A DNA stretch of 64,000 bases. It comes from an uncultured Candidatus Saccharibacteria bacterium (GTDB taxonomy: Bacteria > Patescibacteriota > Minisyncoccia > Phycocordibacterales > VMEP01). Below, piece after piece: positions 1 to 64,000 of the stretch. Location of the stretch: the NCBI GenBank assembly GCA_964579635.1, contig CAZOFV010000002.1, positions 1,371-65,370 of the forward strand. Direction: 5' to 3'. Positions within the stretch are counted from its first letter, which is position 1. Each line of letters opens with the position of its first letter. The notes under the pieces were generated by a model that saw nothing but the letters and a program-made list of their open reading frames with translations, was not told where the DNA came from and did not search any database. The translations under genes and the position numbers were made by a program.

Positions 1-18
1 AACAGTGAAGTTAAAGAT

Positions 19-603
19 TTGGCACAAAATCCTAATACTCAAATAGCCGCAAAGGTAAACCCACCACAACAAGGCGACCATATTAAAGGAGATATTTCAA
101 AAGCAAAGGTTGTTTTAATTGAATACTCTGATCTTGAATGTCCTTTCTGTAAACGCTTCCAACCAACAGCAACACAAATAATTTCAGAATACGGGGATAA
201 GGTTGCTTTAGTTTACCGACATTTTCCTCTTGATGTTTTACACAAAAAAGCCCGCAAAGAAGCCGAGGCTTCAGAGTGCGCATGGGAACAAGGTGGTGAT
301 GTAGCGTTCTTTAAGTATATTGAACGTATATACGAAATAACCCCAGCAAATGACGGCCTTGATCAAGCAGAACTTCCAAAAATTGCTCAAGAATTAGGTC
401 TTGATGTACAAAAATTCAACACGTGTTTATCTAGCGGAAAATTTGCAACGATAGTTGAAGAACAACTACAAAGTGGTGTGAAGGCAGGTGTTACAGGAAC
501 ACCAACAACTTTTGTTTTAAATCAAAAAGGTGATCAAGAATCTATTGTCGGTGCACAACCAATAGAAACTATCAAACAAACTATCGACAGGTTGCTTAAA
601 TAG
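19..603 (+). CDS. DsbA-family thiol:disulfide oxidoreductase (thioredoxin fold). The N-terminus may lie before the window start.
   Basis: CPFC active-site motif in a thioredoxin-like context (SDLECPFCKRF). The ORF opens 18 nt from the window edge. Followed by a hairpin terminator. Confidence 0.7.
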   Translation: MAQNPNTQIAAKVNPPQQGDHIKGDISKAKVVLIEYSDLECPFCKRFQPTATQIISEYGDKVALVYRHFPLDVLHKKARKEAEASECAWEQGGDVAFFKYIERIYEITPANDGLDQAELPKIAQELGLDVQKFNTCLSSGKFATIVEEQLQSGVKAGVTGTPTTFVLNQKGDQESIVGAQPIETIKQTIDRLLK

Positions 604-620
604 TAAAAATTTATACTAAC

Positions 621-657
621 AAAAAAACCCCAAGGAATCACCTTGGGTTTTTTTTGT
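621..657. terminator. Bidirectional rho-independent terminator
   Basis: A-run, then CCCCAAGG-aatca-CCTTGGG hairpin, then T-run. Sits between the convergent dsbA-like gene and the suf operon. Confidence 0.6.
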
Positions 658-665
658 TTTTCAGC

Positions 666-971
666 TTAGCTACTTAGCCCCAACATTGCCTTCAATTCGT
701 CACTGGGTTGCCACGCTGGCTCAAAGGTTATTTCAACTCGAGCTTCTCCTTTATTTAAAGAATTCACCGCACTCTCAACAGCCTCAATAAGCTCATTGGC
801 AAATGGACACAATGGAGATGTTAATGTCATTAAAACCTCAATCCCCTCCTCGTCAATCTTTATTTTATAAATAAGCCCAAGGGTCCAGACATCAATACCA
901 AGCTCTGGATCTTTAACTGTCTTTAATTTATCTACAACTTCTTTTTCAGTAATTTTTTCCATATTATTCAA
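666..971 (-). CDS. sufT: DUF59/MIP18-family Fe-S cluster assembly protein (SufT-like)
   Basis: About 100 aa with the DUF59 pattern (TSPLCPF...). Last gene of the suf operon; overlaps the sufC stop by 8 nt. Confidence 0.65.
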   Translation of the reverse strand: MNNMEKITEKEVVDKLKTVKDPELGIDVWTLGLIYKIKIDEEGIEVLMTLTSPLCPFANELIEAVESAVNSLNKGEARVEITFEPAWQPSDELKAMLGLSS

Positions 972-1692
972 ATCCTTTCTCTTTAAGGTTTACGATAATC
1001 TCAATGCCACCGGCTCGTTCAATCTTCCCGTCTTTCATCACATAAACCATATCAGGTTTTATATACTCCAAAACGTTTGGGTGGTGTGTCACTAAAATAA
1101 AACCCATTCCCTCATCTGCAAGAATTTTTATCGCCCCAAAAACTTTTTTCAACGCATCAATATCAACACCGGAATCAATCTCATCAAGTAAAGCAAACTT
1201 TGGCTTAAGGATACTAAGTTGGAGAATTTCGCTTAACTTTTTCTCGCCACCCGAAAGCCCTTTGTTTACAGAACGCTTGAGAAATTCTTCAGGCACACCA
1301 ATTTTTTGCGCCATGCCGGATGCTTCTTTATAGAAATCCATCATGCTTTGGTTCTCTTTAGTTAAATCTTTTTTTGCTTGATAAAGGAAACTTGCAAGTG
1401 GTACGCCTGAAATTTCTGGTAAATGTTGCATTGAAAGGAACAAGCCTTCTTTTGCCTTTTTTTCTGGAGATAAATGCGTAATGTCAGTATCGCCAAGTTT
1501 TATGCTTCCACTCGTTACTTCGTATTTGGGATGGCCCATAATAGCGTTTAAGAAACTAGACTTACCAGAACCGTTTGGCCCCATGAGAATAACAATCTCT
1601 CCCTGTTTAACAGAGATTGAAACATCTGTTGCGACAACCTTACCCTCTTTTGTCGTAACACTTAAATTATTGATTTCTAGTCTATTTTCCAT
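964..1692 (-). CDS. sufC: Fe-S cluster assembly ATPase SufC
   Basis: Walker A GPNGSGKSS, ABC signature LSGGEKK, Walker B LLDEIDSG. Start placed at an internal ATG that overlaps the sufU stop by 11 nt (ATGGAAAATAG), suggesting translational coupling. The ORF track extends to 1737. Confidence 0.85.
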   Translation of the reverse strand: MENRLEINNLSVTTKEGKVVATDVSISVKQGEIVILMGPNGSGKSSFLNAIMGHPKYEVTSGSIKLGDTDITHLSPEKKAKEGLFLSMQHLPEISGVPLASFLYQAKKDLTKENQSMMDFYKEASGMAQKIGVPEEFLKRSVNKGLSGGEKKLSEILQLSILKPKFALLDEIDSGVDIDALKKVFGAIKILADEGMGFILVTHHPNVLEYIKPDMVYVMKDGKIERAGGIEIIVNLKEKGFE

Positions 1693-2068
1693 ATTTTGTA
1701 ATACCATCTGATAATGCCTCATATGGTAAAAGCGCACAACGGGTGCGAGTGTGGCTTATTGGCACACCCAAAAGAGAATACATAATCCCAGGAGCCATTA
1801 ACTTCACCTCTGATAATTTCATTCCTTTTAATTTATCTGTAAAAAGAGATGCTCCCGCCAAACTTATCGCGCAACCATCACCTTGAAAAGTTGCCTCCTC
1901 AATAATCTCTCCCGCCTCATCTAATCGAACTGAGAAGATAAGGTTATCGCCACAGTTGGCGTTCTTTCCAACACCCTTAAATGTTGCATCGGAAAGAGCA
2001 CCGCGGTTATGTGGGTGACGATAGTGTTCCATTATGTTTTCTCGATAAAGTTCTTCTTCGAAGCTCAT
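1682..2068 (-). CDS. sufU: SufU/IscU-like Fe-S scaffold (NifU N-terminal domain)
   Basis: Conserved Cys motifs (NCGDNL, GDGCAIS) and a histidine in the C-terminal part. Lies between sufS and sufC. Confidence 0.8.
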   Translation of the reverse strand: MSFEEELYRENIMEHYRHPHNRGALSDATFKGVGKNANCGDNLIFSVRLDEAGEIIEEATFQGDGCAISLAGASLFTDKLKGMKLSEVKLMAPGIMYSLLGVPISHTRTRCALLPYEALSDGITKYGK

Positions 2069-2079
2069 GTTGATTTTTA

Positions 2080-3303
2080 TTATTTTTTAAAAAACTCTTG
2101 CGCTTTTTTAACACTTGATACTAAAGCATCAATATCTTCCTTTGTATTATAAAGATAAATACTTGCTCGCACAGTTGCTGGAACCCCAAGTGTTTTTACG
2201 AATGGTAATGCACAGTGATGTCCACCACGCACAGCAACATTATCACGCCCCAAAAACTCAATCACATCATGAGGATGTGCTCCTTCAACTGTGAAAGAAA
2301 CAATTCCAACATTTTTTTCAACGTCTTGTCCTGCAAAAATCTTAACTCCATCAATTTCCTTAAGTTTCTCTATTGTATAAATGGTTAATTCTTCGGTATG
2401 CTTTTTTATACTTTCAAGACCAACTTCAGTTAGATATTTCACCGCTTCGGACATTCCAATAGCTCCCGAAATATTAGGTGTTCCTGCTTCAAACTTTTCT
2501 GGGGCAGAAACAAACTCTGCTTTTTCTAAATCTACGTCAGTGACAATTCCTCCACCAAAAAACGACGGGTTTAATTTTTCACCAAGCTCGCCCCTTAGAT
2601 AAAGTGCGCCAATTCCTGTTGGTCCGCACATTTTGTGTCCAGAAAAAAACATTGCGTCACAATCTAACTCTTTTACAGAAACTAGAGTGTGTCCAACAGC
2701 TGCCGTCGCATCAACAACAACCAATGCTCCCGCCTTATGCGCAATTTGAGATATGTATAAGATGTCGTTAATCGCCCCTGTTACATTGCTTGCAAGCGTA
2801 ACCCCAACAATCTTTGTTCTATTGGTTATAAGTGATTCCACAGATTTATAATTAAGTCTGTAGTTTTCGTCCACGTTTATATATTTTAAATTAAGTTTTT
2901 TTCGTCTTGCGAGTTCTTGTAAAGGCAGAAGCATTGCGTGATGTTCCATTATTGAAACAACAACTTCATCTCCTTCTTTTAAGTCTAGTGATTGTTCAAA
3001 AGAATACGCGAGCATATTGGCTGATGCTGTTGCACCGGCAGTGAAAACAATTTCATTTTGATTGGCACCAACAAACCCAGCAACAGTCGCCCTTGCACCT
3101 TCATACGACTCACTCGCTTTTTCACTTAAAGCATATGCTCCACGATGAACATTGCTCCTAAAATTCCTATAATATTCGTCCATTGCAGAAATTACACATT
3201 CTGGAGTTTGAGAAGAAGCTGCCGAATCTAGGTAGTGCAAAGTAGCCTCTTTTGAGGCTTTAAAAATTGGAAAATCTGCCTTTATTTTCTTTATATCAAA
3301 CAT
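2080..3303 (-). CDS. sufS: Cysteine desulfurase SufS (class V aminotransferase)
   Basis: PLP-lysine motif SGHKMCGPTG, catalytic Cys loop RGGHHCA, about 400 aa. Confidence 0.9.
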   Translation of the reverse strand: MFDIKKIKADFPIFKASKEATLHYLDSAASSQTPECVISAMDEYYRNFRSNVHRGAYALSEKASESYEGARATVAGFVGANQNEIVFTAGATASANMLAYSFEQSLDLKEGDEVVVSIMEHHAMLLPLQELARRKKLNLKYINVDENYRLNYKSVESLITNRTKIVGVTLASNVTGAINDILYISQIAHKAGALVVVDATAAVGHTLVSVKELDCDAMFFSGHKMCGPTGIGALYLRGELGEKLNPSFFGGGIVTDVDLEKAEFVSAPEKFEAGTPNISGAIGMSEAVKYLTEVGLESIKKHTEELTIYTIEKLKEIDGVKIFAGQDVEKNVGIVSFTVEGAHPHDVIEFLGRDNVAVRGGHHCALPFVKTLGVPATVRASIYLYNTKEDIDALVSSVKKAQEFFKK

Positions 3304-3336
3304 AAATATCGCACAATTATGACATATTTTGTTGTT

Positions 3337-3365
3337 ATTGACAACTTACCTATATTACGGTTAAA
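3337..3365 (+). promoter_or_regulatory. Candidate sigma70-like promoter TTGACA-N17-TTAAAT driving the antisense small ORF
   Basis: Exact TTGACA, a 17-nt spacer, then TTAAAT, about 45 nt upstream of the GTG start at 3411. Confidence 0.4.
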
Positions 3366-3410
3366 TCAAGGAAGTTACTTAGTCCCATCAACCAAACAAG
3401 AGGAGTTCTC

Positions 3411-3629
3411 GTGCATACATACTTTGTCTCGTTTTCTGTAGTGCGCACCGGCCAACCATCATACCCCGTCAACAGGATTCTCAAACGCAAAGCACCAATC
3501 GTTCTGAATTCGATGGCCGACAAGCTGAGGTTGGAAGACAGTCTGCTCAAAAATTTCTACCGCGGACACACGCGGTATGCCGGCGACAGGTGTGTGCTCT
3601 TTTCCATCCAGCGTCTGCCGCTCGCGTAA
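3411..3629 (+). CDS. GC-rich orphan small protein (72 aa) encoded antisense within the suf operon gap
   Basis: SD AAGAGGAG lies 5 nt before a GTG start; a strong terminator follows. The sequence is GC-rich compared with its neighbours. No recognisable domain. Confidence 0.45.
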   Translation: MHTYFVSFSVVRTGQPSYPVNRILKRKAPIVLNSMADKLRLEDSLLKNFYRGHTRYAGDRCVLFSIQRLPLA

Positions 3630-3655
3630 GGTCCGCGCCAGCAAACAGTCAAACC

Positions 3656-3685
3656 AAAAGCCTCCCTCGGGAGGCTTTTTATTTC
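3656..3685. terminator. Rho-independent terminator (best on the + strand, usable in both directions)
   Basis: GCCTCCC-tc-GGGAGGC hairpin followed by TTTTTATTT. Located between sufD and sufS. Confidence 0.6.
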
Positions 3686-3761
3686 AACGAAAGAGGAGTG
3701 CGTGGACTAGTAATATCGTACACAGCATCCGAACGACGTTAAATCAAATGGTAAATACCAT

Positions 3762-4445
3762 TTATATTTCTAAAAATCCATCTACTAAAAGTTTATAGGC
3801 GTTTCCCTCATCAAGTCCGCGCGACATTGGATAAAACAACTCATCACGAGAAATATCTTTTATGGAAAGTGAATGAGAACAACGAACATCATTACTTGCA
3901 ATATCAAGAGATGGAATTGCGTCAACGCGAGCTTCTTCAGACAAAATCAAAAATGAAGCTGATTCCTCCCCTTTTGCCTCTATGTCTTTACCCATCGCGA
4001 TATCACTTCTGTAAATTACGTGTGCCTTATCTTTAAGAACTCCACGCACGTCAATTTTTGAAATAGTGTGTGATGCCATGTGATAAACCTTGTGATATAC
4101 ATCAACCTCCGATTCACCCACTAAATCATAAGAACTGGTTATCGAAGCTTTAGCACCACGACCGGCTAAAATAATGTGAATATCATTTTTACTAACAACC
4201 TGATTCTTAGAAGATTCAACATATTCAAATGTCGCCCCTTCGCCAACATAAACAATAAGAAGTTTTGATTGAGATAAATTATTTTCTAATTTTGTTGTTT
4301 CGTTTGATGCCACTTCAATTACTTTCCCACCCTTTGCGACGATAGATAAAAACTCCTCCGAAAAAGGAGAGGCTATTTTGAGTCCGTATTTAAAAGCGTT
4401 CGGCTCAACATAAGTATTTAAAATTTCTTTAACGTTATTTTTCAT
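3762..4445 (-). CDS. sufD: Fe-S cluster assembly protein SufD (short form)
   Basis: 227 aa SufB/D-family C-terminal beta-helix region, directly downstream of sufB. Confidence 0.75.
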   Translation of the reverse strand: MKNNVKEILNTYVEPNAFKYGLKIASPFSEEFLSIVAKGGKVIEVASNETTKLENNLSQSKLLIVYVGEGATFEYVESSKNQVVSKNDIHIILAGRGAKASITSSYDLVGESEVDVYHKVYHMASHTISKIDVRGVLKDKAHVIYRSDIAMGKDIEAKGEESASFLILSEEARVDAIPSLDIASNDVRCSHSLSIKDISRDELFYPMSRGLDEGNAYKLLVDGFLEI

Positions 4446-4450
4446 ATTGC

Positions 4451-5800
4451 TTAACCAACACTTCCCTCCATCTCAAGCTCAATCAACTTATTAAGCTCAA
4501 TTGCGTATTCAAGTGGCATGGCCTTAACGATAGGCTCCAAAAAACCGCCAACAATAAGGCGTTCTGCTTCTCTCTCAGAAAAACCGCGTGAACGTAGATA
4601 AAACACCTCATCGTCCCCTAGTCGTCCAACTTTTGCTTCGTGAGAAATATTAACCCTCTTATTATCGTTCTTCGTTGATGGGTATGTATTAGAAACTGAT
4701 TTATCATCCAAAATTAATGCATCACAAACAACAGATGACACCGCGCCTGTTGCGCGCTTCCCTATTTGCACAAACCCGCGATAAGTAGAGATACCGCCAT
4801 CTTTAGAAACTGATTTAGAACGAATCGTAGAAACTGTATCCCTCGCCAAGTGTAGCGCTTTTGCACCTGTGTCTTGATTCTGCCCCTCACCGGCAAGTAC
4901 GATTCCTAAACTATCTGCTTTTGCTCTTGCTCCCAAAAGAACAGACGATGGATAAAGCATCGTCACACATGAACCCATATTGCCGTTGACCCACTGCATT
5001 TCTCCGTCTTCATATACCATCGCTTTTTTGGTGTTTAGGTTGTAGGTGTTGCGTGACCAATTCTCAATACTTAAATATTTTACTTTCGCCCCTTTCATCA
5101 CAAAAACTTCCACACAGCCAGCATGAAGCGATGACGATGTGTATCGTGGAGCAGAACATCCTTCGATGTATTCAATCTCTGAACCTTCGTCGGCGATAAT
5201 TAATGTGTGTTCAAACTGGCCAGCAGATGGGCGGTTCATTCTAAAATACGCTTGCAAAGGCAAGCCAACTTTCACCCCTTTGGGAACATAAATAAAAGTG
5301 CCACCGCTCCAAACGGCACCGTGGAGCATGGTGAACTTATGATCAGAAGATGGCACGCAGTCGGTCATAAAATATTTTTCAACAAGCTCTGGATATTTTT
5401 GCACAGCCACATCCATATTCTCAAAAATAACCCCCTTATCAGCAAGTGATTTTTGAAGATTGTGATAAACAATCCCTGAATCATATTGAGCACCAACCCC
5501 ACCTAAATATTCGCGTTCAGCTTTTGGAATTCCGAGCTTTTCAAAAGTGTCAGTTATTTCTTTAGGGAGTTCTTTCCAGTCAGTAGTTTCCTCAACAGAA
5601 GGGTCAATGTAATAAACAAGATCGTCTAAATTGAGCCCTGATAGCGATGGACCCCAATTTGGGATAAGTGTCTCTTTCCACAAAGAAAAGGCCTCTAGGC
5701 GCTTTTTTAGCATCCAAGCGGGCTCATTCTTACTCTCCGAAATATGGCGCACAAGCGCTTCAGAAAGTCCTTTATTAACCATCTTTTCATCTATTGACAT
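4451..5800 (-). CDS. sufB: Fe-S cluster assembly protein SufB
   Basis: 449 aa, characteristic SufB conservation throughout. First gene of the operon. Confidence 0.9.
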   Translation of the reverse strand: MSIDEKMVNKGLSEALVRHISESKNEPAWMLKKRLEAFSLWKETLIPNWGPSLSGLNLDDLVYYIDPSVEETTDWKELPKEITDTFEKLGIPKAEREYLGGVGAQYDSGIVYHNLQKSLADKGVIFENMDVAVQKYPELVEKYFMTDCVPSSDHKFTMLHGAVWSGGTFIYVPKGVKVGLPLQAYFRMNRPSAGQFEHTLIIADEGSEIEYIEGCSAPRYTSSSLHAGCVEVFVMKGAKVKYLSIENWSRNTYNLNTKKAMVYEDGEMQWVNGNMGSCVTMLYPSSVLLGARAKADSLGIVLAGEGQNQDTGAKALHLARDTVSTIRSKSVSKDGGISTYRGFVQIGKRATGAVSSVVCDALILDDKSVSNTYPSTKNDNKRVNISHEAKVGRLGDDEVFYLRSRGFSEREAERLIVGGFLEPIVKAMPLEYAIELNKLIELEMEGSVG

Positions 5801-5876
5801 TGCGACAAATTATATTGTATTATCACGCCAGTTGCAAATTTGATTTAACCCAAACAAAAAGAGGAGGAGAGCTGTC

Positions 5877-6119
5877 ATGAATACTGACTGTGCCAAAGAA
5901 AATGTTTTGAAGGACAACGAGGAATTCGTCGCCTTTCTTCACGAAAACGCGCGTAAAGAAAAAATTCCCGCCACCTGCGACAAGTTGTGGCTCGCCAATG
6001 TTTGGCGGAACAACAGGGGTCTTTTCGCAAACCTCTTCGTTCTGTACACAGGGAAAGCCGTTCTTGTCCCGCAAATCGACTCGTTCTTCCAGCAAGCCGC
6101 CGAGTCGTACAAGGGCTAG
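5877..6119 (+). CDS. GC-rich orphan small protein, paralog 1 (80 aa)
   Basis: SD AAGAGGAGGA before the ATG. Shares the ATCDK and C-terminal FFQQAAESYKG motifs with the downstream paralog. Followed by a hairpin terminator. Confidence 0.6.
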   Translation: MNTDCAKENVLKDNEEFVAFLHENARKEKIPATCDKLWLANVWRNNRGLFANLFVLYTGKAVLVPQIDSFFQQAAESYKG

Positions 6120-6135
6120 CCTTTCCCTTCAACAA

Positions 6136-6165
6136 AAAGTCCCGCATTGTGCGGGGCTTTTCTAA
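6136..6165 (+). terminator. Rho-independent terminator of paralog 1
   Basis: CCCGCA-ttg-TGCGGG hairpin followed by GCTTTTCT. Identical to the copy after paralog 2. Confidence 0.6.
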
Positions 6166-6243
6166 TATTAACGTTTCCAAAAAACGTGATAGTATCACTG
6201 TAGCCGTAACTTCAATCAAATAAACTTAGAAGGAAAACATCAA

Positions 6244-6489
6244 ATGAATACCGCTAGTGTTGCCCCAACAAATGTACTGGAAGACAACAAAGAATTCGTC
6301 GCCTATCTTCACGCGCACTCCAGGGGAAGAAATGTTCCCGCAACCTGCGACAAGTCGTCATTATCCGATTATTGGCAAGGCAATAGACGCTTTTTCGTGG
6401 AAACATTCACAAGCTGTACCGGCAAGGCCGTCAACATCAAGAACATTCGCGAATTCTTCCAGCAAGCCGCCGAGTCGTACAAGGGCTAG
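6244..6489 (+). CDS. GC-rich orphan small protein, paralog 2 (81 aa)
   Basis: SD AGAAGGAAAA before the ATG. About 40% identity to paralog 1, with the last 11 codons and 3' UTR identical. A candidate promoter TTAACG-N16-TAGTAT overlaps the palindrome GTGATAGTATCAC (6186-6198). Confidence 0.6.
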   Translation: MNTASVAPTNVLEDNKEFVAYLHAHSRGRNVPATCDKSSLSDYWQGNRRFFVETFTSCTGKAVNIKNIREFFQQAAESYKG

Positions 6490-6505
6490 CCTTTCCCTTC
6501 AACAA

Positions 6506-6535
6506 AAAGTCCCGCATTGTGCGGGGCTTTTCTAA
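6506..6535. terminator. Rho-independent terminator shared by paralog 2 (+) and bcp (-)
   Basis: Same CCCGCA-ttg-TGCGGG hairpin as at 6136-6165. Confidence 0.6.
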
Positions 6536-6538
6536 TTA

Positions 6539-6997
6539 TTATTTTGTTGCGTCAGCAAGTACTTCGCCAGCATGTTCTTTTGGTTTTACTTCTTCGTAAA
6601 CTTTCTTAATTTTTCCATCTTCACCTATCAAAAAAGAGACACGGTTTGTACCTTCGTATTCACGCCCCATAAATTTTTTCTTTCCCCAAACTTCATATTT
6701 ATTCACAACTTCTTTTTTCTCGTCTGAAAGTAACGGGAATGGTAAATTATACTTTTCACTAAACTTCTTGTGGCTCTTAGTCGAATCAACAGAAATACCG
6801 AAAACAACAATTCCCATTTTTTTGAAATCATCATAACTATCGCGAATAGTACAGGCCTCAGTGGTACACCCCGGAGTATCATCTTTTGGATAAAAATAAA
6901 CCAAAACCATCTTTCCTTTATGGTCCGACAATTTATGGAGATTACCTTCTCCGTCTAGAAGTTCAAAGTCCGGAGCAACTTGTCCTTGTTTTAACAT
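6539..6997 (-). CDS. bcp: Peroxiredoxin Bcp (AhpC/TSA family thiol peroxidase)
   Basis: Peroxidatic Cys motif PGCTTEAC, 152 aa thioredoxin fold. Confidence 0.85.
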   Translation of the reverse strand: MLKQGQVAPDFELLDGEGNLHKLSDHKGKMVLVYFYPKDDTPGCTTEACTIRDSYDDFKKMGIVVFGISVDSTKSHKKFSEKYNLPFPLLSDEKKEVVNKYEVWGKKKFMGREYEGTNRVSFLIGEDGKIKKVYEEVKPKEHAGEVLADATK

Positions 6998-7022
6998 CCG
7001 TTTATTTTACCACTTCTCAAAA

Positions 7023-8288
7023 CTAATAGTTACGTAATCTGTCCGCCTTCTCGTGCTGGCGAATTTTTTCATGAACCTTAGCTTCAATCTGACGAATACG
7101 CTCACGGGTCACTCCAAACTCCTGTCCAACTTCTTCAAGAGTATGCATCACCCCGTCAACAAGACCGTGTCTCATTTCAAGAATTTTTCTCTCTTTTGGA
7201 GAAAGATCATCTAAAATTTCTTTAACTTGATCGGAAAGAATACGGCGCGAAGATTCTTGCGCTGGTGAAAGAATCGTTTCATCGGCGATAAATTCCCCAA
7301 GAGTTGATTTGTCTTCATCATCTCCAATTGGCTTTTCAAGCGAAACGGTATCTTGGTTGATGTTTTCAATCATGTGAATTTTTTCCACATCAATTCCCAT
7401 CTCTGTTGCGATTTCTTCTGGAAGTGGGTCACGTCCTAAATCTTGAGATAAGCGTCGTGATACTTGTTTATATTTTGCGATTGTTTCCACCATGTGCACC
7501 GGAATACGAATCGTTCTTGATTGGTCAGCAAGTGCACGTGTAATCGCCTGGCGAATCCACCATGTTGCATACGTTGAGAATTTGAACCCTTTAGTCCAGT
7601 CAAACTTATCAACCGCCTTATGTAGACCAAGATTGCCTTCCTGGATAAGGTCAAGAAGTGTTAAGTCTGAGCTACGACCAACGAATTTTTTAGCAATGGA
7701 AACAACGAGTCTTAAGTTTGCTCTCCAGAGCAAATCTCTTGCCTCCTTATCACCCTTTTCGATACGTCGAGCATATTCCTTTTCTTCGTTTGCGGAAAGG
7801 AGTGGGTATTGTCCAATCTCTCTAAGATACATCTGAATTGCATCATAAGAAGATGACTCACGACCATAACCTCTTTTTTCTAAAATTTCTTTGGCATCAA
7901 CATCAAGCAAGTTCCCTCCTTCAAGAACGTCTATTCCAGCACTACCAAAACGCTCGTAAAGTTCATCCAAAAACAAAATATTATTTTCAACGTTTGGAAA
8001 TTCTTTTAAAATTTCGTCATAAGTAATAAAACCTCGCTTCTTACCTTTAGCGATAAGAATGTCAGCTTTATCAACCAAAAGATCATGCTTTGTCTTTTTA
8101 ACAGGCTTTGCTGGCTTTTTCTCCTTAATCGGCTTTTTTACCTTAGCCACCTTTGGCTTCTTTGCTGCGACCTTCTTTTTTGAAGCAGGCTTTTTTACCA
8201 CCTTTTTCTTAAGTGGCTTCTTTGTTTTTTTAACCGTTACTTTTGGTTTTTTTGCCTTTGCTTTAGTTTTTACTTTTGTTTTTGCCAT
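7023..8288 (-). CDS. rpoD: RNA polymerase sigma-70 factor RpoD with a lysine-rich N-terminal extension
   Basis: Regions 2-4 conserved ([10 protein letters not shown]..., the [14 protein letters not shown] 2.4 region, and region 4.2 HTH). About 65 N-terminal residues are K/A/P-rich. Confidence 0.9.
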
Positions 8289-8303
8289 ATTTTTTAAATT
8301 ATT

Positions 8304-10016
8304 TTACTGCCGACTATTTTTTAAATTATTTATATTTTTTGAAATTTCCTGACATTCTTTAAATAATTCCCCCGCTTTTTCAACATCCCCACTGTCTTCC
8401 TTTTCTTTTAATTTTCTCATCCTATCTTTAAATTTTTCTTCCAGACAATCTAATTCTAAGTTTGTGAAAAGTTCATCTATTTCCCTATTTAATTTTTTCT
8501 CATCATTATAATTATTTTCAAAAACCAAAATCATCTTTTCCTTCTCCTCCGGAGGAACAAGATCTATTTCCATCAAATCATAGTTGCGAGCAAGAATGTC
8601 ATATCGTTCCCTTAATTTTTTAGGGTCGATTATTGGATTTTTCACCCCTTCTTGCCACGACGTAATGCCGGCTATGGTAGCACGAATTTTATTAAGGCGC
8701 GATATATTTGGCTTTTCAACTCCTTTTGTTAAGTCTTCAATAGCTGGTGTATTTGGCAATTTTTTGACTTCTTCCCAAACGTGCTCTTCTGCAACCTTTA
8801 GTTCGTTTGCGACTTTACCAACAAAATGAGCTTGGTCGATTTTATTTGATATCTCAGCAATGTATGGAATAACTTTTTTTCCAACCTCTCTTCTAAAGGC
8901 CGGTTCATCTAATTTTTTTTCACGAATAGAAGTTAAAACGAAATCAACAATATGATGAGCTTCGCTAACAACCTTATTCCATCCATCTTTATCTTTCGCA
9001 ATCAAATCAGCCGGATCAACATCTTTTGGCAATCGTGCTACTTTCACATCAATCCCGAGTGATATCGCAAGACGAAAAGCTCGCTCAGAAGCATTTAATC
9101 CAGCATCATCACCATCAAGCGCAACAATTAAACTGTCGGAAAATCGCTTCATCATTTGAAGATGGTCAGCGGTGAGCGCGGTGCCGGAAAGAGCAACGGT
9201 ATTAAATGTTCCAGCCTGATGAGCCATCAATAAGTCCATCTGGCCTTCAACCAAAATAACAGTATTGCTTTGAAGCATAGCCCTTTTCGCTTTGTCATAT
9301 CCATAAAGAACACTTGATTTGTGATAAAGCGGAGTCTCTGGTGTATTAACATATTTCGCAGCCTCTCCTTTACTTGGTGCGTCAAAAATTCTTCCAGAAA
9401 AACCAACTATACGACCAATCGTATTTGAAAGTGGAAACATAATTCTTCCACGAAAACGATCGTAGTAGCCACGATTACCCATTATTGAGAGCCCCGCTTT
9501 TTCAATTTCTTCGTCGGTAAAGCCCTTACTTTTTAAAACGTCGTACAATGTTGACCAATTTGTATCTGCGTAACCTAACCGCCAATCGGCGATTGTTCCA
9601 ACATTAAGTCCACGTTTTGTAAGATATTCTTTTGCGCTTGGATTAGCACCTAAACTATTCTCGAAAAATCGCGTTGCTTCTTCAAGCACGCTATATAATC
9701 TTTCGTATTCACTTTTAAGTTTTGGATCAACAGCGCGTAACTCTACACCAGCCTTATCGGCTAAAGTTTTAAGTGCCGAAGCGAAATCAACCCCCTCGAT
9801 TTCTTCTACGAAACTGAAAATATCTCCCCCTCGATTACAACCAAAACAATGATATGTGCCACGCGCAGGTGAGATAAAGAAAGATGGTGTACGTTCATTG
9901 TGAAATGGACATCGCGCTTTGTAATTACTCCCGGCTTTCTCGAGTTTTATATACGACAAAGCAACATCAGTAATTGAGAGTCTTTCTTTTATTTGTTCAA
10001 CTGGTGTTGTGGACAT
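8304..10016 (-). CDS. dnaG: DNA primase DnaG
   Basis: CHC2 zinc finger (CPFHNERTPSF...CFGC), TOPRIM domain (EGQMD, DGDDAG). Confidence 0.9.
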   Translation of the reverse strand: MSTTPVEQIKERLSITDVALSYIKLEKAGSNYKARCPFHNERTPSFFISPARGTYHCFGCNRGGDIFSFVEEIEGVDFASALKTLADKAGVELRAVDPKLKSEYERLYSVLEEATRFFENSLGANPSAKEYLTKRGLNVGTIADWRLGYADTNWSTLYDVLKSKGFTDEEIEKAGLSIMGNRGYYDRFRGRIMFPLSNTIGRIVGFSGRIFDAPSKGEAAKYVNTPETPLYHKSSVLYGYDKAKRAMLQSNTVILVEGQMDLLMAHQAGTFNTVALSGTALTADHLQMMKRFSDSLIVALDGDDAGLNASERAFRLAISLGIDVKVARLPKDVDPADLIAKDKDGWNKVVSEAHHIVDFVLTSIREKKLDEPAFRREVGKKVIPYIAEISNKIDQAHFVGKVANELKVAEEHVWEEVKKLPNTPAIEDLTKGVEKPNISRLNKIRATIAGITSWQEGVKNPIIDPKKLRERYDILARNYDLMEIDLVPPEEKEKMILVFENNYNDEKKLNREIDELFTNLELDCLEEKFKDRMRKLKEKEDSGDVEKAGELFKECQEISKNINNLKNSRQ

Positions 10017-10120
10017 AGATAATAAGTTAAAAGTTTATACAGTTTGTAAAGTTGAAAGTAACACCGTGTGTATTAACTTTATAGACTTTTTACTTTATAA
10101 ACTTTACGAACTTACGCACC

Positions 10121-13100
10121 TTACTCCTCACTCTCCTCTTCTTCAACTTCTACTTTGTCTTTTGCCTTAAAGCCTGTTCCAGCTGGAATCAATCGTCCAA
10201 CAATTACGTTCTCTTTCAAACCACGAAGATCGTCAACCTTACCGCGAACTGCCGAATTAATAAGAACACGAGTGACGTTCTGGAATGATGCTGATGAAAG
10301 CCAGCTCTTTGTTGAAAGAGCAACTTCTGTAATACCGAGGATAACAGATTCGCCTTCAGCGACATCGCCACCAGCTTCTTTAGTTCTTGCGTTTTCAAGA
10401 GCAAATTCCATATTTTCAACAAGCTCACCAACAGTAAATGACGTGTCGGCGCTTTCTTTAATTCGTTTTCGAGAAAACATCTGGCGGATAATAATTTCTA
10501 TGTGCTTACGAGAAATAGATGCTCCTTGTAATTCGTAGATATTATTTATCTCCTTAATGACATATTCTTCAGCAGCTTCTCGTCCACCGTATTTATAGAG
10601 TTCTGCCAAATCTGCCGAACCGTCAGTGATAATGTCTCCTTTCTTTATTTTACTACCAACCTTAACCAAAGGACTTCGTCTGAAAGGTGCAACAAATTCA
10701 ACTTCGCCAACCTTTCCTTTTTTAACATCGTCTTCATCAAGTAGAACCTTGATTACTTTTTCACGTCCAACATCGTTTATTTCAATTACTTCTCCATTAA
10801 CACTTGAAACGATTGCTGGGTTCTTAGGAATTCGACGTTCGAAAATTTCTTCAACACGAGGAAGACCCATCGTAATATCGACTCCAGCAACACCTCCAGC
10901 GTGGAACGTACGCATTGTTAGCTGTGTACCAGGCTCACCAATAGCTTGGGCGGCGATAATACCAACAGCTTCACCTTTTTCAACCATTCTGTTTCTTGCG
11001 AGGTCTAATCCGTAACACATGCGACAAATACCATGAAGTGTCTTACAGGTAAGAGGTGTCCTAACAAAAACTTCTGTTATACCAGCGGCTTCGATTTTCA
11101 AAGCATCGCTCTTTAAAATCAAATGACCCTTCTTGTATAAGACTTCACCCTTCTCATCTTTAATTTCAGTTGCCAAAATACGTCCACGAATACTCTTAGA
11201 GATTGGAACTTCAATTCCAGAAAGAGTTTCTTTGGTGATTCTCTTTGTTTCTTTTGTACCACAATCGTCTTCTGTAATAACAGAGTCTTGCGCAACGTCA
11301 ACAAGCTTTCTTGTTAAGTATCCTGCCTTTGCAGTGTTAAGAGCGGTGTCGGCCAAACCTTTACGTGCACCGTGAGTAGTCGTGAAGTATTCAATAGGTG
11401 AAAGACCTTCTTTGTATGACGGGATAATTGGGAAGTCGATTGTTCGTCCAGCAGTGTTGATAATAAGACCTTTCATTCCAGACATCTGACTAAGCTGGGT
11501 CAAAGAACCTCTAGCACCTGAAGTCACCAAATCGTGAGCTGAACCGTTTCTGTCGAGAGTCTCAGGAACAAGTTTATCGAGTTCACCTTTAACACCCTGC
11601 CAAATTTCAATTGTCTTCCTGTATCTTTCTTCTTCAGCAAGCAAACCTTCGTTGAACTGACTTAAGACATCTTCAACTTTCTTTCTTCCTATATCAACAA
11701 TTTCTTTCTTTCTTGGGTGAACCTTAACGTCATCCATTCCCCATGTAGTTCCAGAAACTGTAGCGTACTTGTATCCGAATGTTTTAATCTTATCCAAAAT
11801 TGCTGGTGTTTTTTCTATACCGTATCGAGCAATCAATTCATCAACCAATGCTGCGAGTTTCTTAATGTTTATTTCCTCGTTTATATAAGGAAGATCTTTA
11901 GGCAAAATTGAGTTAAAAAGAAGACGACCGACAGATGTTTCAAAAAGTTTACCCTCAAACTGTGCATACTTTGGACTATCTGTTGGTAAAACCTTAATCT
12001 TTGAACGGAAGGCTACGATATCAAAATCGTATGACATGATTGCATTGTTTGGAGTTGGGAAAGCCTTTCCTTCACCTTTCTCTCCATCGACAACTTTGGT
12101 CATCCAATAACAACCAAGCACGATATCAAGCTTTGGGTTAACAATTGGATCACCGTTTCCTGGCTTCAAAAGGTTTTTGTTTGCTGCCATCAAATCCCCC
12201 GCTTCCTGTTGAGCTTCTTTAGAAAGTGGAACGTGAACGGCCATCTGGTCACCGTCGAAGTCTGCGTTGAATGCTGTACAAACAAGTGGATGCACTTGAA
12301 TTGCGTTTCCTTCAATAAGGACTGGGTGAAAAGCCTGAATACCTAAGCGGTGAAGTGTAGGAGCACGGTTTAGAAGAACGTACTTTCCTTTAATTACCTC
12401 TTCAAGAATTGCCCAAACCTCTGGCACTCCTTCGTCTATTAAACGGCCAGCTCCACGAATGTTGTAGGCAAGCTCTCGTTCAAGAATTTTAGAAATCACG
12501 AATGGACGGAATAATTCAAGCGCCATGTGTTTTGGCAAACCACACTGATCAAGTTTCAATTGTGGACCAACGACGATAACAGAACGTCCTGAATAATCTA
12601 CACGCTTACCCAAAAGGTTTTGACGGAAGAGACCCTGCTTTCCTTTTAGATTGTCTGAAAGTGATTTAAGTGAACGACGTTGAGATTGATTCATTGCCAT
12701 CGCTTCTGATTGTCGACGAATAGAGTTATCGATAAGTGAATCAACAGCTTCCTGCAAAATACGTTTTTCGTTACGCAAAATAACATCTGGTGCGCCAATT
12801 TCAATAAGCTTTCGCAAACGATTGTTTCGGTTGATAACACGACGGTAAAGATCGTTAACATCAGATGTTGCATGTCGTCCTCCTTCAAGAGCAACCATTG
12901 GACGTAGTGCTGGTGGAATAACTGGAATCACTGTTAAGAACATCCAGTCAGGGCGAACGTTTGAATTAATCATTGCACGAATAAGAGAAAGTCTCTTTTC
13001 GGTTTTTTCTCTTTCAATTGCTGTTGTTTTCTTTGTATTATTCGTGAGTTCGTTTTCAAGCTTCTTCAAATCTAGGTTTTTGAATAGATTAAAGATTGCC

Positions 13101-13747
13101 TCTGCTCCGATTGTTGCCTCAAAGACTGAACCGTATTTCAAGGCGTAGCGGTGATAAGTCGCCTCATCAACAACTTTTCCTACAACAATTTCATTAACTT
13201 CTTTCTTTGCAGTAGAAAGCATCTCTTTGATTTTCTCGCGAGAAGCTTCGTCTGTCATTGATTTAACTTTTGCTTTATATTCTGATTCTAGGTTTTTGAT
13301 AACCTTATCTTTTTCTTCGTCGTTAACCTTAGTGATGATGTAACCAGCAAAATAAATAACCTTTTCAAGATCAGTAACTGGCACGTTCATCAAAAGACTC
13401 ATTCTTGATGGCACACCGCGCAAAAACCAAATATGAGCAACAGGACTTGCGAGCTCGATATGCCCCATTCTTTCACGTCGAACAATAGAGCGAGTAACCT
13501 CAACTCCACATTTCTCACAGACAATATCCTTATAACGAATACGTCGATATTTTCCACAGTAACACTCGAAGTCTTTTTCTGGTCCGAATATACGTTCATC
13601 AAAAAGACCACCGCGCTCAGAACGACCGGTTCTGTAGTTGATTGTTTCCGGTTTCGTTACCTCGCCATATGACCATTCTCTTATTTTGTCCGGAGACGAA
13701 ACTGAGAGAGAAATCGCATCGAAATCTGTTGTATCAAATGTTTTCAT
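10121..13747 (-). CDS. rpoC: DNA-directed RNA polymerase beta' subunit
   Basis: 1208 aa, NADFDGD catalytic motif, zinc-binding Cys clusters. Confidence 0.95.
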
Positions 13748-13760
13748 ATGTTTATTTTAA

Positions 13761-16700
13761 TTAATTACGGCGTCTTTTTTTAAGTTCAACATCAAGGGCC
13801 AATCCACGTAGGTAATTCAACATAACCGTAAAGGAAGCTGGAGCGTTTGGCGCCTTAACATCCTCGCCCTTGATAATAGAATCGAACGTCTGTGAACGAC
13901 CGACGATATCGTCTGATTTAACTGTAAGCATTTCACGAAGTGTGTGTGATGCTCCGTATCCTTCAAGTGCCCACACTTCCATTTCACCAAAACGCTGACC
14001 TCCACCTTGAGCTTTACCTCCCAATGGCTGTTGGGTAATGAGCGAGTACGGTCCGATGGAGCGCATGTGAATCTTATCTTCCACCATGTGGTGAAGCTTC
14101 ATGATATACATGTATCCGAGTGCGATTTCCTGATCAAACGAATCACCTGTGCGACCATCATAAAGTTTAACTTTACCAGTCTCTGAAAAACCAGCTTTCT
14201 TAAGTTCGTCACGAATTTCCTGGTCTGTTGCACCTTGGAAAGGAGGAACTATTGCCTGATAATTTAGTGTGTTTGCTGCAAGACCCATGTGAAGTTCCAA
14301 AATCTGACCTAGGTTCATACGAGAAGGAACTCCAAGTGGTGTCAAAATAACATCAATAGGTGTGCCGTCTTCCATGTATGGCATATCCTGCTCTGGCAAG
14401 ATAAGAGAAATAACACCTTTGTTTCCGTGGCGACCTGCTAGTTTATCTCCAACAGAGATGTTTCTAAGCTGTGCGACTTCAATGTGAATTCTTTTAATGA
14501 TTCCACTATCAAGTGAATCACCACTATCACGAGAGAAAACCTTTACACCAACAATACGTCCACGCTTGCCGTGTTCCATACGAAGTGAAGTGTCTTTAAC
14601 ATCACGTGCTTTTTCACCGAAGATAGAACGCAAAAGTCTTTCTTCTGGAGTAAGTTCTGATTCACCTTTTGGAGTAATCTTTCCAACCAAAATATCGTTA
14701 GGGCGAACTTCTGCACCAATACGGATAATTCCATCAATATCAAGATCTTTCAATTTTGCTTCACCAACGTTTGGAATATCACAAGTTGTGACCTCGGGCC
14801 CAAGCTTTGTATCACGAACATTCACAACGAACTCTTCAATGTGGATACTTGTGAACTTGCTGTCTTTGACCAATCTTTCTGAAAGGATAATAGCGTCTTC
14901 GTAGTTCGAACCGTCCCAAACCATAAAGCCAACCAAGACGTTTTGACCTAGTGCTACTTGTCCATGATCAGACGATGATGTGTCAGCCAATATTTCACCC
15001 TTCTTAACACGCTGTCCAACTGAGACTACTGGACGCTGATGGAAAACGCTAAAGTCGTTTGTTCTTGAGTAGTTAACTAAAGTATATTCTTTTTCTTTTC
15101 CAGATTTTGTTCCATCTACTTTAACCTTCTTTGCATCAACATAAGTAACAGTTCCCTCTTCTTCTGCAAGAACTAAACGACCTGTGTAATAAGCAACGGA
15201 GTGTTCCATACCTGTAGCAACAAGTGGAGCTTCTGGGATAATACAAGGTGTTGCCTGCTTCTGCATGTTAGAACCCATGAGTGCACGACCGGCGTCATCG
15301 TGTTCCAAGAAAGGAATAAGTGAAGTTGCAACAGAGAAAGGTTGTGTTGTTGAAACGTCGATATAATCAACGTCGTTTTTATCAACCATACCAGGTTCTG
15401 TTTTAATACGAGCTTCTACTTTCTTTTCTGTAATGTTCCCGTCAGCGTCATAATGAATACCAGCATGAGCAATAACACTTCCTTCTTCTTCAAGAGCGTT
15501 TAGGTAAACAATTTCTTTTGTAATCTTTCCGTTCTTAACCTTAACGTAAGGAGTTTCAATAATGCCGAAATTATTAATTCGAGCGTGTGTCGACAACTGC
15601 AAAATAAGACCGATGTTTTGGCCTTCTGGTGTATGGATAGGACAAACACGACCGTAGTGGGAAGTGTGCACGTCACGAACTTCAAGACCAGCTCTTTCAC
15701 GAGTAAGACCTCCTGGCCCAAGTGCTGAAAGTCTTCGTAAGTGTTCTATTTCATCCAAAACGTTACCCTGACTCATGAATTGAGAAAGTTGGTTTGTGGT
15801 GAAGAATTCTTTTATACGAGCTTGCAGTGGACGTTGATTAACTATCTGAATTGGAAGAGTTGTCTCGGCATCAATAGTAGACATTCTGTCTTGGATATTT
15901 CTCTTCATTTGAGCCATACCAACACGAATCTTTGCTTGAAGCATTTCTCCAACATATCGAACACGTCTTAATCCTAAGTGATCAATATCGTCAGCTTCAG
16001 ATCCTGGAGTGTTATTTAAGTTAGTGATGTGTTCAACAATAAGAACAACATCTTCAAGTGAAAGTGTGCGACGAGCAAGCGCAACTTCTTTCATGTCCAA
16101 ATCAAATCTCTGGTTAAAACGAAAACGTCCAACAGGAGAAAGATCATATCTCTCTTCGCTAAAAATTGACGAGATAAATTCACGAGCATTATCTGCTGTT
16201 GCAAGATCGCCATCACGAAGACGTTTATAAATTTCTATGTATGAATCATCAAGGGTTTTAGCTGGGTCCTTCTCAAGAAGAGCTGTAACCATTTCCTGCA
16301 TTTCTTTACTAAACTTATTTATGATCTCTTTGTCGCTCTTTGTTCCAAAAACACGTAGTAATGATGCAACTGGGAACTTCCTCTTTCTGTCGATACGAAC
16401 AAAGATACCTTCAGCATCAGATTCTATTTCAATCCAAACACCACGTGATGGGATTATTTTTGCACCAAAAAAACGCTTGCCTTTAATATCTTGGTCGTTA
16501 AAGAAAACGCCGAAGCTTCTAGCAAGCTGAGGAACAATAACACGCTCGACACCGTTAATGATGAAGGTGCCGTGAGAAGTCATAAGAGGAAAATCTGCCA
16601 TGAAGATTTCCTGCTCTTTAACAGTGTTAAAAGTCTTGTTCTTTAGTTTGATTGTTGCACGAAGAGGAGCTTCGTAAGAAAGCTTATTTGCCTTAGCAAA

Positions 16701-16979
16701 ATATTCATTATGTTTTGGCTCACTTAAGAAAAAAGAAGTGAACTCAAGATCAAACTTTTTATCAGAATAATCTTTTATTGGAGAGAATTCCTTAAATATT
16801 TCTTTTAGACCTTTTTCTAAAAGCCATTTATACGATGCGACCTGATTTTCAATCAAGTCTGGCATTTCAGCCAATGGTTTTTTCCATGCGGAAAAATGTT
16901 TCTGCTCACGACCGGCACCACTCAATCTTCCCGAAGACCTAGGAAGAATTGCATCCTGGACACGCAATTGTTTTGCCAT
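13761..16979 (-). CDS. rpoB: DNA-directed RNA polymerase beta subunit
   Basis: 1072 aa with conserved beta-subunit blocks. Immediately upstream of rpoC. Confidence 0.95.
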   Translation of the reverse strand: MAKQLRVQDAILPRSSGRLSGAGREQKHFSAWKKPLAEMPDLIENQVASYKWLLEKGLKEIFKEFSPIKDYSDKKFDLEFTSFFLSEPKHNEYFAKANKLSYEAPLRATIKLKNKTFNTVKEQEIFMADFPLMTSHGTFIINGVERVIVPQLARSFGVFFNDQDIKGKRFFGAKIIPSRGVWIEIESDAEGIFVRIDRKRKFPVASLLRVFGTKSDKEIINKFSKEMQEMVTALLEKDPAKTLDDSYIEIYKRLRDGDLATADNAREFISSIFSEERYDLSPVGRFRFNQRFDLDMKEVALARRTLSLEDVVLIVEHITNLNNTPGSEADDIDHLGLRRVRYVGEMLQAKIRVGMAQMKRNIQDRMSTIDAETTLPIQIVNQRPLQARIKEFFTTNQLSQFMSQGNVLDEIEHLRRLSALGPGGLTRERAGLEVRDVHTSHYGRVCPIHTPEGQNIGLILQLSTHARINNFGIIETPYVKVKNGKITKEIVYLNALEEEGSVIAHAGIHYDADGNITEKKVEARIKTEPGMVDKNDVDYIDVSTTQPFSVATSLIPFLEHDDAGRALMGSNMQKQATPCIIPEAPLVATGMEHSVAYYTGRLVLAEEEGTVTYVDAKKVKVDGTKSGKEKEYTLVNYSRTNDFSVFHQRPVVSVGQRVKKGEILADTSSSDHGQVALGQNVLVGFMVWDGSNYEDAIILSERLVKDSKFTSIHIEEFVVNVRDTKLGPEVTTCDIPNVGEAKLKDLDIDGIIRIGAEVRPNDILVGKITPKGESELTPEERLLRSIFGEKARDVKDTSLRMEHGKRGRIVGVKVFSRDSGDSLDSGIIKRIHIEVAQLRNISVGDKLAGRHGNKGVISLILPEQDMPYMEDGTPIDVILTPLGVPSRMNLGQILELHMGLAANTLNYQAIVPPFQGATDQEIRDELKKAGFSETGKVKLYDGRTGDSFDQEIALGYMYIMKLHHMVEDKIHMRSIGPYSLITQQPLGGKAQGGGQRFGEMEVWALEGYGASHTLREMLTVKSDDIVGRSQTFDSIIKGEDVKAPNAPASFTVMLNYLRGLALDVELKKRRRN

Positions 16980-17253
16980 ATTATTTTTTATCTCGTAAAG
17001 CGACCAACACTCTCATTACAGCGTAGGTCACTGCGCGAAACGGTTACGCAAAAAGAAAATGAAAGCAAGGAAAATCCCGCCCCTTTTCTAGGACACCTGA
17101 TAATTTTCTTCAATTTTCATCGAGAAGAGATTCCCGAATCTTCGCACTCCCAGGGGCGTAACTCAATCAAAAACTGGTTAAAGACAGTATACCTGAAGCA
17201 AAAACACTGTCAAACTTTTCTAATTTACAAAGAGCCACCGCCTTTTAGGGGTT

Positions 17254-17886
17254 TTATTCCCCTTTCTTCCATTTCTCAATATTAGCTTGATGACCTGAAA
17301 GCAAGACTTTTGGCACTTTATAATTTTTCCCTTTATATTTTAAAATTTCTGGACGAGTATAAACTTCGCTTGATGAAATTCTATTCTCTTCAACAGAATC
17401 GAAAGTGTTGAGCACTCCTTTGATCTGACGAGAAACAGTGTCTATCAAAACCATCGCTGGCAATTCTCCGCCAGTGAGAACGTAATCCCCAATTGAAACT
17501 TCTTCTGCTTTTAGAATTTTTTTCACACGGCCATCAATTCCTTCATATCGTCCTGACACTAAAATTATTTCTTTATTTTTTTTCAAAAGATTTCGAGCGT
17601 ATTCATTGGTCAATTTTTTACCAGCTGGTGAAAAAATAATCACCTTAGTTTTTTTCTTCCCACGAGCTTTGCCAATAGCGGTCAAAATAGGTTGCGCTTC
17701 CATGACCATTCCAGGACCACCACCATATGGTCGCCCATCTACTCTCCCCCATTTATTCTCCGTGTAATCACGAGGGTTATAAAACTTAACCGATATTTTC
17801 TTATCTGTTATGGCGCGCCCAATAATCGACTCTTTTAAATACGAGTCGAACATGCTTGGGAAAAGTGTTATTACTTGAAATTTCAT
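17254..17886 (-). CDS. trmD: tRNA (guanine37-N1)-methyltransferase TrmD
   Basis: SPOUT/TrmD conservation (ITLFP, GRYEGID). Confidence 0.9.
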   Translation of the reverse strand: MKFQVITLFPSMFDSYLKESIIGRAITDKKISVKFYNPRDYTENKWGRVDGRPYGGGPGMVMEAQPILTAIGKARGKKKTKVIIFSPAGKKLTNEYARNLLKKNKEIILVSGRYEGIDGRVKKILKAEEVSIGDYVLTGGELPAMVLIDTVSRQIKGVLNTFDSVEENRISSSEVYTRPEILKYKGKNYKVPKVLLSGHQANIEKWKKGE

Positions 17887-17910
17887 ATGCTTGTTCTATC
17901 ACGATAACAT

Positions 17911-17945
17911 AAAAGAAAAAAGCCCCGCGTTCGCAGGACTTTTGT
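17911..17945 (-). terminator. Rho-independent terminator downstream of the GC-rich orphan at 17953-18180
   Basis: On the minus strand, a CCTGCG-aa-CGCGGG hairpin followed by TTTTTTCTTTT. Confidence 0.5.
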
Positions 17946-17952
17946 CGCATGA

Positions 17953-18180
17953 CTAGTCATCTGGGGAGACAACACATCCATGGGCCGAATGCCTGCCCAG
18001 TGGGTGCTTCTCTACCAATTCGCCGAGGGTTTCGAAATAATCTTTTGACACTTGCGAATTTTCCGTCCTCTTTGCAAGAGGCTTGATTTCTCCATCTTCC
18101 TCGATACTTCTAAGCGGATCATCATGCTTGCGCCCCGGGGTTGCTTCGTAAATATCGGCCATCAAGGTCATTCGCGCCAT
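17953..18180 (-). CDS. GC-rich orphan small protein (75 aa) sitting where rimM usually lies
   Basis: SD AAAAGGAGAAAA before the ATG (18180). GC-rich. Flanked by hairpin terminators. No recognisable domain. Confidence 0.5.
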   Translation of the reverse strand: MARMTLMADIYEATPGRKHDDPLRSIEEDGEIKPLAKRTENSQVSKDYFETLGELVEKHPLGRHSAHGCVVSPDD

Positions 18181-18225
18181 CACGTTTTCTCCTTTTCGTT
18201 GATCTAAACTATTAACATCATAAAC

Positions 18226-18257
18226 AAAAACCGCCCTATATCAAGGGCGTTTTTTGT
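18226..18257. terminator. Bidirectional terminator after the KH-domain gene
   Basis: AAAAACCGCCCT-atatcaa-GGGCGTTTTTTG. Confidence 0.6.
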
Positions 18258-18275
18258 TTCTTCCTAATCTCCTAA

Positions 18276-18605
18276 TTACAAATCTTTAATGTCCTCCATC
18301 ACCGACTCAACAGTATTTAGAGTAACCCCGCTGTCGTATGGTCTTGGCGCTCCGCCTGCAGGTTCGTTTATCTTCAAATTAACACGTGCGTTATTTTTCA
18401 TTCCAACAACACGAAGAAGTGTTCTTATTGCCTTTGCGGTATTTCCTTTGCGACCGATAATTTTACCCATATCTGCTGGATTCAAATCAAGAGTCAAAAG
18501 CACACCCATCTGATCAATCACTCTTCCTATCTTCACATCGTCTGGAAAATCAACCAACGCTTTTACAACATATTCTAAAAATTCCTTATCTTTCTCCATA
18601 TTCAT
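18276..18605 (-). CDS. KH-domain RNA-binding protein (YlqC/UPF0109-like)
   Basis: GxxG KH loop (IGRKGNTAKAIR). Canonical position between rpsP and trmD. Confidence 0.8.
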   Translation of the reverse strand: MNMEKDKEFLEYVVKALVDFPDDVKIGRVIDQMGVLLTLDLNPADMGKIIGRKGNTAKAIRTLLRVVGMKNNARVNLKINEPAGGAPRPYDSGVTLNTVESVMEDIKDL

Positions 18606-18707
18606 TTCAGTAAATTATTTTTAAAAAGTAGTTCAATTAAAATGCTCTACTAAATCAATTGTAAAACTTAGATTGTCTTGGGTCAATGAACATTGTTTAA
18701 ACAAGTC

Positions 18708-18752
18708 ACAATAAAAAAGACCCTGCATCTCTGTATAAGCAGATGCAGGGTC
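18708..18752 (-). terminator. Rho-independent terminator of the 190-aa GC-rich orphan
   Basis: GACCCTGCATCT...AGATGCAGGGTC hairpin with a T-run on the minus strand. Confidence 0.55.
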
Positions 18753-18792
18753 CGTCTCCTGCCTGAAATTCTAAACTCTCAAGACCCGAGTG

Positions 18793-19365
18793 CTAATTTG
18801 CGCGCAACGCAGCAGGATCATTGTCGTCCCAGAAGTCGAGACCGAGCCAGTCGCTGAACCAGTACCACCTGCTGCCACTCCGGCCGAGGTAACGAACGTA
18901 CAGACTATCACCGGGGTGGCGGTAGATCGTGCCCCAGAAGAACACATACTTGCCTTTCCATTCCTCGGGAATGAGGTGCGGATGAGCGAGCAGGTAGTCA
19001 AGGATATTCGCGTTTAAGACAGGCTTGCTGACGAGTTCCTTACGGAGCTTGTTGCCTTCCATCATTTTGCCGTTCTGCTGTCCTTCGGCAAGAAAAAGTT
19101 CGATCTGTGAGGCATCAAACTTGAACTGTCCGCCCTTCTGATGCTCTTCGACTTTCCAGCCATCAGGAACGAAAGGGGCAGCATCGCAGTCGATGGTGTG
19201 TTCTACCTGCGTGATAGTGGCGTAGCCGAGCCGCACTTGTCGCACCCTGGCGAGATTACCCCCAGTTGCAAGCCAGTCGAGATCGGCGACATCGGGAATG
19301 CCGTTGCGAAGAAGAGCTTGTTTGATTTTGTAGGCAAGTCCAACATCGAGTGTGATATCACTCAT
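18793..19365 (-). CDS. GC-rich orphan protein (190 aa from the ATG at 19365; the ORF track starts at an upstream TTG)
   Basis: SD AAAGGAG lies 6 nt before the ATG. About 55% GC. W-rich C-terminus (SRWYWFSDWLGLDFWDD). Inserted between rpsP and the KH gene. No recognisable domain. Confidence 0.55.
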   Translation of the reverse strand: MSDITLDVGLAYKIKQALLRNGIPDVADLDWLATGGNLARVRQVRLGYATITQVEHTIDCDAAPFVPDGWKVEEHQKGGQFKFDASQIELFLAEGQQNGKMMEGNKLRKELVSKPVLNANILDYLLAHPHLIPEEWKGKYVFFWGTIYRHPGDSLYVRYLGRSGSRWYWFSDWLGLDFWDDNDPAALRAN

Positions 19366-19430
19366 TAGAGTCTCCTTTGCGACATCGAGTCTGTGAGTAG
19401 ACAAATAGTCGCTTTAATGCCAGCGGGCTT

Positions 19431-19500
19431 TCTTCGGTGCGAAGGTTTGCCATAGCAGAGAATGGCCTAGTGGTTAAAGCCGCTTTCTGCTATGGCAAAC
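19431..19500 (-). promoter_or_regulatory. Structured 5' leader or operator of the 190-aa orphan
   Basis: A perfect 15-bp inverted repeat, GTTTGCCATAGCAGA (19445-19459) and TCTGCTATGGCAAAC (19486-19500), separated by 26 nt. An adjacent CTTCG-gtg-CGAAG hairpin lies 70-135 nt upstream of the start. Confidence 0.4.
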
Positions 19501-19577
19501 ATAAGCTAAGAATCAAAGAACTATATTGGTATAAAAACATGTGTTTGTAATAAAGTCAAACATACATAATATTAAAA

Positions 19578-19613
19578 ACAAAAAAGCTGTCCTTTCTAGG
19601 ACAGCTTTTTTGA
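19578..19613. terminator. Bidirectional terminator after rpsP
   Basis: AGCTGTCCT-ttct-AGGACAGCT hairpin flanked by an A-run and a T-run. Confidence 0.65.
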
Positions 19614-19628
19614 GATAGAAAATTCAAA

Positions 19629-20108
19629 TTATGCAGCTGGTGCTTCTTCTGCCGGAGCTTCAACAACCACTTCTGCTTGCGCTGGGGTTTCTGCTACTAC
19701 CTCCGCCTGTGCTTCAACTGGAGCCTCTTCCACTACCGGTACTTCAGCTGGAATTTCTTCAGGAGCAGGAGTTGCGACTGGTGCTGGTGTAGGGGCTGCG
19801 GGAGCTTCTGCTTTAGCTGGTTCGTCTTTTTTGATAGGACTTTTCTTAGGCAAAACGTTTCTTTTCTTTCCATCAATAATTTTTTTCTCAACTAGGAAAT
19901 TATGCATTGTGTCTGAAGGCAAAGCTCCATGTGACATCCAATGCAAAACGCGATCAGCCTTAACAATGAAGTTGCCGAGCTTAGGTTCATAAGAACCGAT
20001 GACCTCAACGAAATTACCCGTCTTTGGGCTTTCGCGATGATCAACAACAACCACGCGGAAGTGCGGGCTGTTCTTTCGTCCTATTCTTTGTAACCTAATT
20101 TTTAACAT
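19629..20108 (-). CDS. rpsP: 30S ribosomal protein S16 with an Ala/Pro/Glu-rich C-terminal tail
   Basis: N-terminus MLKIRLQRIGRKNSPHFRVVV. The ORF track starts 12 codons earlier. The C-terminal low-complexity region (APAAPTPAPVATPAPEE...) explains the local GC rise. Confidence 0.85.
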   Translation of the reverse strand: MLKIRLQRIGRKNSPHFRVVVVDHRESPKTGNFVEVIGSYEPKLGNFIVKADRVLHWMSHGALPSDTMHNFLVEKKIIDGKKRNVLPKKSPIKKDEPAKAEAPAAPTPAPVATPAPEEIPAEVPVVEEAPVEAQAEVVAETPAQAEVVVEAPAEEAPAA

Positions 20109-20165
20109 GCAGGCAATACTAATAGAAATGGCCCGATAGGTCAAGCTTATTTTTTTAGCTTTTGT

Positions 20166-20241
20166 CTTTAAAAACGCGCATAAAACTTTGCTAAGTTTTT
20201 GCTATGCTCGTGCCGTCGCACTGCGCAATGTTTTTAAAAAC
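20166..20241. promoter_or_regulatory. Conserved structured element, copy 1 (upstream of rpsP)
   Basis: Outer inverted repeat CTTTAAAAAC/GTTTTTAAAAAC, core AAAACTTTGCTAAGTTTTT, inner hairpin GTGC-cgtc-GCAC, then TGCGCAA. Sits just upstream of a predicted rpsP promoter TTGACC-N17-TAGTAT. Confidence 0.45.
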
Positions 20242-20353
20242 AAAAGCAGGGACTAGAAAAGACAAGAATATCCTATCCAAGAGCACCCCCCTTAAAGGTT
20301 CTAATCACCCAATCTAACCAATTTTGGCCACTTTTGTGTTATGATTTGAACCC

Positions 20354-22339
20354 ATGAAAAAGCATACCGATAAACATCATAAAGTAGAGCACAAAAAGGC
20401 TCCTGTGAAAGAACACGCCCAAAAGCACCACGAACATACCGTTGAAGGCACTATCACTGTCAGTTTCAAAGGTATTGGTTTTGTTCGCATTGAAGGAGAA
20501 GATGAATCAATAGAAGTCTCTGCTAATTCACTAAATACTGCGCTTCACGGCGACCGAGTTAAGGTTTCCGTTCACGGCAAAGGACGCAACGGACAACCAC
20601 AAGGTGAAGTTATTGAAATCCTACTTAGGGCAAGATCTGGCTTTGCTGGCACCATAGAAAAAGACCGCGACGTCTATTACCTTATTCCACAAGACCAGCG
20701 TGTTTATGTTGACCTTGTTATTCCAAAAGATGATTTAGGAGAAGCAAAAGAAGGAGATAAGGTTTTTGCCGCATTCATTGAGTGGACCGATCCAAAGAAA
20801 AATCCTGTTGGTAAGGTTCTCCGTGTTTTGGGTAGACCAGGAGAACACGAGGCAGAAATGGTTGCTATCGTTTTGGAATCTGGTTTTGATACTGGTTTTC
20901 CAAAAGAAGTTGAGGACGAATCAAAAAAGCTTGAAGAAAAAGGTATTACTGAAGATGATTTAAAAGGTCGTCGTGATTTTCGCAACACTACAACATTCAC
21001 CATTGACCCAGAAGACGCCAAAGACTTTGATGACGCCATCTCAATTCAAGATTTAGGTAACAATGTTTATGAAATCGGTGTGCATATTGCTGATGTTTCC
21101 CATTATGTTCGCCCAGGAACCGAAATTGATAAAGAAGCGATGAAACGCACAACTTCTATATACCTCGTCGACCGCACAATTCCAATGCTTCCGGAAGGAC
21201 TTTCTAATGGATTATGTAGTTTAAATGCAAACGAAGACAAACTGACTTTTAGCGCCGTTTTTAAAATTGATATGCAGGGGAAAATATCTGACTATTGGTT
21301 TGGTCGCTCTGTTATAAAATCAAATAAACGCTTTACCTACGAAAATGCCCAGGAAACTATCGATCGTGGTTCTGGAGAATATTTTGAAGAACTCGTAATT
21401 TTAAATAAGATTGCCAAAAAATTAAAACAAAAACGCTTTGACGAAGGTGCCATTTCTCTTGAACAAGAAGAAGTGCGTTTTAAGTTGGATGAAACCGGGC
21501 GCCCTGTATCTATTTATAAAAAAGTTCGTGGTGATACTCATAAACTCGTTGAGGAATTTATGCTACTTGCCAACCGCGAGGTTGCCTCATTTGTCGCCAA
21601 AAAACACGAAAATGAAGATGGTGTTTTCGTTTACCGTATTCACGACGAACCAAATACAGAGCGTATCCAAAACCTCGCAATATTCGTTAAAAGCTTGGGC
21701 TATGACCTAAAAATGACCGATGGGAAAACGACACCAAGAGATATAAATAATCTTCTAGAAAAACTTGAAGGCACAAGTGTAAAAGACATGATTCAGACCG
21801 CCGTTGTCCGCTCAATGGCAAAAGCAATTTACACAACTCAAAACATTGGCCACTTTGGCTTAGGTTTTGAGTTCTATACACATTTCACATCTCCTATCCG
21901 TCGTTATCCAGACACCATGGTCCACAGACTTTTAGCACGATACTTAAACAACGAAAAAATAGACGCAAAAGAATGGAAGTTCTACGAAAGAATGTCTACC
22001 TTTTCATCACAACGAGAAAAAGAAGCATCTGATGCTGAGCGTGGCTCAATCAAATATAAACAAGTGGAATATATGTCAGAACGCATTGGGCAGATTTTTG
22101 ACGGCGTAATTTCTGGAGTTACTGAGTGGGGTTTCTACGTTGAAGAAAAAGAAACGAAATGTGAGGGTATGGTTCCGCTACGAACATTAAACGACGACTT
22201 CTATAATTTTGAAGAAAAACGCTACCGCTTGGTTGGAGAAAAAACAAAAAAAATATATTCTCTCGGAGATAAAATAAAATTCAAAGTTGAAAAAACAGAC
22301 CTTGGAAGAAAAACTATTGATTACTCTTTAGTAAGTTAG
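20354..22339 (+). CDS. rnr: Ribonuclease R (RNB family 3'-5' exoribonuclease)
   Basis: RNB catalytic domain conservation, C-terminal S1 domain, His/Lys-rich N-terminus. Confidence 0.88.
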   Translation: MKKHTDKHHKVEHKKAPVKEHAQKHHEHTVEGTITVSFKGIGFVRIEGEDESIEVSANSLNTALHGDRVKVSVHGKGRNGQPQGEVIEILLRARSGFAGTIEKDRDVYYLIPQDQRVYVDLVIPKDDLGEAKEGDKVFAAFIEWTDPKKNPVGKVLRVLGRPGEHEAEMVAIVLESGFDTGFPKEVEDESKKLEEKGITEDDLKGRRDFRNTTTFTIDPEDAKDFDDAISIQDLGNNVYEIGVHIADVSHYVRPGTEIDKEAMKRTTSIYLVDRTIPMLPEGLSNGLCSLNANEDKLTFSAVFKIDMQGKISDYWFGRSVIKSNKRFTYENAQETIDRGSGEYFEELVILNKIAKKLKQKRFDEGAISLEQEEVRFKLDETGRPVSIYKKVRGDTHKLVEEFMLLANREVASFVAKKHENEDGVFVYRIHDEPNTERIQNLAIFVKSLGYDLKMTDGKTTPRDINNLLEKLEGTSVKDMIQTAVVRSMAKAIYTTQNIGHFGLGFEFYTHFTSPIRRYPDTMVHRLLARYLNNEKIDAKEWKFYERMSTFSSQREKEASDAERGSIKYKQVEYMSERIGQIFDGVISGVTEWGFYVEEKETKCEGMVPLRTLNDDFYNFEEKRYRLVGEKTKKIYSLGDKIKFKVEKTDLGRKTIDYSLVS

Positions 22340-22401
22340 ATTTGCCTAAAATAATTAAGTTGAGTTATATTAAAATCTGTTGTTTTTAGGAGAAAGCTAG
22401 C

Positions 22402-22626
22402 ATGGATGTTATCGCACCTTCAGGAGATGGATTTTGCCCAGCGTGTCACGGGGATGCCATTTATTTCAAACAACTCGACGAAGAAAGGATGGGTAAAGAT
22501 ATTCAGATAACCCGTCTTTATCACTGTGTTTGTGGTTATAAAGCGAAAGTTGTAATCAATGGCCGAAACATACTCTCTTGCAAGAACCCATCTCCGCAAG
22601 AAATAGAGTCTCTGCACGCTTCGTAA
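22402..22626 (+). CDS. GC-rich orphan zinc-ribbon protein (74 aa)
   Basis: SD TAGGAGAAAG before the ATG. CPAC...CVCG cysteine pairs. Shares a terminator with the convergent orphan. Confidence 0.5.
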   Translation: MDVIAPSGDGFCPACHGDAIYFKQLDEERMGKDIQITRLYHCVCGYKAKVVINGRNILSCKNPSPQEIESLHAS

Positions 22627-22639
22627 AAAAGCACCAAAC

Positions 22640-22670
22640 AAAAACCCGCCAGTTGGCGGGTTTTATTATT
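22640..22670. terminator. Bidirectional terminator shared by the convergent Zn-ribbon orphans
   Basis: AAAACCCGCCA-gt-TGGCGGGTTTT. Confidence 0.65.
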
Positions 22671-22684
22671 TATGCCACGAATGG

Positions 22685-22975
22685 CTAAATTGTGAACGGA
22701 GTATTCATCATTTCTATGAATTCTTTTTCTCCGACCTTAGGAACATCATCTCCCGCATGAAGATACTGCCTGCCACACTTACGACAAGCCGCAGTGCGAT
22801 AAAGGAATGCCCCGTTAAACCAGCCGGAAACTTCGCGCACAACATCCCCACCGCAATTTTCCGCCTTGCACTTATTGCCAAGGAAGGGAGTATTTTCTTC
22901 CCGGAATACCTTCCTGGCCTTAAAAAACCTGGCCAAGTTTTCCTCAGACAGCTCAGGAAAATTTCTATTGCCCAT
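22685..22975 (-). CDS. GC-rich orphan zinc-ribbon protein (96 aa)
   Basis: SD GGAGGG before the ATG. CKAENC...CRKC cysteine pairs. GC-rich. Confidence 0.5.
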   Translation of the reverse strand: MGNRNFPELSEENLARFFKARKVFREENTPFLGNKCKAENCGGDVVREVSGWFNGAFLYRTAACRKCGRQYLHAGDDVPKVGEKEFIEMMNTPFTI

Positions 22976-23058
22976 GATTAGTCCCTCCAGTTATCAAACC
23001 AAACCTGTCTTTAAGATATATACGCTAAACAATCAAGTCAACCTTATCTAAATGATTA

Positions 23059-25347
23059 TTATTTCGCCACAGCGACAGCTTCTTCAAATTTAACGGAAAG
23101 TAGTCTCGAAGCCGCGTCCCCTGCTGTTGTAATTCCATAAAGCACTCCTGCGCGAGACATTGTTTCTCTATTGTGAGTGATAACAACTAATTGCGAATGT
23201 TTAGCAAGATTCTCCAGCATATCTGCATATTTACGTGAGTTTGCTTCATCAAGCGCCGCGTCGGTTTCATCAAGAACAAGAAATGGTGGAGGATTAACCT
23301 GAGAGACAGCAAAGATAAGCGCGATTGAGGTTAAAGCTCTTTCCCCTCCCGAGAGCATCTGTAAATCACGAATTTTTTTCTGTGGAAGATTTACTTTAAT
23401 ATCAATTCCATATTTAACATCTTCGTCTTCAGACGCTTCATCATAAAGTTCTTCACCTGTGTCTGGGTCAAAACCGATACTTTTTTGTTTTCTTTTCTCC
23501 TCAATGATTGAGAGTGTGGCTGACCCTCCATCAAACATTAATTTAAAGAATTCATCAAACTGTTTATTTATCTTTTCTATCCCTTCAGAGAACTGATTAT
23601 TTAATTTATCACGAAGGTTTGTGATAAGCGCCTCAATATCTTCTGCGCTTCTCTTTAAGTCACCAATTTCGCGTTCAAGGAAAGTATCTCTCTCAGATAC
23701 CTCTTGATATTCTCTCATAAGTTCCGCACCACCAGCAGCACCCATATCTTCAAGGCGAATCTTCATCCTCTCCATTTTCTTTCGACGATCTTCTTGTATC
23801 TCACGTGGTTCAGACATTAAAGAAGACTCGTCAATTTCAAATGTTTGATATCGCATCGAATCATTACCAATCAAAACTTTCGCCTCCTCAATTTCCGTCT
23901 TCATCATTTCTTCGTCGCGTAAAACAGAATGTTCCTTTGAAGAAAGTACGTCCAACTTAGAAACACATTCACTTCTGTGGGCAGATAGTTCATATAATTT
24001 TCGCTCGTGTTCATGTGACAAATCTTTGTCTTTTTCAAGCTCACTCTTCGCTTTCATATACTCAAGATTGAGAGAATTTTCCTCACCTTCTTTTTTCAAA
24101 ATATCCTCTTCGACTGAAACACACTCACTACGTAACCGAGCAAAATCCTCTTCAGAAAAGATAACTCTTTGTGGAATATTCTCACGAAGAATTACCAAAA
24201 AATCACTAGTTAATTGTTTTAAAGAAGCAAAAAGTGTTCTTATTGCCAAAATATCGTTAATCGTCTCCCCTTCAGATAACAAAGAATTAACTCTCTCAGC
24301 GAAAGAACGAACTCTAGAAACAGGAATTTGTGCGCCTTCTTCTTCTTGGACGTTTGATTCAGCTTCTTTTTTTCTCTCCTCTTCAATTTCTATTCTCCCT
24401 TCAAGTCGTCCAAGCTTTCTTGATAACTCATCTTTATCACGACGAATAGCGCGGAGTCCTTCTTCAAACCTGCGCAAACTAGAAAGCGTCTCTAAGTTCC
24501 TTTCTCTTGAAGCAAGAGAATCTTTAATGCTCCCAATCATTTTTTCAACATCACGAAGAGTGTTGGTTAAAACACTCTTTTCTTTCCCTATTTTTTCTTT
24601 TTCGCGCGTAAGGTAAAACTCTTCACGCTTTAAATATTCCGCATAAAGACTTGATAATTCAACACGGAGCTCTTCTGCTTTTTCAACCTTCTCAACCTGT
24701 TTCTTTAAAAATTTTATATGGGGAGCGATTTCACGACGAAGTGATTCGGCTTTTTCTGTATTTTCACGAGTACGTTCTAATTTTTTTTCACCATCGCTTA
24801 TTTTCCATTGGTATATTTTTAGACCAAGCGCTTCTTCGATCATCGTACGGCGCTCAATGATATTCGCATTCAAAATTCTATCTGCTTCGCCTTGTGAAAT
24901 AATATGATGTCCTGATGCTCCAATATTAACCGAAGCTAAGAGTTCAATAATATCTCGAAGGCGAACCTGTGAACCGTTTATTAAATATTTATTTGTCCCG
25001 TCACGATATACCTCACGAGTAATTGTAATTTTATCAAAATTTAAATTTATATCTCCAGACAGCTCACCCTCAAGAGAAAACATTCTCTTTGAGTTATCAA
25101 AAGTAATGGAAACATGGGCTCGGTTCATTACTGGAATTGCCTTTGAACCGTTAAAAATCATGTCCTCTCCTTTTTTACCGCGGAGAGATTTGAGAGACTG
25201 TTCGCCCAAAACAAAACGAATTGATTCTGCGATATTTGATTTACCAGAACCATTAGGTCCAACAATTGATGTGATTGGGGCGGAAAATTCAAGCTCGCTT
25301 TTTTTAGCGAACGATTTAAAACCGGAAAGTTCAAGGCTCTTCAACAT
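23059..25347 (-). CDS. smc: SMC-family chromosome segregation ATPase (unusually short, 762 aa)
   Basis: Walker A GPNGSGKSN, long coiled coil, ABC signature LSGGERALT, Walker B LVLDETDAALD. Confidence 0.75.
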   Translation of the reverse strand: MLKSLELSGFKSFAKKSELEFSAPITSIVGPNGSGKSNIAESIRFVLGEQSLKSLRGKKGEDMIFNGSKAIPVMNRAHVSITFDNSKRMFSLEGELSGDINLNFDKITITREVYRDGTNKYLINGSQVRLRDIIELLASVNIGASGHHIISQGEADRILNANIIERRTMIEEALGLKIYQWKISDGEKKLERTRENTEKAESLRREIAPHIKFLKKQVEKVEKAEELRVELSSLYAEYLKREEFYLTREKEKIGKEKSVLTNTLRDVEKMIGSIKDSLASRERNLETLSSLRRFEEGLRAIRRDKDELSRKLGRLEGRIEIEEERKKEAESNVQEEEGAQIPVSRVRSFAERVNSLLSEGETINDILAIRTLFASLKQLTSDFLVILRENIPQRVIFSEEDFARLRSECVSVEEDILKKEGEENSLNLEYMKAKSELEKDKDLSHEHERKLYELSAHRSECVSKLDVLSSKEHSVLRDEEMMKTEIEEAKVLIGNDSMRYQTFEIDESSLMSEPREIQEDRRKKMERMKIRLEDMGAAGGAELMREYQEVSERDTFLEREIGDLKRSAEDIEALITNLRDKLNNQFSEGIEKINKQFDEFFKLMFDGGSATLSIIEEKRKQKSIGFDPDTGEELYDEASEDEDVKYGIDIKVNLPQKKIRDLQMLSGGERALTSIALIFAVSQVNPPPFLVLDETDAALDEANSRKYADMLENLAKHSQLVVITHNRETMSRAGVLYGITTAGDAASRLLSVKFEEAVAVAK

Positions 25348-25382
25348 GATATTTGATACGAAGTATAGCCTATTTAAAACTT

Positions 25383-25416
25383 AAAAAAAATGGGCCCCGC
25401 GTGATGCGGGGCCCTT
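25383..25416 (-). terminator. Rho-independent terminator of the 220-aa orphan
   Basis: GGGCCCCGC-gtgat-GCGGGGCCC hairpin followed by a T-run on the minus strand. Confidence 0.6.
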
Positions 25417-25434
25417 CAAGGCGAAAACAAACTA

Positions 25435-26094
25435 CTAAAACTTGGGGATACGCTCCCCGACGACAATTGCACCATCGAGCGGTTCCGGCGTCGGGAAATG
25501 ATGAACGTTCTTCATTCCCTTCGGTATGAACGGGTCGCGCCCTTGAACGACGCGCCATTCATGAGTCGGGAAACGTCCGACTTCGGTCTCGCGCGGGAGA
25601 ATGAACAGGTCTAGGTAGAGATATTTCCTGCCATCTTCGCAACGCTTCATCCAGACTTGCGCATTGCAAACCACCTTTTCTCCGGCAAACGGTCCCGGAT
25701 TATGGGGGTGGTAAACGTGAATGTTCATCACGCCGCCTTTCACTGGGCGGAAAAAGCGAAGATAGTCATTACCCCCGTTCACCCCGGCCTTGTACTCCGC
25801 CATGTCCGGAATCTTCACCGAAAACAGCGCCTTTGCGTCAGACCACAACAGCTCGCGAGAAGCGACGCCATCGGACGAAACAACCTTCTTCGGCATTGGT
25901 GCCGGCGCGGGTGCCACTACCGCTTTGGCTTGGTCGGCCTTTTGCGCCACCTTGCCGTTTCCCTTCTTGGCTTTTTCTGCCCTTTCGTTTTTTGCCTTTT
26001 TGACCTCCTCGATCTTCTGGGCTCTTGCCTTCGAAGCCACTTTCGGAAAAAACATCCCGAGCTGTTCGGCCATGCCAACGTGCTGTCCACTCAT
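25435..26094 (-). CDS. GC-rich orphan protein (220 aa) with a Lys/Ala-rich N-terminal region and an unknown C-terminal domain
   Basis: SD CTAAGGAGGAAAACC before the ATG (26094). The ORF track starts earlier at a TTG. No recognisable domain. Confidence 0.5.
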   Translation of the reverse strand: MSGQHVGMAEQLGMFFPKVASKARAQKIEEVKKAKNERAEKAKKGNGKVAQKADQAKAVVAPAPAPMPKKVVSSDGVASRELLWSDAKALFSVKIPDMAEYKAGVNGGNDYLRFFRPVKGGVMNIHVYHPHNPGPFAGEKVVCNAQVWMKRCEDGRKYLYLDLFILPRETEVGRFPTHEWRVVQGRDPFIPKGMKNVHHFPTPEPLDGAIVVGERIPKF

Positions 26095-26187
26095 GGTTTT
26101 CCTCCTTAGGAAAAATGTTTGAAAATACAACGATCAATAATGCTCTTAAGATTAAAGCATTTTTATGCTAATTTGTCAAACAAAAAA

Positions 26188-26898
26188 TTATTTTAGCCAG
26201 CCTTTTTTCTTTAAAGCACCTTCCGCCGCTTTTTGTTCAGCCTCTTGTTTTGATTTACCAGAACCATCCACAATTAATTCTTTAGAAAGAAAAACCCCGA
26301 CAGTAAACCGCTTATCATGATCTGGTCCAGATTCAGATAACACTTTGTAAACCGGAGTAATACCAAAATGCTCCTGTGCTTTTTCTTGAAAAACGCTTTT
26401 AGCATCACGCCATGAACCCTTCTCCAAAATCTCTTTCATTTCTGGAAACAAAAACTCCTCAACAAAATCGTTTGATTTTTCATAACCTTGATCAAGATAA
26501 AGCGCACCCAAAAACGACTCAAAAGTATTCGCCAAGATATCCTGCCTTGCCTTACCAGTATCTTTTGATTCCCCTTTTGAAAGAAGCAGGAATTCATTCA
26601 TTCCAAGTTTTTCCGCAACCATAGAAAGAGTGACTGCATTCACAAGTGCCGCGCGATACGAAGTTAAATCCCCTTCATTTTTATCTGGATAATTTTTATA
26701 CAAATAATTTGTGGTAATAAGCTCAAGAACAGCATCACCTAAAAATTCCAAACGTTCATTATGATGAATTCCAACCTTTGGGTTTTCGTTTAAATATGAA
26801 CGATGAATAAACGCCTGCTTTAATAGGTTTTTATCTTTAAAGTTAACACTTACCTTTTTTTCAAACTTTGAGAAATCAATCATGTTTCTTGAGAACAC
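26188..26898 (-). CDS. rnc: Ribonuclease III
   Basis: ERLEFLGDAVLE signature, C-terminal dsRBD. Confidence 0.9.
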   Translation of the reverse strand: MFSRNMIDFSKFEKKVSVNFKDKNLLKQAFIHRSYLNENPKVGIHHNERLEFLGDAVLELITTNYLYKNYPDKNEGDLTSYRAALVNAVTLSMVAEKLGMNEFLLLSKGESKDTGKARQDILANTFESFLGALYLDQGYEKSNDFVEEFLFPEMKEILEKGSWRDAKSVFQEKAQEHFGITPVYKVLSESGPDHDKRFTVGVFLSKELIVDGSGKSKQEAEQKAAEGALKKKGWLK

Positions 26899-26986
26899 GA
26901 ATCATGGAACATGTAACAAAATAATTGTTCAAAATTCCATAACTACGTTCGAATTACTTTCTAATATTCAAACATTAAAACTATCT

Positions 26987-27886
26987 TTATTTCTTCAAAA
27001 GAACGCCTACTGCTTTTGTGATGATTGGCACAATATCATCATAAAGATTCAAAGAAGGAACTTCCGTTACAGGGAACCATCTTGAATCATCGAGTCCGCC
27101 AACTTTCTCTGTTGTAAGTGTGACAACCGGCGATTCAGCAAGATAATAACAAACCTGCTTCCTTAGCCTACCTTTTTCTGGGTCAGTTGCAAGATACTCA
27201 TTATCTCCAATTTTTTCTTTAACTGTAACTGGAATTCCAAGCTCTTCTTTGGTTTTTCGATTAACCGCTTCTTCGTCGGTCTCGCCTTCTTGCAGATGAC
27301 CCTTAGCAAGCGTCCAGTGTCCAAAAATATCGTGAACCAAAGCAAGCTGTAAAACACCGTTTCCCCAACCAAAAACAATTGCACCAATTAATTTATCAAT
27401 TGGGAGTTTTTCTATGTCTTCCGGGTCTTTGCTGTGTTTATTTTTACTCGTATCATCTTTTCCTGGTTCGCCCAACTCTTTATAGACCGCACCCAAAACT
27501 CCATTAACAAATTTTCCACTATTCTCTCCGCCAAAAGATTTTGCCAATTCAATTGCTTCGTTGATTGCAACCTTTGGTGGAACCTCGAGTCTATCTGCAA
27601 AAAGAAGCTCAAAGAGCCCTAAACGTAAGATATTTCTATCAACTGCTGCAATTCGATCAATCGGCCAAGCTGGTGCCGCTTTTTCTATAATGTCGTCTAG
27701 TGTTTTTGTACGAGAAGCAATATTGACGGAAAGTGTACGCATAAAATCTGCGTCACTTGTTCCTGGGGCAAATTCTTCAATATTTCTTTTTAAGGTGTCT
27801 TCTAGAGTATTTTCCGGCTGGCCATTAAAATCCCACTCAAAGAGGGTTTGGAGAACTATTGACCGTGAAAGGTGCCTATTAGCCAT
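26987..27886 (-). CDS. nusB: NusB antitermination factor fused to a C-terminal NUDIX hydrolase domain
   Basis: N-terminal about 140 aa NusB fold. C-terminal Nudix box GHWTLAKGHLQEGETDEEAVNRKTKEELGI. Confidence 0.75.
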   Translation of the reverse strand: MANRHLSRSIVLQTLFEWDFNGQPENTLEDTLKRNIEEFAPGTSDADFMRTLSVNIASRTKTLDDIIEKAAPAWPIDRIAAVDRNILRLGLFELLFADRLEVPPKVAINEAIELAKSFGGENSGKFVNGVLGAVYKELGEPGKDDTSKNKHSKDPEDIEKLPIDKLIGAIVFGWGNGVLQLALVHDIFGHWTLAKGHLQEGETDEEAVNRKTKEELGIPVTVKEKIGDNEYLATDPEKGRLRKQVCYYLAESPVVTLTTEKVGGLDDSRWFPVTEVPSLNLYDDIVPIITKAVGVLLKK

Positions 27887-27913
27887 ACCGTAATGGTACG
27901 AGATGAGAAAACG

Positions 27914-28138
27914 TTATTTTACCGCCGAAGCTTTCTTAGCCTTCTTTTCTTTCTTCGCTATCTTTTTGTTTACATCAAGTACCTGGCGACCACGGTAAGT
28001 ACCGCAGTTCGGGCAGACCCGATGCGTAAGGTGCGGTGCCGCACATTTCTCGCACTTAGATAACGAACCCCCCACTAATGCGTGGTGGGAACGGCGATTG
28101 CGGGTGTGAGCCCGCGTGTGTCTCATTCGTACAACCAT
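27914..28138 (-). CDS. rpmF: 50S ribosomal protein L32
   Basis: RRSHHAL...CxxC...[13 protein letters not shown] zinc-ribbon signature. Confidence 0.85.
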
Positions 28139-28195
28139 AACTTGCGTAGTATTACAAAAAGAGACAAAAAAGTAAAGGTTTCATTTTTAAACACA

Positions 28196-28277
28196 CACCA
28201 CTAAAATACACGCGTAAAATTCTGCTGAATTTTCGCTCTGCTCGATTCGTCAATCTGCGCAAGGTATTTTAGTGGTG
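28196..28277. promoter_or_regulatory. Conserved structured element, copy 2 (upstream of rpmF)
   Basis: Outer inverted repeat CACCACTAAAATAC/GTATTTTAGTGGTG, core AAAATTCTGCTGAATTTT, inner hairpin GATT-cgtc-AATC, then TGCGCAA. Confidence 0.45.
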
Positions 28278-28311
28278 TATGCGGGGTACGGAATACGTAA
28301 AATTTATCTAA

Positions 28312-28947
28312 TTAAGAAGAAAAACCTGTATTTTTAAGGAAACTCCGGCGGTGGATTTTGGTGATGCCATGTTTTTTAATCGCCAAGTAATGTGCCTTAG
28401 TGCCATATCCTTTATGTCTTTCAAAACCATATTGTGGAAACTTCTTGGCAAATCGCACCATTAATCGGTCGCGGGTTACCTTTGCAACAACTGAGGCAAT
28501 AGAAATAATCTGCACCAAATCATCTCCGTGGATTATTGTTTTTTGGTTTTTATATTCTTTAGGCGCTTTCAATCCCCCATCAAGAAATATCTGCGCATAC
28601 TCTGGTTTAACCTTAAGATTTGAAAGAGATTTATCAAGCGCGCTTTGTATAGAAAAAACTATTCCCTTTTTATCGATAATTGTTGGTGTGGTAAAAGAAA
28701 CAGAAAATTTTATATCGCCACACATTTGCGCCAATTTTATTTTCTTAAACCACTCTTCTCTTTTTTTCTCTGAAAGTTTCTTTGAATCTCGTATTCCTTT
28801 GAATTCTTTTTTTAGCCGAGAATTATATACAGCCGAATTTATGGCCACGGCGCCGACAGCCACCGGCCCTGCCAACGGCCCTCGCCCTACTTCATCGATA
28901 CCGACAATAAATTTTTGTTTTTTAGCCACACAATTCTTCATATCCAC
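28312..28947 (-). CDS. rnhB: Ribonuclease HII
   Basis: GIDEVGRGPLAGPVV motif, 211 aa. Confidence 0.9.
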   Translation of the reverse strand: MDMKNCVAKKQKFIVGIDEVGRGPLAGPVAVGAVAINSAVYNSRLKKEFKGIRDSKKLSEKKREEWFKKIKLAQMCGDIKFSVSFTTPTIIDKKGIVFSIQSALDKSLSNLKVKPEYAQIFLDGGLKAPKEYKNQKTIIHGDDLVQIISIASVVAKVTRDRLMVRFAKKFPQYGFERHKGYGTKAHYLAIKKHGITKIHRRSFLKNTGFSS

Positions 28948-28980
28948 ATAATATCAGAGTATTATCTTGCCTCTGCTATA

Positions 28981-31900
28981 ATGGGCAAACTTAATGACAT
29001 GGAGAAAAATTTTGTTCATCTTCACACCCACTCGCACTATTCCCTCTTAGACGGATTAAGTAAGGTTGATGCAATGGTAAAACGCGCCCAAGAACTCAAA
29101 ATGCCGGCGCTTGCTCTCACCGACCACGGCAACATGTATGGAGCAATTGAATTCTATAAGCTCTGTAAGACACACGGAATAAAACCAATCATTGGTGTTG
29201 AGGCGTATATCGCCGAGCGGACACGTTTTGATAAAGAACCAAATATCGATTCAAAAAGGTACCACCTTACTCTTCTCGCCAAAAACGAAAAAGGGTACAA
29301 AAATCTTTTAAAACTCGTTAGTCGCGCAAACCTCGAAGGCTATTATTACAAACCGAGAATGGATAAGGAGCTTCTTCGTGAACACAGCGAGGGAATTATT
29401 TGTCTCTCTGGATGTTTTGGTGGTGAACTTTCCCGCGCACTATCAGCACACAACGATGAAAAAGCGCGCACAATAATCGCTGAGTATCAAGATATTTTTG
29501 GTAAAGAAAATTATTTCCTTGAAATAATGGCTCACGTAAAAATGGATGGGGCAAAAGAAGTTCGCGATAAAATTGTTGCGCTTGGGCGAGAATTAAACAT
29601 TCCGCTTGTCGCCACTCACGACTCACACTATTTAGACGAAGATGACCATAAAGCACATGATACTTTACTTGCTGTGCAAACAGGGTCTGACACTACTGAT
29701 GCCAATCGTCTCACATTCGGAGACGACAACTTTTCTTTAATAGATGCTAAAAAAGCATATGAACTTTTTAAAGATATCCCCGACGCTGTTGAAAACACTG
29801 TACGTATCGCTGAAATGTGCGACATAGAAATTGAGCTCGGAAAATGGGTTTTCCCAGACATAAAACTTCCAGAGAGAAGTTCAAATTATGACGAGGAGTT
29901 AAAGAATATAACCTACGAAGGTCTTATTAGACGCGAACTTGAGAGAACTCCAGAAGTTGAAGGGCGCATAGAATATGAGTTAAAAATTATTAAAGATAAG
30001 GGATATGCGCCATATTTCTTGGTTGTGGCCGACCTTCTCCGCTTCGCGGCTGAAAATAAAATCTTCACAAACATTAGAGGCTCTGTCGCGGGCTCTATTG
30101 TCACGTACCTAACGGGAATTACTAAAGTTAATCCACTTGAGTACAAGCTTCCATTTGAACGTTTCCTAAACCCAGAACGCCCATCAGCACCCGATATTGA
30201 TATGGACTTCGCCGACAATCGTCGCGATGAAATGATTGAGTATGTAAAGCAAAAATATGGCGCTGATAAGGTTGCACAAATTGGAACGTTTGGAACCATG
30301 ATGGCGCGCGGAGCCGTGCGTGATGTTGCAAGAGCACTCGGATATCCGTATGCAACAGGCGACCGTCTTTCTAAATTAATCCCAATGGGATCCCAAGGTT
30401 TTCCGATGACAATAGAAAACGCCCTTAAAATAACCCCAGAGCTTAAGGCTATTTATAAAAACGAGAAAGATGCAAAAGAAATAATAGACTTAGCAAAAAA
30501 ACTCGAAGGTTGTGTGAGGCATGTTTCAGTGCACGCCGCTGGAGTTGTTATCTCACCTACCCCCCTCACTGATTTTACTCCACTACAGTTTGACCCAAAG
30601 GGTGGAAAGATTATTACTCAATACGATATGTATGTCGTTGAAGATGTTGGTCTTCTAAAATTCGACTTCCTTGGAATTAGAAACCTTTCTATTTTAGGGA
30701 GAGCTGTTGATTTGGTTAAAAAACTTTACGACGAAGACGTTGATATCGAACGCATACCTCTTGATGACAAATTAACGTTTGAGCTTTTAGCCCGTGGCGA
30801 GACCGAAGGGTTATTCCAATTAAATGGTGACGGAATGACTCGCTACTTAAAGGAGCTGAAGCCAACCACCATCCACGACATTAACGCCATGGTCGCCCTC
30901 TATCGCCCAGGTCCTATGGTTTCTATTCCGGATTACATCGCAAGAAAACGAAACCCAGCCTTAATTAAATATCCAGACCCAAGACTAAAAGATATTTTAA
31001 AAGAGTCCTATGGTGTTATCGCCTACCAAGACGACGTTCTTTTGACCGCAATCACGCTTGCTGGATATTCGTGGCTCGAAGCCGACAAGCTCCGCAAAGC
31101 CATGGGTAAAAAAATTCCAAAAGAAATGGCTGCACAAGAAGAAAAGTTTATTTCTGGTTGTGTTGATAAAGGATTGAAACCTGAAAAAGCGCTTGAAATT
31201 TGGAAATTAATTGAGCCATTTGCCGCTTATGGTTTTAACAAAGCACACGCCGCAAGCTACGGTCGTGTCTCTTATCAAACGGCGTATATGAAGGCACACT
31301 ACCCCGCTCCTTATATGGCAGCGATACTTTCTGCTGAATCTGGTGATATTGATAAAGTCGCAGAAATCATTACAGAGTGTAAGCATATGAACATCAGTGT
31401 ATTACCACCAGACGTTAACGAAAGCTTCGGCGACTTTACTGTGGTGAAAAACGAAAACGGAGTAGAGGAAATACGTTTCGGTTTAATTTCAACAAAAAAT
31501 CTCGGGATTGATATTGCCGAAGCGATAATCACCGAAAGAAAACTAAACGGAAAATATGTTTCGTTTGCTGATTTTCTAACACGCGTTAAACATAAAAACC
31601 TAAACAAAAAATCTCTTGAAGCTCTTATCAAATCTGGAAGTATGGATAAGCTTGGTGAACGAGGACAATTTCTTGCGAACATGGAAGAAGCGCTCGAATT
31701 TGCGCACGCAGCAAGCCATATGGATAGTGCGCAAACATCACTCTTCGGGGGAATGGCATCCGAACCAGAAGCAACAATAAATTTAAAGGAAGCAGAGCCA
31801 GCAAAGAAAAGTGACATGCTTGCTTGGGAAAAAGAATTGCTTGGTCTTTATATTTCTGGGCACCCACTTGACCAATGGAAAGAAAAATTAAACGGCCGTG

Positions 31901-32187
31901 ACATGACAGTATCAAAACTTAAAGCAACATACAAAGAAGGAATGCTTGCTGTTGTTGCCGGTATCATTGAAGAATCAAAAGAAGTTATAACCAAAACAAA
32001 CGACCGTATGGCATTCTTAAAAATATCCGACTTTACCGGCACAATGGAAGCTGTTGTCTTCCCCAAACTATACAAAGATGTGAAAGATTTATGCGTACCT
32101 GATAAATGTGTTGTTGCTCGCGGTCGCATATCAAAAAGAAACGACGAAACAAGTTTGATTATCGAAGAAATAAAAGAGCTGAAGTAA
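28981..32187 (+). CDS. dnaE: DNA polymerase III alpha subunit
   Basis: PHP domain (HLHTHSHYS), polymerase core and OB fold. The start is uncertain (ATG at 28981 or 28999; the track gives 28915). Confidence 0.9.
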   Translation: MGKLNDMEKNFVHLHTHSHYSLLDGLSKVDAMVKRAQELKMPALALTDHGNMYGAIEFYKLCKTHGIKPIIGVEAYIAERTRFDKEPNIDSKRYHLTLLAKNEKGYKNLLKLVSRANLEGYYYKPRMDKELLREHSEGIICLSGCFGGELSRALSAHNDEKARTIIAEYQDIFGKENYFLEIMAHVKMDGAKEVRDKIVALGRELNIPLVATHDSHYLDEDDHKAHDTLLAVQTGSDTTDANRLTFGDDNFSLIDAKKAYELFKDIPDAVENTVRIAEMCDIEIELGKWVFPDIKLPERSSNYDEELKNITYEGLIRRELERTPEVEGRIEYELKIIKDKGYAPYFLVVADLLRFAAENKIFTNIRGSVAGSIVTYLTGITKVNPLEYKLPFERFLNPERPSAPDIDMDFADNRRDEMIEYVKQKYGADKVAQIGTFGTMMARGAVRDVARALGYPYATGDRLSKLIPMGSQGFPMTIENALKITPELKAIYKNEKDAKEIIDLAKKLEGCVRHVSVHAAGVVISPTPLTDFTPLQFDPKGGKIITQYDMYVVEDVGLLKFDFLGIRNLSILGRAVDLVKKLYDEDVDIERIPLDDKLTFELLARGETEGLFQLNGDGMTRYLKELKPTTIHDINAMVALYRPGPMVSIPDYIARKRNPALIKYPDPRLKDILKESYGVIAYQDDVLLTAITLAGYSWLEADKLRKAMGKKIPKEMAAQEEKFISGCVDKGLKPEKALEIWKLIEPFAAYGFNKAHAASYGRVSYQTAYMKAHYPAPYMAAILSAESGDIDKVAEIITECKHMNISVLPPDVNESFGDFTVVKNENGVEEIRFGLISTKNLGIDIAEAIITERKLNGKYVSFADFLTRVKHKNLNKKSLEALIKSGSMDKLGERGQFLANMEEALEFAHAASHMDSAQTSLFGGMASEPEATINLKEAEPAKKSDMLAWEKELLGLYISGHPLDQWKEKLNGRDMTVSKLKATYKEGMLAVVAGIIEESKEVITKTNDRMAFLKISDFTGTMEAVVFPKLYKDVKDLCVPDKCVVARGRISKRNDETSLIIEEIKELK

Positions 32188-32225
32188 CATTTGGTAAAAT
32201 CAATAAAATTGCTATTATTGCCTTT

Positions 32226-33965
32226 ATGACAGAAGAAAAACTACAAAACCTAAGACACTCCCTCGCCCACCTCTTGGCGGCAGCTGTTAAAGAGATTTAC
32301 CCTGACGCACTACCGGCAATCGGGCCAGCTATCGAAAATGGTTTCTATTATGACTTTGAATTTAAAACTCCAATTAGCGACACAGACCTTCCAAAGATTG
32401 AGAAGGAAATGCGTAAGATTTTAAAAGGGTGGGAAGAGTTTGAAGGACACGAAGTCAGTGAATCCGAAGCTACTGAGGTTTTTTCAGGGAACCCATACAA
32501 ACTTGAGTTAATTAACGAGATTAATCAACGCAGCGAAAAACTAACCATATATGCATCGGGGAATTTTACCGACCTATGTCGTGGCGGTCATGTTGATGAT
32601 GCAAAAAAAATAAACGAGGACGCTTTCGCTCTCACCCACACTGCTGGCGCTTACTGGCGTGGAAATGAAAAAAACAAAATGTTGACTCGTATCTACGGTC
32701 TCGCATTTACCACAAAAGAAGAACTCGACTCATATATCGTGATGCAAGAAGAAGCCAAAAAGCGCGATCATCGTAAGCTCGGCAAAGAACTTGAGCTCTT
32801 CACTTTAATAGACGAAGTTGGTGCTGGGCTTCCCCTCTTTTACCCTAAAGGTGCAATTCTACGTCGTTTAATTGAAGGATATATAACAGAAGAACAAGAA
32901 AAACGTGGATATCTACCAATATGGATTCCACACATCACAAAAGGGAAACTTTATGAAATATCCGGGCACTTGGATAAATATGATGCGATGTACAGCCCAA
33001 TGAAAGTTGATGAAATTGATTACTATCTAAAGCCAATGAATTGTCCGCACTTCATGATGCTTTATAAATCTCTTCCTCACTCATATCGCGAACTACCTCT
33101 TCGTTACACCTCAACCACAACAAACTATCGCTATGAAAAATCTGGTGAGCTTTCAGGCCTTACCCGCGTTCGCTCGTTAACACAAGATGATTGCCATGTA
33201 TTCTGCGAAAGCGATCAAATTGAAACGGAAATAAGCACCATGGCTGAAATGATTGGTGAGACATATAAAGCTTTTGGATTCAAAGATTTTTGGGTACGCA
33301 TCTCTCTTCGAGATTCTAAAAATAAAGAAAAATATCTTGGTGATGATGCGGTTTGGGAAAAGGCCGAAAATGCCTTGCGCTCAGTTATCGGAAACACAGG
33401 CTGGAATTATAAAGAAGCTGAAGACGAAGCCGCTTTTTACGGACCAAAACTAGACTTTATGTTTAAAGATGTTTTAGGACGTGAGTGGCAACTTTCAACA
33501 ATTCAACTAGACTTCAATCTCCCTAAAAAATTTGACCTTGAATACACCGACAAAGAAGGTAAAAAATCTCAACCTGTTGTTATTCATCGTGCAATTTTAG
33601 GTTCAACAGAACGCTTTATGGGAATCTTAATTGAACATTATGGCGGAGCATTTCCTCTTTGGCTCTCACCTGTACAAGTTGTCGTAATTCCTATTGGTGA
33701 AAAACAAGAAGAGTATGCGCAAAATATTAACCGTTTACTTAAAGAAGCTGGCATAAGAACAGAGATTGATTCAACAAACGAAACTCTTGGAAAAAAGATA
33801 CGCAATGCTAAAACAAGCAAAACTCCTTACTTCCTTGTTATTGGTGACAAAGAAATGGAAAACAACACAGCAACACTAGAAAGCCGTGACGCCGGACAAA
33901 TTGGTGCATTTTCGGCTGAGGAAATACTTAAAAAGTTACAGGAGGAAATTAAGGAGAAAAAATAA
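32226..33965 (+). CDS. thrS: Threonyl-tRNA synthetase
   Basis: Class II aaRS motifs plus the ThrRS editing/TGS region. Start chosen at MTEEKLQNL; the track ORF begins 40 codons earlier. Confidence 0.88.
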   Translation: MTEEKLQNLRHSLAHLLAAAVKEIYPDALPAIGPAIENGFYYDFEFKTPISDTDLPKIEKEMRKILKGWEEFEGHEVSESEATEVFSGNPYKLELINEINQRSEKLTIYASGNFTDLCRGGHVDDAKKINEDAFALTHTAGAYWRGNEKNKMLTRIYGLAFTTKEELDSYIVMQEEAKKRDHRKLGKELELFTLIDEVGAGLPLFYPKGAILRRLIEGYITEEQEKRGYLPIWIPHITKGKLYEISGHLDKYDAMYSPMKVDEIDYYLKPMNCPHFMMLYKSLPHSYRELPLRYTSTTTNYRYEKSGELSGLTRVRSLTQDDCHVFCESDQIETEISTMAEMIGETYKAFGFKDFWVRISLRDSKNKEKYLGDDAVWEKAENALRSVIGNTGWNYKEAEDEAAFYGPKLDFMFKDVLGREWQLSTIQLDFNLPKKFDLEYTDKEGKKSQPVVIHRAILGSTERFMGILIEHYGGAFPLWLSPVQVVVIPIGEKQEEYAQNINRLLKEAGIRTEIDSTNETLGKKIRNAKTSKTPYFLVIGDKEMENNTATLESRDAGQIGAFSAEEILKKLQEEIKEKK

Positions 33966-34032
33966 TCCTTCGCTAGACCCTGTTATTAAAGTGTGTTAGC
34001 TTTACTCTCAGTTAATCAAAAGGGGGTGCAAA

Positions 34033-34239
34033 ATGACTGTTCCTAAGAGAATCTTTGAAGACACGTGGGTGAAGGGAAATTTCCTGATCCCGGCAGACAA
34101 GAGCGTTCGGACTGAACTGCGACAACAGCTCGAAAACTACTCGCGCGCCGGCGTCATGTTCGTACCAGGAAACGAGGAGGTGCGATCAATCCTGAAAGCG
34201 CGTATTGCCGCAATTGATGCCTACGATACCGTGAGATAA
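34033..34239 (+). CDS. GC-rich orphan small protein (68 aa)
   Basis: SD AAAGGGGGTG before the ATG. GC-rich. A hairpin terminator follows. Confidence 0.5.
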   Translation: MTVPKRIFEDTWVKGNFLIPADKSVRTELRQQLENYSRAGVMFVPGNEEVRSILKARIAAIDAYDTVR

Positions 34240-34256
34240 GAAATACTCACACCCAA

Positions 34257-34292
34257 ACAAAAAAACAGCCGAAACTTATCGGCTGTTTTTAA
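34257..34292. terminator. Bidirectional terminator between the orphan and gyrB
   Basis: AAACAGCCGA-aactta-TCGGCTGTTTTT. Confidence 0.6.
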
Positions 34293-34316
34293 TTTAAATA
34301 CAACAACAAGAACAAA

Positions 34317-36365
34317 CTAAACGTCTAGATTTGCCATCTTGGCATTAGACTGGATGAATGACTTACGTGATGGAACATCAGAACCCATTAGTGTCACGAA
34401 TACTTTTTCCGCATCAGCAGCATCATCGATTGTAACTTGCTTTAATACGCGCTTATCTGGATCCATAGTTGTTTCCCATAATTCCTCTGGGTTCATTTCT
34501 CCAAGACCTTTATATCTCTGAATGGAAACTTTTGCTTCGCGCTTCTTTGTTTTTTCCTCAACCTCTTCTTCCGTCTCAACTTCTCCTTCTTCTAAGACCT
34601 CCTCAATTTCTTCTATAGAAACATCTTTACCGACTATTTTAAGTTTTTCCTCGTCGGAATATGCATACTTAATATCTTTACCTTTCTTTATTTTATAAAG
34701 CGGTGGTTGGGCAATATACAAAAATCCTCCATCAATAACTGGCTTAAAATATCTAAAGAATAACGTCAATAAAAGAGTACGGATGTGTGCACCGTCAACG
34801 TCGGCATCGGTTGCGATTATAATTTTATGATAACGAAGTTTTGATAAATCAAAAGTATCACCAATAGCAGTTCCCATTGCGATAACAAGGGATTTAATTT
34901 CATTTGAGGTAAGCATCTTATCAATTCGAGAGCGCTCAACATTCAAAATTTTTCCCTTTAATGGAAGGATCGCTTGTGTGCGTCTATCGCGACCCTGTTT
35001 AGAAGAACCACCTGCAGAATCTCCCTCAACGATAAATATTTCTGCTTCCTCTGCGTTTCTTGTCTGACAATCAGCAAGCTTCCCTGGTAAAGTCATCCCT
35101 TCAAGCGCACCCTTACGAAGAACGCTATCTTTAGCCGCCTTAGCTGCCTTTCGCGCCTTAAGCGCCAATAACACCTTATTTAGAATATCGCGCGCGTCAT
35201 CAGGGTTTTCCTCAAGGAAGTAGTTAAATGCTTCGCCGAAGACGGTTGCCACAGCACCCTGAGCTTCAACGCTACCCAATTTTGCTTTTGTTTGACCTTC
35301 AAACTGAATCTCACGCAATTTAACAGAGACGACAGCTGTTATTCCTTCGAGAACATCTTCCCCTGTTAGATTCTCTTCTTTTTCTTTAATTATATTGTTC
35401 TTTCTCCCATATGAATTTAAAACACGAGTAAGAGCGGTTTTAAAACCAGTTATATGTGTTCCACCTTCTGGGTTATAAGTATTGTTAGCGTATGGAATTA
35501 TTTTAGGAGTTATGTCGTCAACGTATTGAAGCGCAACTTCCACATGAACCCCATCTGCTTCTTTTTCGGTATAAAAAATATTTTTATGAACTGGCTTTTG
35601 TGTTTGATTATGAAACTTAACAAGTGAAAGCAAGCCTCCTTCAAAAAAGAAGCTCATAGATGGAACTTCAAGCCCTAATTCTTCAAAATAAAATACCTCG
35701 CTATCATCAATCTTTCCTTCGTATAACCGAGCGTCAATAACCCCAATGCGAAGACCTTTCACTAAGTAAGCCTGACCACGCATGTGGTTCACTACTGTGT
35801 TCCATTCAAATTTTATTTCTTTAAATATTTCTTTGTCTGGTTCAAAAGTTACAATAGTTCCATTTAGTTTAGAACTTCCAAATTTTTTAACCGCTGCTTT
35901 TTTTACACCCTGTTTGTATTCCTGGAAATGTTTTCCTCCATCGCGATGCACTTCAACTTTTGCGTAAACAGATAATGCGTTAACAACAGAAGCTCCCACT
36001 CCGTGTAAACCTCCAGAAACTTTATATCCTTCACCACCAAACTTTCCTCCAGCGTGGAGAGTTGTCATAACTGTTTCAAGAGCGGAAACTTTTGTCTTCT
36101 TGTGAATCTCAACTGGAATACCACGACCATTATCCGCAACGCGAATACGATTACCAGGCAAAAGCACGACTTCAATATGATCAGCAAAACCACCCATCGC
36201 CTCGTCGCGTGAGTTATCAAAAATTTCCCAAATTAAGTGGTGGAGACCATCGATACCGGTTGTACCAATATACATTCCGGGACGTTTTCGTACCGGCTCT
36301 AGTCCTTCCAAAACTGTAATATCTTGGGCGTCGTAGTGGTGTCCGTTTCCTTTCTTTTCAGCCAT
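34317..36365 (-). CDS. gyrB: DNA gyrase subunit B
   Basis: GHKL ATPase and TOPRIM domains (EGDSAGGS, PLKGKILNVE). Confidence 0.9.
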   Translation of the reverse strand: MAEKKGNGHHYDAQDITVLEGLEPVRKRPGMYIGTTGIDGLHHLIWEIFDNSRDEAMGGFADHIEVVLLPGNRIRVADNGRGIPVEIHKKTKVSALETVMTTLHAGGKFGGEGYKVSGGLHGVGASVVNALSVYAKVEVHRDGGKHFQEYKQGVKKAAVKKFGSSKLNGTIVTFEPDKEIFKEIKFEWNTVVNHMRGQAYLVKGLRIGVIDARLYEGKIDDSEVFYFEELGLEVPSMSFFFEGGLLSLVKFHNQTQKPVHKNIFYTEKEADGVHVEVALQYVDDITPKIIPYANNTYNPEGGTHITGFKTALTRVLNSYGRKNNIIKEKEENLTGEDVLEGITAVVSVKLREIQFEGQTKAKLGSVEAQGAVATVFGEAFNYFLEENPDDARDILNKVLLALKARKAAKAAKDSVLRKGALEGMTLPGKLADCQTRNAEEAEIFIVEGDSAGGSSKQGRDRRTQAILPLKGKILNVERSRIDKMLTSNEIKSLVIAMGTAIGDTFDLSKLRYHKIIIATDADVDGAHIRTLLLTLFFRYFKPVIDGGFLYIAQPPLYKIKKGKDIKYAYSDEEKLKIVGKDVSIEEIEEVLEEGEVETEEEVEEKTKKREAKVSIQRYKGLGEMNPEELWETTMDPDKRVLKQVTIDDAADAEKVFVTLMGSDVPSRKSFIQSNAKMANLDV

Positions 36366-36466
36366 ATTTTAAGGGTTAAATCAAAAAAGCGCCTTCGCTT
36401 TGTTACAGAAAAGTATATCAGAAAATGGCCTAAAATGAAAGCTTTTTAAGGGGAAAGTAAGGTGAA

Positions 36467-37006
36467 TTATGGCTTGAAAAATATGGCCATTCTACGCCAA
36501 TCGTGCTTAAACGACTTGATATCCACAAAGAGGTCTTTTCCTTGTTCTTTAGAGAGTGATTCTGGCTCATTAAAGTAAAACCCTGTGAGTTGCCCTTTCC
36601 TTTCAGGAAACTCAACTCCATCATTTTCTTCGTATCCCGTTAACACCACCATGTGAAATTTTGTCTGACCGAGAGTGTATTTTGAAACTGAAACAATTAC
36701 AGGGCGACCATCTTTGAGCTCGTCGTGTATTTTTTGCAAACCCAAAATCTCTCCAATCTTCTCACCCCTTTCAGAAACTAATCCATGTTCTTTGGCTATC
36801 TTCACAAAATAATCGTGGAACCACCCTGATGGTCCATACCCCCCGTCACTCTTCCCTTTTTCACACATTTCCAAAAGTGATAGTGTTTTTTTGTGATGAT
36901 AATCAAGAACCATTTTCAAACACGTCATGCCACAAGCCCTCGGCATCCAATATGGATTGTCGTTTACATCTAAAAATTGAGAGTAGTATGGTACGTTTAA
37001 TTTCAT
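36467..37006 (-). CDS. Papain-like cysteine peptidase, C39-like domain
   Basis: VPYYSQ...ACGMTCLKMVL catalytic-Cys context typical of Peptidase_C39_2. Confidence 0.55.
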   Translation of the reverse strand: MKLNVPYYSQFLDVNDNPYWMPRACGMTCLKMVLDYHHKKTLSLLEMCEKGKSDGGYGPSGWFHDYFVKIAKEHGLVSERGEKIGEILGLQKIHDELKDGRPVIVSVSKYTLGQTKFHMVVLTGYEENDGVEFPERKGQLTGFYFNEPESLSKEQGKDLFVDIKSFKHDWRRMAIFFKP

Positions 37007-37027
37007 TATGATGCTATAAGTTTTATT

Positions 37028-39373
37028 CTATCTCACCTGCCAACCATCTTTATTGTTAAGAGCGTTCGTTACACGATTCATAATTTCATCAAGCTCTACA
37101 TCACTAAGCGTTTTTTCTTGTGATAGAAATACTAAATGGAAAGCGTAAGAAATTTTGCTATCCTTTTCAAACTTATCAAACATCTCTATTCGCGTAAGTA
37201 AACTACCTGCCTCGCTTTTAATAATTTCTTTAACAGCATCTTCTTCTGTTCCACTACCCACAAACACCGCGATATCGCGAAGCGCAAATGGATAAGGAGA
37301 AACTGTTTTATAGCTTACGCCTGACAAAAATTGATAAGTTGATACTTCGTGCTCTTTTGGATCTTCGAGTTTTTCGATTACTGCATCAAAATCAATCTCT
37401 GCGATACAAGGCTTTTCTTCGTAATTAACATTCTTTGAAACATCCACCCCAAGAGTTTCCCCTATTTCTTTAACGATACTTTTTGCTTCCTCCCCAAAAT
37501 TGTCTTTCTTTGTGCCCCCACCAAAAGCAAATGCCAATTTTTTAATTTCACTGTTTTTGGTAAAAACATTACCAAATTCAAAAATCTTAATTACCTTCTG
37601 CCCAAGAAGCGGAGCATTGTGAACATTTAATTTAAGAGATTCTTCCATCCCTTTTCGTAAACTTATGCGTATTTTTTCCTTATCTCCTGCAAGACCTTTT
37701 ATTATTGAAACCTCACCCTCGCTTCCAAAGGTGTAAGTCATCACCTCAGAAAATCCGTGATTGAGCAATATTTCGCGAATTTTATCTTCATAATACATGC
37801 GTTTATGGACCAAACCAACACGAGCAAGTTTTGGCAGTACCGGAACTAATTTTTCATAACCCAAAATACGCCCTATTTCTTCTGCGAGGTCCTCTTTAAT
37901 GCGAAGGTCTAATCTTTCGGATGGAACATTTACGACATATCTTTCTTCTTTTAAATTTTCTACTACTCTTCCGTATCCAACTATTTTTCTTGTTGCCGAA
38001 AACTCTTCAATGCTTTCTATTACAACCTTCCCGTGCACTCTTGTAGAGTGAACAATTTTCCCATCTTCCAGATACATACCAACATGATCAACCCCTTCAG
38101 GAACTTTAGTTCCTCTTAAAAATTCTACTGATTCAAAATAAATCTTTCCTTCGCCAGAATTCGCAAACACTAAATCTCCGAACTTTAATTCTTCTAATTT
38201 TATTCTTTCCGAAAAAACATATTTATCAACGGAAATACTCGGCATCCAAATACCTTTATATAAATAACTAACCAAGGAAGAACAATTAAAAGCGTGGGGG
38301 GCATCTTCGCGCATACTTGAGGGGTTTTTGTATGGCACCCCAACAACAGCCTTATACGTTTCTGTTATGTAATTTTCAGGAATTATTTTTTCAAAAGAAA
38401 AAGAAAGTCTTCTAAGAGTGCTCTCAACATCGTTATTGGTACATGTTGTACCTAGAATCATATTCAGTTCGGAAAGCGAAATTCCCACATGATATTTAGT
38501 ATCCTTGCGAGGATACACATCTATTGCGACACTCCCTTCCGCATCTTTGCATAATTCCTTAATTAAATTCGCTGTCATATACAAACCCTCTTCTATGAGA
38601 GAGTTGGCAATGCCATTTTCAAAACGCTTGGATGCATCTGTGTGAAGACCATATCTCTGTGAAGTTTTTCTAATCAAACTTGGATAAAAATTGGCACTTT
38701 CAAGAATAATACTTGTTGTATCTTTGTTTATACCACTATGTTTTCCACCTTTTATTCCAGCAAGACCAAGAGCTTTTTCATCGTCGGCAATCACAAGAGT
38801 TTTCTCGTCAAGTGCTAATTCTTTATCGTCAAGCGTGATGAGCACCTCCCCGTTATTCGCAAAACGAGTGCCGAGTGTTCCTTTTATGCTTCTTGTGTCA
38901 TAAGCGTGTATTGGCTTATTAAGTGCGAATTGCACGTAATTAGTGACATCAACGATGTTATTTATACTTCTCTGCCCTATGGCCTCAAGGCGCGTTTTTA
39001 ACCACTCTGGGCTTTCTTCGACAACTACCCCATCAATCCGCACGCTCATAAATCTTGGGCAAAACTTAGCATCACTAACTGAAAGTACGGGGGCAGGAAT
39101 TGAAGAATTTATGAGATCATCCCGCTTTTTCATTCGCGCACCTTCTTTAAACATAAGGCCCAAATCAGCACACAACTCACGAGCCATGCCACGATGTCCT
39201 AGCGCATCGTGTGCGCGATTTGGAAGAACTTTAATATCGTAAACAGTGTCGTTAGGCAAAGAAATAACCTCTTCCACCTCAAATGATTTTTTATTCAAAG
39301 TATCAACAACAACCTCATTTTCTGGAAGAGTTTCGACGATATAATCTTGTAACCACTGTTTAGAGAATTTCAT
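37028..39373 (-). CDS. pheT: Phenylalanyl-tRNA synthetase beta subunit
   Basis: 781 aa; B3/4, B5 and FDX-ACB domain order. Confidence 0.88.
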   Translation of the reverse strand: MKFSKQWLQDYIVETLPENEVVVDTLNKKSFEVEEVISLPNDTVYDIKVLPNRAHDALGHRGMARELCADLGLMFKEGARMKKRDDLINSSIPAPVLSVSDAKFCPRFMSVRIDGVVVEESPEWLKTRLEAIGQRSINNIVDVTNYVQFALNKPIHAYDTRSIKGTLGTRFANNGEVLITLDDKELALDEKTLVIADDEKALGLAGIKGGKHSGINKDTTSIILESANFYPSLIRKTSQRYGLHTDASKRFENGIANSLIEEGLYMTANLIKELCKDAEGSVAIDVYPRKDTKYHVGISLSELNMILGTTCTNNDVESTLRRLSFSFEKIIPENYITETYKAVVGVPYKNPSSMREDAPHAFNCSSLVSYLYKGIWMPSISVDKYVFSERIKLEELKFGDLVFANSGEGKIYFESVEFLRGTKVPEGVDHVGMYLEDGKIVHSTRVHGKVVIESIEEFSATRKIVGYGRVVENLKEERYVVNVPSERLDLRIKEDLAEEIGRILGYEKLVPVLPKLARVGLVHKRMYYEDKIREILLNHGFSEVMTYTFGSEGEVSIIKGLAGDKEKIRISLRKGMEESLKLNVHNAPLLGQKVIKIFEFGNVFTKNSEIKKLAFAFGGGTKKDNFGEEAKSIVKEIGETLGVDVSKNVNYEEKPCIAEIDFDAVIEKLEDPKEHEVSTYQFLSGVSYKTVSPYPFALRDIAVFVGSGTEEDAVKEIIKSEAGSLLTRIEMFDKFEKDSKISYAFHLVFLSQEKTLSDVELDEIMNRVTNALNNKDGWQVR

Positions 39374-39378
39374 AATAC

Positions 39379-40212
39379 CTAAAATTGATTAACCACCCGA
39401 AGGTCTCCGTTATACAATAACCTCACGTCATCAATTCCGTATTTAAGCATCACCATGCGATCAATACCGCAACCAAAAGCAAAACCGCGGTATTCGCGAG
39501 GATTAATACCGCCTGCTTCAAGCACACGAGGATGAACCATCCCCGCGCCACCTATTTCTATCCAACCCGTACTTTTGCAAACATTGCACGATACATTTTC
39601 GCCCTTGCATTTAAAACATTGCATGTCGAACTCATTTCCCGGCTCGACGAAAGGAAAATACGATGAACGAAGTCTGATTACAATATCTGTTTCAAAAAAT
39701 TCCGAAAAAAGTTTCTGCATCACCCCAACCATCATTGAAAGAGATGCGTCCTTAGCAACATAAAAACCTTCGATTTGATAAAACTGTGCTTCGTGTGTCG
39801 CATCTGTTGCTTCGTTACGAAAAACTTTTCCAGGGCAACAAATTGCAAGTGGAAAATCGCGACCTTCCGCCACATACTTTTCCATCGCCCGAATCTGCAT
39901 GTTGCTTGTATGGGTGCGAAGAACATATCCGACATCTTCGCCATGCTTATTTTTACCCCTCATGTCTTTAATCCAAAAAGTATCCTGCATATCACGGGCT
40001 GGGTGATCACCAGGAACATTTAGTGCGTCAAAGTTATGCCACTCATTTTCAAGCTCCGGACCATCAACGGTGTCAAAACCCATTTTTGAGAAAATGCTTG
40101 AGATGCGGTTAATCGCAATAGTTATCGGGTGTATATGTCCTAAACCAAGCTTTGCTTGGTCGGGCGAACTTCCATTAGGAAGTTTTAGTCCTCTTTCTTC
40201 TTTAGATAGCAT
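39379..40212 (-). CDS. pheS: Phenylalanyl-tRNA synthetase alpha subunit (short N-terminus)
   Basis: Class II core motifs (FRNE, GFAFGCGIDR). Confidence 0.9.
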   Translation of the reverse strand: MLSKEERGLKLPNGSSPDQAKLGLGHIHPITIAINRISSIFSKMGFDTVDGPELENEWHNFDALNVPGDHPARDMQDTFWIKDMRGKNKHGEDVGYVLRTHTSNMQIRAMEKYVAEGRDFPLAICCPGKVFRNEATDATHEAQFYQIEGFYVAKDASLSMMVGVMQKLFSEFFETDIVIRLRSSYFPFVEPGNEFDMQCFKCKGENVSCNVCKSTGWIEIGGAGMVHPRVLEAGGINPREYRGFAFGCGIDRMVMLKYGIDDVRLLYNGDLRVVNQF

Positions 40213-40254
40213 AATTCTCTGATTATAGCCAAACAGAGTCCTTAAACAAAGTCT

Positions 40255-41193
40255 TTATGGTAGTTCTAGGCTATAAAACCGCCCCTCTTTATTTTTTATA
40301 AAATATTCCCCATTTGAAGATATTCTAATTTTTGACTGAGGATCGATAAAAACAGGTCGCAAATCTTCCATTTTTGAACCAATATTTAATTGTAGGGCAA
40401 ATATTCCAGATGGCATTTCCATTAAAACAACATCTGTTCTTCCTGGGTAAAATTCAATGTTTGAAATCTTCTCATCACTTCTAAAAATAGCCGTTGTTGT
40501 GGCAACAGTAGAAGTGGAAACATGGAAAAAATATGGTGCATCTGAAACATTTCCTATCCAAGAAGCCAACACAACATTATCTTTCAAGTACACAATACTT
40601 TTACCAGAAACTAAAGTATCATCTGCTCTATCGATATTAAACTTCTCGTAAATATTTTCCGTCGCCAAAATCTCTTTCTTTTCTTCAACTTTAGTTAGTT
40701 TCTTTTTTTCAAAAAGTGCTTTTACTTCTAAATATTCCGTAGTACTTGTTGCAATTTTTATCGTTTCTTTTGTTGTCGTCGAAACAATATCTTTTGGCTT
40801 ACTAAACTGTGTGATTTCCTTCAAAATAAATTTCTCGGGAGAAAGAAAAGAGTAGTTTTCGGTAACAATCTTTGGATAAACAACTATATTTTTTTTCCAA
40901 GAATAATATCCTTCTTTTTTAACCTCTATAGAATATGAGCCAACCTTTAAATCTTGGACAAAAAACGACCTAGATAAAAATCCGAGTGTGTCGTTAAACT
41001 TACCATTTATATACAAATTAGATCCCGAAGGACTTAAGTAAACTGATATTCCACCAGTTTTAGAAATTATTCCCTCACCAAATCTATAACCAGTTGTGTA
41101 TAAAACCAAAACAGGGACGGCTATCAAAAAGATAATAATTGATAAGTAAAAAAACATATTTCTACTTTTAACTGAAAGTGGTTTTATTGGCAT
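40255..41193 (-). CDS. Membrane-anchored PEGA-domain protein
   Basis: N-terminal TM helix. PEGA-like motif (VGSYSIEVKKEGYYSW). Confidence 0.45.
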   Translation of the reverse strand: MPIKPLSVKSRNMFFYLSIIIFLIAVPVLVLYTTGYRFGEGIISKTGGISVYLSPSGSNLYINGKFNDTLGFLSRSFFVQDLKVGSYSIEVKKEGYYSWKKNIVVYPKIVTENYSFLSPEKFILKEITQFSKPKDIVSTTTKETIKIATSTTEYLEVKALFEKKKLTKVEEKKEILATENIYEKFNIDRADDTLVSGKSIVYLKDNVVLASWIGNVSDAPYFFHVSTSTVATTTAIFRSDEKISNIEFYPGRTDVVLMEMPSGIFALQLNIGSKMEDLRPVFIDPQSKIRISSNGEYFIKNKEGRFYSLELP

Positions 41194-41196
41194 ATT

Positions 41197-42810
41197 TTAA
41201 ATGTTAGCATTTTTTGCCTTACTAAAAACCTTTATTTCTCCACGATGTTTAGGTGTAACCCAAAATCCCATATAACGACCAAGCATCAATCTTGTCTGAG
41301 CTTCAAGTCCTGGGATGGCGCCAAATATTGTTATCGTGACCGGAACTAAAACCCATTGAATGATCATGAAAAAATTATCTCTCCATGTCCTATTCAGCGG
41401 ACGTAGTGGTAAGAAAGAATAAGAAATTGCTGCTGTAAGAAAAAGACCAAGCATAGAGAGAACCATCAAATCCCTTGTAATTATTGGGAGATTATATGAA
41501 AGAATCGTCTGATTAAAAATATTTCCGCCAATCATAACTGGTAACCAACCAAGTAAAAATATTATCAATGGATTCGTAGAGAGCGACCAATATCCTTCAA
41601 GTTGAACTAAAGAAATTTTTATCTTCTGCGCCAAAGGAATTCTTTTATTTTTAAAAAAATTCATAAGAATATAAGGAACATTCTCTGAACCATAAGCCCA
41701 ACGGCGATGTTGTTTGTAAACATTCTTCATTGTCTGCCACAAAGTTGGCGCCAAATTAGCGTCCATGGAAACAGGGTACGCAATAGAAACTATTTCATAT
41801 TTACCGTCGTGGGCAACCAAAAGGTTCCAAAAAATTCTTGAATCTTCAGAAACCATATTCTTCTGCCAATATCCCACTTCATAAAGAGTTTTAAATGAAA
41901 CAGCGTGAGATGAGAAAGTAACAAGTTTTTCCGGTCTTTCCTGTTGAATCATTTGCCAAAAAGTAGAAGACATCGCAGCAACACGAGAAGGAGCAGGTGC
42001 ATCCCAGATATTATTGTTATACAAAGGAACTGGCTGGAAAGATGATTGATATGGTCTTTCGCAGGTCAAAAAATGCCAAGTAAGGCATGTGAAATAATTC
42101 GGATAAACCACTGTGTCACTATCAAAAGCAGACACTAAAACATCTTCATAAGAAATATTTTTTGCGTCTAGAATTAATTTACGGGCCATCTCGGCCATGT
42201 AAGATATGTTTGACCCCTTACCCGCCATCTCACCAAAAACCCCATCTGGATGAATTGTGAGCAAAACATCATAAAACTTATCTTTATATTTTGAGATAAT
42301 TGCCTCCCCTCGGGCGATTGCCTCTTTACCCGCCTTCTCTTCCGCCCCCAAAACAACAATAAGCTTCTTTAGGTCATAGTTTGATTCAAATAACTTTTCA
42401 ACAGTATTGTTAAGAACTTGTTCACTCTCATCATAATAAGGAAGAACGATCATGTGATAAACATGTTCATATTTAAGATGAGAAAGCATTAGAGACCAAT
42501 CCGCTTTTAAGTTGTGCTTAATTCTTTTCCAATTATAACGGAGGTGATAAGAAAGGTGGGCTGTTTTCAAAACCCAATACACATCAAACGCAATAATAAA
42601 TACTGCCGCTACTGTTGGTGCAAAAATGGAAAAAATAATTATCGCTAGAATTGTCCCCCAAGCCATAAGCCCGGGAATCATTTCAAAAAATCTATAAAGG
42701 CGGTAGTCTTCTTTAGAAAGATCAGTAGCACGACCCACATGAAAATAAGGAGTATTAATTGACTCCTTATTCACCAAAGAGATATTAAGTTTTTTTTCTT
42801 CTCCTTCCAT
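41197..42810 (-). CDS. Family-2 processive glycosyltransferase (BcsA/PgaC-like, multi-TM)
   Basis: D,D,D residues and the Q(H)RRW motif (VYKQHRRWAYG), N- and C-terminal TM helices. Confidence 0.7.
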   Translation of the reverse strand: MEGEEKKLNISLVNKESINTPYFHVGRATDLSKEDYRLYRFFEMIPGLMAWGTILAIIIFSIFAPTVAAVFIIAFDVYWVLKTAHLSYHLRYNWKRIKHNLKADWSLMLSHLKYEHVYHMIVLPYYDESEQVLNNTVEKLFESNYDLKKLIVVLGAEEKAGKEAIARGEAIISKYKDKFYDVLLTIHPDGVFGEMAGKGSNISYMAEMARKLILDAKNISYEDVLVSAFDSDTVVYPNYFTCLTWHFLTCERPYQSSFQPVPLYNNNIWDAPAPSRVAAMSSTFWQMIQQERPEKLVTFSSHAVSFKTLYEVGYWQKNMVSEDSRIFWNLLVAHDGKYEIVSIAYPVSMDANLAPTLWQTMKNVYKQHRRWAYGSENVPYILMNFFKNKRIPLAQKIKISLVQLEGYWSLSTNPLIIFLLGWLPVMIGGNIFNQTILSYNLPIITRDLMVLSMLGLFLTAAISYSFLPLRPLNRTWRDNFFMIIQWVLVPVTITIFGAIPGLEAQTRLMLGRYMGFWVTPKHRGEIKVFSKAKNANI

Positions 42811-43021
42811 AAAATTTATAAACTAACACAAAAGACAAAATCTTCTGCACCATGTACCAAGAGTGCCTTTATAGCTTTACTCGAAGCCTACTTTATCAAA
42901 AATTCCAAGCCAATGAAAGCCCTTGAAACACCTCACCCTGTTCATGAAAAAAGACGTAAATATAGACTCTATAAGTGCTGAAATTTCCCACTAAAACAAA
43001 CAAGAAAAGAGAGGTTAATAT

Positions 43022-43684
43022 TTAGACCTTATCAGTAAACACAACAAGTCTCCTAGAATAACTTTTATCTATTTTGTTCCAAACTCCCCCACAAGTAATA
43101 AGGTTGAGGTGTGATTTACCATCATTTGAAAAAAATACTTCGTCTGTATTCGCTTTTTGGTCATAGCTTTGGATTTCTGTTACTACGAAAGTAGCGGTGA
43201 CCATGTTTTCATCCTGAACATATATCTTGTCTCCCTTCTGTAATTTATTTAAATCATCAAACACTGCTGGCTCACTGTTTTTCCAACCATAATGACCAAC
43301 AATAACAGAACTACCCTCTTCTCCCGGGCGTGGGCCCAAATTAAACCAAGCGGCGGCCGTTGGTGTTGTTGGGGCATCCACTGCTCCCTGTGGCGTAACT
43401 CCAACACCAACAAGACTTGTGTTAATGTTAAGTTTTGGAATTTTAAGATTCGTGGGAATACCGATTTTACTTTGTTCTAAAAAAACACTACTTTGGTTAA
43501 ATTCACTTGATTTTGCTTCGGTAAAATTTTTAGTATTCTGGTCGCCAGTAAATGTTGATATTTTTTTATAATAACCATTATCATCTATCCCCTCGAACAT
43601 AAAAAAGACAGTGGTCATTAAAAAAATAACTCCAATAATACCTAAACCAAATAGTAGCCACTTCATTAAAATTTTTGATTGCAT
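43022..43684 (-). CDS. Sortase-family transpeptidase
   Basis: N-terminal TM, then His (VGHYG), Cys (NLITCGG) and Arg in sortase order. Confidence 0.6.
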   Translation of the reverse strand: MQSKILMKWLLFGLGIIGVIFLMTTVFFMFEGIDDNGYYKKISTFTGDQNTKNFTEAKSSEFNQSSVFLEQSKIGIPTNLKIPKLNINTSLVGVGVTPQGAVDAPTTPTAAAWFNLGPRPGEEGSSVIVGHYGWKNSEPAVFDDLNKLQKGDKIYVQDENMVTATFVVTEIQSYDQKANTDEVFFSNDGKSHLNLITCGGVWNKIDKSYSRRLVVFTDKV

Positions 43685-43776
43685 ATTTTTTTAATTAAAC
43701 AAAGAAGGCCCCGCAAAAGCGGGGCCTTCTCCGCTCTTGGATCAAGCGCCTACGTTAATTTATAAATGTAATTAAC

Positions 43777-45654
43777 CTAAACTTTCTTCTTTCTCATAAC
43801 AACAACAAACGGAGCTATCGCTAAAAATAAAACAGCAAATAGTTTAGCGATATCCCATCCATTAATTACACCCTCTGGTGGAAATCCTGTATTAGGAAAT
43901 CCAATCGAAGCTCCCACAACAACAGTGGCTGAAGAAAAATCAACAGCAGTCAAACCATTAGCGTGACCAATTGCTGTGCCGATATTTGTGGTCGTTTTAG
44001 TAAGGTTGGTTTGGCAAGTAAAAGACCATGTTTCATTACTCTCAAGTAGATTATTTTTATTTATATCTCCGGGATGTCCCACGACTCTACTAGGTAAACC
44101 AGTACACTTATCGTCAGTGATACCAACATCACTCAATGCGACAGTACCTGGATTGGTCACTGTGTAAGAGTATGTAACTGCCCCACCACCAACTGGAAGT
44201 GTGAACACGTTAGGCCTTTTTACTAAATGTATTAGTGGTGGTGTCGACGATACCCCAACAACAACAGTTGCGCTTGCTGTGTCGTATGTATCCCAACCAT
44301 TATAGAAACCACGAGCAGTAGTTGTATTTGTTTCTGTTTGAGTAACTATCTTAGTACAACGGTATATCCAAGTTTCAGACAAACCAAGCCATGAATCTTT
44401 ATTAAGATCTCCTGAAATATACTCCACTGCACTACATTTATTATCCTTAACCCATACATTACTCATTGCGACTGGACCTATGTTTGTTACCGTATAAGTG
44501 TAAGCAACAGTTCCTGATCCATTTGGCAAAGAAAGTGGGCTTGGTATTTTTGTGACATTTATAAGTGGTAGTGGTGAAAAAGTGCTACCGCCGGTAGTAG
44601 ATACTGGTGCTGGAGGAGGAGGCGTGTCAGTGTTTGTTATTGTACAAGTTTTATTATCACCAAATGAAAGTGTCACACTACCGCTTGAATTACAGTCCCC
44701 ACTGAAAATTGCGGTATAAGATGAATTTACGTTTTCACTTACTACATAAGTACCAGGAGAAAGTGTGTAGGCAGTCCCTAGTGTTGAGACTCCAACCTGA
44801 GGACTTCCAGAAACATCTACACCGGCACTCTTTACATGTATCGTAAAATCAGAAGAAACAGCGGTTCCGCCACTTGAATTAATTACTGTTTTAACAACGC
44901 GAAGAGTAGTAGGTACTGTGATGGTGTTTGAGTCTGTTGTAACAGTGTGACCAAACGCCAACACTCTTCCTAACAAATTTGCAAAATGTCCCAAGGTAAC
45001 ACCAGTAGAACCAAGAGCATCAGCAATAATATTTCCAACAAAAGTAGGTGTTGGTGATGTTGCAGAATTTGCCCCAATCGATGCAAGACCAGTAGGGGTC
45101 CAGAACACATCAGAGGCGCTGGCACCATTTGCCAAAACAACCTTAGAATTGGCTCCCGTAGTAAGCGCCCCGCCTGACCTGAAGATATATGTTCCAGGGC
45201 CATCTAAGGTCACTGTTGTGCTTAAAGCTATGTCCATAGTGCCACTACTAGAGTAACAGCCTGGGGTGTATGTCCCAGACAAAACGACATTAACACCAAG
45301 AGATGTACATGCCTGGTTATTCAAATCTACCAAAGCTGTTGCTTGAGCTGCTCCGTTTGTACAAGGAGTGACAGCTTGGCTCAACGGGGTAACAGTAATA
45401 CCGTTAATCGATACAGGTGGTGTGTCTGGTGGTGTGGTATAACAAACACCGCCATTGATAGCGGTTTCTAAACCAGTATTTAAGGAGTTAGTCCAAGTAC
45501 TAGAAACAATGCCGTATGTGCCAACAGCCCCAAGAGCTGGTGTTGATGCGGCAAAAACACCAACCGGTCCAATTAAACCAATCATTGATAAAATCCCCAC
45601 TATTGCTACTATCGAATTTTTATTAAAATTTTTCATATATTTTTTATTATCCAA
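43777..45654 (-). CDS. Surface protein with DUF11 repeats and a C-terminal sorting signal (predicted sortase substrate)
   Basis: Signal/TM at the N-terminus. Repeated TYTVTN(I/P)G...DDKC modules. C-terminus FPNTG, then a hydrophobic stretch and RKKKV. Confidence 0.65.
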   Translation of the reverse strand: MDNKKYMKNFNKNSIVAIVGILSMIGLIGPVGVFAASTPALGAVGTYGIVSSTWTNSLNTGLETAINGGVCYTTPPDTPPVSINGITVTPLSQAVTPCTNGAAQATALVDLNNQACTSLGVNVVLSGTYTPGCYSSSGTMDIALSTTVTLDGPGTYIFRSGGALTTGANSKVVLANGASASDVFWTPTGLASIGANSATSPTPTFVGNIIADALGSTGVTLGHFANLLGRVLAFGHTVTTDSNTITVPTTLRVVKTVINSSGGTAVSSDFTIHVKSAGVDVSGSPQVGVSTLGTAYTLSPGTYVVSENVNSSYTAIFSGDCNSSGSVTLSFGDNKTCTITNTDTPPPPAPVSTTGGSTFSPLPLINVTKIPSPLSLPNGSGTVAYTYTVTNIGPVAMSNVWVKDNKCSAVEYISGDLNKDSWLGLSETWIYRCTKIVTQTETNTTTARGFYNGWDTYDTASATVVVGVSSTPPLIHLVKRPNVFTLPVGGGAVTYSYTVTNPGTVALSDVGITDDKCTGLPSRVVGHPGDINKNNLLESNETWSFTCQTNLTKTTTNIGTAIGHANGLTAVDFSSATVVVGASIGFPNTGFPPEGVINGWDIAKLFAVLFLAIAPFVVVMRKKKV

Positions 45655-45796
45655 AAAACAGCGCCATGTTATTAATAATTAAAACGCGCTATTTATATGG
45701 CTTATTATTAGATGTAATTGTCTTACGTAATGATGCCGTCGTAATAGCGAAAGTATTACACTCAAATTTAAAAACAATTTTTAAATTGAAACGAAA

Positions 45797-45826
45797 AATA
45801 ACCTAATTTTTACAATTAGGTTATTT
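45797..45826 (-). terminator. Terminator downstream of the two-component operon
   Basis: AATAACCTAATT-tttaca-AATTAGGTTATTT hairpin. Confidence 0.5.
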
Positions 45827-45874
45827 AAAATTCCTTTCAGTAACTGAATTAAACGCTTCTGGTTAAAATATATT

Positions 45875-46384
45875 TTACTTCTTAGAAACCTTTAAAAGCA
45901 CTTCATTTATATCACTGATAATTTCATCGAGTCGATGGTCAGATTTAACATAGTATTTACTTACCCCCGAACTAACATAGGATTTTATTGTCTTAGGACT
46001 TGCAGCGTTTGATACAACAAAGACTGGTATTTTACTCCACCTTCCGCCGTTAGCTTTAAATTTTTTAACAAAATCAAGACCATCTTCTTTCCCTAGTAAA
46101 TGATGGTCAAGCCAAATAGCATCTACCTTCTCTAACCTTTCAAGATAATCAAGAGCCTGTTTAATACTACTGACTGTTATTGCTCCCAAGCCATTTTTAT
46201 CTAGATTTGCATTAAAAGCCTCTTCAACACTACGCGCAACAATTACCCCAAAACCACTTTTCTTTAGTTTTGCGTTTACCACTTCAAGCAACGCCCGATC
46301 ATCTTCTATGACCAGGATTGTTTTACCCTTATCTGTGGTGATTCTTTTTTCAGTACTAACCTCTTTTAATATTTTTTTAATCAT
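45875..46384 (-). CDS. Response-regulator receiver protein with an uncharacterised C-terminal extension
   Basis: Receiver-fold acidic pocket (LVIEDD...). 169 aa. Confidence 0.65.
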   Translation of the reverse strand: MIKKILKEVSTEKRITTDKGKTILVIEDDRALLEVVNAKLKKSGFGVIVARSVEEAFNANLDKNGLGAITVSSIKQALDYLERLEKVDAIWLDHHLLGKEDGLDFVKKFKANGGRWSKIPVFVVSNAASPKTIKSYVSSGVSKYYVKSDHRLDEIISDINEVLLKVSKK

Positions 46385-46421
46385 GTTGTTTTTTGTGCAT
46401 TAACTATAAGTACTGATAAAT

Positions 46422-47783
46422 CTATTTCGCATTCTCTTTCCCCCGTTTTTTAGGCCCTAGAAGAGGTAGCGTCACGTAAAAAATAGTACCCTTCTCACCC
46501 TCCCCAAAAGACTTAAACCAAACTTTCCCCCCAGAATTTTCAACAATCGACTTTACAATATAAAGGCCTAATCCCGTCCCGTCGGTATCTTTATCTCTAA
46601 CATTATCTGCCCTAAACAACTTGGTGAATATTTTATCTTGTTGGTTTTTTGGTATGCCATAACCATTATCAATAACCTTCAGAAGAACATTATTTTTTTC
46701 AGCCGACGAAATTGATATATTTATTTTTCCACCTTCGGGCGTATACTTTACCGCGTTTGATAAAATATTCTGTACTACCATTCGTAAATGCTTTGGGTCG
46801 GCGTGCATAACTCCAATATTTTTTTCAAACGAAAAAGAAAACGAGATTTTTCTAGCATTAATTTGGGGTTTCTGTTCGTCTATCACACTTTGCGCAAGTT
46901 TGGTTATATCTATTGATTCTGGTTCAACTATAAACGTCCCCAACTCAAGCGAGGAAACATCTAAAAGGGCATTTACCAATTCAACCATACGTTGGTTACT
47001 ACGATAAACCTCGTCGAGATATTTTTTTTGTTTTTCGTTCAACTCCCCAACATCTCCAGCTAAAAGCATTTCCGCGTACCAATTAACCGTAGATAGCGGG
47101 GTACGAAGCTGGTGGCTAGCAAGGGAAACGAATTCTGTTTTAGCTTTATCGATTTCTCTTTCAGAGGTTATATCTCTAAAAATCTTAATTGCTCCTATAA
47201 CCTTACCCTTAAAAATTACTGGGGTTGCCATGATGGCCACCGGAAACTTTGTTTTATCTTTCCTTCTGTAGTAATAAGTTGAAAGAGAAGTAGTTGTATT
47301 ATTGCTCAAAACTGTCTTTGCTTGATACTGTTCTAACGCGACAGGTAACCCTTTTTCGTTTTCGAAAACAACAACCTCGGAAAAAACCTTTCCTATTGTT
47401 TCATTGCTTTTTTTACCAAACAACTTTTCAGCTGTTTTGTTCATAATAATAACAACCCCTTTTTCATCTGTAACAAGAAGTCCGTCACCAATTGATAACA
47501 ATATTGCCTCTTCTTTCACCCTAGCCATTTCAAGGTCCTTGGTGCGTTCAAAAACCTTACGCTCCAATGTTTCGTGTGACTTCTTAAGTTTTTCTGCTGT
47601 TACTACAAGCTTACGTCTAACTACCTCTTTCTCTCGTGCAGTAATAGCAAGTTTCTTTGCCGTTACAGCAAGCTCTCTTGCTGTAACGGCAAGCTTACGT
47701 CGAACAACCTCTTTTTCTTTAGCTAAAACTTTAAGGTTACGAATTATTTCATTGGAAACGGAGGTGATGATATTTTTTTTCAT
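46422..47783 (-). CDS. Cytoplasmic sensor histidine kinase (heptad-repeat N-terminus, PAS, HisKA, HATPase_c)
   Basis: H-box SHQLRTPLS, N/G boxes (DNGYGIP, GTGLGLYIVK). N-terminal (E/K)LAVTA(R/K) tandem repeats. Confidence 0.85.
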   Translation of the reverse strand: MKKNIITSVSNEIIRNLKVLAKEKEVVRRKLAVTARELAVTAKKLAITAREKEVVRRKLVVTAEKLKKSHETLERKVFERTKDLEMARVKEEAILLSIGDGLLVTDEKGVVIIMNKTAEKLFGKKSNETIGKVFSEVVVFENEKGLPVALEQYQAKTVLSNNTTTSLSTYYYRRKDKTKFPVAIMATPVIFKGKVIGAIKIFRDITSEREIDKAKTEFVSLASHQLRTPLSTVNWYAEMLLAGDVGELNEKQKKYLDEVYRSNQRMVELVNALLDVSSLELGTFIVEPESIDITKLAQSVIDEQKPQINARKISFSFSFEKNIGVMHADPKHLRMVVQNILSNAVKYTPEGGKINISISSAEKNNVLLKVIDNGYGIPKNQQDKIFTKLFRADNVRDKDTDGTGLGLYIVKSIVENSGGKVWFKSFGEGEKGTIFYVTLPLLGPKKRGKENAK

Positions 47784-47790
47784 AAAGTAT

Positions 47791-48174
47791 TTAAATCTCC
47801 AATATTTCTTCTATCTTCTTCACAATAGCATGTAGTTTCCAATCAGACTTTATTAAATAATGAGTTAACTTATGAGCTAACATTTCATCCGCAACCTGCT
47901 CGTTGGGGCCACTTAAATTAGTCAGAATAATAACCGGGACTTTTCCTCCCCACATATCTTCTCTAATATTTTTTAGTGCCGTTACCCCATCCATCTCCGG
48001 CATAATAAGGTCGAGTAAAATAAGGTCTGGGTGCTTCAAAAACGCGAGAGCCACTCCCTCTTTTCCATTTCTAGCCTCGATTGGTAGAAAATTTTTAGCT
48101 AATAGTATATCTACCATGGCACCACGAAGGCTTTTTTCATCCTCAATTATTAATATCGTTTTTTGTTTTTTCAT
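47791..48174 (-). CDS. Single-domain CheY-like response regulator
   Basis: ILIIEDE...LILLDLIMP...K motif pattern. 127 aa. Confidence 0.8.
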   Translation of the reverse strand: MKKQKTILIIEDEKSLRGAMVDILLAKNFLPIEARNGKEGVALAFLKHPDLILLDLIMPEMDGVTALKNIREDMWGGKVPVIILTNLSGPNEQVADEMLAHKLTHYLIKSDWKLHAIVKKIEEILEI

Positions 48175-48299
48175 AATATTTTCTCTACACTAGGGAGCCG
48201 AGTGAGAACGTAAACCATTACAACAAAACAAAAAAGACCCTGAGAAAAGATATTCTCAGGGTCCTCTTTGTTAAACTTTCTCTAAGCTTTTCTATATTG

Positions 48300-49058
48300 T
48301 TAATTTGTATAGAAGGAAGCTGGGGAGGTTATGCTTGTGTTATTAGACGAATCTAATACCTCAACCAAATAGAAGTAATTTGTATTTGGGGTCAAACCAC
48401 TTATTCCTACAACTTGAGATGTTCGAGCAACACCATCGTATTGAGCCAAAGTACCACTTACACTTGGTTCAACAAAATTGACTCCAGTTTGATCAAAGGT
48501 GTTATTAAGTCTAATTGGTGATGTACTGTAATAAACCTTACCTCTTGCCAAATCATTAGTAGTCCAGCTAATCGTAGCGCTGTTACTATTTTTACTAACA
48601 TTTAAGCTTGTGATAATTGGAGCAGCTGAATCACCGCTAACACCCATATTAGCCATCTGAAGGTTAAGAACAGGTAACGTTGCAGGACCAACACGACCAA
48701 CGGGTGAAATTCCATTATGTGACTGGAATCTCGCTACAGCGGCTTTTGTTAACTGGCCAAAATAACCAGTAACAAGACCTTCTGGATAAAATGCAGGATC
48801 TGCCGCCAAAAAAGTCTGAAGAGCAGAAACATCTGAACCACTAACACCAACCTCCAATTGGCGATTGAGTGTATCTGCACGCGCAAACAAGGGAGCACTA
48901 ATAATCAACACTGCTGACAAAATTATTCCCGCTTCAAAAAGAAAACGGCTTAATACTTTTGTGTAATTTATAGTTTTAGTCATATTTTTATTTTTATTAT
49001 TATTAATTTTACTATTAATTTCGCCCTCTTTTAAAAAGGGCCTTCGACCACAAACCAA
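48300..49058 (-). CDS. Secreted protein with a peptidoglycan-binding domain and a FN3-like domain
   Basis: PG_binding_1-like segment (VSALQTFLAADPAFYPEGLVTGYFGQLTKAAVARFQ). N-terminal TM/signal. Confidence 0.55.
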   Translation of the reverse strand: MVCGRRPFLKEGEINSKINNNKNKNMTKTINYTKVLSRFLFEAGIILSAVLIISAPLFARADTLNRQLEVGVSGSDVSALQTFLAADPAFYPEGLVTGYFGQLTKAAVARFQSHNGISPVGRVGPATLPVLNLQMANMGVSGDSAAPIITSLNVSKNSNSATISWTTNDLARGKVYYSTSPIRLNNTFDQTGVNFVEPSVSGTLAQYDGVARTSQVVGISGLTPNTNYFYLVEVLDSSNNTSITSPASFYTN

Positions 49059-49118
49059 CCCACCTGTGATAAATGACGTTTCTGTGTTTAATTTATTACG
49101 TGTTGTAATAAATTAATA

Positions 49119-49556
49119 CTACAAGTGCTTTTTAATATTTTTCCAAAAACGGCTTGTTTCGTTCCTGAGCATTTTTTCTTCTGCAACGGAAAGCTTCTTC
49201 GCTTTAACGTAATTTTTTACGCCTTCATCAACAAAAGCATCGTATTGTTTTTCACCAACTTTCTTTAATTTTTTTACACGTGGTGACATATATCGATAAA
49301 AATCACCGGGAAGTTTCTTGATGTCCTCACGTAATTTCTTTCCAGACTCTGGTGCGAGAAGCATCCCCGCCGCAACACCAAGGACCGCGCCAACTAAAGC
49401 TCCTTCTAAAAGTTTCTCTTTTTTACTAACGACCGAATTCTTTGTATTCTTTTTATTTATTATTTTTTTCATATTACTAAAAATTGAATTATCTATTAAC
49501 CATTTGATAAAAACCTTAAGAATTATTTGTAACTTACATCTTTTTAGCCGAACCAA
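49119..49556 (-). CDS. YtxH-like protein
   Basis: GAxxGxxxGxLLAPESGKKLR motif. The start is likely an internal ATG near 49472. Confidence 0.5.
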   Translation of the reverse strand: MVRLKRCKLQIILKVFIKWLIDNSIFSNMKKIINKKNTKNSVVSKKEKLLEGALVGAVLGVAAGMLLAPESGKKLREDIKKLPGDFYRYMSPRVKKLKKVGEKQYDAFVDEGVKNYVKAKKLSVAEEKMLRNETSRFWKNIKKHL

Positions 49557-49821
49557 TGTTACTTGTCTTTTTTATTTTCCGAGAGCGATCTTTCAAGAAA
49601 AATGAAAATATCGGCAATTCAGAAAACCTATCAACAATGTCGTTTATTCTTTCAACTGCGTCAGATGATATTTGATTGAGGTTTGATGAAAATTTTTCAA
49701 GCTCTCTTAATATACGTATCATCGGAACAACAATAAAAACAAACAGAACACCGACCGTGATAACCGCGACAGAAACAACAAAGTTAAAAGTTATTTCTGA
49801 AAAAATAAATACTGTTTCCAT
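49534..49821 (-). CDS. Small membrane protein (DUF948-like)
   Basis: N-terminal TM followed by a coiled region. Pairs with the YtxH gene. Confidence 0.35.
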   Translation of the reverse strand: METVFIFSEITFNFVVSVAVITVGVLFVFIVVPMIRILRELEKFSSNLNQISSDAVERINDIVDRFSELPIFSFFLKDRSRKIKKTSNIGSAKKM

Positions 49822-50004
49822 GATAATAACGCCGACTAAAGCAGTAATTTATTACAATTGATATAAAGTAATATATGTGTTATTATTTAAGTAATAAATT
49901 TCCTTATTTTCTCTATTACGTAACTTTTGAGTAACTACTAAAACACTGCAAAATACCCCTTTTAAGCGGGAAAACCTACTGAATTACAAGACACGGTGTA
50001 ATAA

Positions 50005-50035
50005 CACTGTAATAAAGACCTCCTCTATTACGTCT
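50005..50035 (+). promoter_or_regulatory. ECF-type promoter candidate TGTAATA-N16-CGTCT upstream of the sigma factor
   Basis: CGTC-type -10 and an AAC-containing -35, 19 nt before the ATG. The motif recurs at 49944-49955 and 50573-50603. Confidence 0.4.
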
Positions 50036-50053
50036 TAATCTATAACAACTAAC

Positions 50054-50569
50054 ATGAAACCTAAACAAAAAGCTCAACAACAAAGAGCGTTAACTTCAGC
50101 GCACCGAGAATACGGAAAAGGGCTTAATTCTTACGCATTTTTTAAAACAAACAGCCATGAAATTGGCGAGGATTTAGTGCAAGACACATTCATGAAAACA
50201 TGGGCCTACCTTATTAAAGGTGGGAAAATTGATGTAATGAAGGCATTTCTTTATCACGTCCTTAACAATCTAATAGTGGATGAATATCGCAAACACAAAG
50301 CAACCTCACTGGATGTTCTTATTGAAAAAGGGTTTGATCCTGGAAATAACGAATCCTTAGAACTACTTACAAACTCTTTAGACAGCAAGGCAGCTATCTT
50401 ATTAATACAACAACTTCCAGAAGCATACAGAAAAGTAATGACCATGAGATACGCCCAAGATCTTTCACTTAAGGAAATATCACTTATAACAGGGAAAACA
50501 AAAAACGCTGTCGCTGTTCAACTACACCGAGGACTTGAAAAATTTAAAATATTATACGGCCACGCATAA
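50054..50569 (+). CDS. ECF-family RNA polymerase sigma factor
   Basis: Region 2 (DLVQDTFMKTW) and region 4 HTH (LSLKEISLITGKTKNAVAVQLHRGL). Confidence 0.8.
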   Translation: MKPKQKAQQQRALTSAHREYGKGLNSYAFFKTNSHEIGEDLVQDTFMKTWAYLIKGGKIDVMKAFLYHVLNNLIVDEYRKHKATSLDVLIEKGFDPGNNESLELLTNSLDSKAAILLIQQLPEAYRKVMTMRYAQDLSLKEISLITGKTKNAVAVQLHRGLEKFKILYGHA

Positions 50570-50572
50570 AAA

Positions 50573-50603
50573 CACTGTAATAAAATAAACCACGTTACGT
50601 CAT
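50573..50603 (+). promoter_or_regulatory. Second ECF-type promoter candidate (CACTGTAATAAA-N-CGTCA) downstream of the sigma gene
   Basis: Same CACTGTAATAAA word as upstream of the sigma gene. Followed by a 43-aa hydrophobic ORF. Confidence 0.35.
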
Positions 50604-50631
50604 TAATGTATTACAGGTAATTTTTAAAAAC

Positions 50632-50763
50632 ATGCTTCAAACAATTATTATAGTGCTACTAATCCTTTGGTTGCTTGGCTTTAGTTTTAATTTCGGCGGT
50701 GAACTAATCCATACACTACTTGTTATTGTAGTCATTGCGCTTATTGTCAGATTATTTTACTGA
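50632..50763 (+). CDS. Tiny hydrophobic ORF (43 aa, two TM-like segments) downstream of the ECF sigma
   Basis: Not in the ORF track (under 60 aa). ATG at 50632; entirely hydrophobic. Confidence 0.25.
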   Translation: MLQTIIIVLLILWLLGFSFNFGGELIHTLLVIVVIALIVRLFY

Positions 50764-50833
50764 TTAAAATTTCAGTATTCATAAAAAAAGAGACTGTGTT
50801 ATATAACACAGTCTCTTTTTTTATGAATTTATT

Positions 50834-50907
50834 GGAGCCGCCTCTCGGATTTGAACCGAGGACCCTCGCTTTACAAAAGCGACGCTCTACCACTGAGCTA
50901 AGGCGGC
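50834..50907 (-). tRNA. tRNA-Thr (anticodon UGU), CCA encoded
   Basis: Minus-strand cloverleaf: acceptor GCCGCCT/AGGCGGC, D-arm GCTC-AGTGGTA-GAGC, anticodon stem TCGCT/AGCGA with loop TTTGTAA, T-arm CTCGG-TTCAAAT-CCGAG, then TCCA. Confidence 0.85.
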
Positions 50908-50923
50908 AATTATTTCTTAAAAA

Positions 50924-51322
50924 CTAAACGACTTTATCAGCCTCTCCGTTTCTAAAACTATCTTTGTGTTCAGATATGTCTTTTAAGAAAAAAGAAGCTG
51001 TTCCTTTTTCACTATCTCCGTTATTAATTGACGGAACAGACACAGAAAAATGCTCTACCCTCTCATCAATAAATTTTTTTGCTATTTTATAAAAATTTAT
51101 TAATAAACGGGAAACAATAACTGAAACTTTTTGCAATTTACTAAGAACGAAAGATGATATTTTATTGAGTGTCTTTTCCCATTCAAAAACAGAAAAAATC
51201 TCCATTATCTCATACTCTTCTCCTGCTACTACCCTGCCTTTCCTTATACTCCATACTCTAGCAAAAACCATACCAGAAATTGCTATTGCAAAAACCAAGG
51301 AGAATATAAACGGTAAAAGCAT
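50924..51322 (-). CDS. Hypothetical membrane protein
   Basis: N-terminal TM helix. No recognisable domain. Confidence 0.35.
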   Translation of the reverse strand: MLLPFIFSLVFAIAISGMVFARVWSIRKGRVVAGEEYEIMEIFSVFEWEKTLNKISSFVLSKLQKVSVIVSRLLINFYKIAKKFIDERVEHFSVSVPSINNGDSEKGTASFFLKDISEHKDSFRNGEADKVV

Positions 51323-51334
51323 ACCTACAATATA

Positions 51335-51928
51335 CTACACACTTGAAGAAAAACGTGCAAAGCGAGTCACTTCAATTCTCTCGCCAAACTTCTGAACAGC
51401 CTCATCTACCAAAGCCCCAACGGTAACATCACCATTCTTCACAAATGGCTGTTCGAGCAAAGCACGCTCTGCAAAATAAGTGTTCAATTTTCCAGAAACA
51501 ACCTTCTCCTTAACAGCTGGGTCGGTCTTACCAGAAGCCACTGCTTCTTCTTCAAAAACCTTTTTTAAATCGTTAATCGTTTCCTCAGAAACTTCTTCAC
51601 GGCTAACAAACTCTGGGTTTGCTGCGGCAATATGCATAGCTATATCATAAGCAAGTTTTTTAAACTCTTCGTTCTTAGAAACGAAATCTGTTTCAGAAGA
51701 AAGTAAAACCATAGAGCCAACAGCTCCACCAAGATGAATATACGACTGAATAGTTCCAGCCCCCAAAGTTCTGTCTCCTTTTTTACCAGCAATATCTTTA
51801 CTTTTACGCTTTAAGATTTCAATTGCTTTTTCTTTGTCACCCTGAGCTTCCTCAAGAGCTTTTTTACACTGCATAACAGACACACCGGTCATGTCACGCA
51901 ATTCCTTAACTTGATCCATCGTTACCAT
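51335..51928 (-). CDS. tsf: Elongation factor Ts
   Basis: N-terminal UBA-like VKELRDMTGVSVMQCKKAL. Confidence 0.9.
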   Translation of the reverse strand: MVTMDQVKELRDMTGVSVMQCKKALEEAQGDKEKAIEILKRKSKDIAGKKGDRTLGAGTIQSYIHLGGAVGSMVLLSSETDFVSKNEEFKKLAYDIAMHIAAANPEFVSREEVSEETINDLKKVFEEEAVASGKTDPAVKEKVVSGKLNTYFAERALLEQPFVKNGDVTVGALVDEAVQKFGERIEVTRFARFSSSV

Positions 51929-51956
51929 GGTTTAAATAAAGAGCTTATGAATAAAT

Positions 51957-52670
51957 TTACTTAACAACCTCACGCATAAGAGCACCTTCCTGATATGCGT
52001 TTACGATACTTTCAACAAAAAGTTTAATACTTGAAGTTGAAGCATCGTTACCAATAATTGGATATGTGATAACTGAAACATCACAATCTGAGTTTGAGAT
52101 ACTAACAACCGGAACCTTAACATTTTTTGCTTCTGCAATTGCAATTGTTTCCTTTTTAGAATCAACAACAAACATTGCACCCGGCATAGCTTTTAAAGAA
52201 ATCAAACCAAAGAAATATCGATTAAGTCTTCCTAATTCTAAATCAATAACCAAGCGTTCCTTTTTTGTATAGCGAGCAATTGTTCCTTTTTCTTTTTCAT
52301 CATTAATCTGAAGAAGTCTTTCAACGCGCTTTCTGATTTCTGGGAGGTTGGTCAAAGTGCCACCAATCCAACGCTCTGTAACAAATGGCATATCAATCGA
52401 CTGTGCTGCTTCTTTTACTATATCTCGAGCTTCTGGTTTAGAACCAACAAAAATAATTTGCTTTCCTTGTTTTCCTAGTTCTCTAACAAAATCACATGCT
52501 GTTTCAAGCATTTGAGTGGTTTTTTCAAGATCTATAACATCAGAATGATTTTTTGAACCTAATAGAGCCTTTTTGACTGAAGGATGACGTCTTGTACGAG
52601 AATAACCAAAATGAGCCCCTGCCTTAAGCAATGCTTCCATATTTGGTGTTTCTTTAGTGTTTTTCTGCAT
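51957..52670 (-). CDS. rpsB: 30S ribosomal protein S2
   Basis: S2 family conservation. Upstream of tsf. Confidence 0.9.
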   Translation of the reverse strand: MQKNTKETPNMEALLKAGAHFGYSRTRRHPSVKKALLGSKNHSDVIDLEKTTQMLETACDFVRELGKQGKQIIFVGSKPEARDIVKEAAQSIDMPFVTERWIGGTLTNLPEIRKRVERLLQINDEKEKGTIARYTKKERLVIDLELGRLNRYFFGLISLKAMPGAMFVVDSKKETIAIAEAKNVKVPVVSISNSDCDVSVITYPIIGNDASTSSIKLFVESIVNAYQEGALMREVVK

Positions 52671-52767
52671 ATTTTAAATTATCGGGGCCTAAACCCCGTA
52701 GAAGTTCCTATACTAACAAAAAGGTCTATTTGAAGCAACCCATAACCACCAAAATCATTGGTGGTGC

Positions 52768-53757
52768 TTAATCTTCGTCTCCCCCGCCCTCTCCAACTTT
52801 CGGTAACACTCCATCAAACTTTTCAAATGTTCTTATTATTGGATCAAGATTACCAGCAAGTATTCCTTCAATATTATGCCAAGACTGTTTAATTCGATGA
52901 TCTGTAATACGATCTTGAAGAACATTATATGTGCGAATTTTTTCTGAACGATCACGAGTCCCGATTTGGCTTTTCTTTTCAGCAGAAAGCTTGTTGAATT
53001 CTTCTTCTTCTTTCATCATAGAAAGGCGCGCCGAAAGCATTTCAAAAGCTTTTTCGCGATTTTTTAACTGACTCCTCTCACTCTGACAACGCACCGCAAC
53101 TCCTGTTGGTTTATGAATAAGACGAACGGCTGTTTCAACTTTGTTAACATTTTGCCCTCCAGCACCACCGGAACGAGAAAGCTCCATCTCCACGTCACTT
53201 GGAGATATTGTAAAAGAAAAACGAGTACGTATTGGCAAAACAGAAACAGAAGCTGTCGATGTGTGTACTCGACCAGATTTTTCTGTCGCAGGAATTCTTT
53301 GAACTCGGTGAACTCCGGTCTCAAACTGAAGTGCTTCATAAGCACCCTTACCCTTCACTTCAAATGACGCATCTTTATATCCACCAAGCTCACTTCGAGA
53401 TTCATCAAGTCTTGTCACAGACCAATTACGCGATATAGCATATCGCTCATACATGGTAGTTAATTCTTCCGCAAAAAGCGCAGCCTCTTCCCCACCCGCT
53501 CCAGCGTAAACTTCCAAAATTGCTCCAGTTGGTTTAGCGACTTCCTCTTTTTCTGAATCAAAAATTGTTTCTATTTGTTTTTCTATTGTTTCTTTTTGCT
53601 CACTAATTCTTTTTAGGTCTTCCTCTGCAAGTTCACTCATTGACGGATCGTTCTCTACCATCGTGCGAACATCTTCTTCTTCTTTAAGCAACTTCTCAAA
53701 CTGTGTCGCAAGATATGCGGTTTTAGAATTTTTTTTAGCGCTCTCAAGATCTTCCAT
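52768..53757 (-). CDS. prfA: Peptide chain release factor 1
   Basis: GGQ motif ([13 protein letters not shown]) and the RF1-type PAT tripeptide ([14 protein letters not shown]). Confidence 0.85.
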
Positions 53758-53814
53758 AATTTTTTTAGAAAAAGAAAAAACAGCAATTATCTCGCTGTTT
53801 TTCTTACTGATTAT

Positions 53815-54048
53815 CTAAGACTTCTTAGCTACTTTCTTAACTGGTTCCGCTGCTGCTCTTCGCTTCTTGAATCTTTCAACGCGACCAGCGGTATCGATAA
53901 CCTTTTCGTTACCTGTATAGAATGGGTGGCAAGAACTACAAATTTCAACGTTTATCTCTGGCAAGCCAGAAGAAACGACATATGTCGCTCCACAGGCGCA
54001 AGTGGCCTTGATTTCATCGTTATATTTAGGATGGATATCTTTCTTCAT
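53815..54048 (-). CDS. rpmE: 50S ribosomal protein L31
   Basis: MKKDIHPKY... with CxCG...C..CHPFYTG. Confidence 0.9.
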   Translation of the reverse strand: MKKDIHPKYNDEIKATCACGATYVVSSGLPEINVEICSSCHPFYTGNEKVIDTAGRVERFKKRRAAAEPVKKVAKKS

Positions 54049-54104
54049 AAGCCCGTACTTTACTAGAAAGCGCTCAAATTTGCAAATGTGTCTTTTTCAC
54101 TTTT

Positions 54105-54183
54105 CCTTTTTAAAAACACGATAAAATTCTGCTGAATTTTTCTCTACTCGCGCTCATCGCGCTCCGTAAGGTTTTTAAAAAGG
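54105..54183. promoter_or_regulatory. Conserved structured element, copy 3 (upstream of rpmE)
   Basis: Outer inverted repeat CCTTTTTAAAAA/TTTTTAAAAAGG, core AAAATTCTGCTGAATTTTT, inner hairpin GCGC-tcatc-GCGC, then TCCGTAA. Sits upstream of the predicted rpmE promoter TTGCAA-N17-TAAAGT. Confidence 0.45.
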
Positions 54184-54224
54184 AAAAGTCTAGATTTTTT
54201 AAGAAAAATCAGGGTAAAAATGAA

Positions 54225-55640
54225 CTACACCCCCTTCAAGAAATCAATATTGGCCTGAATATCTTCAGCTTTTTGCAAAACCTGTGTCCCATAAAAAGAG
54301 TTGGCTGGTCTTTGGTTATCACATCTCCTGCCAGAATAATACCTACAGGCTGCGTTTCTTTCAGCGCTATAACTACCACTCACCGCCCCAAGGTCTGACA
54401 GATAAATTGCTGTTGCCGTAAACGAGTGTTCTGGATTCCATGGATTTGCTTCATTTTGAGAAACACCAACAGCGCTTGCTATACGCTTCTTGAAAAGTTC
54501 CCATGTTGAAGGAATAAATTGTGAAGGACCCATTCCCCCACCATAACCGCGAGAAGACGACCACGTAGCCTTAGGAGGACATGATACTGGTGTAATTTTC
54601 CAATCCAAATTTAATCTATTTGTAATATCTTTAAACGGTTCTGTATCTCTTGGTGATTTCATTACTTTCTCAAAAAATGTCCCCGTATTTTTACCAACAC
54701 CATCACCTGTATCAAGACTAGATAAAATACATGAGCCCTGGTTTTTACCAAGATCAGATTCTTGGGTGAGGATTGCTAAGATAAGCGCTGGTCTAATGCC
54801 GGTCTTTTCGCTGGCAAAATTTGCATACTCAAGAGCTTTGGCGAAAGGAATTCCTTCACTATCGCGAAGCTTAAAAAGAGCTGCCCTGATTTGTGCGGCC
54901 CTTTTCTGCCTTTCACTCAACACAGCCTGATACCCACTTGCTTCAGTTTTTGTAATAGCTAGAAGTTTTTTCTTTTCAGATTCTGTTTGAGCAATTGTTT
55001 TTTTCTTCACCTCTACAACATATTTTGCATCAGCTTCTTCGTTTTTTTGTTTATCTAATTTTTGGCGCTCTTCTTCGGTAATAGCCTTAACTTCTCGTAC
55101 GTTAGTAAAATGTTCCTTCATTTCATTTTTTATTGAATCGTAAGAATCAATATCCTGAAAAAACTCCGAGACACTTTCCTCAGAGAAAAATACTTCAGCT
55201 AAAGTTTTGGAATCTATCTCATTTGTTTTTCTTATAATCTGTGCGAGTGACCTGCGCCCATCATCAAGTTTTCCTTCGAGAGTTTTAATTTTTTTACTTT
55301 TATCAGCGATTTGTGTGCCAAGTTTTGAAATAGCTATATTTTTTTGCCTTATCATTAATTCCGCTTCTTTTATTTTTGCGGTAAGGATAGAGATATCTCC
55401 TTGGATAGTGTTAGCTTTCTGCCTGGTGTCATCTAAAATTTTCTGCCAATTACCAATTTCTTTCTGCAGAGCATCGTATTCAGCCTGAAGTTTTGCCTCT
55501 TGTTGTGCCACCTGATCTGCCGATTGAGCACTAACAATAAACCCAGGTACTAGAAAAATACCAAACAAAACTATCACTAAAACTAATTTATTAAAGAAAA
55601 TATTAAATTTCATATAGGAAACTAAAAAACCAAGGAACAC
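54225..55640 (-). CDS. Membrane-anchored coiled-coil protein with a C-terminal lytic-transglycosylase-like (SLT-like) domain
   Basis: N-terminal TM, about 250 aa coiled coil. C-terminal ILTQESDLG and GGMGPSQF motifs. Confidence 0.45.
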   Translation of the reverse strand: MFLGFLVSYMKFNIFFNKLVLVIVLFGIFLVPGFIVSAQSADQVAQQEAKLQAEYDALQKEIGNWQKILDDTRQKANTIQGDISILTAKIKEAELMIRQKNIAISKLGTQIADKSKKIKTLEGKLDDGRRSLAQIIRKTNEIDSKTLAEVFFSEESVSEFFQDIDSYDSIKNEMKEHFTNVREVKAITEEERQKLDKQKNEEADAKYVVEVKKKTIAQTESEKKKLLAITKTEASGYQAVLSERQKRAAQIRAALFKLRDSEGIPFAKALEYANFASEKTGIRPALILAILTQESDLGKNQGSCILSSLDTGDGVGKNTGTFFEKVMKSPRDTEPFKDITNRLNLDWKITPVSCPPKATWSSSRGYGGGMGPSQFIPSTWELFKKRIASAVGVSQNEANPWNPEHSFTATAIYLSDLGAVSGSYSAERNAACRYYSGRRCDNQRPANSFYGTQVLQKAEDIQANIDFLKGV

Positions 55641-55743
55641 TTCGCTCCTATCTATATATTCTATCTCAACAGACTAATTGAAGCCACCGCCATAAATTAA
55701 AAAAGAAGACCTTAAGTCTTCTTTTTTAAAAAAAATATTTAGA

Positions 55744-56385
55744 TTATTTTTCTTCTTCGCTAGATTCTTCTTCTTTCTTCCCTTTCTTTTCAACTTCAAT
55801 TGAAGAAAGATCAATTGATGCGACTGGTGTCTCTTCTTCTTTTGCTGCTTCTGAAACCAAAGCAACGATTTCCTCTCCTTTAGTTATAGCCGTAACACCT
55901 TTTGGCATAACGATATCTTTAACTGTGATATGCCCATCAATAGCTGTAAGGGTGGAAATATCGACATTAATATTGTGTGGAAGATCTTGTGGAAGAGCTT
56001 CAACTTCAATTTCATGCAAAACCTTAACCAAAATACCTCCCAAATCTTTAACTGCAGGAGATTCACCGATAAACTCAAGATGAACCTCAACTTGGGTCTT
56101 TTTGTCTTTTTCAACTACGTAAAAATCAACATGAACAGGTTCGTGACGGATTGGCTCATACTGGACATCGTGTACCAAAACATCAGTATTACCGCTTGCT
56201 CCCTTTAGACGAACGATGGAAGACTCCCCTGCATCTTTCAAAACTTTTTTAAACTGGACCTTATCTATAAAGAATGAAGTCGATTTTGCTTTTGGTCCGT
56301 AGAAAACAGCAGGAATACGCCCGCTTTTTCTTACGTCTGCGAGATTTGCCTTAACATCTCTTTCTTCTATTTCTAGTTCAAACAT
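55744..56385 (-). CDS. rplY: 50S ribosomal protein L25 (Ctc form)
   Basis: L25 N-domain plus a Ctc C-domain and acidic tail. Start chosen at MFELEIEERD. Confidence 0.85.
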   Translation of the reverse strand: MFELEIEERDVKANLADVRKSGRIPAVFYGPKAKSTSFFIDKVQFKKVLKDAGESSIVRLKGASGNTDVLVHDVQYEPIRHEPVHVDFYVVEKDKKTQVEVHLEFIGESPAVKDLGGILVKVLHEIEVEALPQDLPHNINVDISTLTAIDGHITVKDIVMPKGVTAITKGEEIVALVSEAAKEEETPVASIDLSSIEVEKKGKKEEESSEEEK

Positions 56386-56453
56386 GGCGGACATTATACA
56401 CAACCAAATAAAATTGTGAAGCCTTTAAATAATAGATATTTTTTAGGTGAAAA

Positions 56454-57320
56454 TTAAACACTACTAAACATCGTTATGTAATTTTTTACGAAATTTTTAA
56501 GATCCTCAACAACGGATGCATCGTATTTATATGGAGCAACCTCGTTTTTCTCTATACTTTCATCTATAGCCTCTTTTGTTGATTTCTGATAAAGAACCCT
56601 CATCTCCGTACTAATGTGGATAATTCTTATTCCAGCACGAATAGCTTCTTTAAAGTCTTCCGGAGATATTCCAGAACCACCATGTAAAACAAGCGGTGTT
56701 TTAATGGCATTTTTTAGATCTTTAATCGCTTCTATATTTAGCGCCGGATTTCCAATACCTTTAATAAACCCGTGGATGTTTCCGACCGACGGCGCAAACA
56801 AATCTATACCAGTAGCATTTATAAAATTTTCGGCTTCTTCTTTTTTTGTAAAGTTCTTCAAATCAATTCCTTCAGGAATAGCGTCTATCACTTGTGACGA
56901 AGTCCCAATGTAACCAACTTCTGCTTCAACAAGAACGTCTTTACCACTAGCACGAGCATAATCAACACATCTTTTTGTAATTTCGATATTCTCTAAAAGA
57001 GACAATTTTGCTCCATCAAAAATAACGGCGTCGAAACCGGCGTCAATCGCTTCTTTAGTACGTTCAAACGAATAAGAATGGTCTGCGTTCAAAAAAATCG
57101 GAAAATCATATTCTTCTCGCAGGCTACGAACCAAAGCAACAACTTGTTCGACTCCAATATAATCTCTCTCCCCCTCAGAAACACCGACAATAACGGGCAT
57201 ATTCAATTCTTTTGCCGCTTCAAAAACACCTTTTAACATCTCCAAATTTGAAATATTAAAATGACCAATTGCGATACCTTTCTCGTCAGCTTCTTTAATA
57301 ACCTCGCGTAGTGATTTCAT
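56454..57320 (-). CDS. fba: Class II fructose-bisphosphate aldolase
   Basis: Class II FBA conservation (GHFNISN, LHGGSG). Start placed at MKSLREVIKEA. Confidence 0.85.
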   Translation of the reverse strand: MKSLREVIKEADEKGIAIGHFNISNLEMLKGVFEAAKELNMPVIVGVSEGERDYIGVEQVVALVRSLREEYDFPIFLNADHSYSFERTKEAIDAGFDAVIFDGAKLSLLENIEITKRCVDYARASGKDVLVEAEVGYIGTSSQVIDAIPEGIDLKNFTKKEEAENFINATGIDLFAPSVGNIHGFIKGIGNPALNIEAIKDLKNAIKTPLVLHGGSGISPEDFKEAIRAGIRIIHISTEMRVLYQKSTKEAIDESIEKNEVAPYKYDASVVEDLKNFVKNYITMFSSV

Positions 57321-57421
57321 TTGAAAATTATTATAACACGCAGTTTTTCTTAGCACATCTTGCTATAATTTTACACCATAAATGCTTTCACTCCGCCATC
57401 TAAAAATGTTAAAATAAACAC

Positions 57422-58411
57422 ATGGCCTTCGACATCATCGCAATTGGAGATACAGTTATCGACGACTTTATTCGTCTTAGTGATTCTTCTAACAGTAAAG
57501 TAGACGAGGAAAAAAATCTCCTTTGTATCCCGTTTCGAAACAAAGTTCCTTTTGAATTTTCAAAATTAGTTTCAGCTGTTGGCAACAGTCCAAACGCGGC
57601 GGTCTCTGGGGCAAGGCTTGGATTAAAAACCGCCATCGTCACAAACGTTGGACACGACTCAAACGGAAAACTTTGTATAGATACTTTTAGAAAAGAGTTA
57701 GTCTCCACTGATTTTATCCGCCAACACGATGGCAAAAAAACCAACTATCACTACGTTTTGTGGCTTGAAAATGACAGAACAATTTTAATAAAACATGAAG
57801 AATTCCCTTATGAATTACCACTTTTTGAACCACCTAAGTGGCTTTATCTAAGCTCCCTTGGCGAGCACTCTCTTTCTTTCCATAAAAAAATTGCTGATTA
57901 TTGCAACGAAAATCCGCGTGTTAAATTAGCCTTTCAACCAGGTACATACCAAATGAAATTTGGGCACGAATCGTTGCGTCACATATACGAACGTTCTGAT
58001 TTTTTTATTTGTAATATCGAGGAAGCACAATTAATTTTAAACACCAGCGAAAACGATAAGAAGAAATTGCTCTCTGCAATGCGAGAGCTTGGACCAAAAA
58101 TTGTTGTCTTAACGGATGGACCGCTCGGCGCATACCTTTCATACGCAGACGAAAATTGGTTTATTCCGTTATACCCAGACCACAGAGAAGCATATGAACG
58201 AACCGGTGCGGGAGACGCCTTTGCTTCAACGTTCGTATCTGCCCTTGCATTGGGGAAAAGTCCACTTGAAGCATTCACTTGGGCGCCAGTAAACTCAATG
58301 TCTGTTGTACAAAAAATCGGAGCACAGGAAGGATTGCTCTCGCGCGCAAAGCTAGAAGAATTATTAAAGAAGGCCGTCGCCGAAGAAGAGTGGCGCCCAC
58401 AAAAAATATAA
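57422..58411 (+). CDS. PfkB-family carbohydrate kinase
   Basis: Ribokinase-fold motifs including TGAGDAFASTF. Confidence 0.8.
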   Translation: MAFDIIAIGDTVIDDFIRLSDSSNSKVDEEKNLLCIPFRNKVPFEFSKLVSAVGNSPNAAVSGARLGLKTAIVTNVGHDSNGKLCIDTFRKELVSTDFIRQHDGKKTNYHYVLWLENDRTILIKHEEFPYELPLFEPPKWLYLSSLGEHSLSFHKKIADYCNENPRVKLAFQPGTYQMKFGHESLRHIYERSDFFICNIEEAQLILNTSENDKKKLLSAMRELGPKIVVLTDGPLGAYLSYADENWFIPLYPDHREAYERTGAGDAFASTFVSALALGKSPLEAFTWAPVNSMSVVQKIGAQEGLLSRAKLEELLKKAVAEEEWRPQKI

Positions 58412-58418
58412 TATTTAA

Positions 58419-59432
58419 CTACGACTTTAATCTACGAGCTAAAAATAAGACGTCGCTGACGGCTTTTTTAATTGAGGAGACTCCCATTTCGTAATGCTCT
58501 ATAAGCTCTTCTGGTTTTCCAGATTGTCCAAATAAATCTTTAACACCAACAAATTTTATTGGAGTTGGAAATTCTGCAGATAAAAACTCAGAAACAGTAC
58601 CACCCATCCCACCGGCAATCTGATGCTCTTCTACGGTTACAATCGCGCGATACTTTCGGGCAAATGAAAGGACGGCTTCTTTATCAAGTGGTTTTATTGT
58701 CGCAAGATTCATAACACCAACCGAAATTCCTTCGGCCTCAAGTAGGCGCGCAGAAATGAGAGCTTTATGAACAAGACCTCCACAAGCAATAATCCCAACT
58801 TTCTTATCATAAGAATTTTCGGTTTCGTAAAAAATTTGAGCTTTACCAATCTCAAACGGGGTATCTTCGGTTGTGACTATTGGAGTTTTTTCTCTTGCAA
58901 GACGTATATAAACTGGACCATCAAACTTTGCCGAAGCGATTGTCGCTTTTTTTGCTTCAATAGAATCACATGGCACAATCACCGTCATTCTTGGAATAAC
59001 GCGTGTTAAAGCTATGTCTTCAACTGCTTGATGTGTTCCACCGTCTGGCCCAACTGAAACTCCAGCATGAGAACCAACTATCTTTGCATTAACGTTGTTG
59101 TAGCAAATTGTCGTGCGAATCTGCTCCCAATTTCTTCCAGGAGAAAACATTGCGTATGATGTAAAAAATGGAATCTTCCCCATCACGGCCATCCCCGAAG
59201 CGACCGCCGCCAAATTTTGTTCAGCAACCCCCATTTCTATAAATCGAGATGGAAATCTTTCTTTAAAAAAGTGCATCTGGGTTGATTCTGTGAGATCGGC
59301 ACACAAACCAACAACCCTATCATCCTGTGTTCCAGCGATGAGTAACCCTTCCCCAAAACCCTTACGAATAGGAGCTTGTTCAACATCCTCATCGAAAAGT
59401 TTTTGATTTAATTTTAAGTTTGAATTAAGCAT
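58419..59432 (-). CDS. Transketolase, C-terminal subunit
   Basis: Split-tkt pyrimidine-binding and C-terminal domains. Confidence 0.85.
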   Translation of the reverse strand: MLNSNLKLNQKLFDEDVEQAPIRKGFGEGLLIAGTQDDRVVGLCADLTESTQMHFFKERFPSRFIEMGVAEQNLAAVASGMAVMGKIPFFTSYAMFSPGRNWEQIRTTICYNNVNAKIVGSHAGVSVGPDGGTHQAVEDIALTRVIPRMTVIVPCDSIEAKKATIASAKFDGPVYIRLAREKTPIVTTEDTPFEIGKAQIFYETENSYDKKVGIIACGGLVHKALISARLLEAEGISVGVMNLATIKPLDKEAVLSFARKYRAIVTVEEHQIAGGMGGTVSEFLSAEFPTPIKFVGVKDLFGQSGKPEELIEHYEMGVSSIKKAVSDVLFLARRLKS

Positions 59433-59442
59433 GCCGATTAAT

Positions 59443-59628
59443 TTATTTATTTTCCCAAAAATAAAAATATATAAAAATAAAAATTGATGGAATAACTGAA
59501 CTTATCACCATACTCATACTTTGATTAGAAAACTGTGTTTGTATGTATACAACAAAAACTATAGTGGCAGTAAAAACAATTGGAATCATGTATTTCATGT
59601 TATTTTTATTATTTTTAATTTGCTTCAT
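59443..59628 (-). CDS. Small hydrophobic ORF (61 aa) between the two transketolase subunits
   Basis: Two TM-like segments. No SD. Weak support. Confidence 0.25.
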   Translation of the reverse strand: MKQIKNNKNNMKYMIPIVFTATIVFVVYIQTQFSNQSMSMVISSVIPSIFIFIYFYFWENK

Positions 59629-60478
59629 TTTCTATTTTCCCGTGCAAGGTTCGAAGCTCTTTCAGCGCCTTCAACCCCTGCTCTTTGTTAGGTGGTACAC
59701 CGTGCCAACGAAAGTCTCTTTCAAAATCAAAAACACCTTTTCCTGGAATTGTATGCGCGATAATAACAGATGGTTTTTCAAAAATCGCACGAGCTTGTTC
59801 CACTGCTTCAATAATCCCCTGGAAACTATGCCCATCAATTTCTTGCACATGCCAACCAAATGATTCCCATTTTTCATGTAGTGGCTCAAGTGGCATTATG
59901 TCCTCGGTAAATCCGTCTATTTGTATATTATTCCTATCGACAATTGCAATAACATTTCGTAGTTTTTCTTTTCCAGCAAGCATCATCGCTTCCCAATTTT
60001 CTCCAGCGTCTAACTCTCCATCGCCCAAAAAACAATAAAAGAAATGTGGTGTAGAACGGCCGTGGTCAATTCTATCTGCAAGCGCCATTCCAACTGCTTG
60101 TGAAAGGCCAGAACCCAAGGGACCCGACGATGTTTCTACAAATGGAAGCCATTCACGGTGCGGATGACCTTGTAATCTTGAACCAAATTTACGTAACGTT
60201 TTTAATTCTTCCATAGGAAAGTAACCAGCGTGCGCGAGGGTCGCATAAAGTATCGGACAAATATGGCCATTGGAAAGTATTAATCTATCGCGTTCATCCC
60301 AATCTGGTCTTTTGGGGTCATGACGCAAAAAACGAAAGTACGCAGCGGTAAAAATATCAGCCATACCTAAAGGTCCCGCTGTGTGACCAGAACCAGCCTC
60401 CATGAGCATATCAATAATAGACTGACGAATTTCATTCGCCTTAAGTTCTAAAAATTTTATTTCTTTGTCAGATAGCAT
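59615..60478 (-). CDS. Transketolase, N-terminal (TPP-binding) subunit
   Basis: GHTAGPLGMADI, GDGELDAGENWEA. Confidence 0.85.
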   Translation of the reverse strand: MLSDKEIKFLELKANEIRQSIIDMLMEAGSGHTAGPLGMADIFTAAYFRFLRHDPKRPDWDERDRLILSNGHICPILYATLAHAGYFPMEELKTLRKFGSRLQGHPHREWLPFVETSSGPLGSGLSQAVGMALADRIDHGRSTPHFFYCFLGDGELDAGENWEAMMLAGKEKLRNVIAIVDRNNIQIDGFTEDIMPLEPLHEKWESFGWHVQEIDGHSFQGIIEAVEQARAIFEKPSVIIAHTIPGKGVFDFERDFRWHGVPPNKEQGLKALKELRTLHGKIENEAN

Positions 60479-61160
60479 TGTTTGCTGTGTTATAAAGATC
60501 CCCTATCGCGCCGTGAGTATTTTCATTTTTGAATATTGCCGAACCTGCAACCAAACGATCCACTCCTGCTTTTACAATTTCTGTAACATTATTCATTCCT
60601 ACTCCACCATCAATACTTATTATAACATCAGGAAATTTTTTTCTGAATGAGGATATCTTTTCAACTACTCTTTTATCAAACGGCTCACCTTGAAGCCCAA
60701 TAGTTGCGATACCCATAAACTGCACAAAATCTATATCGGAAATAAACTCTTCAAGTGTTCCGCTCTCCGTATCGATGTTTATAGCCAGTCCAACCTCTAA
60801 ATCTTTTTCCCGAGCAAGTTTTATTGCTTCCCCAATTTTATCAGTGCTTTCAATATGAAAAATAATTCTTGAAGCGCCAAGCATTACAAAGCGATCAATT
60901 TCTTTCTCCGGATTTTTAATCATCAAATCAAACTCATAATCAATATCTTCCCAATGTGGCAACCCCTCAAACTCAAATTCAAACGCTTTTGCATCAAAAG
61001 AAATATATGGCCATGTTTTACCGCGCACAAAAACTCCGTCCATCACATCTATCTGCACCCAAGGAGCAGAGCCAACAACTCGCGAGATGTGTTCTTCTAA
61101 ATCATTTAAACTGCGGGGCATTACTGCCGGGATAATTTCTATATTAGATTGATTAGACAT
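60468..61160 (-). CDS. rpe: Ribulose-phosphate 3-epimerase-like (TIM barrel)
   Basis: IDVMDG motif and barrel length match. Sits between rpiB and tkt. Confidence 0.7.
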   Translation of the reverse strand: MSNQSNIEIIPAVMPRSLNDLEEHISRVVGSAPWVQIDVMDGVFVRGKTWPYISFDAKAFEFEFEGLPHWEDIDYEFDLMIKNPEKEIDRFVMLGASRIIFHIESTDKIGEAIKLAREKDLEVGLAINIDTESGTLEEFISDIDFVQFMGIATIGLQGEPFDKRVVEKISSFRKKFPDVIISIDGGVGMNNVTEIVKAGVDRLVAGSAIFKNENTHGAIGDLYNTANNAI

Positions 61161-61176
61161 AATTTACTAATACCTA

Positions 61177-61629
61177 CTAGTCTACTAATTTATCTATCTT
61201 CGCAATCCTCCTACTATGCCTTTCTTCTTTTGAAAATTCGGTCTCAAGCCACATTTTAACAGCCTGTTTTGCTTCCTCTTCGCCAACAAAACGCGCTCCA
61301 ATTGAAAGAATATTCGCGTCATTATGCTCACGAGAAAGGCGCACGATTGTCCCCGCTCCACCATAATAAACAACAGCGCGCACACCTTTAAAACGGTTTG
61401 CAACGATTGCTTCACCCTGACCAGAACCACCAATAACTATTCCTTTAACTTCCCCACCTCCGTCTGCAACTTCTTTAGCAACTTCTGAAACATGGTCTGG
61501 ATAATCATCTTCTGGGTCAAAAGAGAAAGGTCCTTCATCTGTCACCTCATATCCAAGGTCAATCAAAAACTGAAAAAGTTTTTCTTTTAAGTCGTATCCT
61601 GCGTGATCACTTCCGAGATAAATTTTCAT
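61177..61629 (-). CDS. rpiB: Ribose-5-phosphate isomerase B
   Basis: MKIYLGSDHAGYDLK... RpiB/LacAB family. Confidence 0.9.
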   Translation of the reverse strand: MKIYLGSDHAGYDLKEKLFQFLIDLGYEVTDEGPFSFDPEDDYPDHVSEVAKEVADGGGEVKGIVIGGSGQGEAIVANRFKGVRAVVYYGGAGTIVRLSREHNDANILSIGARFVGEEEAKQAVKMWLETEFSKEERHSRRIAKIDKLVD

Positions 61630-61632
61630 AGT

Positions 61633-62682
61633 TTAAACAAAAGAAGCCGCTTTAATTACATGTTCAATAAGTGTTTTTGAATACCCCATTTCATTATCGT
61701 ACCAAACAAGAACCTTTACCAAATTTCCACCAACAACCTTCGTAAAAGATAAGTCGGCAATTGCCGCGCGAGTATCTCCAATAATATCAGAAGAAACCAA
61801 TGGCTCTTCTGTTACGGCAAAAATTCCTTTCCATCTTAATTCTTGCGTCGCTTTTTTTAACACCTCATTAATTTCTTCAACAGTTGTGTCTCTCTTTGAA
61901 ATAAAAGTAATATCTGCAATAGAACCAGACACCACTGGAACACGGATAGCGACTCCATCAAATTTTCCATCTAAACTCTTAATAGTTTTTGTCACAGCGA
62001 TGGCCGCGCCCGTTGTTGAAGGAATAATATTTTGTGCGCCAGCACGACCACGGCGAAAATCTTTAACATCAGGAGAATCAACAAGACGTTGAGTCGCTGT
62101 GTAAGCGTGTACTGTGTTTAAAATAGCTTTTTCAATCCCAATAGCATCATCCAAAATCTGAATTACTGGACCGCTAGCGTTTGTAGTGCAAGAAGCGTTG
62201 GAGCTAACCTTGCAAATAGAGAGCTCAACTTCGTTTACGCCCATAAGCACTGTTGCTCCGTTTGGTCCATTCTCTTCCCCGTCTTTTGCTGGAGCTGAAA
62301 TAACAACACGCTTTGCTCCAGCATCAATATGCGCTCTCGCCTTATCAAAACCTTCAAAGACTCCAGTTGATTCAACAACAACATCTATATCAAGATTTCT
62401 CCATGGAAGTTTCGCTGGGTCACGCTCTGCTATAAGTAGAATTTCTTTTACGCCAATTTTTAAATATTTTTCACCGCCTTTATCTAAAATCTCAATCGGG
62501 GTACGACCACGACCATAAACAGTGTCATATCGTAGAAGATAAGCTAAGTTTTCTGCGTCACCTAAATCGTTTATCGCGACAATAGTCATGCGCGAATCAT
62601 TAAGCGCCAATTTCAAAAAAGCTCGCCCAATTCTTCCAAAACCATTTATCGCCACGCGTACATTTTTATCCATATTGTTCAA
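61633..62682 (-). CDS. gap: Glyceraldehyde-3-phosphate dehydrogenase
   Basis: NGFGRIGR Rossmann motif, SNASCTTN catalytic Cys. Confidence 0.95.
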   Translation of the reverse strand: MNNMDKNVRVAINGFGRIGRAFLKLALNDSRMTIVAINDLGDAENLAYLLRYDTVYGRGRTPIEILDKGGEKYLKIGVKEILLIAERDPAKLPWRNLDIDVVVESTGVFEGFDKARAHIDAGAKRVVISAPAKDGEENGPNGATVLMGVNEVELSICKVSSNASCTTNASGPVIQILDDAIGIEKAILNTVHAYTATQRLVDSPDVKDFRRGRAGAQNIIPSTTGAAIAVTKTIKSLDGKFDGVAIRVPVVSGSIADITFISKRDTTVEEINEVLKKATQELRWKGIFAVTEEPLVSSDIIGDTRAAIADLSFTKVVGGNLVKVLVWYDNEMGYSKTLIEHVIKAASFV

Positions 62683-62770
62683 AGATTAATTTCTCCAATT
62701 GTATCAAAACATAGAACGAAAAAATAGCCCGTAAACCTTAACCTCACTTGGAGGTTGAACCTCCAAGTGG

Positions 62771-63457
62771 TTATTCTAATAAAAATTTTTCTAAGTCTTT
62801 CATGTCTTCCTTTCTTTTCCTAATCATTTCTAAAGATGACAAGGAGAATTTCTTGTATTCATCAATATTATTATTAAATTGATCTAAAATAATTTTCTTT
62901 TCACAGATACCTTTAGTATTTTTATCTATATACTCTCCCCAACTAGACCTACTTCCCGCCAACTTGGAGGTTAAACCTCCAAGTTGGTGAACTTTGTTAT
63001 TTAAATTAACGTAGGCACTAAGATGAAGAAGGTATTCATTAGTACCTACGTGAACTGATTTAAATCTACCTTGGAATAAAGCACCACTTCGTTTTTCCTT
63101 TTCATTAAAATACATTGTGTATCCTGTCCCCAGTCGATGCATAAATTTTTCAATCCCCTTTTCTGAAGACTGCATAACTATAAAATGAAAATGGTTTGGG
63201 TTAAGGCAAAAAGCTACGAAATCAACTAATTTTTGACTCCCTTTTCTCAACTTGGAGGTTGAACCTCCAAGTTGAGACTTTTTTATAAAAGAATTTTCAT
63301 AGATACTTCCTATTGGCTCAGAAACATTGAATTCAATCATGCTTTGAAAAAAGCGATTCAAATCTTTTTGATCTGAGAAAATGCTTCGTTTATCTATTCC
63401 CCTATTATAAAGATGATAATATTCACCAGTTACGAACGGAGTTTTTCTATTTGTCAT
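62771..63457 (-). CDS. IS200/IS605-like HuH transposase (REP-associated tyrosine transposase-like)
   Basis: YHLYNRG motif, HuH NHFHFIV, then QGRFKS...LSAYVNLN with the catalytic Tyr. Two in-frame QLGG(S/L)TSKL segments are encoded by the internal hairpins. Confidence 0.6.
   Translation of the reverse strand: MTNRKTPFVTGEYYHLYNRGIDKRSIFSDQKDLNRFFQSMIEFNVSEPIGSIYENSFIKKSQLGGSTSKLRKGSQKLVDFVAFCLNPNHFHFIVMQSSEKGIEKFMHRLGTGYTMYFNEKEKRSGALFQGRFKSVHVGTNEYLLHLSAYVNLNNKVHQLGGLTSKLAGSRSSWGEYIDKNTKGICEKKIILDQFNNNIDEYKKFSLSSLEMIRKRKEDMKDLEKFLLE
62959..62987. repeat. Internal copy of the hairpin repeat (29 bp) within the transposase ORF
   Basis: CCAACTTGGAGGTTAAACCTCCAAGTTGG, translated as QLGGLTSKL. 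Confidence 0.6.
63247..63275. repeat. Internal copy of the hairpin repeat (29 bp) within the transposase ORF
   Basis: TCAACTTGGAGGTTGAACCTCCAAGTTGA, translated as QLGGSTSKL. Confidence 0.6.
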
Positions 63458-63510
63458 ATATAACTGATTATTTTACTACTTGGAGGTTGAACCTCCAAGT
63501 AGTAATGTGG

Positions 63511-64000
63511 CTAGCGAGCTAAGTTATAAAGCTGTTTAATTTCTGTAGCGGAAAGAGCACGGTTATACAAACGCACATCATCTATTTTCCCATTAAATGT
63601 ATACGTTCCGGGGCTAAGGCCCATTCCTCCAATAGCAGCCGGGTAAGTTGCGGGAGAACCAACACCAAGAGTACTGTTCGCCGAATTACTCAAAAGACCG
63701 TCTACATACACACGTAAAACAGCACCATCATAAGAAAAAGCAACATGTCTCCATTTTATATCTATTCCTTGATAAGCAGAGGTAACATATGCGGCTGTGC
63801 TGTTCCATATACCGCCGGTAACTCTACCGTTAGTATATTGCAAATCTATTCCGTTATATGCGCCACAACAATCTCTCGCACTACTATATATATATCCATA
63901 ACTAACCGTCGTTGTTGCCGGATACAACCAAGCAGAAATAGTAAAATTTGCCGGATTTAATGTAGTACTTGTTCCAAGGGTTACATAGGAACCAGAGCTT
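63511..64000 (-). CDS. LamG/concanavalin-A-like lectin domain protein (C-terminal part; the gene continues beyond the window)
   Basis: C-terminal GKIDDVRLYNRALSATEI, typical of LamG-domain proteins. The ORF is open to the window edge. Confidence 0.55.
   Translation of the reverse strand, partial: SSGSYVTLGTSTTLNPANFTISAWLYPATTTVSYGYIYSSARDCCGAYNGIDLQYTNGRVTGGIWNSTAAYVTSAYQGIDIKWRHVAFSYDGAVLRVYVDGLLSNSANSTLGVGSPATYPAAIGGMGLSPGTYTFNGKIDDVRLYNRALSATEIKQLYNLAR

Follow-up and report, generated by a model that had tools for sequence, protein, structure and literature searches.

The window, by which we mean the whole 64-kb stretch of DNA that was analysed, carries a small minus-strand gene for a HUH/Y1 nuclease that is both bracketed and interrupted by short DNA hairpins (Table 1). 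The hairpin core CTTGGAGGTTRAACCTCCAAG occurs four times (at 62747, 62963, 63251 and 63479) against a chance expectation of 0.01 per window, and no fifth copy was found within three mismatches across the 64 kb. As the initial annotation had it, one copy lies just past each end of the gene and two lie inside it. The stem extensions around the core vary between copies yet always pair, and this is a true property of the repeat family: the palindrome reaches at least 3 bp past a 23-nt core in 35 of 128 dereplicated metagenomic copies, against 2 expected. Folded as single-stranded DNA, the four hairpins have free energies of -11.6 to -16.3 kcal/mol (z = -5.5 to -11), and an Rfam scan of the region returned only sub-threshold chance matches. 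The centre of hairpin U is 32 nt 5' of the ATG, and hairpin D is followed by the gap-rpiB operon on the same strand as the Y1 gene. Among population read sets, SRR13723393, SRR13723394 and SRR13723397 contain the locus. The spacings between hairpin centres in the window (216, 288 and 228 nt) are all multiples of 3. As a general rule this fails at locus L003 (215, 279 and 213 nt, checked by hand), and the multiple-of-3 spacing of the outer copies is coincidental.

Table 1. Coordinates of the Y1 gene, the four hairpins and the predicted promoter element in the window.
Feature	Position	Strand	Description
HUH/Y1 (RAYT-like) nuclease gene	62771..63457	-	228 aa; Pfam Y1_Tnp; fold match 4er8
-10-like box TAAAAT	63471..63476	-	Putative promoter with a very short leader; 13 nt before ATG
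Upstream hairpin U	63473..63505		16-bp perfect palindrome TTACTACTTGGAGGTT(C/G)AACCTCCAAGTAGTAA; dG -15.0 kcal/mol, z -11
Internal hairpin I1	63245..63277		16-bp perfect palindrome; in-frame S-QLGGSTSKL-R, residues 61-71; dG -16.3 kcal/mol
Internal hairpin I2	62959..62987		14-bp perfect palindrome; in-frame (H)QLGGLTSKL, residues 157-166; dG -14.7 kcal/mol
Downstream hairpin D	62745..62769		12-bp perfect palindrome, begins 2 nt past the TAA stop; dG -11.6 kcal/mol

The encoded protein matches the Pfam Y1_Tnp profile (PF01797) over residues 75-151 (33.3 bits against a cut-off of 23, E = 5.7e-8). The HUH motif H89-F90-H91 lies at 63185-63193 and the catalytic Tyr149 at 63011-63013; H89, H91 and Y149 are invariant in an alignment of 111 sequences. 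An AF2 model built from these 111 sequences reached a pLDDT of 75 (an earlier one from 23 sequences was too poor, with a pLDDT of 57), and its best fold match is 4er8_A, a RAYT-REP complex (E 2.7e-5, prob 1.00), at 12% sequence identity. The link to 4er8 comes from the fold search alone; a PDB profile search with the family alignment gave nothing at E <= 1. The gene is a HUH gene of the RAYT/IS200 type, as first read. The NCBIfam equivalog model REP_Tyr_transpos scores the protein at 24.5 bits, below its cut-off of 80, and the family consensus of the Y motif, Y(V/I)NLN(D/N), retains the Asn and replaces the Pro of the class-2 motif Y---NP.

Both internal hairpins are translated in frame and the reading frame stays open, just as first read; the peptides QLGGSTSKL (residues 62-70) and QLGGLTSKL (residues 158-166) have the hairpin loop exactly on their middle codon. 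Both copies had been placed between the Y..RG, HuH and catalytic-Tyr motifs. This holds for I1, which follows the N-terminal YNRG motif and precedes the HUH motif (helix 30-42 and strand 78-85 flank it), but not for I2, which lies past Tyr149, directly after the catalytic-Tyr helix. Low confidence in the AF2 model is limited to residues 1-4, 21-23, 50-73 and 159-164; segment 50-73 spans I1 and segment 159-164 spans the centre of I2, which supports the view that the internal peptides sit in tolerated loops.

The same four-site layout is present in most of 80 Patescibacteria loci. A hairpin occupies the position equivalent to U in about 75 of 78 scorable loci (median centre -29 from the ATG) and the position directly past the stop codon in about 60-70 of 79. 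The I1 loop, which varies in length, holds a hairpin in about 45-60 of the 80 loci and lacks it in about nine or more (L021, L038, L042, L051, L053, L056, L057, L062 and L080). At I2 the palindrome is still perfect in about 75% of loci, and it is missing from the group of genes located between ftsA and ftsZ. The 29 Y1-associated metagenomic copies fall only at offsets of -40 to -21, 194-201, 456-504 and 639-786. Relative to the fold, I1 and I2 keep constant positions that bracket the HUH-Tyr core, and no deletion or excision variants were found among the Y1 homologues. Given that QLGGxTSKL is the family consensus at both internal sites and that the layout recurs, the internal copies represent neither a recent self-insertion in this genome nor, as the initial annotation had it, an unusual one. 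Because the layout is conserved across the gene family, it is a lineage-wide design rather than a recent accident or the remains of a dead gene.

The surroundings of the Y1 gene are conserved: it is syntenic with ksgA as its neighbour, in front of gap-rpiB, or in the interval that separates ftsA from ftsZ. There is one Y1 hit per locus, and paralogues in the same genome are divergent and carry different hairpins. Divergence of Y1 is correlated with that of FtsZ (rho 0.80, p = 0.005). The correlation with GAPDH in the gap group is not significant (rho 0.42), and since the two divergences are uncorrelated there, replacement by horizontal transfer is possible for this group. Low copy number, divergent paralogues and vertical inheritance (not significant in the gap group) are traits that mark RAYT genes.

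The initial annotation had named, as evidence that would count against insertion, an alignment in which the QLGG.TSKL segments are ancestral, conserved parts of the transposase family. They are indeed the family consensus; what is conserved, however, is the DNA palindrome and not the peptide. Hairpins of one locus agree in sequence from site to site but differ from those of other loci, the changes being compensatory, and the encoded peptide shifts along with the palindrome (LGHRMSK and LGDSVSK at other loci). When a protein-anchored 27-nt segment at I2 was drawn from all 80 loci with no selection for hairpins, 82.8% of cells were paired, compared with 26-45% in slid controls. Double-sided changes were seen in 11 of the 12 I2 pairs, and the per-pair table for this site shows strictly Watson-Crick stems with very few G-T pairs. 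Selection acts on the DNA palindrome, not on the peptide.

Copies within a locus change together. Site pairs within a locus share an identical 10-nt arm in 67% of cases, versus 4.9% for pairs between loci. At L041, CTTGGAGGC has become CTGAGAGGC in both arms of three gene copies and in one dispersed copy, and units bearing mismatches have been copied in both orientations at L009, L013, L017 and L066. Hairpins are decaying at L036 and L046; homogenisation is therefore not universal.

The suggestion that the hairpin might be a widespread repeat of this lineage was borne out by 141 metagenomic copies, 112 of which lie away from any Y1 gene. The repeat forms a perfect palindrome whose foot, ACTTGG...CCAAGT, is conserved and whose top and loop are specific to the lineage; with its surroundings, the consensus reads (c)cACTTGG...CCAAGTg(g). 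No guide tetranucleotide GT[AG]G is present 5' of the foot in this consensus; GTGG/GTAG-like sequence is confined to the 3' side, where it belongs to the stem extension. The generalisation that REPs are normally extragenic does not apply to this lineage, as 53 of 83 classifiable dispersed copies are within ORFs, including those for ValRS, TopA, ArgRS, SecA, IleRS, RecJ and UvrC. Most of the classifiable dispersed copies are in frame inside other genes, housekeeping ones included. The repeat is open in five of the six reading frames. Copies occur in both orientations with the loop flipped, and within other genes they occupy every frame. These hairpins are probably true insertions; the solved UvrC chains cover residues 1-99 only, ending before the hairpin of that protein. 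Family-type hairpins in gene flanks match the local variant 15 to 3. The window holds no dispersed copy in 63 kb, so that the Y1 gene may be the only place where this genome carries the repeat.

A consensus match suggests a near-leaderless promoter of the extended -10 type overlapping U, with a TAAAAT box 2 nt past the hairpin core. A -10-like box matching in at least five of six bases and ending 5-10 nt (mode 6) 5' of the ATG is present in 45 of 79 loci, compared with 4.7% in shuffles, and in 34 of these 45 the hairpin foot contributes a TG at -15/-14. The box in the window is farther from the ATG (13 nt) than the family mode. A generic promoter scan of the window did not call the upstream site; we infer a promoter because the box is conserved family-wide. 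Hairpin U adjoins this predicted promoter and is therefore upstream of the gene's own predicted transcription start.

We regard it as moderately probable that the locus is a REPtron-like unit, in which a domesticated, mostly vertically inherited RAYT-like Y1 HUH nuclease is maintained with its cognate REP-like palindromes. REPtrons consist of RAYT, or TnpA(REP), genes flanked by their own REPs, as in the yafM type of E. coli (4ER8; PMC6006769, PMC8266576); the classes used here are those of Quentin et al. 2018 (PMC6006769), with Corneloup et al. 2021 (PMC8266576) as a further source. The Patescibacteria family shares with them the Y1 HUH fold, with 4er8 as the top structural match, the low copy number with largely vertical inheritance and divergent paralogues, a gene bracketed by a palindromic repeat that is also dispersed in the genome, and a repeat variant that follows the gene variant. 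Perfect-palindrome REPs are themselves a recognised group (PMC8266576). The family differs from REPtrons in that it has Y--NLN in place of the Y motif Y---NP, that its protein scores below the NCBIfam equivalog cut-off and that no GTAG/GTGG guide was found on the 5' side. Unlike REPtrons, it also has two extra copies at fixed, family-wide positions within the ORF, an upstream copy that overlaps the predicted promoter, and dispersed copies that are mostly intragenic. A term search of the survey of Quentin et al. (PMC6006769) found no mention of Patescibacteria.

As a REPtron-like unit, the locus would work as follows. One copy sits at the predicted extended -10, near-leaderless promoter, one after the stop codon and two, fixed in frame, in disordered surface loops to either side of the catalytic core; further copies are scattered sparsely through these genomes, frequently in frame within other genes. 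The protein may bind the folded single-stranded hairpin and cleave and rejoin DNA beside it, like TnpA(REP) of E. coli; binding, cleavage and copying are suggested by homology with a protein of 12% identity. Either the nuclease activity or template switching between nearby copies could spread the repeat and overwrite old copies with the current master sequence, which would explain why all copies in a locus and genome change jointly. Binding at the promoter-proximal copy might additionally lead to autoregulation. The hairpin is most likely the repeat on which the nuclease acts, and the internal copies are most likely tolerated, co-inherited substrate copies; they are not needed for protein function, since some lineages have lost one.

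REPs that lie in frame within tnpA(REP) genes have been reported before, for a different subclass, 2.4 (RAYT group 4; Cyanobacteria/Bacteroidetes), in which cognate REPs are likewise found next to the nuclease gene as well as within it, with the frame intact (PMC6006769, Fig. S10). There, as in the Patescibacteria family, the in-gene REPs occupy a variable region at the periphery, which is considered to lie apart from the catalytic and DNA-binding sites (PMC6006769). In subclass 2.4 the insertions fall between HUH and Tyr, and their length and sequence vary widely (PMC6006769), whereas the Patescibacteria family has two fixed sites, one before HUH and one after Tyr, that are common to most of the family and evolve in concert. 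The motifs YIxNNP and WQ of subclass 2.4 are replaced by Y--NLN and FQ, which places the family outside that subclass. With NH[YF]H, FQ, an SS tail and a length of about 225 aa, it resembles subclass 2.1, which was reported to be without REPs (PMC6006769). On such a system in Patescibacteria/CPR we found nothing specific in the literature, the coverage of which was incomplete and does not prove novelty. For the question of how REPs are copied and stay homogeneous, the family is a natural experiment of compact form, in which four copies occupy fixed positions that can be aligned and two of the four are also under protein-coding constraint. The concerted change of all copies between orthologous loci makes copying or overwriting at REP sites directly visible and testable.

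Rickettsia palindromic elements (RPEs) are longer, about 100-150 bp, and are not known to have a cognate nuclease gene; in Patescibacteria the repeat unit measures about 21-27 nt, is perfectly palindromic and has a Y1 gene linked to it. RPEs and the intragenic GTAG/CGTC REPs (Di Nocera et al. 2013, PMC3733652) are likewise short palindromic repeats kept in frame, found in many genes including those for replication and repair and tolerated as extra loops. Repeats at fixed positions inside a cognate nuclease gene are not described in those surveys. Among bacteria, RAYT/REP systems provide the best example of intragenomic replicators that persist for long times, and here the small, gene-dense genomes of ultrasmall bacteria tolerate palindromic repeats in essential genes (aminoacyl-tRNA synthetases, TopA, SecA and UvrC). 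Such intragenic repeats bear on protein annotation, on unexplained "insertions" and on the quality of assembly and gene calling in these bacteria. Should the promoter overlap prove real, the REPtron concept would gain a simple autoregulatory circuit.

Another reading is that the two in-frame hairpins have been selected for and are not passengers: a domesticated HUH nuclease would keep, within its own coding sequence, master copies of the DNA on which it acts. We find this conceivable but rather unlikely. If true, the nuclease would actively rewrite every copy, including those in its own gene; enzyme and repeat would be inherited, transferred and re-specified together, with feedback through the promoter copy, making a self-contained replicator whose protein sequence is partly dictated by the structure of its substrate. 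The internal hairpins could also be functional cis-elements instead of passengers: master copies through which substrate and enzyme stay together in inheritance and evolution, autoregulatory sites at which the nuclease or the ribosome senses folded DNA or RNA, or recombination sites for in-frame excision of the catalytic core between I1 and I2. In keeping with this, I2 remains perfect in most loci despite near saturation of synonymous sites elsewhere (pS 0.5-0.85), the sites are fixed relative to the fold and flank the HUH-Tyr core, the four copies stay mutually identical, and recombination between I1 and I2, both in frame, would leave an open frame. Yet intact, conserved genes exist without I1 (the nine loci named above) or without I2 (the ftsA-ftsZ group), the same hairpin is in frame in many unrelated genes, housekeeping ones too, where no such function is expected, and the homologues include no excision variants. 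We consider a cis-acting role of the internal copies unlikely.

Less probable still is that the locus is an autonomous IS200-type element of roughly 760 bp, with the outer hairpins as its subterminal left and right ends and transposition through single-stranded DNA. Its size and layout, one small Y1 gene between two hairpins, resemble those of IS200/IS605 TnpA elements (IS608, ISDra2), which would share the HUH/Y1 chemistry on single-stranded DNA hairpins, and across lineages the gene occurs at several different genomic positions, even within the otherwise adjacent ftsA-ftsZ pair. IS200/IS605 elements, however, are multicopy, with distinct imperfect ends, a Y---Q motif (PMC6006769) and a protein of about 150 aa. 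The Patescibacteria gene is single-copy, both per locus and in the 64-kb window, with divergent paralogues that carry different hairpins; each position is syntenic over deep divergence, and Y1 co-diverges with FtsZ. Its hairpins are identical perfect palindromes and are dispersed on their own, without the gene, and its 228-aa protein has Y--NLN and has RAYT, not IS608, as its best fold match, the matches to IS200/IS605 TnpA being weaker.

It is very doubtful that the hairpins are mainly mRNA structures, acting in stability, termination or translation control, with an incidental link to Y1. Three of the four copies would be transcribed or lie at the transcript 3' end, three fit a terminator-like pattern, though on the plus strand and antisense to the gene, and REPs elsewhere have been thought to be RNA elements (PMC3733652). 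Against this stand the position of U upstream of the predicted transcription start, the finding of copies in both orientations, their loops flipped, and in every frame within other genes, the near absence of G-T pairs from the stems, the lack of an Rfam match, and the 15-to-3 tracking of the resident Y1 gene by hairpin variants.

The idea of an inactivated pseudogene, left open by chance after REP self-insertion, has nothing in its favour except the odd look of repeats inside an ORF and is refuted by a dN/dS of 0.03-0.08, 3495 intact full-length homologues of about 220-230 aa, invariant catalytic residues, an identical Y1 protein on three independent assemblies and inserted peptides that are the family consensus; the gene is not a pseudogene. 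A CRISPR-like array was dropped as a candidate, the "spacers" being conserved coding segments, and so was an assembly artefact, the same layout being present in hundreds of independent assemblies. An operator for a dimeric repressor was likewise dropped: the palindrome is continuous to a 1-3-nt centre and its stem extensions are copy-specific, which points to a folded strand.

The RAYT-like HUH/Y1 nuclease gene of the window (hereafter the Y1 gene) encodes a protein that matches the Pfam Y1_Tnp model with an E-value of 5.7e-8, exceeding the curated cut-off, and weakly matches the NCBIfam RAYT equivalog (24.5 bits, cut-off 80). The hairpin core, CTTGGAGGTTRAACCTCCAAG, occurs four times in 64 kb, where 0.01 copies are expected by chance, and no fifth copy was found in the 64-kb window with up to three mismatches allowed. 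A core scan combined with translation confirmed that four hairpins share this core, two of them (I1 and I2) inside the ORF and in frame, and the others upstream of the ATG (U) and downstream of the stop codon (D). The four palindromes fold as single-stranded DNA at -11.6 to -16.3 kcal/mol (z -5.5 to -11), and the hairpin loop of I1 and I2 coincides exactly with the middle codon of the encoded peptide. The initial annotation placed both internal copies between the Y..RG, HUH and catalytic-Tyr motifs; this holds for I1, which precedes the HUH motif (H89, H91), and not for I2, which follows the catalytic Tyr149. Three other long perfect inverted repeats in the window are unrelated in sequence to this hairpin, and some have A/T runs and resemble bidirectional terminators.

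Features of the Y1 gene, its hairpins and other elements in the window
Feature	Position	Strand	Remarks
Y1 gene, 228-aa protein	62771-63457	minus	ORF call
Perfect palindrome D incl. extension	62745-62769		
Perfect palindrome I2 incl. extension	62959-62987		in frame QLGGLTSKL, residues 158-166
Perfect palindrome I1 incl. extension	63245-63277		in frame QLGGSTSKL, residues 62-70
-10-like box TAAAAT	63471-63476	minus	13 nt from ATG
Perfect palindrome U incl. extension	63473-63505		
Gene upstream of Y1 gene	63511-64000	minus	
Other inverted repeat	50777-50828		25-bp stem
Other inverted repeat	47657-47692		16-bp stem
Other inverted repeat	19579-19612		15-bp stem

In most of 80 loci from Patescibacteria MAGs, strong palindromes occupy four corresponding positions: roughly 30 nt ahead of the ATG, around nt +175 and nt +450, and immediately after the stop. 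The palindrome sequence depends on the locus (GTGGCGGTCCGACCGCCAC in L025, CCCAGGAGCTCAGCTCCTGGG in L058, ACTTGGACATCGAATGTCCAAGT in L027) and the encoded peptide varies with it (LGHRMSK, LGDSVSK, LGCPTPK). An identical 10-nt arm is shared by 67% of within-locus site pairs versus 4.9% between loci. When a nine-codon window, placed at a constant distance behind the Y motif, was taken from all 80 loci without selection for hairpins, 82.8% of cells were paired, versus 26-45% with a slid partner, and both-sided changes were seen in 11 of 12 pairs; no shuffle attained the values observed for percentage of pairing, double-sided cells, additional pair types or covariation score. By calculation from the genetic code, a random choice of synonymous codons for LGGxTSK would yield the palindrome about once in 4600. 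It is the DNA, not the peptide, that is conserved.

The copies within a locus also evolve in concert. Units bearing mismatches turn up again elsewhere in their locus, in one orientation or the other (L009, L013, L017, L066), which points to copying rather than independent selection. Among five orthologous loci at ftsA-ftsZ, the hairpin foot of L041 has changed from CTTGGAGGC to CTGAGAGGC in both arms of all three copies, as well as in a dispersed copy at a distance of 860 nt, and L036 and L046 contain decaying copies. Hairpins would be copied or overwritten by some mechanism. Paralogues from the same genome have different hairpins (L007/L012, L014/L078, L044/L045). In L045 (gene 1315-1995) the outer pair of hairpins (TTGAGAGGCTGAGCCTCTCAA) differs from the inner pair (GTTTGGACACTCGGTGTCCAAAC). 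The top stem and loop of this inner pair are similar to CTTAGACACTCGGTGTCTAAG, the hairpin of the same-MAG paralogue L044, which hints at hairpin exchange between these loci.

A protein search identified 3495 homologues, nearly all of 215-245 aa, and those with a source name given are from Patescibacteria. Family alignments (23 and 111 sequences) give QLGGxTSKL as the consensus for I1 and for I2 alike; L63, G64, K69, Q158, L159, G160, K165 and L166 show little or no variation, with the middle residue free to vary. The internal segments are therefore family features and not recent insertions, judged by the refuting criterion that the initial annotation itself had set. The alternative that the gene is an inactivated pseudogene that happens to stay open is ruled out by strong purifying selection (dN/dS 0.03-0.08 for the least saturated pairs).

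The other initial suggestion, tolerated loops, agrees with an AF2 model built from 111 sequences (pLDDT 75, pTM 0.76), where the only low-confidence segments are residues 1-4, 21-23, 50-73 (where I1 lies) and 159-164 (the middle of I2). The top solved-structure match of this model is 4er8_A, in which the E. coli RAYT is in complex with a REP hairpin (E 2.7e-5, prob 1.00, TMt 0.59), with weaker fold matches to the IS608 and ISDra2 transposases. The nuclease presumably acts on the hairpin. The length of the I1 loop is variable and several lineages have no hairpin there, and I2 is absent from the ftsA-ftsZ group, so the internal copies are dispensable for the protein; they may be selected or merely tolerated.

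Each locus has one Y1 copy, and the loci form synteny groups. In the first (the window, L001, L008, L010 and L078), gap-rpiB lies about 100 nt downstream on the same strand; in the second (L031, L036, L041, L046 and L052), the Y1 gene occupies 4001-4650 of each locus, between ftsA and ftsZ and on their strand; in the third, it lies beside ksgA. The genes ftsA and ftsZ are normally adjacent in bacteria, and the second group has this pair split. FtsZ and Y1 identities correlate there (rho 0.80, p = 0.005); no such tracking of Y1 identity was found in the gap group (rho 0.42), so some replacement is possible in the latter. An active insertion sequence is argued against by the single copy per locus, the synteny groups, the co-divergence with FtsZ and the paralogues with different hairpins; the Y1 gene behaves as a domesticated gene. 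The gene upstream of it in the window ends in a LamG/concanavalin-like-looking motif (…GKIDDVRLYNRALS…), as do the upstream neighbours in L015, L024, L037 and L051, and several unrelated loci encode large homologous proteins beside their Y1 gene.

Immediately after the U hairpin, most loci read ...CCAAGTG-G-TAnAAT. A -10 box (at least 5 of 6 bases) has its end 5-10 nt upstream of the ATG (mode 6) in 45 of 79 loci versus 4.7% of shuffles, and in 34 of these 45 the hairpin foot contributes a TG at -15/-14. The corresponding TAAAAT was not called by a generic promoter scan of the window. Judged by sequence, this arrangement points to an extended -10 promoter with a (near-)leaderless mRNA, which would leave the U hairpin outside the gene's own transcript. 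A bound protein or extruded structure at U would block RNA polymerase, and the gene may thereby regulate itself.

Scanning metagenomes with the window's 23-nt core identified 141 copies in 120 loci. Of these, just 29 belong to a Y1 gene, each at one of its four canonical offsets; for 106 the retrieved sequence contains no Y1 gene, and the other 6 are distant from one. The repeat is REP-like, dispersed and cognate: the early suggestion of a widespread lineage repeat is borne out in metagenomes (112 of 141 copies not at a Y1 gene), though not in the window, which has no copy outside the gene's four sites. Among family-type hairpins in the flanking sequence of the 80 genome loci, 15 match the variant of the local gene and 3 a different one. 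Copy-specific, always-pairing stem extensions of at least 3 bp (35 of 128 copies, 2 expected) are a general property, as first noticed in the window. Among 83 classifiable copies, 53 lie within long stop-free ORFs (read as LEV[EQ]PPS in 27, LGGSTSK in 20 and TWR[LF]NLQV in 6), 22 are intergenic and 8 are at ORF ends. The host ORFs appear from their sequences to be housekeeping genes (ValRS, TopA, ArgRS, SecA, IleRS, RNase R, RecJ, GatB, UvrC), UvrC being the sole name confirmed, by a PDB match. Metagenome loci with the in-frame palindrome in such genes are L091, L104, L111, L129, L161, L160, L170, L154 and L110; some genes contain two or three copies or back-to-back units, such as LEVEPP-LGGSTSK in ArgRS and IleRS. 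A second recurrent motif, the non-palindromic AGCTTAACGCCACA (read SLTPQ), occurs 9 times in the 120 loci, in ArgRS and several times in IleRS (L111 nt ~1644; L161 nt ~1062, 2649, 2824). Genome locus L018 has an AT-richer palindrome, AATTGAAGTC(A/T)GACTTCAATT, three times downstream of the Y1 gene (~745, 1527 and 2116 nt after its start codon), which may be another repeat family of that genome.

The initial interpretation is supported in part. We consider it rather probable that this is a REPtron-like RAYT/REP system (a nuclease gene plus cognate REP palindromes) whose nuclease gene has two copies of the substrate fixed in loops that tolerate them. Both repeats within their cognate nuclease gene and palindromes that genes carry in frame have precedents. 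In their classification of TnpA(Y1) proteins, Quentin et al. 2018 (PMC6006769) reported in-frame REP insertions, variable in length and sequence, between HUH and Tyr in subclass 2.4 genes; Di Nocera et al. 2013 (PMC3733652) described many genes with internal REPs or Rickettsia palindromic elements; and Corneloup et al. 2021 (PMC8266576) described perfect-palindrome REPs that co-evolved with their TnpA(REP). A literature search of incomplete coverage found no account of such a hairpin-nuclease system in Patescibacteria. The Patescibacteria family resembles subclass 2.1 in its motif set (NH[YF]H, FQ, SS tail), but that subclass was reported without REPs (PMC6006769), whereas this family has hairpin repeats. 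It differs from known RAYT/REP systems in lacking the Y---NP proline and the 5' GTAG guide, in the four-site architecture fixed across a phylum-wide family, in the hairpin copy that overlaps the putative promoter, in concerted change visible between orthologous loci, and in dispersed copies that are mostly intragenic.
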